30,854 nt of DNA from a virus. The stretch lies in the IMG/VR virus record IMGVR_UViG_3300045988_061841, positions 1 to 30,854 of that record, one strand, 5' to 3'. The notes beneath the pieces are model-generated. The model saw nothing but the letters and a program-made list of their open reading frames with translations. It searched no databases and was not told the DNA's origin. Positions 1 through 30,854 of this stretch are shown here, in pieces. Position numbers and translations under genes: made by a program. Positions within the stretch are counted from its first letter, which is position 1. Each line of letters starts with the position of its first letter.

Positions 1-55
1 CCTGACGGATAATTCTATTACTTCAAATTATGAAATGAATGTAATTCTCGGTCTA
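1..55. repeat. 55-nt terminal direct repeat, identical to 30800-30854 (circular-contig overlap or terminal redundancy)
   Basis: First 55 nt (cctgacggataattctattacttcaaattatgaaatgaatgtaattctcggtcta) recur exactly at the very end of the window. The repeat overlaps the 3' end of the integrase ORF. Confidence 0.9.
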
Positions 56-1365
56 TCGTCTTCATCAAGGTCGATTCGGTCGACGGTCTGTTGCCAGAAT
101 TGCCGTCGCTGTTCTCTTGTCATCTTCTCATAATACGGACGAATGCCACTAGGGAAATAATAATTAAGCGGAGTAGAGGGCTGTATCTTCGGCGTTTCTA
201 CTTCGGCGATAGCCGCCGATAATTCGGCGTGAGTCTTTTTATACTCGTCCAAGTCGATAAGTTCGTTCAAGAACAGCTCTTTTAGTCTCGCAAGCTTACG
301 CTTTAACTTCTCTACGTCAGTCGTAACAGGCTGCGGCTTTTGCTTTTTCTTAACAGAATACTGAAAATCCCTATAAGCTTCATCGAAGGAGTCAAGAAGT
401 GATTCTTCAATCGTCTTTTCGGCAACTCGGCGGCGGTGAGTACAGGGCTTGAAGGGTGAAACACTCTGCGGACACTGATAATAATAGTAGGTCTTGCCGT
501 TGTTTTTCCCGACGCAACCTATACCGGTATACGGATGACCGCACATCGGACAGCGAATAAGACCCGTGAACAGGAATATCCGACCGGTCGGTGTCCGCTT
601 AATTAGTTTCTTAGACTTTATTATTTTCTGTGCCTTATAGAATAATTCTTCCGTGACTAGCGGCTGACAGAAGCTGGCATCGCCGCGGGATCGCCCTATG
701 TACCGTTCGTTCTTCAATACGTGGCTAATGCTCGCATACGTATAATAGAACCCGTGGCTGCACATCCAACGAGCCGCTTCGGTGAGATTCTGGGTTTTAA
801 CGAAATGCTCAAAAAGCGGCTGCACATACTTGGCGTTCTCATTCGGTACGAGTTTCTTGTCTTGAACACTATAGCCGAACGGTATCTTGCCACTGCATAT
901 TTCGTGCCTTGCCCGCTTCTGAGCGAACACAAAATGAATGCGGTCGCTTGTCATGTCTGACTCGTTCTGTGCGATTGAGAGTTTAATGTTCAGCATAAGC
1001 CGACCGTTCGTTGTGGTCGTATTATAGTCTTCTTGAGTGGTCTCCCAATCTACTTTGTGCGTATCCAGAATCTCTTGAGCCTTGTAATAATCTTTTACTG
1101 ACCTGAACCAACGGTCGAGCTTAATGAAGAGAACACGGTCAATTTTATTCTGTCGAATATCCTCAATTAATTGCTTGAAGGCACGACGGGAAAACGGCTT
1201 CTTCCGTGCTGACGCTCCGTCGTCGGTATAAACGCCGACTATATTGTATTTGTGCTTATCAGCGTAGCTTCTGAGGTCTGTAAGTTGTGCGTCAAGAGAT
1301 AAGCCCTGCCGTGCTTGCTCTTCAGTGCTTACGCGAATGTATAATGCGACTCGTTTATTCTTCAT
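28..1365 (-). CDS. large serine recombinase (phage integrase)
   Basis: 445 aa. The N-terminus (VALYIRVSTEEQ...GLSLDAQ) is a resolvase/invertase catalytic domain with the catalytic Ser motif. A recombinase domain follows, then a Cys-rich zinc ribbon (CPMCGHPYTG...CPQ...C) and a C-terminal coiled-coil region. SD ggaga lies upstream of the ATG on the - strand. Confidence 0.9.
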   Translation of the reverse strand: MKNKRVALYIRVSTEEQARQGLSLDAQLTDLRSYADKHKYNIVGVYTDDGASARKKPFSRRAFKQLIEDIRQNKIDRVLFIKLDRWFRSVKDYYKAQEILDTHKVDWETTQEDYNTTTTNGRLMLNIKLSIAQNESDMTSDRIHFVFAQKRARHEICSGKIPFGYSVQDKKLVPNENAKYVQPLFEHFVKTQNLTEAARWMCSHGFYYTYASISHVLKNERYIGRSRGDASFCQPLVTEELFYKAQKIIKSKKLIKRTPTGRIFLFTGLIRCPMCGHPYTGIGCVGKNNGKTYYYYQCPQSVSPFKPCTHRRRVAEKTIEESLLDSFDEAYRDFQYSVKKKQKPQPVTTDVEKLKRKLARLKELFLNELIDLDEYKKTHAELSAAIAEVETPKIQPSTPLNYYFPSGIRPYYEKMTREQRRQFWQQTVDRIDLDEDDRPRITFIS

Positions 1366-1386
1366 GTCATTCTCCGTATAAGTAAA

Positions 1387-1412
1387 CCCCGCACAGGCGG
1401 GGTCTTTTTTTT
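1387..1412. terminator. rho-independent terminator hairpin, bidirectional-looking, between int and repressor genes
   Basis: ccccgc-acag-gcgggg stem-loop followed by T8 on the + strand. An A-tract precedes it, so it can work in both directions. Confidence 0.6.
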
Positions 1413-2010
1413 AGTTTATTTCGCTTTGCTTTAACACCGCTAATCCCAAAACTTTAAAATCCGTACAATTCGACTCGCTGAATTGAAGCGGTGCATACTT
1501 CGGGTTTTCGGATACTAGCATAACCCCTGTATCTGTCTTGTAGAACCGCTTAATACATACCCGTTCGTTATCAATTTCGACGCAAGCTATTTTGCCATTC
1601 GGTACTTCAGGTTGAGCCTTAACAAAGACGATGTCGCCGTCATTAATGCCCGCGTTTATCATCGAGTCACCGCGGACGGTAATACAGAAGTCAACCGCAT
1701 ATCGTGAATCGGTTTCCACATAATACGTATCTTGCCCGTCTAGGTTTTCAAGTGGCTGACCAGCCGCCGCATATCCTAGCATAGGCACACGCTTCAGCGA
1801 GGGAACGAACACGGGAGCTGAACTATACAGCGTATCCATATTCACGTTGAAGTAATCGGCAATTGCTTCGAGAACCTCAAAGCTAGGTTTTCTTTTTCCG
1901 TTCTCGTACATACTAATTGAACTTTTTACAAGCTTTAATTCGCGGGCAAGGTCGTCTTGAGTCAATCCGCGAGACACTCGTAATTCTTTTAACCGCTTGG
2001 CAAAATCCAT
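1411..2010 (-). CDS. CI-like prophage repressor (XRE-family HTH fused to S24 LexA-like peptidase domain)
   Basis: The N-terminus (LKELRVSRGLTQDDLARELKLVKSSISMYENGKRKP) is an HTH. The C-terminus (VRGDSMINAGINDGDIVFVK...CIKRF) shows the Ser/Lys dyad of an S24 autopeptidase. It is divergent from the cro-like gene, and SD aaaaggag precedes the ATG. Confidence 0.9.
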   Translation of the reverse strand: MDFAKRLKELRVSRGLTQDDLARELKLVKSSISMYENGKRKPSFEVLEAIADYFNVNMDTLYSSAPVFVPSLKRVPMLGYAAAGQPLENLDGQDTYYVETDSRYAVDFCITVRGDSMINAGINDGDIVFVKAQPEVPNGKIACVEIDNERVCIKRFYKTDTGVMLVSENPKYAPLQFSESNCTDFKVLGLAVLKQSEIN

Positions 2011-2040
2011 AATGACACGCTCCTTTTAAAAGCATTTTAT

Positions 2041-2121
2041 CACTTTACGTGAAGAACATCAATAAAAATATTCACACAAAGTGTTGACAAGTTTGTGTAT
2101 GTGTTGTACACTTTATGTGAA
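2041..2121. promoter_or_regulatory. divergent PR/PRM-like promoter region with three 13-bp operators (consensus CACTTTnnGTGAA)
   Basis: O1 at 2041-2053 is cactttacgtgaa. O2 at 2071-2083 is ttcacacaaagtg, the reverse complement of cactttgtgtgaa. O3 at 2109-2121 is cactttatgtgaa. On the + strand, -35 TTGACA sits at 2084-2089, a 17-bp spacer follows, then -10 TACACT at 2107-2112 overlapping O3. On the - strand, an extended -10 TGtGAATAT (rc of 2069-2077) overlaps O2. Confidence 0.65.
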
Positions 2122-2140
2122 CAGGAGGTGACAAACGAAA

Positions 2141-2350
2141 ATGTTCGATAAAAAAGTTATTGCCAAAAAACTTATAGAGTTGCGGCAAAAAAAGCAAAAG
2201 ACCCAACAAGAGGTCGCCAATGCTGTAGGCATATCAGTATCGGCTATTGCTATGTACGAAGCTGGGGACAGAGTGCCTAGAGATGAAGTGAAGCTAGCAC
2301 TTGCACAATATTACAAGACCTCAGTAGGGCATATTTTTTTTAACACCTAG
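2141..2350 (+). CDS. Cro-like XRE-family HTH regulator
   Basis: 69 aa with the HTH TQQEVANAVGISVSAIAMYEAG. It is the first gene of the rightward early operon, and SD acaggaggtg precedes it. Confidence 0.85.
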   Translation: MFDKKVIAKKLIELRQKKQKTQQEVANAVGISVSAIAMYEAGDRVPRDEVKLALAQYYKTSVGHIFFNT

Positions 2351-2386
2351 TTCACTTAAAGTGATTAAAGAAGAAAGGGAAAATGA

Positions 2387-2524
2387 ATGAATCAGGAAGT
2401 TGAATTTATTAATTTTAGTCCTGAGAGGGTAATTGAAGTCGCCGTAAATATCCTTTATGGGAACGACAATGAAGTGTTGGTCGTAGAAAGCGACAAACGC
2501 ACGGGACACAATGTTCAGCAGTGA
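2387..2524 (+). CDS. small hypothetical protein (45 aa), not in the ORF track
   Basis: ATG at 2387 preceded by gaaagggaaa. Translation is MNQEVEFINFSPERVIEVAVNILYGNDNEVLVVESDKRTGHNVQQ. It fills the cro-ant gap in the operon orientation. Confidence 0.35.
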   Translation: MNQEVEFINFSPERVIEVAVNILYGNDNEVLVVESDKRTGHNVQQ

Positions 2525-2545
2525 ATTTAGAGAGGAGCGTAGAGG

Positions 2546-3313
2546 ATGAACCAATTACAAGTTTTTAACAACACGGAGTTCGGGCGAGTCCGGACAATGG
2601 TGATTAGCGGATCTCCTTGGTTTGTAGCAAAGGATGTTTGCGAGTGCTTAGACATTAATAATTCACGGCAAGCATTAGCAAGGTTGGACAGTGATGAAAA
2701 GAATAGTGTCATTTTAAATGACGGTACTCCGGGGAACCCTGAAAAAGGGATTGTTAACGAATACGGCTTATACAGCCTAGTGCTTTCAAGTCGAAAACCT
2801 TCAGCGAAAGCGTTCAAACGCTGGATAACTCACGAAGTAATCCCGACAATTCGTAAGCACGGAGCGTATATGACTGGTGAAACACTGGAACAGGCGTTAA
2901 CATCACCGGATTTTCTCATCAGATTAGCAACAGAACTCAAGACTGAACAAGAAGCACGAAAAACGGCAGAAGCACAGATTGAAGCGGATAAGCCGAAAGT
3001 CTTATTTGCGGATTCAGTCGCCGCAAGTCACGGCAGTATCTTGGTTGGTGAGTTGGCAAAGTTGCTTAATCAGAACGGAATCGATATCGGACAGAACCGA
3101 TTATTTAACTGGCTGCGTGAGAATGGATATCTGATTTGCCGCAAGGGTACAGATTACAACATGCCGACTCAAAGAAGCATGGAAATGCAGTTATTCAACA
3201 TTAAGGAAACGGCAATCACGCATAGTGACGGGCATGTTTCTATTAGTAAGACGGTGAAAGTCACAGGTAAAGGGCAAGTGTATTTTGTTAACAAATTCTT
3301 AAAAGGAGCGTAA
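2546..3313 (+). CDS. phage antirepressor (Bro-N domain + KilAC/ANT C-terminal domain)
   Basis: The N-terminus (FGRVRTMVISGSPWFVAKDVCECL...NEYGLYSLVLSSRKPSAKAFKRWITHEVIPTIRKHGAY) matches the Bro-N consensus. The C-terminus (ELAKLLNQNGIDIGQNRLFNWLRENGYL) is ANT-like. Confidence 0.85.
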   Translation: MNQLQVFNNTEFGRVRTMVISGSPWFVAKDVCECLDINNSRQALARLDSDEKNSVILNDGTPGNPEKGIVNEYGLYSLVLSSRKPSAKAFKRWITHEVIPTIRKHGAYMTGETLEQALTSPDFLIRLATELKTEQEARKTAEAQIEADKPKVLFADSVAASHGSILVGELAKLLNQNGIDIGQNRLFNWLRENGYLICRKGTDYNMPTQRSMEMQLFNIKETAITHSDGHVSISKTVKVTGKGQVYFVNKFLKGA

Positions 3314-3316
3314 ACG

Positions 3317-3490
3317 ATGAGAAAACAAGCGGTACTTACCGCACCGCCCGCATGGGTCAACAGCCGCCATGGTCTGACAAAAGGAAAGGCGATCCGTTTA
3401 GAAGAAGAAAGCGAGGTAAGCGAATGGAAAGAAACCGCAGCCATATGGCTGTATATCGGCGGCATGATTATTTTCGCCGCAGCACTGTAA
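3317..3490 (+). CDS. small membrane protein (57 aa), preferred over the overlapping track ORF 3352-3558
   Basis: A strong SD (aaaaggagcg) lies 8 nt upstream of the ATG at 3317. The product MRKQAVLTAPPAWVNSRHGLTKGKAIRLEEESEVSEWKETAAIWLYIGGMIIFAAAL has a C-terminal hydrophobic helix. Confidence 0.5.
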   Translation: MRKQAVLTAPPAWVNSRHGLTKGKAIRLEEESEVSEWKETAAIWLYIGGMIIFAAAL

Positions 3491-3559
3491 ACAAAAAAAG
3501 AGCCGTGACGGCGGCAACCATCACGACTCAAACTAAAAACAACTCAAGGAGATTATAAC

Positions 3560-3832
3560 ATGACTGGAAAAGAATATAAAGCACGTGAAGAACGGTTATA
3601 TAAAGCCATACAGGCAATAGCTGAAAAGGCTTTATGTGTCGCTTCGGGCGGTAGAACGCTTGTAGACGGTGCTTACAAGAACGAAACGGAAGCATTCCGT
3701 TACCGCAAGCACCTTAACAACGCAGAGTACGGATTTGAAGACCTGTTTAACCATGTCGGCGAACTTGGCAAGGTTCTTGAAGAACTTGAAGAAGAATACG
3801 AGGAGGAAAAAGAAAATGGCAACGCTTTATAA
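3560..3832 (+). CDS. hypothetical early protein with acidic C-terminal tail
   Basis: 90 aa, SD caaggag precedes the start, and the C-terminus is LEELEEEYEEEKENG. Confidence 0.6.
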   Translation: MTGKEYKAREERLYKAIQAIAEKALCVASGGRTLVDGAYKNETEAFRYRKHLNNAEYGFEDLFNHVGELGKVLEELEEEYEEEKENGNAL

Positions 3833-4304
3833 CATTAATCAGGAATTACTTAACTGCATTACGGTAGAAGACGGCACGACGGTTAACGCCGAAACAGGCG
3901 AAGTAATCGACGTAGCCGCATTGGAAGCATTGGAGCTTGAACGGAGCGAAAAAATCCGCAACATAGCTTTATGGATTAAGAATTTGAAATCAGACGCTGT
4001 AGCACTGGACGCGGAAGAAAAAGTCTTCAAAGCCCGTAAGGACGCGGCAAAACGCAAGGCTGAACAATTGAGCAAATACCTTGCCGACGTGCTGAACGGC
4101 GAAAAAGTGACCGGCACGGACTTCGCAATCAGTTGGCGTAAATCGACAGCTGTCAACGTCTTGGACGAGAAGGCAATCCCGCCGACGTTCTTAATCCCGC
4201 AACCGCCGAAGGTTGACAAGACGGGAATAAGCAAGGCGTTGAAGAACGGCGAAACCGTGAGCGGTGCGGAGTTAATAGAACGGCAGAACATGACAATTAA
4301 ATAA
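3816..4304 (+). CDS. siphovirus Gp157-family protein (recombination-associated, often paired with Sak)
   Basis: The ATG at 3816 follows SD gaggagga; the track ORF starting at 3669 is an upstream extension. The sequence MATLYNINQELLN...FAISWRKS...KVDK looks Gp157-like, and the gene sits immediately upstream of a Rad52-like SSAP. Confidence 0.55.
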   Translation: MATLYNINQELLNCITVEDGTTVNAETGEVIDVAALEALELERSEKIRNIALWIKNLKSDAVALDAEEKVFKARKDAAKRKAEQLSKYLADVLNGEKVTGTDFAISWRKSTAVNVLDEKAIPPTFLIPQPPKVDKTGISKALKNGETVSGAELIERQNMTIK

Positions 4305-4308
4305 GGCG

Positions 4309-5007
4309 GTGAAGAAGATGAAAGAAATACCGTTATTGACGGCTAATGATGTTGAGTGCCGCATAAAGAAGATAACGAATGAAGGAGCAGTCCTTTTACT
4401 GTATAAGACTGCAAGGGTTGATATGCGTATCCTCGACGAGGTGTACGGGTCAATGAATTGGCAACGACACCACGAGGTGATAAACGGCAATTTGTTCTGC
4501 ACTATATCGGTGTGGGACAGCAAAAAATCTCAGTGGGTAAGCAAACAAGACGTAGGGACGGAAAGCAATGCCGAAGCGGAGAAGGGGCAAGCGTCTGACG
4601 CATTTAAGCGGGCGGGGTTTGCGTGGGGTATAGGTCGTGAATTGTATGACGCTCCGTTTATTTGGATATCTGGGAAGGTCAGCAAGTACGACCGCTTCCA
4701 TGTAACTGATATCCGGTATGACAGAGAGAAGCAAGCGTTTACCCGGCTCGTGATTTTCGACGATAAGGGCAAAGAACGGTATCGCCTGAACGGAACGAAA
4801 ACGGATCGCCCGCAACCGACAGATGACCGCCGACAAAAGGGCATTGCGGCAATCGTTGAACTCGTGAAGAAGAATAACGCAGCCGAAGCCTTCACTGACT
4901 TCTTGAAGCAAACAACGAAAAAGGACGACTTAAACGCCTTGACCATTGCAGAACTACAAAGCGTATATAAGGGCTTTAAAAAGTGGCTTGAAGGCGGCAA
5001 ACAATGA
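4309..5007 (+). CDS. single-strand annealing protein, Rad52/Sak-like
   Basis: 232 aa. The motif SDAFKRAGFAWGIGRELY resembles the Rad52-family K-R-A...G-I-G-R-x-L-Y signature. The gene sits in a recombination module with Gp157. Confidence 0.55.
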   Translation: MKKMKEIPLLTANDVECRIKKITNEGAVLLLYKTARVDMRILDEVYGSMNWQRHHEVINGNLFCTISVWDSKKSQWVSKQDVGTESNAEAEKGQASDAFKRAGFAWGIGRELYDAPFIWISGKVSKYDRFHVTDIRYDREKQAFTRLVIFDDKGKERYRLNGTKTDRPQPTDDRRQKGIAAIVELVKKNNAAEAFTDFLKQTTKKDDLNALTIAELQSVYKGFKKWLEGGKQ

Positions 5008-5570
5008 AGTTTACAGCTAAAGGAATACAGGTAATTAAGTCTTTCGGAGTCGGGTTATTCATTCCGTCTCCGAAAGACAACGAATTATCACAGATAGACG
5101 AATCGCAAGAATATACAGTTGAGATAAAGAAAGCATGCAAAAAAAGAAGCCTAAATGCCAATGCTTTTTGTTGGGTCTTGTGCCAAAGAATCGCGGAGCA
5201 TTTAAGCCGTGACGGGCAGTATTCAAGCCGCGAGGACGTGTACCGCAAAGCAATAAAGGACTGCGGACATTTTACGCCGATACCCGTTAAAGCGGAAGCG
5301 GTTGAGCGATTCAAGGCAATATGGGCGGCTCATGGTATTGGGTGGTTGACCGAAGACCTTGGAGAAGCGAGGAAGTCGAAAGGGTACAGAGTATTGGCAG
5401 CTTATCACGGGTCAAGCACTTACGACACCACAGAGATGACGCGATTAATTGACTGCTTGGCTGATGAGTGCAGCCAACTGGGTATACGGCTCGAACCGCC
5501 TGAATACATGCAATCACTACTTAACGACTGGGGGCAAACAAATGATAGTCAATCAGTACGGAACGTATAG
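5004..5570 (+). CDS. NinB/Orf-like recombination protein
   Basis: 188 aa. KKRSLNANAFCWVLCQRIAEH resembles the lambda NinB motif RSLDQNRKLWACLGDVS. Confidence 0.45.
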   Translation: MKFTAKGIQVIKSFGVGLFIPSPKDNELSQIDESQEYTVEIKKACKKRSLNANAFCWVLCQRIAEHLSRDGQYSSREDVYRKAIKDCGHFTPIPVKAEAVERFKAIWAAHGIGWLTEDLGEARKSKGYRVLAAYHGSSTYDTTEMTRLIDCLADECSQLGIRLEPPEYMQSLLNDWGQTNDSQSVRNV

Positions 5571-5976
5571 AGAACACGGACACCGACATACACGACTGTA
5601 TAACATATGGAGCGGGATAAAGGCCCGTTGCAACCGCCGTAACAACCCTGATTACAAGCTTTACGGAGCAAGGGGCATACGGGTATGCGACGAATGGAAC
5701 GACTTCATGAAGTTTTACGACTGGGCGATATCGAACGGATACAGCGAAACGCTTACAATCGACCGTATTAACACGGACGGGGATTACACGCCGAGCAATT
5801 GCCGATGGGTCAACTGGAAGACGCAAGCGAATAACAAGAGGAACAATCACATGATTACGTTCCGCGGGAAGCGGGCAACCTTGCAACAGTGGGCAGATGT
5901 TATAGGGATTAAGGCAAATACCCTACTTTACCGACTTCGCCGAGGTTGGAGCGTGGAAAGGGCGTTAACGACATGA
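5542..5976 (+). CDS. homing-endonuclease-like DNA-binding protein (HNH_3-like degenerate motif + C-terminal HTH)
   Basis: The ATG at 5542 follows a GGGGG SD; the track ORF starting at 5449 is an extension. Motifs are YNIWSGIKARC...YGARGIRVCDEW, then TIDRINTDGDYTPSNCRWVNWKTQANN (HNH_3-like but lacking the first His), then a C-terminal HTH-like stretch WADVIGIKANTLLYRL. Confidence 0.5.
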   Translation: MIVNQYGTYREHGHRHTRLYNIWSGIKARCNRRNNPDYKLYGARGIRVCDEWNDFMKFYDWAISNGYSETLTIDRINTDGDYTPSNCRWVNWKTQANNKRNNHMITFRGKRATLQQWADVIGIKANTLLYRLRRGWSVERALTT

Positions 5977-6251
5977 ACAAGAATACAAAGCAAGATAGGG
6001 AACTATTTCGCAAGACGAAGTGGCAAGCGATTGAGCGAGATGGAAATTGTTGCGTGATATGCGGCAAATACGGGTGGGATGCTCACCATATCGTATTTCG
6101 CAGCCAAGGCGGCAAAAGCACGCTTGATAATCTCGTGTGTTTATGTAGAGAGTGTCACAACACGAAGGCACACGGCGTAAAGGCAAGGGAATACAGGGCG
6201 TTTTTTCAGTCGTATATCGACAGATTAAAAGGGGGCGAGCCTACTGAGTGA
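5973..6251 (+). CDS. HNH endonuclease
   Basis: The start overlaps the upstream stop in an ATGA arrangement. The motif CCVICGKYGWDAHHIVFRSQGGKSTLDNLVCLCRECHNTKAH is a classic HNH (C-x2-C ... HH ... N ... C-x2-C-H). Confidence 0.85.
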   Translation: MNKNTKQDRELFRKTKWQAIERDGNCCVICGKYGWDAHHIVFRSQGGKSTLDNLVCLCRECHNTKAHGVKAREYRAFFQSYIDRLKGGEPTE

Positions 6252-6306
6252 CAACAAGAAATATTACTACATACGGCTCAAAGATAGCTTTTTCGACTCC
6301 GATGAA

Positions 6307-7125
6307 ATGAAGGTAATGGAGTCAATGAAAGACGGCTACCTATACGGCAATATCTTACTCAAGCTGTACTTGCGGTCACTAAAAAACAACGGGTGCTTAA
6401 TGCTCAATGACCGAATACCGTATAACGCTGAAATGCTTGCCACTATTACAGGTCATCAAGTCGGAACAGTTAAACAGGCATTGACGGTTTTTAAAGACTT
6501 AGGGTTAATCGAAGTTCTCGACAACGGGGCAATATATATGCTCGATATTCAGAACTTTATCGGCAACGGTAGTAGCGACGGAGACAGTAAGAGAGCCAAT
6601 AGAAGAGGTATTGTGGACAAATGTCCGACAAATGTCCGACAAATGTCCACCAGAGATAGAGATATAGATAGAGTTAGAGATAAAGATAAAGACAGAAATA
6701 AAGATAGAGATAAAGACAGAGATAGAGATACGGAAAACATTATATCCTTCCTCAACTCAACTACTGGGAGTAAGTACAAGGCTTCAACAGACAAGACCCG
6801 TAGGCTAATTGCCGCACGGCTTGCAGAAGGCTTTACCTTGGAAGACTTTAAGACGGTCATAAGCAAGAAAGCCAAAGAATGGCAAGGAACGGATATGGCT
6901 CAATATTTGAGACCTGAAACGCTGTTCGGCACGAAGTTTGAGGGATACCTTAATCAACCCGAAGTACGGAACAATAGGCGATCACCTACAAGCCGGGCAG
7001 AGCAAGAACGGCAAGAAGCAATAAACGTTGTGAATGAATTAATTGCAGAATACGAAGAAGAGGAGCGACAAAATGGACAAAGTAAGCACGACGAAAGCAA
7101 TAGCACCGCTTCAATTGGCTTTTAA
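6307..7125 (+). CDS. phage replisome organizer (Phage_rep_org_N-like). ATG-delimited ORF; the conserved N-terminal motif extends upstream to about 6244 without an ATG/GTG/TTG
   Basis: LYGNILLKLYLRSLKNNGCLML...IPYNAEMLATITGHQVGTVKQALTVFKDLGLIEVLDNGAIYMLDIQNFIG matches the replisome-organizer N-domain. The in-frame upstream codons encode KKYYYIRLKDSFFDSDE, the YYWLKLK-DFF hallmark. The gene carries an internal RD/KD low-complexity linker and iterons. Confidence 0.8.
   Translation: MKVMESMKDGYLYGNILLKLYLRSLKNNGCLMLNDRIPYNAEMLATITGHQVGTVKQALTVFKDLGLIEVLDNGAIYMLDIQNFIGNGSSDGDSKRANRRGIVDKCPTNVRQMSTRDRDIDRVRDKDKDRNKDRDKDRDRDTENIISFLNSTTGSKYKASTDKTRRLIAARLAEGFTLEDFKTVISKKAKEWQGTDMAQYLRPETLFGTKFEGYLNQPEVRNNRRSPTSRAEQERQEAINVVNELIAEYEEEERQNGQSKHDESNSTASIGF
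6616..6648. repeat. 3 tandem copies of the 11-bp unit gacaaatgtcc (candidate origin iterons inside the replisome organizer gene)
   Basis: Perfect tandem triplet. Each unit contains the small inverted repeat GACA..TGTC. Confidence 0.85.
6653..6730. repeat. degenerate (AGATA/AGACA)n purine-rich repeat tract encoding an (RD/KD)n linker; part of the putative ori
   Basis: gagatagagatatagatagagttagagataaagataaagacagaaataaagatagagataaagacagagatagagata. Confidence 0.8.
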
Positions 7126-7609
7126 GGGTGCATTAGAAAAAGACAGGTTACAGTTCTACGTCATGATGTTATCGGATATACCGCCTCAAATCTTAGAAGT
7201 GGCAGTAAAAAAGCTGATTATGACGAACAAATTCTTGCCGTCGATAGCTGAAATACGCGAAACGGCTTACGGCATTAAAGGCACGATAAGCGGCACGGCT
7301 GCACCCGACGAGTCTGAAGCATGGGGCGAAGTCGTTAAGGCGATACGGTCGGTTGGGTATTATGGTAAGCCGAAATTCAGCCATGAAGCCATAACAACAG
7401 CTGTTAATAATATCGGTTGGCAAGATATCTGCATGACTACGAACGACGGGATGAACACACTGCGAGCACAGTTCAGACGGGCGTATCAACTGGCAGCCGA
7501 ACGGCAGAAGGACAACCGAGATAACGCGGTACTTGGCATAAGCCCGAATAACGAGAAGCTGAAGCAGTTAACGCAGTTAACGGGGAACCTTGTGAAGCGG
7601 TTGAGTTAA
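7073..7609 (+). CDS. helicase loader, G39P-like (loader/inhibitor of DnaB-type helicase)
   Basis: The ATG at 7073 follows SD gaggagcg. The N-terminal domain contains NKFLPSIAEIRE, recalling the FPPSIAEI motif of the G39P family. It sits directly after the replisome organizer. Confidence 0.45.
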   Translation: MDKVSTTKAIAPLQLAFKGALEKDRLQFYVMMLSDIPPQILEVAVKKLIMTNKFLPSIAEIRETAYGIKGTISGTAAPDESEAWGEVVKAIRSVGYYGKPKFSHEAITTAVNNIGWQDICMTTNDGMNTLRAQFRRAYQLAAERQKDNRDNAVLGISPNNEKLKQLTQLTGNLVKRLS

Positions 7610-7664
7610 TTCAATTTATGAATGAACTGAACTAGTTCCGAAATGGAACAGGTTGGAGGAAAAG

Positions 7665-7925
7665 ATGAATAGCGAAAATAGAGAAAGGGAAACACTCATG
7701 TTAATAAAATGCTTAAGAGCGGCAAGAGAATCTCTTAAAGAGTCAGATATGTGGGGTAAATGGTTCGGCAAAGATGACTACGATGTACAACGTAATAGGA
7801 TAAGTGAGTCCACGATGAAAGCAGCCGCCAACGCAGAGATTGCCTTAATGGAAGCGTATAAATTAATGACAATGATGACTAGTGAGGAGGCAAGTAAGAA
7901 ATGGTCGGAAGCATATGGGGGATAA
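7665..7925 (+). CDS. hypothetical small protein (A+T-rich accessory gene)
   Basis: ATG at 7665 after SD ggagga; the track ORF starts at TTG 7653. 87 aa. Confidence 0.55.
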   Translation: MNSENRERETLMLIKCLRAARESLKESDMWGKWFGKDDYDVQRNRISESTMKAAANAEIALMEAYKLMTMMTSEEASKKWSEAYGG

Positions 7926-7929
7926 AACA

Positions 7930-8388
7930 ATGAAAGAGTACGTATTTAGTTTTAGTAATTTAATCGAATCAGACGGAGAAATGTATAACTGCTTAGACGG
8001 AAATGTTTACGGCTTATATGACTCCGAAAGAGAAGCTATCCTCGACGCTATGAAAGAGTATGAATATTCCGAATATGAATTTACACACCTGTTCGTAGGA
8101 AAGACAGAATACTTTGCCCCTCGAATAGACTCAGAATCAGTGTTAGAGGATTTAGCACAACTAGCTGTTGATGACGGGTTCGATGACGATAAGTACCTAA
8201 CAAATGTTAAAAGTAAGCACCTAAGGGAACTTGATAAGATACTCACCGAAGCCTATCTTAACTGGGAAAATAAATACCCCGAATATCGTAACATCAATTA
8301 TTTAATGACCGATGCCGTTAGGTACTCTATCAGTGAGTTAAAAGAAGAAATGGAAAACATGCGAAAAGGAGAACAAGATGATGAATAA
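7930..8388 (+). CDS. hypothetical highly acidic protein (candidate DNA mimic)
   Basis: ATG at 7930 after SD tggggga. About 153 aa. By hand count, 22 Glu and 15 Asp against about 18 Lys+Arg. Confidence 0.6.
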   Translation: MKEYVFSFSNLIESDGEMYNCLDGNVYGLYDSEREAILDAMKEYEYSEYEFTHLFVGKTEYFAPRIDSESVLEDLAQLAVDDGFDDDKYLTNVKSKHLRELDKILTEAYLNWENKYPEYRNINYLMTDAVRYSISELKEEMENMRKGEQDDE

Positions 8389-8566
8389 AGAAGCCTTAAA
8401 CGACGTAGCGGAAAGTATCGATGAGAGTATCGAAGCAATGAAATACGCACTAGGCCGAATCAAAGATTGTGGTTTAGACAACCCCGAACAAAGAATGATT
8501 GAAGAACACTTACGGAAAGGTATAAGGCTACTAGATATGGCTTACGATTTTGTAGATTTTTATTAA
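8378..8566 (+). CDS. hypothetical small acidic protein
   Basis: 62 aa, SD aaaggag, overlapping the upstream gene end, which suggests coupled translation. Confidence 0.55.
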   Translation: MMNKEALNDVAESIDESIEAMKYALGRIKDCGLDNPEQRMIEEHLRKGIRLLDMAYDFVDFY

Positions 8567-8577
8567 GGAGAAACAAC

Positions 8578-8964
8578 ATGAATAACGTACAGCTTGAGGG
8601 AAACCTCGCAAGAGATATTGAAATATCGTTTAGCAAAAACGGAATGTCGGTAGCAAGGGGAACGGTAGCGTGCAACAGACGGATTAAAGACGGCGACGAG
8701 TGGAAAGACGTAGCGGACTTCGTTCCGTTTGTCGCTTTCGACGCATTGGCAGAAGGCATGAACGACTGGACTAAGGGTACAAGGGTCTGGGTAGTCGGAC
8801 GATTCTCAACAACGAAGTACGAGAAGAACGGAGAAACCCGCTACTCATCGAATGTAGTCGCTACAGGAGCGGGGACGGCAATATTTCCGTATAAGAAGAA
8901 AGACGGGAATAATTCAGGATTTAATGGGTTAGGCACAGAAGTTGATGAGGAAATTCCCTTCTAA
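8578..8964 (+). CDS. ssb: single-stranded DNA-binding protein (SSB)
   Basis: OB-fold-like N-terminus MNNVQLEGNLARDIEI. A Gly-rich spacer is followed by the canonical acidic C-terminal tip DEEIPF. SD aaggag precedes the start. Confidence 0.85.
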   Translation: MNNVQLEGNLARDIEISFSKNGMSVARGTVACNRRIKDGDEWKDVADFVPFVAFDALAEGMNDWTKGTRVWVVGRFSTTKYEKNGETRYSSNVVATGAGTAIFPYKKKDGNNSGFNGLGTEVDEEIPF

Positions 8965-9086
8965 TATCGAATAAATTAAAAATTTTGCACATCTAGCGAG
9001 TTTTAAGACGGCGGACGATAAATTAATAGTACAAAGTTCTAAAACTCGTTAGAGGTCAAAATACGAAGAAAAAGGAGCAAGCAAAA

Positions 9087-9233
9087 ATGGACAATAAAAA
9101 CGAACGCGACGAAATTTTGGAACTCGTTGAAGAGATGATGAAAGAGTTCGGATTAACCGAGACGAATCTACGGAACCCGATTAACGGACAGGATGATTGT
9201 GGACTGAATAAATATGAACAGGGGGTATTAAAA
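9087..9233 (+). CDS. small hypothetical protein (48 aa), not in the ORF track
   Basis: Strong SD aaaaaggagc precedes ATG 9087. Its stop overlaps the next gene start in an ATGA arrangement. Product MDNKNERDEILELVEEMMKEFGLTETNLRNPINGQDDCGLNKYEQGVLK. Confidence 0.45.
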
Positions 9234-9790
9234 TGAAACAAACTTTTGTGCGTAACCCGGTTAAAATAGTTGCTCTAAGATTTTATGACAATAATAGAGA
9301 AATCGAAGAATGTTTAAAAGAAAATAATAAATGTCATGGTAGAGATTATGGGTGGGAGTTTTGCACCCTTAACAATAAACCCTTTTTAAAAATCCTCACA
9401 TTCTTGCCGGAGAGCGGAGCATACTCGTTGATTGGAGTTCACTATGGGGATTATATAAGCGTAGATGAAGAGGGAACGTTAACTTATATAAGTCAGAAAG
9501 ATATAAAAGAGTCCTACGTCGAAGTCAAGCCTAATGATAAGAGAATAAGGTTCGCCACATTTGACGGCTATTTTAGTACTATAATGAGTTTCTTAGACGA
9601 AGCGAATCGTAAGTGCGGTTATGATAGATATAAGTATTATTGCTATGTATCACCTCGTTCAATCATAGAAATTTCTGATAGTGATAGCGGAACAAGTTTC
9701 AGCCTAATGGAAGAGGATATATTAGTAATAAATAAAGATGGAACGCTAACCAAAATATCTAAAGAAGGAGATAAGCATGAACGGACTTGA
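9233..9790 (+). CDS. hypothetical protein, A+T-rich accessory gene
   Basis: 185 aa with no motif I recognise. Composition is visibly lower in GC than its neighbours. Confidence 0.6.
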   Translation: MKQTFVRNPVKIVALRFYDNNREIEECLKENNKCHGRDYGWEFCTLNNKPFLKILTFLPESGAYSLIGVHYGDYISVDEEGTLTYISQKDIKESYVEVKPNDKRIRFATFDGYFSTIMSFLDEANRKCGYDRYKYYCYVSPRSIIEISDSDSGTSFSLMEEDILVINKDGTLTKISKEGDKHERT

Positions 9791-9878
9791 GTTAATCGGT
9801 TATGTGTGTAAGTCGGCAATGTTCTTAGTAACTGGTATGATTCTGATTATGATATACGCAGAACGGAGCAATCGATGA
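9777..9878 (+). CDS. small hydrophobic peptide (33 aa), not in the ORF track
   Basis: Strong SD gaaggag lies 7 nt upstream of ATG 9777. The product MNGLELIGYVCKSAMFLVTGMILIMIYAERSNR has one predicted TM helix. Its stop overlaps ATG 9875 in an ATGA arrangement. Confidence 0.35.
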   Translation: MNGLELIGYVCKSAMFLVTGMILIMIYAERSNR

Positions 9879-10303
9879 TACGAAGTAAGAAGGTAGTAAT
9901 TGACGGCATTACGTTTGATAGTCAGATAGAAGGCGAATATTACGAATACCTTAAAAACCTTGAAAAGGACGGGAAAATACATTATCTACAATGCCATCCC
10001 TCATATATGCTACAGGGAAAAGCGGAACGGCACGGAAAGCAGTACAAAGAGGTTTTTTATATCGCCGACTTTGAATACTTTAGCGAAGAAGAAAAAATAA
10101 ACGTAGTTATAGACGTAAAAGGATATGCGACAGAAACGGCGAAATTAAAGCGGAAACTGTTCGTATACCACTATCCTGAATACAGGCTTAAATGGATAGC
10201 AAAGTCGAACAAATACAGCAGTACAGGCTGGATTGACTATGATGAACTACAGCGGCTAAGACGGAAGGCGAGGAAGGGGCGAAATAATGGCACGACGAAA
10301 TAA
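9875..10303 (+). CDS. DUF1064-like phage protein (possible PD-(D/E)XK-type nuclease / resolvase-like)
   Basis: 142 aa. KKVVIDGITFDSQIEGEYYEYLKNL ... YIADF ... IDVKG resembles DUF1064 proteins. Confidence 0.4.
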   Translation: MIRSKKVVIDGITFDSQIEGEYYEYLKNLEKDGKIHYLQCHPSYMLQGKAERHGKQYKEVFYIADFEYFSEEEKINVVIDVKGYATETAKLKRKLFVYHYPEYRLKWIAKSNKYSSTGWIDYDELQRLRRKARKGRNNGTTK

Positions 10304-10583
10304 ACGACGACACTACCAAGCACCGCGGATAGTCATTCTTGGCAAGACAGCGGAGAAGAATAATAAGCCCCGTGAATCCGTGTCACGGTGTGCATTTTGC
10401 GGCCGTCCTCTGTTCAGGGAGTCCGCATGGCACTGGATGTACGATGAGTTCGGTCAACGGGTGAAGAAGTGCAACAATGAATCTATATGCAGAGAGTGTA
10501 GAAGTCAAGAAGGCGAGGACGCGTATATTACAGCGGTGACGGGAAGAAGACCTAGACACGAGGAAGAACGGGAGGAAGAATGA
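10287..10583 (+). CDS. hypothetical zinc-finger protein (basic N-terminus, CxxC...CxxC, acidic C-terminus)
   Basis: 98 aa with CAFCGRP ... CRECRS. The start is overlapped by the upstream gene, and the downstream gene is overlapped in an ATGA arrangement. Confidence 0.5.
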   Translation: MARRNKRRHYQAPRIVILGKTAEKNNKPRESVSRCAFCGRPLFRESAWHWMYDEFGQRVKKCNNESICRECRSQEGEDAYITAVTGRRPRHEEEREEE

Positions 10584-11023
10584 ACGGACGGGAATATCTT
10601 GAGTATGTGAGAAGTTTAAACGTCAGACTGAGAATAAAAGAAGATCGTATTGAGCAGCTGCGTAAAGACATATGTACATTGCAAGCTATCGACTACTCGA
10701 AAGACAAGATAAGCGGAACAAGTTCATCAGATATAAGCGACAAGATTATCCGACTTGATGAGTTAATAAGTAAGACTTCTACGGAGTGGGATAAATTAAT
10801 TGACGAGCGGGAAAGGGCTGAGCAATTAATTAATTCATTATTCGACGTGTATGAGAGACGAGTATTACAGTTACGGTATGTATACTGTAAGGGGTGGAAC
10901 GCGGTTGAAGACGGGCTGAATATGTCACACGGCCAGACGTTTAGAATACATAAGCGAGCCTTGCTACACTTCAACGAATTATATAGAAGAGGATACAAAA
11001 TGGTACATGGTGATACTGAATGA
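10580..11023 (+). CDS. ArpU/DUF1492-like late-gene transcriptional activator (sigma-70 region-4-like C-terminus)
   Basis: 147 aa. The C-terminus (RVLQLRYVYCKGWNAVEDGLNMSHGQTFRIHKRALLHFNEL) is an HTH of the sigma region 4 type. It sits immediately upstream of the packaging module. Confidence 0.5.
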   Translation: MNGREYLEYVRSLNVRLRIKEDRIEQLRKDICTLQAIDYSKDKISGTSSSDISDKIIRLDELISKTSTEWDKLIDERERAEQLINSLFDVYERRVLQLRYVYCKGWNAVEDGLNMSHGQTFRIHKRALLHFNELYRRGYKMVHGDTE

Positions 11024-11110
11024 TACAGTGTACATGCGGTATAATGTATATGTAAGAAGTGCGAAAAGCACAGTGCCACATTATTATTGTAGTAGTTTTA
11101 TTTACAGACG

Positions 11111-11137
11111 GGGCGACTCTTAGCGGGGTCGCCCTTT
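11111..11137 (+). terminator. GC-rich hairpin with a short T-run (weak terminator or regulatory element at the early/late boundary)
   Basis: gggcgac - 10-nt loop - gtcgccc followed by tttgcc. Confidence 0.35.
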
Positions 11138-11155
11138 GCCGTGCAAGGAGTATTC

Positions 11156-11326
11156 ATGATAGAGAAAAAGACGCAAGTCCGTTGTTACAATACTGGCTGT
11201 CTTAATAATCATAACTGGATATGCTCTGCTAATAGAATCAAGATAGGCGGGACAGGACGGTGCAAGGACTACGTCGCAGCCACTCATATTATGAATACTT
11301 CCAAATACGGCAAGCCCCATGCTTAG
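11156..11326 (+). CDS. small Cys-rich (zinc-ribbon-like) protein
   Basis: ATG 11156 follows SD aaggag; the track ORF starts at GTG 11141. The product MIEKKTQVRCYNTGC...C...GRC has 4 Cys. Confidence 0.45.
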   Translation: MIEKKTQVRCYNTGCLNNHNWICSANRIKIGGTGRCKDYVAATHIMNTSKYGKPHA

Positions 11327-11723
11327 GGCATGCCCCTACTGTGGGGGGATACACAAGGGGGACTGTCCGAATAAGCCCAAGCGAGACTATAGAAGAGAAC
11401 GAGGGAACGAATCGGACAGCCGAAGGAAGGAACGAAAGTTCAGAAGTAGTAGAGAATGGCAACAAGCAAGAGCCGAAGCCCTTGAGAGAGATAAGCATTT
11501 ATGTAGGCTGTGTTTAGAAGAGGACGGATATATAAGTGTAGGGCAGACGCTCGACGTTCACCACATAGAACCGTTACACAAAGCATGGAGTAAGCGGACG
11601 ACGTTGAATAACCTTATAACACTATGTAAGCGGCACCACTATATGGCAGACCACGGGGAGTATAGTCCCGGTACCCTAAAGGCGCTGGCGGTATCCCCCC
11701 TAGGGATAGAAAAGAAAAAATAG
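11319..11723 (+). CDS. HNH endonuclease, terminase-associated
   Basis: 134 aa with CPYCGGIH...C ... HLCRLC...DVHHIEP ... NLITLCKRHH. It sits directly upstream of terS, as in HK97-like cos phages. Confidence 0.8.
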   Translation: MLRACPYCGGIHKGDCPNKPKRDYRRERGNESDSRRKERKFRSSREWQQARAEALERDKHLCRLCLEEDGYISVGQTLDVHHIEPLHKAWSKRTTLNNLITLCKRHHYMADHGEYSPGTLKALAVSPLGIEKKK

Positions 11724-11798
11724 GGAAAAGCCCAAGACCGTACTGCTCACCTCATTTTATACAATTTTCCCTAGAATCTCACGCACGCAAAAAGGACG

Positions 11799-12266
11799 GT
11801 GACTAAAATGCCACGGGCAACGAGTGCTAAAGTAACGAAGAAACACTTAACCAAGGAAGAGAAAGCGACACGCCTTGCGGTAGAGAACGCGTTTACTGAC
11901 AATGCGGAAATCGTCGCACCGTCTTGTCTGAATGAAGCACAGCTTGAAGTCTTTAACTTCATTACAGAAGTGTTACGCAAGGCGAACGTATTGAGTACGC
12001 TCGACACAGTGACGATTACACAAGCGAGCGTTGTTATTGACATGCTGAACAATTTAAATAAGACGGTTGCGGATAATCCGTCGCTTGCTCTTGACGGCAT
12101 GTTCACGCAGAACATGGAGCGGCTCACGCGGACGTACTTGAAGTTGTGCGACGCGTTATGCTTATCACCGCAGAGCAGGGCAAAAATGGGTGCGTTGATA
12201 GCGAATAAAAAGAAAGAAGAAACGGATCCGTTAATGAATGTACTGAAGGGTGAAGCGAATGAATAA
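11799..12266 (+). CDS. terS: terminase small subunit (P27-family-like)
   Basis: 155 aa, with the C-terminal LCLSPQSRAKMGAL motif typical of P27-type small terminases. Sits immediately upstream of terL. The start is either GTG 11799 or ATG 11808. Confidence 0.65.
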   Translation: MTKMPRATSAKVTKKHLTKEEKATRLAVENAFTDNAEIVAPSCLNEAQLEVFNFITEVLRKANVLSTLDTVTITQASVVIDMLNNLNKTVADNPSLALDGMFTQNMERLTRTYLKLCDALCLSPQSRAKMGALIANKKKEETDPLMNVLKGEANE

Positions 12267-13956
12267 GAAGCACCCGGCATACGTATACGCAATGGAAGTT
12301 GCAGAAGGACGAGTTAACGCACCGAAATATGTCAAAATACAGGTAAAAGAGTTCTTGAAGATTGCGAACGACAAGGACAAGACGTATAAAATCGACGAGA
12401 ACAAAGTACGAACGATTGGCGAATTGCTCAAGCTGATGATAATGCCGAAGGGGTTAAAGGCTAACCGCACGGTGCATGATTCATTGGCTGGCTTTCAATG
12501 GTTTTTTATTGTTGCAATCTTATGTACAGTTGAAAGAGAAAACACGGAGAAGCGAAGATACGAGAACGCCATACTGGAGATATGCCGAAAGAACGGGAAA
12601 ACCTTCATTATCGCCGTTCTTTTTATTTTGCTCTTTTTTATTGAACCCAAGTTCTCAAAATTCTATTCTGTTGCCCCTGACGGCAGTCTGTCACGGGAAA
12701 TCAAGACAGCCATAGAAGAGATATTGCGGTCAAGTCCGGCTATGCTCGGCAAGATGAACGGCAAGGAAAAGTTCAAAATACTCCGGGATTATATTCACTG
12801 TAATATCACGGAGAACCGATACACACCGCTCAATTATTCAACGGGTAGACTGGACGGCAAGCTTCCTAGCGTGTTCTTGGTGGACGAAACGGGAGCGTTG
12901 CCGAACACATACGCGATTGAAGCCATGCGAAGCGGTCAGTTGACTATCTTGAATAAACTCGGCTTTATTATCTCAACCAAGTATCCGACGCTGAACAACC
13001 CGTTTGAAGACGAAGTCGATTACTCAAAGCGTGTATTAAATGGTGCTGTTGATGATGACAAGGTTTTCGCCTTACTTTACGAGCCTGACGATACGAAGGG
13101 GTGGGCGACGAACGATGAGGTGCTTGAACAGGCGAACCCGTTAGCGTTGGAAGTCCCTGAAATCATGGACGACTTAAAGGCGAAGCGGCAAGTAGCTATA
13201 GAGATAGAAAGCAAGCGAGAAAACTTCATCACGAAGCACTGTAATATCATCTACAGTGGAGCAGGGTCAGAGTCATACGTCAATATCGCTGACTTACAAA
13301 AAGGAGCGGTTGACGGGATTGATTGGAACGGGCGTGAAGTGTTCTTGGGTGTTGACCTTGCAATGACAACCGATAACTGTGCCGTTGCCATGGTCGCTTA
13401 CGACGAAGACGAAGGCAAAGTCTATATGGATTCAGTCGCTTTCATTCCTGAAGACAGAACGGATGAGAAATCAAAGCTCGAACGCATTCCGTATCGCGAC
13501 TTCATTAATGCGGGGTTCTGTATCCCGTGCGGCAACCGTACCGTAGACTACGGAGCAATTGAACGCTGCATACTGGAGATTGAACAGAGGTACGGAGTAA
13601 CGGTTATGGGAATCGGCTACGACAGATACAACGCCTTGTCAACGGCTCAAAAGCTTGAAGAAGTGGGGTATACACTGGTTGAAATCAAACAGCACTCAAG
13701 CGTACTGCACCCGGCCACAAAGTGGCTTGCCGAATTAATCGCCGAAGGCAATCTTAAATATGACAAGCATAACAAGTTGCTAGAAATCAACTTCGAAAAT
13801 TCCCGTTGTGTGTACGATACGAACATGAATAGGTACGTCAACAAGAAGAAATCCCGCGGCAAAGTAGATATGGTTGTGGCGGGAATAAACGCCATGTACC
13901 TACTTCACCAGAATTACATGCTGAATAATACGCTCGATTGGGTAGTACAAATTTAA
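12259..13956 (+). CDS. terL: terminase large subunit
   Basis: Walker A CRKNGKTF and Walker B-like FLVDETG are present; the C-terminal region is a nuclease domain. ATG 12259 follows SD gaaggg; the track ORF starts at GTG 12250. Confidence 0.85.
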   Translation: MNKKHPAYVYAMEVAEGRVNAPKYVKIQVKEFLKIANDKDKTYKIDENKVRTIGELLKLMIMPKGLKANRTVHDSLAGFQWFFIVAILCTVERENTEKRRYENAILEICRKNGKTFIIAVLFILLFFIEPKFSKFYSVAPDGSLSREIKTAIEEILRSSPAMLGKMNGKEKFKILRDYIHCNITENRYTPLNYSTGRLDGKLPSVFLVDETGALPNTYAIEAMRSGQLTILNKLGFIISTKYPTLNNPFEDEVDYSKRVLNGAVDDDKVFALLYEPDDTKGWATNDEVLEQANPLALEVPEIMDDLKAKRQVAIEIESKRENFITKHCNIIYSGAGSESYVNIADLQKGAVDGIDWNGREVFLGVDLAMTTDNCAVAMVAYDEDEGKVYMDSVAFIPEDRTDEKSKLERIPYRDFINAGFCIPCGNRTVDYGAIERCILEIEQRYGVTVMGIGYDRYNALSTAQKLEEVGYTLVEIKQHSSVLHPATKWLAELIAEGNLKYDKHNKLLEINFENSRCVYDTNMNRYVNKKKSRGKVDMVVAGINAMYLLHQNYMLNNTLDWVVQI

Positions 13957-13975
13957 CGAAAGGGGGTGAAATCCT

Positions 13976-15214
13976 TTGAATATAGTAAAAAACTTCTTCG
14001 GAGTAGAACAAAGAGCTGAAGATAACGCATTTATTGACACGGCTGAAGATATAGACTTGAGTTTGCCGTCGTATGACCAGAATACGAGGGTGACGCGGCA
14101 ACAAGCGTTATCCGTTCCCGCTGTCGCGAGTGCTTTGTTCTTAATCAGTGGCATAATCGCGGGTATTCCTGTTAAGCTTTATAAGCGAGAAGGAAAACAG
14201 ATCACCGAAGTATCCGACGACCCTCGCATTAAACTACTGAACGTAGAAACGAATGCAGTTCTCGGAGCGTTCGAAACCAAGCAATCCATGTTGAATGACT
14301 TAATCATGGAGGGCTCTTGTTATTGTTATATCGGAAAGAACGGCAATAAAGCGGAGTCTTTGCAGTACGTGCCGAATTACAGAGTAGCGGTTATTGATAA
14401 TGGCAGACTCATCAATCGGCAAGTATCGTACTTAATCGACGGACAGCGATACGACGACTTCAACCTTGTAAGGGCGGTGCGAAACTCAACCGACGGTGTA
14501 CGAGGCCGCGGACTTCTTGACGACAACAGTATGCAAATATCAAGCATGTACAATGCCTTGGTGTATGAGAACGGAGTCATCAGTAAGGGAGTTCGCAAAG
14601 GCTTTTTGAAGTCAGAAGGACGGCTGACGGTTAAGGCTCTGGAAGCACTGAAACGGGCGTGGCGATACATGACTTCCAAGCTTGGACAGAGTGACGTTAT
14701 CGTCTTGAATAAGGGTATTACGTTCGAATCGGCAGACAGTACCGCAGTAGAAAATCAGCTGAATGAGTCGAAACAGACCAATGCCGACTTGGTGTATAAG
14801 TTATTCGGCTTTACGGCTGATACCTTCACCAATGAAAAGGCATTCAATATCTTTATCAAGACGACTGTTATGCCGATTGTTAACTGCTTTACGGAGTCAA
14901 TTAACAGGGCGTTGCTACTTGAAGATGAAAAAGGCACGTATTATTTCAGTTTGGATATGAACGACTTGCAAAAAGCGGACATGCTGACCCGCTTCAACGC
15001 GTATAAGACCGCTCTCGACAGTAACTGGATTAGTGCCGATGAGATTCGACAGCGTGAAGATTTATCGCCTATGGGTATCGACTTCGTATCAATGAACCTC
15101 GCGAACGTGTTCTACTACCCCAAAGATAAGAAAGTATACACGCCGAACACGGGTATATTGAGCGACTTAAACGACTTAAAGCCGCAGAAAGGGGGTGAAA
15201 ACAATGAAGATTGA
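13976..15214 (+). CDS. portal protein (HK97-family-like)
   Basis: 412 aa. Sits directly after terL. A TTG start follows SD agggggtg with 7-nt spacing. Confidence 0.8.
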   Translation: MNIVKNFFGVEQRAEDNAFIDTAEDIDLSLPSYDQNTRVTRQQALSVPAVASALFLISGIIAGIPVKLYKREGKQITEVSDDPRIKLLNVETNAVLGAFETKQSMLNDLIMEGSCYCYIGKNGNKAESLQYVPNYRVAVIDNGRLINRQVSYLIDGQRYDDFNLVRAVRNSTDGVRGRGLLDDNSMQISSMYNALVYENGVISKGVRKGFLKSEGRLTVKALEALKRAWRYMTSKLGQSDVIVLNKGITFESADSTAVENQLNESKQTNADLVYKLFGFTADTFTNEKAFNIFIKTTVMPIVNCFTESINRALLLEDEKGTYYFSLDMNDLQKADMLTRFNAYKTALDSNWISADEIRQREDLSPMGIDFVSMNLANVFYYPKDKKVYTPNTGILSDLNDLKPQKGGENNED

Positions 15215-15797
15215 AGTACGCAACGGAGCGGTTAACATTGAAGGGTATGTGAATGTTACGGAACGCTTGAGTAAGCCGATTAGGGACGTTCGCGGGCAAT
15301 TCCTTGAAAGAGTAGCCACGGGAGCGTTCAATTCCGCATTACAACGGAATGACAATGTAGAATTACGTTTTAATCACGGGCGAAAGCTTGGAGACCAGAA
15401 AGACGGGTCGCTCGAATTACGTGAAGACAACATCGGTTTATACGCCAAAGCGACGGTAACGGATACGGAAGTCGTCAAACTTGCTGAAGAACGACAGCTA
15501 AAAGGGTGGTCGTTTGGATTCCGCAAACTCAAAGACGAATGGACGAAGGCAGACAATGAGCCTGAAATCCGAACGCTCAAGGCTATCGACGTAAGCGAAG
15601 TTAGTATATTAAGCGTAAATCCCGCGTATATCGCAACTTCTATTGCAGTCAGAGCCGACGACGGTGAAGAATTGACCGAATGCCGCGCGAATGACTCGGC
15701 ACTTGGTGTCGTTCAGTACGATATCGAAAAACGGGAAGCTGACGAAACGCCGAAAAACGAAGCCTTTCATGAAGTAATTGAAAAACTCAAGAAGTAG
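15204..15797 (+). CDS. prohead protease (HK97 / S78-like)
   Basis: HGRKLGDQKDGSLELREDNIGLY ... GWSFGFR ... SILSVNPAY. ATG 15204 follows SD agggggtg. Confidence 0.75.
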   Translation: MKIEVRNGAVNIEGYVNVTERLSKPIRDVRGQFLERVATGAFNSALQRNDNVELRFNHGRKLGDQKDGSLELREDNIGLYAKATVTDTEVVKLAEERQLKGWSFGFRKLKDEWTKADNEPEIRTLKAIDVSEVSILSVNPAYIATSIAVRADDGEELTECRANDSALGVVQYDIEKREADETPKNEAFHEVIEKLKK

Positions 15798-15843
15798 CGG
15801 TTGCCATTGCAACCGTTTTTTTAGTATTCAAAGGAGAAAAAAC

Positions 15844-16998
15844 ATGAATTTTAAGAAATTAATTGAAAAACGCAATGACTTGGTTGCACAAATGGACGAG
15901 TTGGTGAAGGTAGCCGACACGGAAACAAGAGCATTGAACGAAGAAGAAACGAAAAAATTCGAAGAATTACGGGCTGAAGTTGCCAATATTGACAAGACCT
16001 TGGAACTCGCCAAGGAAGAACGCTCGATGATGAACACGCCTGAAGATAAGAAGGCAGACGTAACGGGAAAGGAAAAAGAACAGGCTGAAGAACGTGCATT
16101 TGCCAACTTCTTACGCACCGGGGCGACGTCCTTCAACGACGTTGAAACACGCTCGGACGTGAACCTCAGCAAGGGTGATAACGGGGTTGTTGTTCCCTCG
16201 ACGATTGCGGCACGTATTATCAAGACGGTCAAGAACATTGCTCCGATTATTCAGAACTCCGACTTCTACGACGTAAAAGGCGACTTGGTCTTTGTCGTTG
16301 ACGACGAATCTACGACTAAAACGACTTGCAATTACGTTGCAGAGTTCCAAGAACTCGAATCTACGAGCGGTAAATTCAAGGCTGTTACGCTTAAAGGCAA
16401 CATTGCTGGCGTTCTTGTGAAAGTGTCTAAGTCTTTAATCAATAATGCGGGCTTCGATATCGTGAATTATGTGGTGACGAAAGTTGCCGACTCTATTGCT
16501 CAATTCTTGGAAGGTGAAATGATTAACGGCACGACCAAGATTGAAGGCTTATTGAACGGCAAACAAGTCGTAACGGCTGCGGGTGCAACGGCAGTAACGG
16601 CCGATGACCTCATCGATTTACAGCTTAAAGTACCTCAACAGTACCGCGGCAACGGTTGCTTTATCATGAGCCCGAAAACGTTTGCGGCGTGTGCGAAGTT
16701 GAAAGACGGTCAAGGGCAGTATTTGCTCAACAAAGACATTACGGGTGCGTTCGGTTACACGCTCTTGGGTCGCCCCGTGTTCGAATCTGACAACATGCCC
16801 GACGTAGCAACGAAAAAAGCGGTAGTTGTATTCGCTGACCTCATGGGCTATGCAACAAAAATCAGTGGGGACAGTGCCGAAATTACAATCTTGCAAGAAC
16901 GTTTTGCAACGCAGTATGCGGTTGGCGTAGCTGGATATGTTGAAGTAGACGGCAAAATCGTTGACCAGCAACGAATTGCAGTACTTAAAATGGCGTAA
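15844..16998 (+). CDS. major capsid protein (HK97 fold) with N-terminal delta/scaffold-like coiled coil
   Basis: The internal ATG MNFKKLIEKRNDLVAQMDEL follows SD aaaggag; the track ORF starts upstream at 15778. The first ~100 aa are E/K-rich and helical. The rest is capsid-like. The start coordinate carries ±1 uncertainty from my hand counting. Confidence 0.8.
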   Translation: MNFKKLIEKRNDLVAQMDELVKVADTETRALNEEETKKFEELRAEVANIDKTLELAKEERSMMNTPEDKKADVTGKEKEQAEERAFANFLRTGATSFNDVETRSDVNLSKGDNGVVVPSTIAARIIKTVKNIAPIIQNSDFYDVKGDLVFVVDDESTTKTTCNYVAEFQELESTSGKFKAVTLKGNIAGVLVKVSKSLINNAGFDIVNYVVTKVADSIAQFLEGEMINGTTKIEGLLNGKQVVTAAGATAVTADDLIDLQLKVPQQYRGNGCFIMSPKTFAACAKLKDGQGQYLLNKDITGAFGYTLLGRPVFESDNMPDVATKKAVVVFADLMGYATKISGDSAEITILQERFATQYAVGVAGYVEVDGKIVDQQRIAVLKMA

Positions 16999-17012
16999 TG
17001 ATAACAGGTTGG

Positions 17013-17032
17013 GCGGGGCGACAATGCCCCGC
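17013..17032 (+). terminator. GC stem-loop immediately after the capsid gene (possible attenuating terminator or RNA stability element)
   Basis: gcgggg - 8-nt loop - ccccgc; no clear U-tract. Confidence 0.3.
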
Positions 17033-17055
17033 TTCAATGAAAGGCGGTGACATGT

Positions 17056-17367
17056 ATGAAGGTAAGCGAATTAAATAGGGATACAGTCGCAAGTTTCATA
17101 CGTGCTGACGTATCGCCGTCGACTTCGAACATTCTTGATATGACCATTCGCGGGGCGATCGCCTATTGTTCTTCGTATACAGGACTCACGGAACAGGCTC
17201 TTGACGAGTATGAGGACATGACGCTTGCCGTACTGGCGTTGTGTGCGGAGTTCTACGACAATAGGACGTATACAGCGGTAGAAAACGCGGTCGTAAATCC
17301 GACTACTCAAGCTATTCTTGATAAGTACTCGATGAACCTGATAGAGGGGTGCAGCCATGTATCGTAA
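17056..17367 (+). CDS. head-tail connector (gp6-like DNA packaging/connector protein)
   Basis: Position and size fit a connector. ATG at 17056; the track ORF starts at GTG 17047. Confidence 0.55.
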   Translation: MKVSELNRDTVASFIRADVSPSTSNILDMTIRGAIAYCSSYTGLTEQALDEYEDMTLAVLALCAEFYDNRTYTAVENAVVNPTTQAILDKYSMNLIEGCSHVS

Positions 17368-17701
17368 GGGTAGGCTTAGCAGTCTGTTACAACATGAAGC
17401 GGAAATTCATGCTAATCGCAAGAGTGCGACGATGAACGAACTGGGACAGTACCCTATAGAAGATACAGTCATCGGGCGCGTGTGGTGCGGAGTGCTGCCG
17501 CAGACGGGGAGCCTACTCAACGGACGTGCCGCCGATACGACACTTTCCAAGACTACGCACAAGATAGTATGCCGTTACCGCGATGACATTACGCCTGATA
17601 TGTGGCTAATCATCGACGGAAAGCGGTATAACATACTCTATACCATGGACCCGTACCTCAATCATGAGCGGCTCGAAATCTTCACAGAGGTCGTAATATG
17701 A
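17357..17701 (+). CDS. head closure / head-tail joining protein (HK97 gp9 / SPP1 gp16-like)
   Basis: 114 aa (…GRVWCGVLP...IIDGKRYNI…); position is conserved. Confidence 0.6.
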   Translation: MYRKGRLSSLLQHEAEIHANRKSATMNELGQYPIEDTVIGRVWCGVLPQTGSLLNGRAADTTLSKTTHKIVCRYRDDITPDMWLIIDGKRYNILYTMDPYLNHERLEIFTEVVI

Positions 17702-18156
17702 GTATCGACGTACAGTACGAAGGACTCAGCGAATTATCACATGACCTGTTAGACCTCGCGGCGAATCAGTTTCCAAAGGATACGAAAAACTTCTTGCAAC
17801 GAGCCGGGAACAAGCTGAAGGCAAGGGCCAGAACGGCTTATAAGAAGGAAACGAAAACGGGAACGAAGAACCTCATTAAGGGGCTAAAGCGTGATAGAGC
17901 GTATAAGTACGGAAAAGACGAGTGGCAAGTACGGGTCAAGAATACCGCACCACATGCATGGCTTGTCGAACACGGTCATGTAATGTTAGGGCATAAGGCA
18001 CAAGGCAAGCCAAAGTTAATCGTAGGGAATACGGGCGAAGCGTTCGTACGGGGAAAGAACATAATGGGTAAGGCCCGCAATTCATTCCCGCCTGAATACT
18101 ATGAGCTTGCGGAAGAATTTATTGATAAGATGTTGAATGAGAAAGGACTCGGCTAA
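17698..18156 (+). CDS. HK97 gp10-family neck/tail-completion protein
   Basis: HAWLVEHGH motif; position is conserved. Confidence 0.6.
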   Translation: MSIDVQYEGLSELSHDLLDLAANQFPKDTKNFLQRAGNKLKARARTAYKKETKTGTKNLIKGLKRDRAYKYGKDEWQVRVKNTAPHAWLVEHGHVMLGHKAQGKPKLIVGNTGEAFVRGKNIMGKARNSFPPEYYELAEEFIDKMLNEKGLG

Positions 18157-18596
18157 TGATAACAGCAGTAGACATAATAAGGGCGTTTACGGTACAGTGC
18201 CGCGACTTATTGGGGTGTGACGTGAACGACCGCGATATATCAGAAGGCTTTGAGCGTCCTTCCTTCTTCATTGAGATTGTAGACTTCCGCAATGAAGATA
18301 TAGGGCAAGAAATTCGCGGAGACTCATTGAATATGTACATATACTACTTCAATGAGAAGCGGGAAGTTGGATACCTTCGGCTACTCGAAGCCCGTGAGAA
18401 GATACGCGAGTTACTGGCGGCACCCGTACCGATTACAGACGGGTACAGCCTTACGCCTGATGATATTATCGAAACGATTAACAAAGGGGATATGACCTAT
18501 ATAGTCAACTTCAACGTTGATATCTGGCAACGCAGACCCGAACCCGAAGGCGAATACATGCAAGAACTCGAAGTCAACGGACAGCAAGACCACTAA
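18156..18596 (+). CDS. putative tail terminator/neck protein (positional call)
   Basis: 146 aa located between gp10-like and sheath genes. Confidence 0.35.
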   Translation: MITAVDIIRAFTVQCRDLLGCDVNDRDISEGFERPSFFIEIVDFRNEDIGQEIRGDSLNMYIYYFNEKREVGYLRLLEAREKIRELLAAPVPITDGYSLTPDDIIETINKGDMTYIVNFNVDIWQRRPEPEGEYMQELEVNGQQDH

Positions 18597-18597
18597 G

Positions 18598-18624
18598 ACC
18601 CGTCATATACGGGTATTTTTTATT
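18598..18624 (+). terminator. rho-independent terminator
   Basis: acccgt-catat-acgggt followed by attttttatt. Confidence 0.6.
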
Positions 18625-18640
18625 ATGAAAGGGGTACACA

Positions 18641-19756
18641 ATGGCAATTGGGTTACCGAACATCGATATTGTTTTCTTGCAAAAAGCAGTATCGGCCGTA
18701 AAACGTTCTGAACGTGGAACGGCATTGATTATCTTGAAAGACGACAAACAAACCGAAATCGGCTATGACATTTTTAAGTTCGAAGCCGATATTACGGATA
18801 AAAAGTACAACGCAGATACGATTAAACTCTTGAAACGGTGCTTTTACGTGAACGTGAATAAAATCGTAGTGCTGCACGTACCTAGCAAAACAACGGCATT
18901 TGCCGATATCAAGCAAGTCATCGACAGAATCAAATACAACTGGGCTTGCACAACCGTCGCCGAATGGCAAACGGACTTAGTTTCGTACACTAAGAGCCGT
19001 AACGTCATCAGCAAAGGTAGAAAAGTCAAGTGCTTAGTCGCTAATGTGGTGGTTGCGGATGATAAGCACGTCGTTAATATGAAAGGTCAGTACGTGCATG
19101 AAGCTGACGCTGACAGCAAGACCAATGTAAAAATGACGGACTACTTACCGCGTATCGTGTCTATCTTGGCTAACCTTCCGATGAACCGCAGTATCACGTA
19201 TTACGAATTGGAAGACCTCGACTATGTAGACAATTCGTTCATTACGAATGAAAAAGACGCGAATAAGTGGACTGATGAGGGCTGGCTTCTTCTCATTAAT
19301 GACGATGAAGACAACGTTGTCCGCGTTGGTCGTGGCGTAAATACGCTTACAAGCTTCACTTCTACGGATACTGAAGACATGCGGAAAATCATCATCGTTG
19401 AGTCTATGGACTTAATGCTCGAAGATTTATACACGACATTCAAAGAATACTATGTAGGCAAGTATAAGAATCATCTTGATAATCAGTACTTGTTCATCTC
19501 CGCGGTCAACTCTTACTTTAAGTCGTTGACGAAAGTCGTAAACGGGGAAGTTCTCGACCCTGAATATGACAACCATGCCTTTGTTGACGTTGAAAATCAG
19601 AGGGACGCATGGCTTTCCGTCGGCAAGACAGAAGCGGAAGACTGGGACGAAGACAAGGTCAAGAAGATGAGTTTTAAGTCTACTGTATTTTTGGCAGCCA
19701 AGATTAAAATCCTTGACGCAATGGAAGATTTGAGCTTCCAGATTACTATGGAATAG
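18641..19756 (+). CDS. contractile tail sheath protein (XkdK-like)
   Basis: 371 aa. The N-terminus (MAIGLPNIDIVFLQKAVSAVKRSERGTALIIL) is sheath-like. It sits directly upstream of the tube gene. Confidence 0.65.
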   Translation: MAIGLPNIDIVFLQKAVSAVKRSERGTALIILKDDKQTEIGYDIFKFEADITDKKYNADTIKLLKRCFYVNVNKIVVLHVPSKTTAFADIKQVIDRIKYNWACTTVAEWQTDLVSYTKSRNVISKGRKVKCLVANVVVADDKHVVNMKGQYVHEADADSKTNVKMTDYLPRIVSILANLPMNRSITYYELEDLDYVDNSFITNEKDANKWTDEGWLLLINDDEDNVVRVGRGVNTLTSFTSTDTEDMRKIIIVESMDLMLEDLYTTFKEYYVGKYKNHLDNQYLFISAVNSYFKSLTKVVNGEVLDPEYDNHAFVDVENQRDAWLSVGKTEAEDWDEDKVKKMSFKSTVFLAAKIKILDAMEDLSFQITME

Positions 19757-19766
19757 GGGGTAAATC

Positions 19767-20201
19767 ATGGCGAATAACAAGGAAATTCACAACCAGATTC
19801 TCCGCGGTCAATTCGGTAAGGTTTGGATTGACGGCGAATTATACGCGAATGTTAAGAGTTTTGAAGCCAAAATATCGCTTAAGTATGAAGCGGTAGACAT
19901 TAACGGTGAAATGGGCGTACACCAACGCCTTGTAGGGTTCGAAGGTGCCGGGACAATCGTACTTCATAAGATTGATAGCCGCGTCGCTCAAAAGATTGCA
20001 GGGAAAATCAAGAACGGGTCTGTGCCTGATATCAAGATTGTATCGAAGATTACCGACCCTGACGTAAACGGGGCTGAACGCATTGAGCTTACGGGCGTGA
20101 CGCTTGATGAGTTGGCACATTCGTTTGAAAACAAGAAAGTTCAAGAAGAATCCTATCCGTTTAAATTCGCGGATTACAACTATCTTGACTATATTCTGTA
20201 A
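19767..20201 (+). CDS. tail tube protein (XkdM-like)
   Basis: 144 aa. GQFGKVWIDGEL...FEAK...INGEMGVHQ...GAERIELTGV...ESYPFKFADY parallels the XkdM tube family. Confidence 0.7.
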   Translation: MANNKEIHNQILRGQFGKVWIDGELYANVKSFEAKISLKYEAVDINGEMGVHQRLVGFEGAGTIVLHKIDSRVAQKIAGKIKNGSVPDIKIVSKITDPDVNGAERIELTGVTLDELAHSFENKKVQEESYPFKFADYNYLDYIL

Positions 20202-20208
20202 TTAAGTA

Positions 20209-20238
20209 GGGCGGGGGAAACCCCGTCCGCTTCTTTTA
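20209..20238 (+). terminator. hairpin with GAAA tetraloop and T-rich tail after the tube gene
   Basis: gggcgggg-gaaa-ccccgtcc followed by gcttcttttat. Confidence 0.5.
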
Positions 20239-20252
20239 TGAGGTGATCTGAA

Positions 20253-20630
20253 TTGAAGAAAATCAAACTAGAAGATTTATTGAGTCGTAAAATGGCTGAA
20301 GGCTTTCAGAGCAAAGAAGTATACGTAAAAGGCTTAGGCGGCGAGATTACAATCGTCAAGCAACCGCTTCCGACTGTTCTTAGACTTATGGACGATATTA
20401 AGAAAGACGATATGACGCTTTCCGTGGTCATGGATTCAATGGTACAACTCATTTACAACTGCGTTCCGTTGTTTAAAAGCAAGGAATTACAGGCAAAGTA
20501 CGAATGTGCCGAACCTACAGATGTTGTGTATAAAGTCTTGAATGACAGTGTGGAAGATATTACGACAATCGGCGAAGCAATCCTTGCTATGTACGGAATT
20601 AATAACCCGGTTGAAGAGTTAAAAAAGTAA
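20253..20630 (+). CDS. tail assembly chaperone (XkdN-like, gpG analog)
   Basis: 125 aa. A TTG start follows SD gaggtg. It ends ...VEELKK* with the slippery heptamer A_AAA_AAG at 20621-20627. Confidence 0.65.
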   Translation: MKKIKLEDLLSRKMAEGFQSKEVYVKGLGGEITIVKQPLPTVLRLMDDIKKDDMTLSVVMDSMVQLIYNCVPLFKSKELQAKYECAEPTDVVYKVLNDSVEDITTIGEAILAMYGINNPVEELKK

Positions 20631-20794
20631 TTAAGCGGGACAGAGAGTTATCAATGTTCCGTTATTATATCCGAAAGGGTCACAACATATCTTCATTACT
20701 TAAGCTTACCGCGACAGAAAAAGCGTTTTATATAGCTTGCTTTGAGCTCGACATTGAAGATATAGAAAGGAGTGTAAATGGCAAAGAGTATTAA
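20627..20794 (+). CDS. -1 frameshift extension of the tail chaperone (gpGT analog T segment)
   Basis: In the -1 frame from A_AAA_AAG, the reading is VIKRDRELSMFRYYIRKGHNISSLLKLTATEKAFYIACFELDIEDIERSVNGKEY*. It ends inside the start of the tape-measure gene. Confidence 0.55.
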   Translation, partial: VIKRDRELSMFRYYIRKGHNISSLLKLTATEKAFYIACFELDIEDIERSVNGKEY

Positions 20795-22694
20795 CGTCCT
20801 TTTGTCCTTAAAAGATAGATTTACCGCACCTATGCGGCAAGTCGGCAACACGACTAAAGACACAGAACGAAAGTTGACGGCAATGCGTAACCGATTGAAC
20901 AACTTCGGTAACGGGATTAATAATAAATTCCTCGGCATTGCGGGCAGTATCGGTAAAATGGGACTTGCGATGACGGGACTCGGAGCGTTTGCGGGAGTCG
21001 GTGCGATTGTCGAGTACGGCAAGAAGGCACTAGACGTAGCTAAGGCGGCAGAGTTGTCGCAGACCGTTCTCCGCAACAGTATCGCCAATAACAACAGCCT
21101 ATACGACAAGTCAGCCGCTTCCATCGACGCAGCACAAAAGCAACTGAATGATTACGCGGCACAGTGGGGGAAAGTCGGAGTCATCTCGGCGGGAACGATA
21201 CGAGCGGGATACACAGAATTAAATAAATGGAATGTACCCGTCGATAAGGTCAATGACTTATCCGAAGCCCTGACTAACTTAGTCGCTGGGAAGTTCGGCA
21301 TTAACGCCACGGCAGAGGACGCTCAACTTGCGTCACAAGCGATAGGGCGAGCCTTTAACGGCGATGTTGCGGGACTCACTAAGATGAAAATACCGCTTAC
21401 CGAAGCACAAAAGTTAATAATCAAGAACGGGACGGAAGCGGAACGACTTGCAACTATCAATGAGGTAGTAAACGGCACGTTCAGCAAGCAAAATGAGATA
21501 TTGGCGAACACGCCTGACGGGCAGTTGAAGCGAATGAAGAACCAACAGGCGGCACTCATGGCGACGATAGGCAAAGGCTTGCTACCTATGCAGAAAGCGT
21601 TTATTGACATGGCAAGCACCATCATGCCGATTATCGCACCCGTTATACAGGACATATTCGGACTGTTCAGCGGTGCGTTCACGTGGATAGCAGAAGTCAT
21701 AAACGAAAACAAAGACAGCATACAAGAAGGCTTATCCAGTGCCATGAACGAAGTGAAATTCATCATTTCATCGCTCGGCAAGGTGATACGTTGGTGTGCT
21801 GACAACCTCGGTTTCCTCGTGCCTGTTCTCAAGGCGGTTGCTGGCGGCTTTGTGGCGTTCAACGGAATAAGCAAACTCATGCCGCTAATCAAGGGTATTA
21901 CGGGTGGATTAATAAGCGTGATAAAGGTTGTACGCGTTATTGTTGCGGTACTGTCGGCGAATCCTATATTGATTGCAATCATGGCGGTAGTAGCTGGGAT
22001 TTATTTACTTGTTACTCACTGGGACGAGATAAAGGAAGTCGCGATAGAAGTATGGACGGCGGTATCAGAATTTATATCTGAAACATGGGACGGTATAGTA
22101 AGCACCGTTACTGGCTTTATTGACCGCGTATCCGCTTTAATCTCGGACTTGTATGAGAGCATAATTACAACGCTTCGCCCTATTCTTGATGACGTTACGC
22201 AGATATTCAACGGCATTACAGACTTCTTAACAGGGGTATTTACAGGTAACTGGGATTTAGCTTTTTCTGGTCTTGTGCAAATCTTCACGGGGTACTTTGA
22301 TATTATCCGCAATGTTGCTGAAGGCGTGCTGAATTGGGTGCAAGACAAACTACAATGGGCGGCTGACGCAATACAGGGCATACGCGATACAGGCAGTGCG
22401 ATTATTAACGGTACTGTAGGCAAACTGGTCGGCAACGGCAATGCGACGGGGACGGAATACTGGCAAGGTGGCTTGACTTATGTTAACGAAAACCAACGCG
22501 GCGAAATTATCAACTTGCCGAACGGATCGCAAGTCATTCCGCACGATGAGAGCATGAAACAGCTTGCTAACAGCGGCGGTGGTGTAACCGTTAACATGAC
22601 GATACAGGGCAATGTTATCGGCAACGAAGCGTTCATGAATGAATGCGGCAAGCATATAACAGAGAAGATAATGCTTGCTATGAATAACATGTAG
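20778..22694 (+). CDS. tail tape measure protein
   Basis: 638 aa, largely helical and rich in A/G/I/L, with hydrophobic segments. It sits right after the chaperone pair. Confidence 0.8.
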   Translation: MAKSINVLLSLKDRFTAPMRQVGNTTKDTERKLTAMRNRLNNFGNGINNKFLGIAGSIGKMGLAMTGLGAFAGVGAIVEYGKKALDVAKAAELSQTVLRNSIANNNSLYDKSAASIDAAQKQLNDYAAQWGKVGVISAGTIRAGYTELNKWNVPVDKVNDLSEALTNLVAGKFGINATAEDAQLASQAIGRAFNGDVAGLTKMKIPLTEAQKLIIKNGTEAERLATINEVVNGTFSKQNEILANTPDGQLKRMKNQQAALMATIGKGLLPMQKAFIDMASTIMPIIAPVIQDIFGLFSGAFTWIAEVINENKDSIQEGLSSAMNEVKFIISSLGKVIRWCADNLGFLVPVLKAVAGGFVAFNGISKLMPLIKGITGGLISVIKVVRVIVAVLSANPILIAIMAVVAGIYLLVTHWDEIKEVAIEVWTAVSEFISETWDGIVSTVTGFIDRVSALISDLYESIITTLRPILDDVTQIFNGITDFLTGVFTGNWDLAFSGLVQIFTGYFDIIRNVAEGVLNWVQDKLQWAADAIQGIRDTGSAIINGTVGKLVGNGNATGTEYWQGGLTYVNENQRGEIINLPNGSQVIPHDESMKQLANSGGGVTVNMTIQGNVIGNEAFMNECGKHITEKIMLAMNNM

Positions 22695-22705
22695 GCGGTG
22701 AGACG

Positions 22706-23344
22706 ATGAATTTTACAGACAATGCAAGAAAGATAATGACTCAACGCCTACAGGCGAAGAAAGCGGAGCTTGAACATACGGCAATAAGTAGAGCGACGCG
22801 GTACGCCGATAAGCTTAGTCATGGACTGGTAGGCAAGATACTGGACTACACCGAACGTAAGCCGTCTACAGATATCGTATTCCACTCGGAATTGACCAAT
22901 GAATATATTACGTTACCTGTTGTTCCGAATCCGTTGCCGACGATAAATGAGCCGCAGAATAACGAAACATTCAACGGATTACGGGGTGATATTAAACTCA
23001 TCGGACCCGTGGGGCTTCGGTCGTTAACCTTTGAAAATATTCTTTTACCTGTCAATAAGTCGTATTCGTTCATTCGCGGCAACGGCACAGACGGGCAAGC
23101 GTGTTTACAGTTCTTTAAGGCACAAAGAGCCATGAAAGCGGTTGTACGGATATGCATTATACAGTCCGACGGCAATGAGATACTGAACATGCCTTGCGTT
23201 ATAAACGACCTTTCCCATTCACTAGACAAAGTCGGCGATATTAAAGCGACAATCAGTATTGAAGAGTACGTATACACTAACACTTCAACGCAGACGCAGT
23301 CGACTACAGGCGGCGAAAATAAAGAAATAGGGGTAATGCACTGA
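22706..23344 (+). CDS. tail/baseplate protein (XkdP-position; function uncertain)
   Basis: 212 aa; operon position only. Confidence 0.4.
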   Translation: MNFTDNARKIMTQRLQAKKAELEHTAISRATRYADKLSHGLVGKILDYTERKPSTDIVFHSELTNEYITLPVVPNPLPTINEPQNNETFNGLRGDIKLIGPVGLRSLTFENILLPVNKSYSFIRGNGTDGQACLQFFKAQRAMKAVVRICIIQSDGNEILNMPCVINDLSHSLDKVGDIKATISIEEYVYTNTSTQTQSTTGGENKEIGVMH

Positions 23345-24828
23345 TGAAATTGCAATACACCAACGTTGAGAAGGATAAAGAAGGCAAGGACACGACGGAA
23401 ACCCGTGAGATTACGGCGTACACGAACAATTATCAACGCTCCGACAGTATCGATACACTCGGACAAGAGTTTAGTTTTGACCTTGTCGATAACCCGTTTG
23501 ATGTGAATATGAGCGGTCAACGGCTCAAGATTGGCGGCAAGGTTGAATTTAGCAATCAAAAAAGCAACAACCGTAAGAGTGCAACCGTGACGCTTAACGA
23601 AGAACCGGAAGAGGTACCCATATTTCAAGGTATCATTGTAAGCGAGAAACAGAGCGGAGCGAGCAAGTATAGCTACACATGTTTCGATTACTGCTTCTAT
23701 CTGAATAAGTCGGAGATTGAAATCCAATTCAACGGTATAAGCGGAACGGAAGCAATTAAAAAGGTATGTAGCGAGAATGACGTACCGCTCGGTAACGTCG
23801 CCGATATCAAGACCAGTATAAAAAAGGTCTATCAGGGTCAGCCCGTGAGTGAGGTCATACAGGATATTATCAAGCAAGCGACCGACGAAACGGGCAATAA
23901 GTACCGACTGGAGTACAGGGACGGGAAAATCCATGTAGAGGACTATAAAGAATTGGTCTTGAAGGACGTTATCACCGACCCTATCAGTAATTATTCCCGT
24001 GACCTGTCAATGGAAGAAATGCGGAATAGTATCGTGGCAATCTCAAGTAAGGAGAAAGCCGCTTCCGTGAAGTCGACAATCCAAGACGATGAGAGCGTAA
24101 AGAAGTACGGCTTAATTCGCAAGATTGTGAAGGTCGACGACAAAAAACAAGCACAAACCGCACAAATTGCAAAAAAAACAATTCAAGACTTAAACAAGGT
24201 CGGCGAGAAACTCAACGTGACACTTCTCGGAGATGACACAGTGCGAAGCGGCAGAATCATCATCATCGATGATAACACGGTCAATATACACGATAAGTTC
24301 ACCGTAACCAACTGTAAGCACGCTTACGGAGTTAATCACACGATGACACTTGACTTGCAAAGGGTCGTTCCAGAGCCTGACACAAGTAAATACACTACAA
24401 CGACTACCACAACCGCAGCGCCGAACGCCGTGAGCAGTACGGCGAATGCCGCACAGGTAGACGCAGGGATGAACGCACTGAACGGGTATGAAAGTGTATA
24501 CACGGATAACGGGTGCGTTGATGTAGCGGTAAAGGCGGGGTCGTACTATAATCCGTTTTTAAAACATGAAGCGGATATCGGTACGAACAACGTAGACGTG
24601 CTGGCAAGTCATGCGGAAGCGGCGGGGTACAAAGTCGAATCGTTCGACGGATATGCCAAGAAAGGCGATTTGCTCATATACGGAGACAATCAGCATGTAG
24701 TTATTGCAGACGGTGCGGGCGGTTGCTTCGGCAACTCTTCAAGTCAAGGTCACGCAACCTTTTATAGCGACGCAAATTACGCATGGCATAACGGCGAATC
24801 GCCGTCGAAGATTATACGAATGTCGTAA
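23344..24828 (+). CDS. baseplate hub-like protein (XkdQ-position) with poly-Thr linker and C-terminal CHAP/NlpC-P60-like peptidase domain (tail-associated lysin)
   Basis: 494 aa. TTTTTTTAAP linker. The C-terminus has ...TDNGCVD... and GDLLIYGDNQHVVIADG, a Cys/His motif pattern. Confidence 0.5.
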   Translation: MKLQYTNVEKDKEGKDTTETREITAYTNNYQRSDSIDTLGQEFSFDLVDNPFDVNMSGQRLKIGGKVEFSNQKSNNRKSATVTLNEEPEEVPIFQGIIVSEKQSGASKYSYTCFDYCFYLNKSEIEIQFNGISGTEAIKKVCSENDVPLGNVADIKTSIKKVYQGQPVSEVIQDIIKQATDETGNKYRLEYRDGKIHVEDYKELVLKDVITDPISNYSRDLSMEEMRNSIVAISSKEKAASVKSTIQDDESVKKYGLIRKIVKVDDKKQAQTAQIAKKTIQDLNKVGEKLNVTLLGDDTVRSGRIIIIDDNTVNIHDKFTVTNCKHAYGVNHTMTLDLQRVVPEPDTSKYTTTTTTTAAPNAVSSTANAAQVDAGMNALNGYESVYTDNGCVDVAVKAGSYYNPFLKHEADIGTNNVDVLASHAEAAGYKVESFDGYAKKGDLLIYGDNQHVVIADGAGGCFGNSSSQGHATFYSDANYAWHNGESPSKIIRMS

Positions 24829-24839
24829 GGGGTGAGAGT

Positions 24840-25217
24840 ATGGAAGAATGGCATGGCACGATAGCCAAGGAATTAAAGAGCCGCACCAATCCGATACGCA
24901 TAGGTGCGGTACTCGGTGAGGTGATCAGCACATCACCGTGGAAGGTTGCAATCAAGGACGGCAAATTCATGATTGACAACACAAACGGGTACGTGTGTTT
25001 CTCGCTTCTTCACCACATTACGACTTATGCTTATCGCCATTCAGGGCAGATGACGCACAACGGTTGTCAGGCTGGAAGTAATTCAGGGTATTCGGCACAA
25101 GGTGAGGGGAAAATCGTACTTAACGAATTATGGAAGACGGGCGATAAAGTGCTGGTTATTCCTGATGAGAACGAGCAACATTTTTTTATTATTGATGTAG
25201 TGAAGGAAGGAGTCTAA
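24840..25217 (+). CDS. baseplate protein (XkdR/DUF2577-position)
   Basis: 125 aa; positional call. Confidence 0.4.
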   Translation: MEEWHGTIAKELKSRTNPIRIGAVLGEVISTSPWKVAIKDGKFMIDNTNGYVCFSLLHHITTYAYRHSGQMTHNGCQAGSNSGYSAQGEGKIVLNELWKTGDKVLVIPDENEQHFFIIDVVKEGV

Positions 25218-25655
25218 ATGTTTCCGAAGGATTACAACTTCACAAACTCAATCCAATCGACGGCGACGGCGACCAACTCACAACACAAAGTAGGGCGGTC
25301 GTTTGCGTTCGACTACAGGACTCACCGCTTCATATTCAAGGACGGTAGGAACGTAGAAGATACCCAAATAGAAGCGATTAAGCAATGGATTGAGCTGTTC
25401 ATACGAACAGAACTAAAAAAGTATATGATATACTCCGATTCCTTCGGACTCGACTTGCGGCACCTTCTCGGATACAGATTGCCTAGAGCATACCAAGTAT
25501 CAGAGGTAAAGCGGCGAATTACAGAAGGGATTATGAATAAAGTACCGTGCGTTGCGGTCGTGAAGGACTGGAACTTCAATGCGGGGATTTTTTATTTTAC
25601 GGTAGTTACGCATACGGGAGAAGAGGTGAAAATCGATTATGAACTCGGAATATAG
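25218..25655 (+). CDS. baseplate wedge protein (XkdS/DUF2634-like, gp25/gpW-like)
   Basis: 145 aa (…FAFDYRTHRFIF...IKQWIELFIRTE…); positional call. Confidence 0.5.
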   Translation: MFPKDYNFTNSIQSTATATNSQHKVGRSFAFDYRTHRFIFKDGRNVEDTQIEAIKQWIELFIRTELKKYMIYSDSFGLDLRHLLGYRLPRAYQVSEVKRRITEGIMNKVPCVAVVKDWNFNAGIFYFTVVTHTGEEVKIDYELGI

Positions 25656-26718
25656 TGTAGACAAGATTCATAACACAATGCTTGAGAATATCGACAATGC
25701 CTACCAGAAGACCGAAGGCTTTCCGACGTATGACTTAACACGGGGCGAAGCGTTCGCTTTGCTTGAATTATGGAAGAAATGCGAGGAAATCGAACGAAAG
25801 CAAGACGTTAATAACCTCACAGGCGAGGAATTAAGCCGTATCGCATTTCAGAGAAAGGGAACACAGCGACGCAAAGCGACGAAAGCTATCGGCAGTATTC
25901 GGATTGTCGATGGAAGCGGCACGGTACATCAAGGCGACTTGTTCGAGTCTGAAAGCGGAATACAGTATGAATCACTTGAATCTAAAGACGTGGCCAAGGG
26001 TGATACGGTGCGTATTCAATGTATGCAGACGGGAGCGGTTGGCAATGTGCCTAAGGGGACAATTACGCAAATGCCGATTACGATACCCGGTATTAACTCA
26101 ATCATTAACGATGAGCCGACAATTAACGGCGAAAATGAAGAAAGCGACAATGACTTGAGAGAACGGTATTACGAAGAACTTAGAGAACCCGCGACAAGCG
26201 GCAACGACTATCACTACAAGAGGTGGGCGAAAGAGGTCGAAGGAGTCGGCGAAGCGAATGTAATAGGCTTGTGGAACGGGAACAATACCGTAAAAGTGGT
26301 CATAATTAACTCCGACAGACAGCCTGCGGACTCGACTCTTGTGAAGAGGGTACAGGAATATATCGACCCTGACAGCAAGGGAATCGGAGCAGGACAAGCA
26401 CCCGTCGGAGCGTATTGTACGGTGGTGAGTGCTGCGGCTGTTCCGATTAATATCACAGTCACAGGCGTATCACACACACCAACCGCTACTAAGTCATCAA
26501 TTACGGCAGCCATAACCGCTTCAATTACGGAGTATCTCAAGGCGATCGCCTTCAAGCAACCGTATGTATCCGTTGCACAGATTAGTAATATTGTTCTAGG
26601 GGTTCAGGGCGTAACGGATTATGAAGCGGTCACGGTGAATGGACAAGCGACGAAGATACCGCTTACTGTTGAAAAGGTCGCAACCCTCGGCACGGTTGAG
26701 GTGACACTCAATGACTAG
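25639..26718 (+). CDS. baseplate J-like protein (XkdT-like)
   Basis: 359 aa; the size and position fit the gpJ family. Confidence 0.7.
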   Translation: MNSEYSVDKIHNTMLENIDNAYQKTEGFPTYDLTRGEAFALLELWKKCEEIERKQDVNNLTGEELSRIAFQRKGTQRRKATKAIGSIRIVDGSGTVHQGDLFESESGIQYESLESKDVAKGDTVRIQCMQTGAVGNVPKGTITQMPITIPGINSIINDEPTINGENEESDNDLRERYYEELREPATSGNDYHYKRWAKEVEGVGEANVIGLWNGNNTVKVVIINSDRQPADSTLVKRVQEYIDPDSKGIGAGQAPVGAYCTVVSAAAVPINITVTGVSHTPTATKSSITAAITASITEYLKAIAFKQPYVSVAQISNIVLGVQGVTDYEAVTVNGQATKIPLTVEKVATLGTVEVTLND

Positions 26719-27325
26719 AACGGATTTCAAAGAGTACGCACTAAAAGCGATAAACAAAATATACCGTAATGACCCATGGGTTAGAGAACTGTACCAAGCG
26801 GCGGGATTGCAATTACAAGACATTGACGGGGTACTCGATGAACTGCTCGATAATGGCTTTTTCGACGCGGTCGGAGCTAGAGGGCTAAGAGTGTATGAAA
26901 AAGATTTAGGCATAAGTCCTAAAGGCTCGGTAGACCAGCGACGGCAGATTGTGCAAATGTTATGGAATAACAGCGGCAAATGTACGCTTGAGAAGATAAA
27001 AGCGATAGTAAAAACCTTCGTTCTCGACGATGTGGAAGTAAAGTTTGAAGATGGTTTGTTAAAGCTAGAGTTCAGTAACTCGTCGTTCGTGTACGCTGTC
27101 AATCAGATACGGCAGAACCTCGCCATTGTGAAACCGTCACATATCGGCATATCAATCGCAGACGTTCACGACGTAAAAGGCGGTATCTCGGCGGCGGTAT
27201 GGGTAAGCCGTAGAAATACGACGATTATAGAACCGTCGGTAGGTGTGAACGCTGACATGGATACGGCAGACTTATACGGCGGTGTATGGGTTAAAGTCGG
27301 CCACGTAGTTAATAGTGTGGGTTAG
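26711..27325 (+). CDS. tail protein XkdU/DUF2313-like (gpI-like)
   Basis: 204 aa; …LRVYEKDLGI… motif. Confidence 0.5.
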   Translation: MTRTDFKEYALKAINKIYRNDPWVRELYQAAGLQLQDIDGVLDELLDNGFFDAVGARGLRVYEKDLGISPKGSVDQRRQIVQMLWNNSGKCTLEKIKAIVKTFVLDDVEVKFEDGLLKLEFSNSSFVYAVNQIRQNLAIVKPSHIGISIADVHDVKGGISAAVWVSRRNTTIIEPSVGVNADMDTADLYGGVWVKVGHVVNSVG

Positions 27326-27338
27326 GAAGGAGCAATAT

Positions 27339-28289
27339 ATGGCAAGTCAATATCCGCGTAATATAATCACAGCTAAAGGGTATAACCTTCTGGCAGAGTC
27401 AATCGCGACAAAAAAAGCAGTGGTGTTTACTAAGGTTGTAGTCGGCAACGGTGACGACAGCGGCAAGAACATCAGTCAAATGACTAACGTTATCAGTCCG
27501 AAGATGACATTGCCCGTAAGCTCGGCGGTAAAAGATGGAGACGGGCAGTACATGATAACGGCGACACTATCCAACAGCACCGTAGAAGAAGGTTTTTTCC
27601 CTAAAGAAGTAGCCTTGTTCGCCAAGATTGACGGCGGCGAAGAGGTCATGTATTCATACACGAACGGGGGTAATCAAGTAGGGTACATACCTGACAAGAA
27701 TACGCCCATTGACAGCGAAATTTACAAGATACGAACCAAAATCGGCAACGCGAGCAATATTACCTTCGTTCATCAGGACGGTACATACATTACTCAGGCT
27801 GATTTAAAGGCACACGACGTGGCGGCAGACGCACACGAAAGCCGCTTCCAAGCCGTCATCACACAGCTTAACAATATGATTACGAACGTAGACCGGTCCG
27901 ACACACAAGCCAAGGCACCGACTTTACAACTCGTAAAGACCTTGCTTGCGGGGCTGAAGATTAAGGACGGCAAAGATGTTGTAAAGGCGTTAGGAACGGA
28001 AACACTTTCAACGCTCGGCGTTCGGTACAGCTTCACGAATCCTAACGCATGGTACATTTGCTTCGGTCAGTTGTTCGGCAATGTCGTTATTCAGGGCAAT
28101 CAGAAGTATTACGGCTCGGACGGATGGGCATTGCCTGTAGCAGTGTCGCAAATTCTCACCATGCAAGCGACTGATACAGGCGTCGGAAGTTACTCATACG
28201 GAACGGAAGCAATCGGCGGCACACGCGTCAAAGTACATGGCACGAACGCGAATCGGCAAGCACAATTGTTAGTCGTGGGCATTGTCTAG
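27339..28289 (+). CDS. tail fiber protein
   Basis: ATG 27339 follows SD gaaggag; the track ORF starts at GTG 27315. The N-terminus (MASQYPRNIITAKGYNLLAES...VFTKVVVGNG) resembles a conserved phage fiber N-domain. Confidence 0.6.
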   Translation: MASQYPRNIITAKGYNLLAESIATKKAVVFTKVVVGNGDDSGKNISQMTNVISPKMTLPVSSAVKDGDGQYMITATLSNSTVEEGFFPKEVALFAKIDGGEEVMYSYTNGGNQVGYIPDKNTPIDSEIYKIRTKIGNASNITFVHQDGTYITQADLKAHDVAADAHESRFQAVITQLNNMITNVDRSDTQAKAPTLQLVKTLLAGLKIKDGKDVVKALGTETLSTLGVRYSFTNPNAWYICFGQLFGNVVIQGNQKYYGSDGWALPVAVSQILTMQATDTGVGSYSYGTEAIGGTRVKVHGTNANRQAQLLVVGIV

Positions 28290-28302
28290 GAAGGAGACCA
28301 TC

Positions 28303-28686
28303 ATGGAATATGTATTTATAGTAAAGCCGACAGGTGAACGCATTACGTCGTATGTAGTGGGGATTCACGGCTCGACTGTTGAGGAATTAAAGAAAAAAGC
28401 CGCAACGGAATATCCTGAAGCAAACATGTACCAAGGCGGCGACGACATGCAGAATGAATTTACATCTGGTAAGTGGTATGACGGCGATCGCTTTTTCATT
28501 CCGGACGAATCTCGGAACAAGAGCGACGAAATAGCAGCCATCAAAGCAGAGTATGAACCGCGTTTTCAACGATTAAAAGACGCAATTCTTCAACGTGCTT
28601 TAATTGGTGCGGCTTATACGGATATTCAAGCACAGTATAAGAAGTTAACCGCGGAAATGGCAATCGCAATCAAGGGGGTAAAATAA
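28303..28686 (+). CDS. hypothetical tail-fiber-associated protein (XkdW-position)
   Basis: ATG 28303 follows SD gaaggag. Confidence 0.5.
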   Translation: MEYVFIVKPTGERITSYVVGIHGSTVEELKKKAATEYPEANMYQGGDDMQNEFTSGKWYDGDRFFIPDESRNKSDEIAAIKAEYEPRFQRLKDAILQRALIGAAYTDIQAQYKKLTAEMAIAIKGVK

Positions 28687-28853
28687 TGGACGAATTAAAC
28701 AAGGCATCAGTCGACTATTCGAACGTTCCCGTTAAGTACTATTGTGAATATTGCGGCTTGGAACTCTTAGACAACGGTCGTTGCCCTACAGAAGACTGTA
28801 TCCACAACTTAATTCTTGACGTGTTAGGCGATAAAACCGCAGAAAGCGAAGGC
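28686..28853 (+). CDS. small Cys-rich protein (55 aa), not in the ORF track
   Basis: The ATG overlaps the upstream TAA, and SD aaggggg precedes it. The product is MDELNKASVDYSNVPVKYYCEYCGLELLDNGRCPTEDCIHNLILDVLGDKTAESEG. Confidence 0.4.
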
Positions 28854-28858
28854 TAGGC

Positions 28859-29179
28859 ATGTGGACATGGAGTTTTACGCTTGAGAGCGTCGGTACTGTT
28901 GTCGGAATTGTCAGCAGCATATGCGGAGCAATATATTATTTCGGTATATCGCCGATGTTGGAGAATATCAAAAAAGACCGCGAAAACGACATAAAATTCA
29001 TCACGACTAAGTACGATACTCTAATCGAGACACTGAAGGAATTAAAAGAAGAAATTCGATTATCTCGGCAAGACCGAATCCAACAGGCACAGCGTCATCT
29101 TCAGCTTGTCGGACGGGTTGACGTATTGGAGTCTAGAATCAACGACTTGCGGAACGAGTTACACGGAGAGAAGCGATGA
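28859..29179 (+). CDS. membrane-anchored coiled-coil protein (XhlA-like holin-associated)
   Basis: N-terminal TM (VGTVVGIVSSICGAIYYFGI) followed by a coiled coil. Sits immediately upstream of the holin. Confidence 0.5.
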   Translation: MWTWSFTLESVGTVVGIVSSICGAIYYFGISPMLENIKKDRENDIKFITTKYDTLIETLKELKEEIRLSRQDRIQQAQRHLQLVGRVDVLESRINDLRNELHGEKR

Positions 29180-29541
29180 AGGAACAAGTTATTAACTCAC
29201 TCAAGAAGGCGTTCCAGTCGGCGAGAGTAGCCGGGATTCATCCGACTGGGGTCATTGCAACGAGGGGACTAGTATTGATTATGCTAGTCCCTATCTTATT
29301 GGTTGTCGTGACGTACATTCTGACCTTCGTCAGTGGCTATGTTGACGACGACAGGGGACGGCTTATAAGCGTCGGCATTAATATTATCGACCATATCTTC
29401 ATACCGTCTGTACTGACTGCACTGGTCGGATTCTTGGCGTTGTGGGTCGATAAAGACGGAAACGGAATCCCGGACCGATTGGAAGAACCACAGCGGCAAC
29501 AGTTGCCGAACACAAGCGAAAGAGGGGAAGGACGAAAATGA
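29176..29541 (+). CDS. holin (two TM domains)
   Basis: Two hydrophobic helices, then a charged C-terminus. ATGA overlap with the upstream gene. Confidence 0.6.
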   Translation: MKEQVINSLKKAFQSARVAGIHPTGVIATRGLVLIMLVPILLVVVTYILTFVSGYVDDDRGRLISVGINIIDHIFIPSVLTALVGFLALWVDKDGNGIPDRLEEPQRQQLPNTSERGEGRK

Positions 29542-30137
29542 AATACGGTATAGATGTATCCACTTGGCAAGAGGGTTTAGACTTCGAACGGGCTAAGATA
29601 CTCGGTTATGACTTCTGCATCTGCCGTATCGGATATACGGGGAACAGCCACAATATCGATGATTTATTCATACATAATATTAACGAAGCCAAAGCGAACG
29701 GCATGGAGCTCGGTGTATATTACTACTCCAAGGCAACTACTATCGAAGAAGCCGAAGCAGAAGCGGAATGGCTGTTATCGACTATGGATACGTATCTCGA
29801 CGGGGTAGACTTGTCGGCGGGTATTTGGCTTGATGTTGAAACCGAAGCACAGCGGAGCCTTGGTGCTGGCGAATTGACTTCCGTCGTTATGGCGTGGGTG
29901 AATCGCATGAACGCCGCAGGTAAGTACGTCGGATTGTATGGAAGCTATGATATGTTCATGAACGGTATGAACATTGACAGCCTTCCGAATTATGTGCCGT
30001 TGTGGGTCGCACAGTATTCTAGCCGAAACGACTTGCAACTCGACAAACCGAATTCGAACATAAAGATATGGCAATATTCTGAATCCGGTAACGTCGATGG
30101 CGTGAACGTCGATGAAAATGTCATGTACGAGCAATAA
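29538..30137 (+). CDS. endolysin, GH25 muramidase (catalytic domain only)
   Basis: MKYGIDVSTWQEGLDFERAKILGYDFCICRIGYTGN...ANGMELGVYYYS carries GH25 hallmarks. ATGA overlap with the holin stop. Confidence 0.85.
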   Translation: MKYGIDVSTWQEGLDFERAKILGYDFCICRIGYTGNSHNIDDLFIHNINEAKANGMELGVYYYSKATTIEEAEAEAEWLLSTMDTYLDGVDLSAGIWLDVETEAQRSLGAGELTSVVMAWVNRMNAAGKYVGLYGSYDMFMNGMNIDSLPNYVPLWVAQYSSRNDLQLDKPNSNIKIWQYSESGNVDGVNVDENVMYEQ

Positions 30138-30148
30138 AAGGCGGTGAA

Positions 30149-30742
30149 TTGATGTATTTCCAACCTTTCAATGACGAAAAAACAGGCAAATGGCTGAAAC
30201 TAGCCTTATTTTGCGTTCTGACTGGGCTTTGTCTGTTCGGCATATACTTTGCCGTACACCACGTAAAACAGCCGTCAGACGAGCCTACACGAATGCGTTT
30301 TTCGGATACAGCGGACAAAAATTCGGTAAAAAAAGATTTACACGTTTCCGACCGTGAAGCGAGCGAAATTGTAACGAAAATCGAACGGATTCACGACGGA
30401 ACGACAAGACCGAACGTGTCATATTATGTAACCGCACCGAATTTGACTACAGCAGCCGACAAGACGGAACAGGCTATACGGAAGAACGATAGTCAGATCC
30501 CAAAAGCCGCACGAGCGAAGTCGGATAGAACGGTCGTCACAGTTGACGAAGAAAAACAGAAAGTTGACGTTTATAAAATCAACTTGCGTAACAACCATAA
30601 AATCAAAGCCGGGGGAACGTACATCGACGGTAAGCCGTACTTGTCAATCGGCTATCAGGCAGGACGTATTGAAGGAATTATACACACCGACGGCACGGGC
30701 GTTCGTGGCGGTACGGTCGTGTACACAATTAAAGAATGGTAA
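30149..30742 (+). CDS. membrane-anchored hypothetical protein (moron at genome end)
   Basis: N-terminal TM LKLALFCVLTGLCLFGIYFAV; the remainder is predicted extracytoplasmic. It is followed by a strong terminator. Confidence 0.55.
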   Translation: MMYFQPFNDEKTGKWLKLALFCVLTGLCLFGIYFAVHHVKQPSDEPTRMRFSDTADKNSVKKDLHVSDREASEIVTKIERIHDGTTRPNVSYYVTAPNLTTAADKTEQAIRKNDSQIPKAARAKSDRTVVTVDEEKQKVDVYKINLRNNHKIKAGGTYIDGKPYLSIGYQAGRIEGIIHTDGTGVRGGTVVYTIKEW

Positions 30743-30750
30743 TACAAAAA

Positions 30751-30784
30751 GGCCTCCGAATAATCGGGGGCCTTATTTTATTTG
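30751..30784 (+). terminator. rho-independent terminator ending the rightward late operon
   Basis: ggcctccg-aataat-cgggggcc (8 bp, one G·U pair) followed by ttattttatttg. Confidence 0.75.
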
Positions 30785-30799
30785 CAGTAGATTAACTAA

Positions 30800-30854
30800 C
30801 CTGACGGATAATTCTATTACTTCAAATTATGAAATGAATGTAATTCTCGGTCTA
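30800..30854. repeat. second copy of the 55-nt terminal direct repeat
   Basis: Exact identity to positions 1-55. Confidence 0.9.

Follow-up and report, generated by a model that had tools for sequence, protein, structure and literature searches.

Near-cognate start codons in bacteria include CUG, AUA, AUU and AUC, and the AUU of infC is an example. Rare non-canonical start codons, CTG included, are annotated in Listeria genomes (PMC13068326). CUG is a functional, weak start with about 1-2% of the activity of AUG in the E. coli reporter measurements of Hecht et al. (bioRxiv 10.1101/063800).

The other described systems closest to this locus are the replisome organizers with PF09681 and PF09524 domains in phages and prophages of the Lactococcus, Streptococcus, Brochothrix and Veillonella type. 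The organizer gene described here shares with them the two-domain architecture, a predicted N-terminus of the form M-S/A-D-N-K-K-Y-Y-Y, a helicase-loader gene directly downstream and repeats within the gene. It differs in its predicted CTG start, where the others have ATG, GTG or TTG, and in an 8-nt overlap with the upstream HNH gene. The window (the whole stretch that was analyzed) is 30,854 nt long and covers positions 1 to 30,854 of the IMG/VR virus record IMGVR_UViG_3300045988_061841. From comparison of its sequence with relatives, we think it very probable that this temperate phage has an intact organizer gene whose translation begins at the near-cognate CTG at 6244-6246.

The organizer gene and its surroundings

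The region includes the following features, in window coordinates:

5004..5570, + strand: NinB/Orf-like recombination mediator gene (PHROG 72, E 3.1e-20; weak PF05772 match; syntenic in 139 loci)
5542..5976, + strand: ORF1, 144 aa, HNH-family by PHROG only (PHROG 3377), likely an inserted endonuclease-like gene
5973..6251, + strand: 92-aa HNH endonuclease gene, a module resident (PF01844, E 3.6e-10)
6227..6239, + strand: extended Shine-Dalgarno (SD) sequence AAAAGGGGGCGAG belonging to the organizer (-13.3 kcal/mol when paired with the 3' tail of the 16S rRNA)
6235..6237, + strand: codon -3, GCG in the window, within the SD (varies among 37 sequences)
6244..6246, + strand: CTG, predicted organizer start codon (alignment, invariance, selection boundary)
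6244..7125, + strand: predicted organizer coding sequence, 293 codons (PF09681 at 6268-6606; PF09524 at 6739-6954; TIGR01714; TIGR02220)
6307..6309, + strand: first canonical in-frame ATG, within the conserved domain (Pfam profile position 14; without an SD)
6616..6730, + strand: direct repeats within the organizer gene, candidate origin iterons (Tandem Repeats Finder)
7073..7609, + strand: G39P-like helicase-loader gene, directly downstream (PF11417 Inhibitor_G39P, 22.1 bits against a cut-off of 22; PHROG 9804)

The organizer frame opens past a TAA at 6226-6228 and reads KGASLLSDNKKYYYIRLKDSFFDSDEMKVM. As the original prediction held, its earliest ATG, GTG or TTG is the ATG at 6307, and the hallmark motif is encoded before it. 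The N-terminal domain matches PF09681 (Phage_rep_org_N) with an E-value of 2.4e-32 and 111.9 bits (cut-off 23.3), and TIGR01714 agrees on its position (129.6 bits against a cut-off of 49.8). The C-terminal domain is PF09524 (Phg_2220_C, 106.6 bits against a cut-off of 27), and the organizer C-terminus also matches TIGR02220 (108.3 bits against a cut-off of 66.65). Because position 1 of the PF09681 profile falls on the codon at 6268, a start at 6307 would delete the first 13 profile positions, including the YYY.RLKD.FFD hallmark. The locus has what marks a near-cognate start: conserved coding sequence in an open frame with no canonical start ahead of it.

The linker between the two domains contains three copies of GACAAATGTCC, followed by 3.3 copies of a 24-nt unit. 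Organizers of this type bind an origin that often lies in their own gene, and these repeats are candidate origin iterons. The match of the downstream helicase-loader gene to PF11417 is borderline, and the gene is syntenic in relatives.

Positions 5000-7200 had no megablast match among 50,697 phage records, and blastn returned distant matches only (64-70% identity), which leaves the phage with no close cultured relative among these records. A PDB sequence search with the organizer gave no match. The same start arrangement occurs in 36 further sequences that we fetched from other public assemblies (IMG/VR, ENA and Logan), a few of which may be duplicates of one contig; two of them (L003 and L118) are identical to the window in this region, and at least one of the two may be its source. 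Many of the resulting 37 clade sequences are near-identical, leaving only 12 start-region haplotypes, and the database clusters of the clade that are sampled at the DNA level are a minority.

The start codon of the organizer gene

In about 110 non-redundant relatives that begin M-S/A-D-N-K-K-Y-Y-Y, the start codon, mostly ATG, pairs with CTG 6244 in a codon-for-codon alignment. Counted over about 128 non-redundant loci, this position holds ATG in 101, CTG in 18, GTG in 4, TTG in 2 and ATA in 2, and all 18 CTG loci belong to the window's own clade. The original prediction had looked to an alignment with relatives for the ancestral start, and the relatives' ATG does fall on CTG 6244; the annotated ATG of Brochothrix phage BL3 and that of Streptococcus phage Javan420 are at exactly this position. 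A pattern scan of IMG/VR for CTG followed by S-D-N-K-K-Y-Y found only 7 contigs, all from the known clade, and more than 120 for the ATG counterpart. With A-D-N-K-K-Y-Y as the residues that follow, neither ATH nor CTG had a match in IMG/VR. Since the CTG pattern is confined to clade contigs, near-cognate use appears to be clade-specific and not family-wide.

Within the clade the CTG is invariant (37/37 sequences, 12/12 haplotypes), and all 7 other Leu codons within the first 50 codons vary synonymously. Twelve of the 21 codons from the CTG to 6306 are variable, with every change synonymous except one F/Y. It had been considered that the motif region might prove unconserved at the protein level in relatives, and this pattern speaks against it. 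Upstream of the CTG, all changes in codons -3 to -1 alter the amino acid: among the 37 sequences, codon -3 is GTG in 22, GCG in 7, ATG in 3, ACG in 3 and GTA in 2, codon -2 is AGC, AGT, AAT or GGT, and codon -1 is CTA, CCG or CCA. Selection shifts exactly at the CTG, with nearly all changes synonymous downstream and amino-acid-changing upstream. The clade has 60 full-length proteins in the database, and each has leucine directly before SDNKK. The CTG shares its T and G with the HNH codons ACT and GAG, so that its invariance could partly reflect the overlapping frame; the HNH tail overlapping the CTG is otherwise variable.

A sequencing or assembly error could in principle conceal an ATG, as the original prediction acknowledged, and the general prior for such errors is what favors this. 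The context CTGAG[T/C]GAC is identical in the 36 other sequences from IMG/VR, ENA and Logan (a few perhaps duplicate contigs), and we regard the chance of an error as negligible.

The predicted strong SD at 6227-6235 (AAAAGGGGG) and the in-frame CTG 8 nt later are both present. In its extended form, the SD leaves 4 nt before the CTG. The motif AA[AG]GGNGG[TC]GA has 5 copies in the window, and the other 4 each lie 3-5 nt ahead of the start of a long ORF (at 13976, 15204, 17056 and 30149/30152). More generally, the + strand has 28 strong SD-like sites, 21 of them ahead of a canonical start. The duplex ahead of ATG 6307 reaches only -1.2 kcal/mol, which amounts to no SD.

Another possible start is codon -3. 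If the true start were the GTG or ATG found there in relatives, the GCG of the window would be a start-loss, and the phage would make either no organizer or one that is shortened at its N-terminus and begins at ATG 6307 or 6325. Codon -3 is in principle usable in the 22 sequences with GTG and the 3 with ATG, and it is the annotated start of 60 of the 93 database clusters. However, the 12 sequences with GCG, GTA or ACG (5 of the 12 haplotypes) lack any canonical in-frame start ahead of the domain and are otherwise intact and under purifying selection. Codon -3 also lies within the SD, where GGGGGTGA resembles GGAGGTGA, at 0-2 nt from the SD core, a non-functional spacing. Residues -3 to -1 are unconserved, more distant relatives begin exactly at the CTG position, and the fallback ATG 6307 is without an SD. 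The codon sits on the wobble base of an HNH Gly codon (GGC/GGT). Judged by its sequence context, the GTG or ATG in relatives appears to be part of the SD and not a functional start, and we consider initiation at codon -3 improbable. Initiation at the CTG, one of two options in the original prediction, has strong backing from the homologous start position, the distance to the SD, the invariance throughout the clade and the shift in selection.

ARAGORN detected no tRNA anywhere in the window, and thus no phage-encoded special initiator tRNA. RNA folding of 6190-6300 gave no significant structure (z -0.42), and we propose no riboswitch-like or SD-sequestering element. An AlphaFold2 model based on a 29-sequence alignment has a mean pLDDT of 62, with residues 1-16 below 50, so the structure gives no support for the N-terminal motif being needed. 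Our literature searches yielded nothing specific on CTG or CUG as the start codon of a replisome organizer or of another phage replication gene.

The upstream HNH genes and their overlap with the organizer

The original prediction described the two ORFs upstream, 5542-5976 and 5973-6251, as a homing-endonuclease cassette overlapping by ATGA. The overlap is found at 5973-5976, and the second ORF is a true HNH gene by its PF01844 match. The first ORF had been called HNH_3-like; ORF1 has no match in Pfam, NCBIfam or the PDB, and the HNH assignment stands by its match to PHROG 3377 "HNH endonuclease" (E 6.7e-56).

A homologue of the 92-aa HNH gene follows a NinB-like gene in all 139 loci with both flanks visible, and these include a clade that is only ~55% identical. 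Its conservation at this position across deeply diverged relatives indicates that it is not a sporadic insertion; sporadic presence and absence is not seen in these 139 informative loci. By synteny, the gene is a resident of a conserved NinB-HNH recombination/replication module and no recent arrival.

ORF1 exactly fills the NinB-HNH junction, a gap of 406 nt in the window versus ~5 nt elsewhere, and is overlapped by the last 29 nt of the NinB-like gene. It is present in 39 of 39 close-backbone loci, with an in-frame stop in L197 and L198, and absent from 100 distant-clade loci, where NinB and HNH are ~5 nt apart. No ORF1-empty site was found among close relatives, so the case for its mobility comes from the distant clade only. 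ORF1 alone likely resembles an inserted free-standing endonuclease gene. The cassette idea may thus hold for ORF1, which behaves like an inserted gene, and does not hold for the 92-aa HNH gene, a syntenic resident of the NinB-HNH module that corresponds to no homing-endonuclease insertion.

It had also been suggested that a homing-endonuclease insertion truncated the organizer gene, leaving the motif untranslated. We reject truncation by HNH insertion, as synteny speaks against a recent arrival of the 92-aa HNH gene and the 21 organizer codons from the CTG to ATG 6307 are under clear purifying selection.

The last 8 codons of the 92-aa HNH gene run across the ribosome-binding site and start codon of the organizer, and it ends at a TGA (6249-6251) that shares bases with codons 2-3 of the organizer. 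Use of the CTG might be restricted to ribosomes coming directly from termination in the HNH frame, which would make the organizer strictly dependent on HNH translation. The HNH stop lies 2 nt past the CTG (CTGAGTGA) and is kept in 34/37 sequences, and in backbone relatives with other organizer alleles it abuts the ATG (GAATGAATGAGC). However, a full-strength SD is maintained at canonical spacing, which argues for SD-dependent initiation. The CTG and SD are retained in L209-L211, where the HNH stop is 6 nt further downstream, and another gene precedes the organizer in the distant clade. Strict dependence therefore seems doubtful, with little probability left to it; termination-reinitiation is a refinement of initiation at the CTG and is compatible with it.

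The junction also shares features with the frameshifting of prfB (release factor 2): the HNH and organizer frames are +1 apart, the 0-frame stop is UGA-C, and an SD-like AGGGGG element lies upstream. A programmed +1 frameshift at GAG-UGA-C, stimulated by this element, would fuse HNH to the organizer, and removing the extra C would join both ORFs in frame. Unlike prfB, the junction is without a slippery P-site codon, since GAG is unable to re-pair in the +1 frame (AGU), and its SD spacing is wrong, with AGGGGG ending at 6235 and the shift codon GAG starting at 6246 (a 10-nt gap, not ~3 nt). No relative backs a fusion: an HNH-organizer fusion occurs in 0 of the 139 loci, most of which have another gene or an intergenic gap between HNH and organizer, and the UGA is lost in L209-L211 (AGC GAC). 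We consider a frameshift very improbable.

Origin, possible role and comparison with known systems

In a MAFFT alignment, AGCCTA-TGAG of the ATG clade is set against AGCCTACTGAG, with a 1-nt gap opposite the C of the CTG. Most likely an ancestral ATG gained one nucleotide (A-TG to ACTG) and so became the CTG. This insertion would also have put the reading frames of HNH and organizer in different registers, so that HNH now ends at the TGA within organizer codons 2-3. We predict that the CTG start gives fMet-Ser-Asp-Asn-Lys-Lys-Tyr-Tyr-Tyr..., the same N-terminus as in ATG-starting relatives. Initiation would be driven by the strong extended SD, spaced as for the phage's other genes, and ribosomes terminating at the HNH stop may assist. 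A low rate of initiator translation would be expected from a CTG, and the arrangement suggests that the phage needs little of the initiator.

The weak CTG, the unusually strong SD and the overlapping upstream stop might together be a selected regulatory device and not a tolerated accident, although we think this unlikely. Such a device would hold the replication initiator very low. Initiator synthesis would respond to the fidelity of initiation in the host (through IF3 level or growth state), or would require the recombination/HNH genes upstream to be translated, and this control would gate phage replication after induction. ATA occurs at the homologous start position in two unrelated Bacillota genomes (L092 and L105), and these independent ATA starts would then be parallel cases.

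In database annotation, 33 of the 93 protein clusters of the clade are truncated at internal methionines and miss the hallmark motif, and the other 60 begin at a GTG or ATG codon that belongs to the ribosome-binding site. Recognizing the CTG start would give the correct N-terminus, in the same form as in relatives. The organizer would be a clean, comparatively well-supported natural case of a conserved CUG start in an essential phage gene, and would show how near-cognate initiation can accommodate an indel of 1 nt where two genes meet.

ORF1 is like free-standing HNH homing endonuclease genes in that it is small, belongs to PHROG 3377, is wedged between two conserved genes, overlaps both neighbours and is pseudogenised in some relatives. 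The 92-aa PF01844 gene differs from such genes in being conserved in place across diverged relatives.

The organizer start shares with known near-cognate starts a one-base variant of AUG at the canonical distance from a strong SD, conserved in its lineage and presumably decoded by initiator tRNA. It differs in that the gene encodes a phage replication initiator and shares its first bases with the 3' end of the HNH gene before it, and in that the CTG apparently arose via a 1-nt insertion within an ATG and not by substitution. The likeness to the AUU of infC is in the type of start codon; no likeness is claimed for the autoregulatory logic of infC and IF3. In other respects the predicted CTG start of the organizer is an ordinary case of something already known, the use of near-cognate start codons.

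Replication module and organizer reading frame

The window is a temperate siphovirus-like genome with the large terminase and structural genes downstream of a plus-strand recombination/replication module. No close cultured relative was found; megablast against phage records gave no match, and the best blastn matches (64-70% identical) cover the organizer only.

Selected features of the window
28-1365, minus strand: serine recombinase
1411-2010, minus strand: LexA-like repressor
2546-3313: antirepressor
Plus strand, first gene of the module: Sipho_Gp157
4309-5007, plus strand, after Sipho_Gp157: Rad52-like annealing protein
5004-5570, plus strand: NinB/Orf-like protein
5542-5976, plus strand, after the NinB/Orf-like gene: ORF1
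5973-6251, plus strand: HNH protein, 92 aa (PF01844)
6244-7125 (inferred), plus strand, between the HNH and loader genes: replisome organizer
7073-7609, plus strand, directly after the organizer: G39P-like loader
Plus strand, after the loader: SSB

The organizer frame opens after a TAA (6226-6228) and reads KGASLLSDNKKYYYIRLKDSFFDSDEMKVM. Its first ATG, GTG or TTG is the ATG at 6307. The PF09681 match (E 2.4e-32) aligns its first profile position with the codon at 6268 and the TIGR01714 match spans residues 8-120, numbered from Ser 6247, so the hallmark motif lies upstream of every canonical start, as originally predicted. The Shine-Dalgarno (SD) sequence AAAAGGGGG at 6227-6235, the CTG at 6244 and the ATGA overlap of the two upstream ORFs (5973-5976) are likewise present. 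The original prediction offered two readings: a rare CTG start, or truncation by an HNH insertion that left the motif untranslated. We consider the CTG start probable, and five independent comparative lines of evidence support it. Ribosomes would be directed to CTG 6244 by the SD and the codon read by initiator tRNA, giving a 293-codon ORF with the predicted N-terminus M-S-D-N-K-K-Y-Y-Y. Ribosomes terminating at the overlapping HNH stop may assist; strict termination-reinitiation coupling from HNH to organizer is unlikely, and would be a refinement of the CTG start rather than an alternative. We found no RNA structure or tRNA bearing on the CTG start, and an AlphaFold model was uninformative for the organizer N-terminus.

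The 25 nt before the CTG are predicted to pair with the 16S 3′ tail at -13.3 kcal/mol over AAAAGGGGGCGAG, with a 4-nt spacer; where relatives have T in place of C, the value reaches -17.2 kcal/mol. The 30.8-kb window contains five copies of the motif AA[AG]GGNGG[TC]GA, and the other four copies (13959, 15188, 17040, 30137) each lie 3-5 nt ahead of the start codon of a long ORF. The GTG found in relatives at codon -3, three codons upstream of the CTG and only 0-2 nt from the SD core, is therefore part of an extended SD (GGGGGTGA, cf. GGAGGTGA), as in these other genes. The plus strand has 28 strong SD-like sites, and 21 of them lie ahead of a canonical start whose ORF has 50 codons or more; the site at 6226 precedes the CTG and its ORF. 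The ATG at 6307 has no SD (-1.2 kcal/mol), and the ATG at 6325, the choice of many gene callers, has a weak one. Strong SD-like sites at 3405-3418, 7878-7891, 10506, 13092 and 27659 (at most -12 kcal/mol) lead into no ORF of 50 codons or more, whether from a canonical or a near-cognate start, and may reflect small ORFs or chance.

Start position and selection in relatives

We fetched ~200 homologous loci (L numbers) from IMG/VR, GTDB genomes and metagenomes. Comparison with related phages, proposed for locating the ancestral start, places it at the CTG: the annotated ATGs of Brochothrix phage BL3 (ATG TCA GAC AGC AAA AAA TAT TAC) and Streptococcus phage Javan420 (ATG GCA GAT AAC AAA AAA TAC TAC) align exactly with CTG 6244. 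Six codons ahead of the first Tyr, the ~128 non-redundant start regions have ATG (101), CTG (18), GTG (4), TTG (2) or ATA (2), and one further locus begins one codon later. The CTG cases all fall within the window's own clade (organizer identity of 85% or more); in IMG/VR pattern scans the CTG form is confined to clade contigs (7, versus more than 120 for ATG).

CTG occupies the homologous start in 37/37 clade members (12 start-region haplotypes). Codon -3 (6235-6237, GCG in the window) is GTG in 22, GCG in 7, ATG in 3, ACG in 3 and GTA in 2, and codons -2 and -1 vary too. It coincides with the wobble base of an HNH Gly codon (GGC/GGT). Its variation therefore leaves the HNH protein unchanged and is evidently tolerated by the organizer. 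Twelve of the 37 sequences, in five haplotypes including the window's, lack any canonical start ahead of the domain, which rules out a sequencing error, an explanation of negligible probability.

Selection was compared in 19 haplotypes of a 249-nt region. Twelve of the 21 codons from the CTG to 6306 vary, all synonymously except for one F/Y change, and each of codons -3 to -1 shows amino acid replacements (A/V/M, S/N/G, L/P). Constraint, absent upstream, sets in at the CTG, which is invariant; the other Leu codons in the first 50 vary synonymously (7/7). The synonymous pattern refutes an untranslated motif, and with it the truncation reading. That codon -3 is the true start and the window a start-loss allele is improbable, being contradicted by spacing, non-conservation and selection.

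Searching 5.8 billion proteins gave 93 clusters at 81-96% identity for this organizer clade, and annotation within the clade is inconsistent. Sixty start 3-4 positions upstream (MSLL-, MNPL-, MSPL-SDNKK...), at a GTG or ATG inside the SD, all 60 with Leu directly before SDNKK; 33 start from internal methionines (MKDGYL, MKVMES, MLNERI), without the hallmark motif. Cluster P0025 carries a 30-residue extension through the HNH gene in another frame.

The clade haplotype of L209-L211 (about 1400-1440) has a canonical AAAAGGAG SD and ACG at codon -3, then CTG AGC GAC, so that HNH terminates instead at a TAA two codons downstream; source pipelines called no HNH gene there. A prfB-like +1 frameshift fusing HNH with the organizer is very improbable: a slippery codon is absent, the SD is wrongly spaced, no relatives are fused, and L209-L211 have lost the UGA.

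At the homologous start, ATA is found in a Lachnospiraceae MAG (L092, 2046-2048) and a Bacillota MAG (L105, 3001-3003), two unrelated genomes that each carry a strong SD (AAAGAGGTGA; GGGGGTG) 5-8 nt ahead of it. L105 has no other start available, since a TAG interrupts its frame two codons before the ATA. Both may be cases of near-cognate initiation that arose independently in this gene family.

HNH genes and origin of the CTG

The upstream pair had been described as a homing-endonuclease cassette, which holds at most for ORF1. The 92-aa HNH homologue follows the NinB-like gene in 139/139 loci with both flanks visible, and is therefore a resident recombination-module gene, not a sporadic homing endonuclease. 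In 100 of these loci, a distant clade, the NinB-to-HNH gap is ~5 nt and an extra small ORF of ~250 nt precedes the organizer. ORF1 matches PHROG 3377 'HNH endonuclease' (E 6.7e-56), with no match in Pfam, NCBIfam or PDB. It is present only in the close backbone and exactly fills the NinB-HNH junction (406 nt), overlapping both neighbours, and is plausibly the inserted element, though none of the close relatives showed an empty site. An in-frame stop in clade members L197 (about 1808-2239) and L198 (about 507-938), MIVNQYGTYKEHGH*HTRLYNIW..., suggests decay of an inserted selfish gene. The NinB-like ORF extends 29 nt into ORF1 (5542-5570), and its last ~11 residues (QTNDSQSVRNV) are unmatched in the distant clade, to which the alignment extends only as far as about residue 177, consistent with replacement of the original NinB stop by the insertion.

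A ~58%-identical clade, including Veillonella prophages L084 and L085, reads ...AAGGAC TAG CCT ATG AGC GAT AAC where the window reads ...GGGGGC GAG CCT A CTG AGT GAC AAC. MAFFT introduces just one gap, of 1 nt, facing the C of CTG; the ancestral codon was apparently ATG, converted to A-C-TG. Without the extra C, the HNH frame (GAG CCT ATG AGT...) would continue straight into the organizer. With it, HNH stops at TGA 6249-6251, inside organizer codons 2-3, so its tail RLKGGEPTE is encoded by the organizer's own ribosome-binding region.

Loci with the same backbone and other organizer alleles (46-55% identical; L016, L017, L134, L136, L138, L139, L142-L145, L147) begin to diverge at about HNH residue 81-90, which puts a module boundary in the HNH 3′ end. 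Their organizers start with ATG or GTG (GTG in L134) 16-47 nt past the aligned HNH end; L016 has its ATG directly after the HNH stop. This points to allele and domain swapping of the organizer, one junction of which falls within the HNH 3′ end. Rad52-like, NinB-like, ORF1, HNH and G39P-like proteins are 85-95% identical across the backbone despite these alleles, and four loci (L027, L065, L174, L185) share the backbone and only the organizer C-terminal domain (85%).

Between the two organizer domains lie direct repeats (6616-6730): GACAAATGTCC three times (6616-6648), then an AGAGAT-rich 24-nt unit 3.3 times (6652-6730), which encodes a linker rich in DR/DK. Both arrays are candidate iterons of an origin inside the initiator gene.

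Comparison with known near-cognate starts

The main practical consequence is for annotation; a regulatory role of the CTG start is speculative. In E. coli, CUG initiates at ~1-2% of the AUG level (bioRxiv 10.1101/063800), so the initiator would be made at a low level. Non-canonical starts are documented in Listeria (PMC13068326). Near-cognate start codons are a known phenomenon, of which the organizer CTG is a well-supported new instance.
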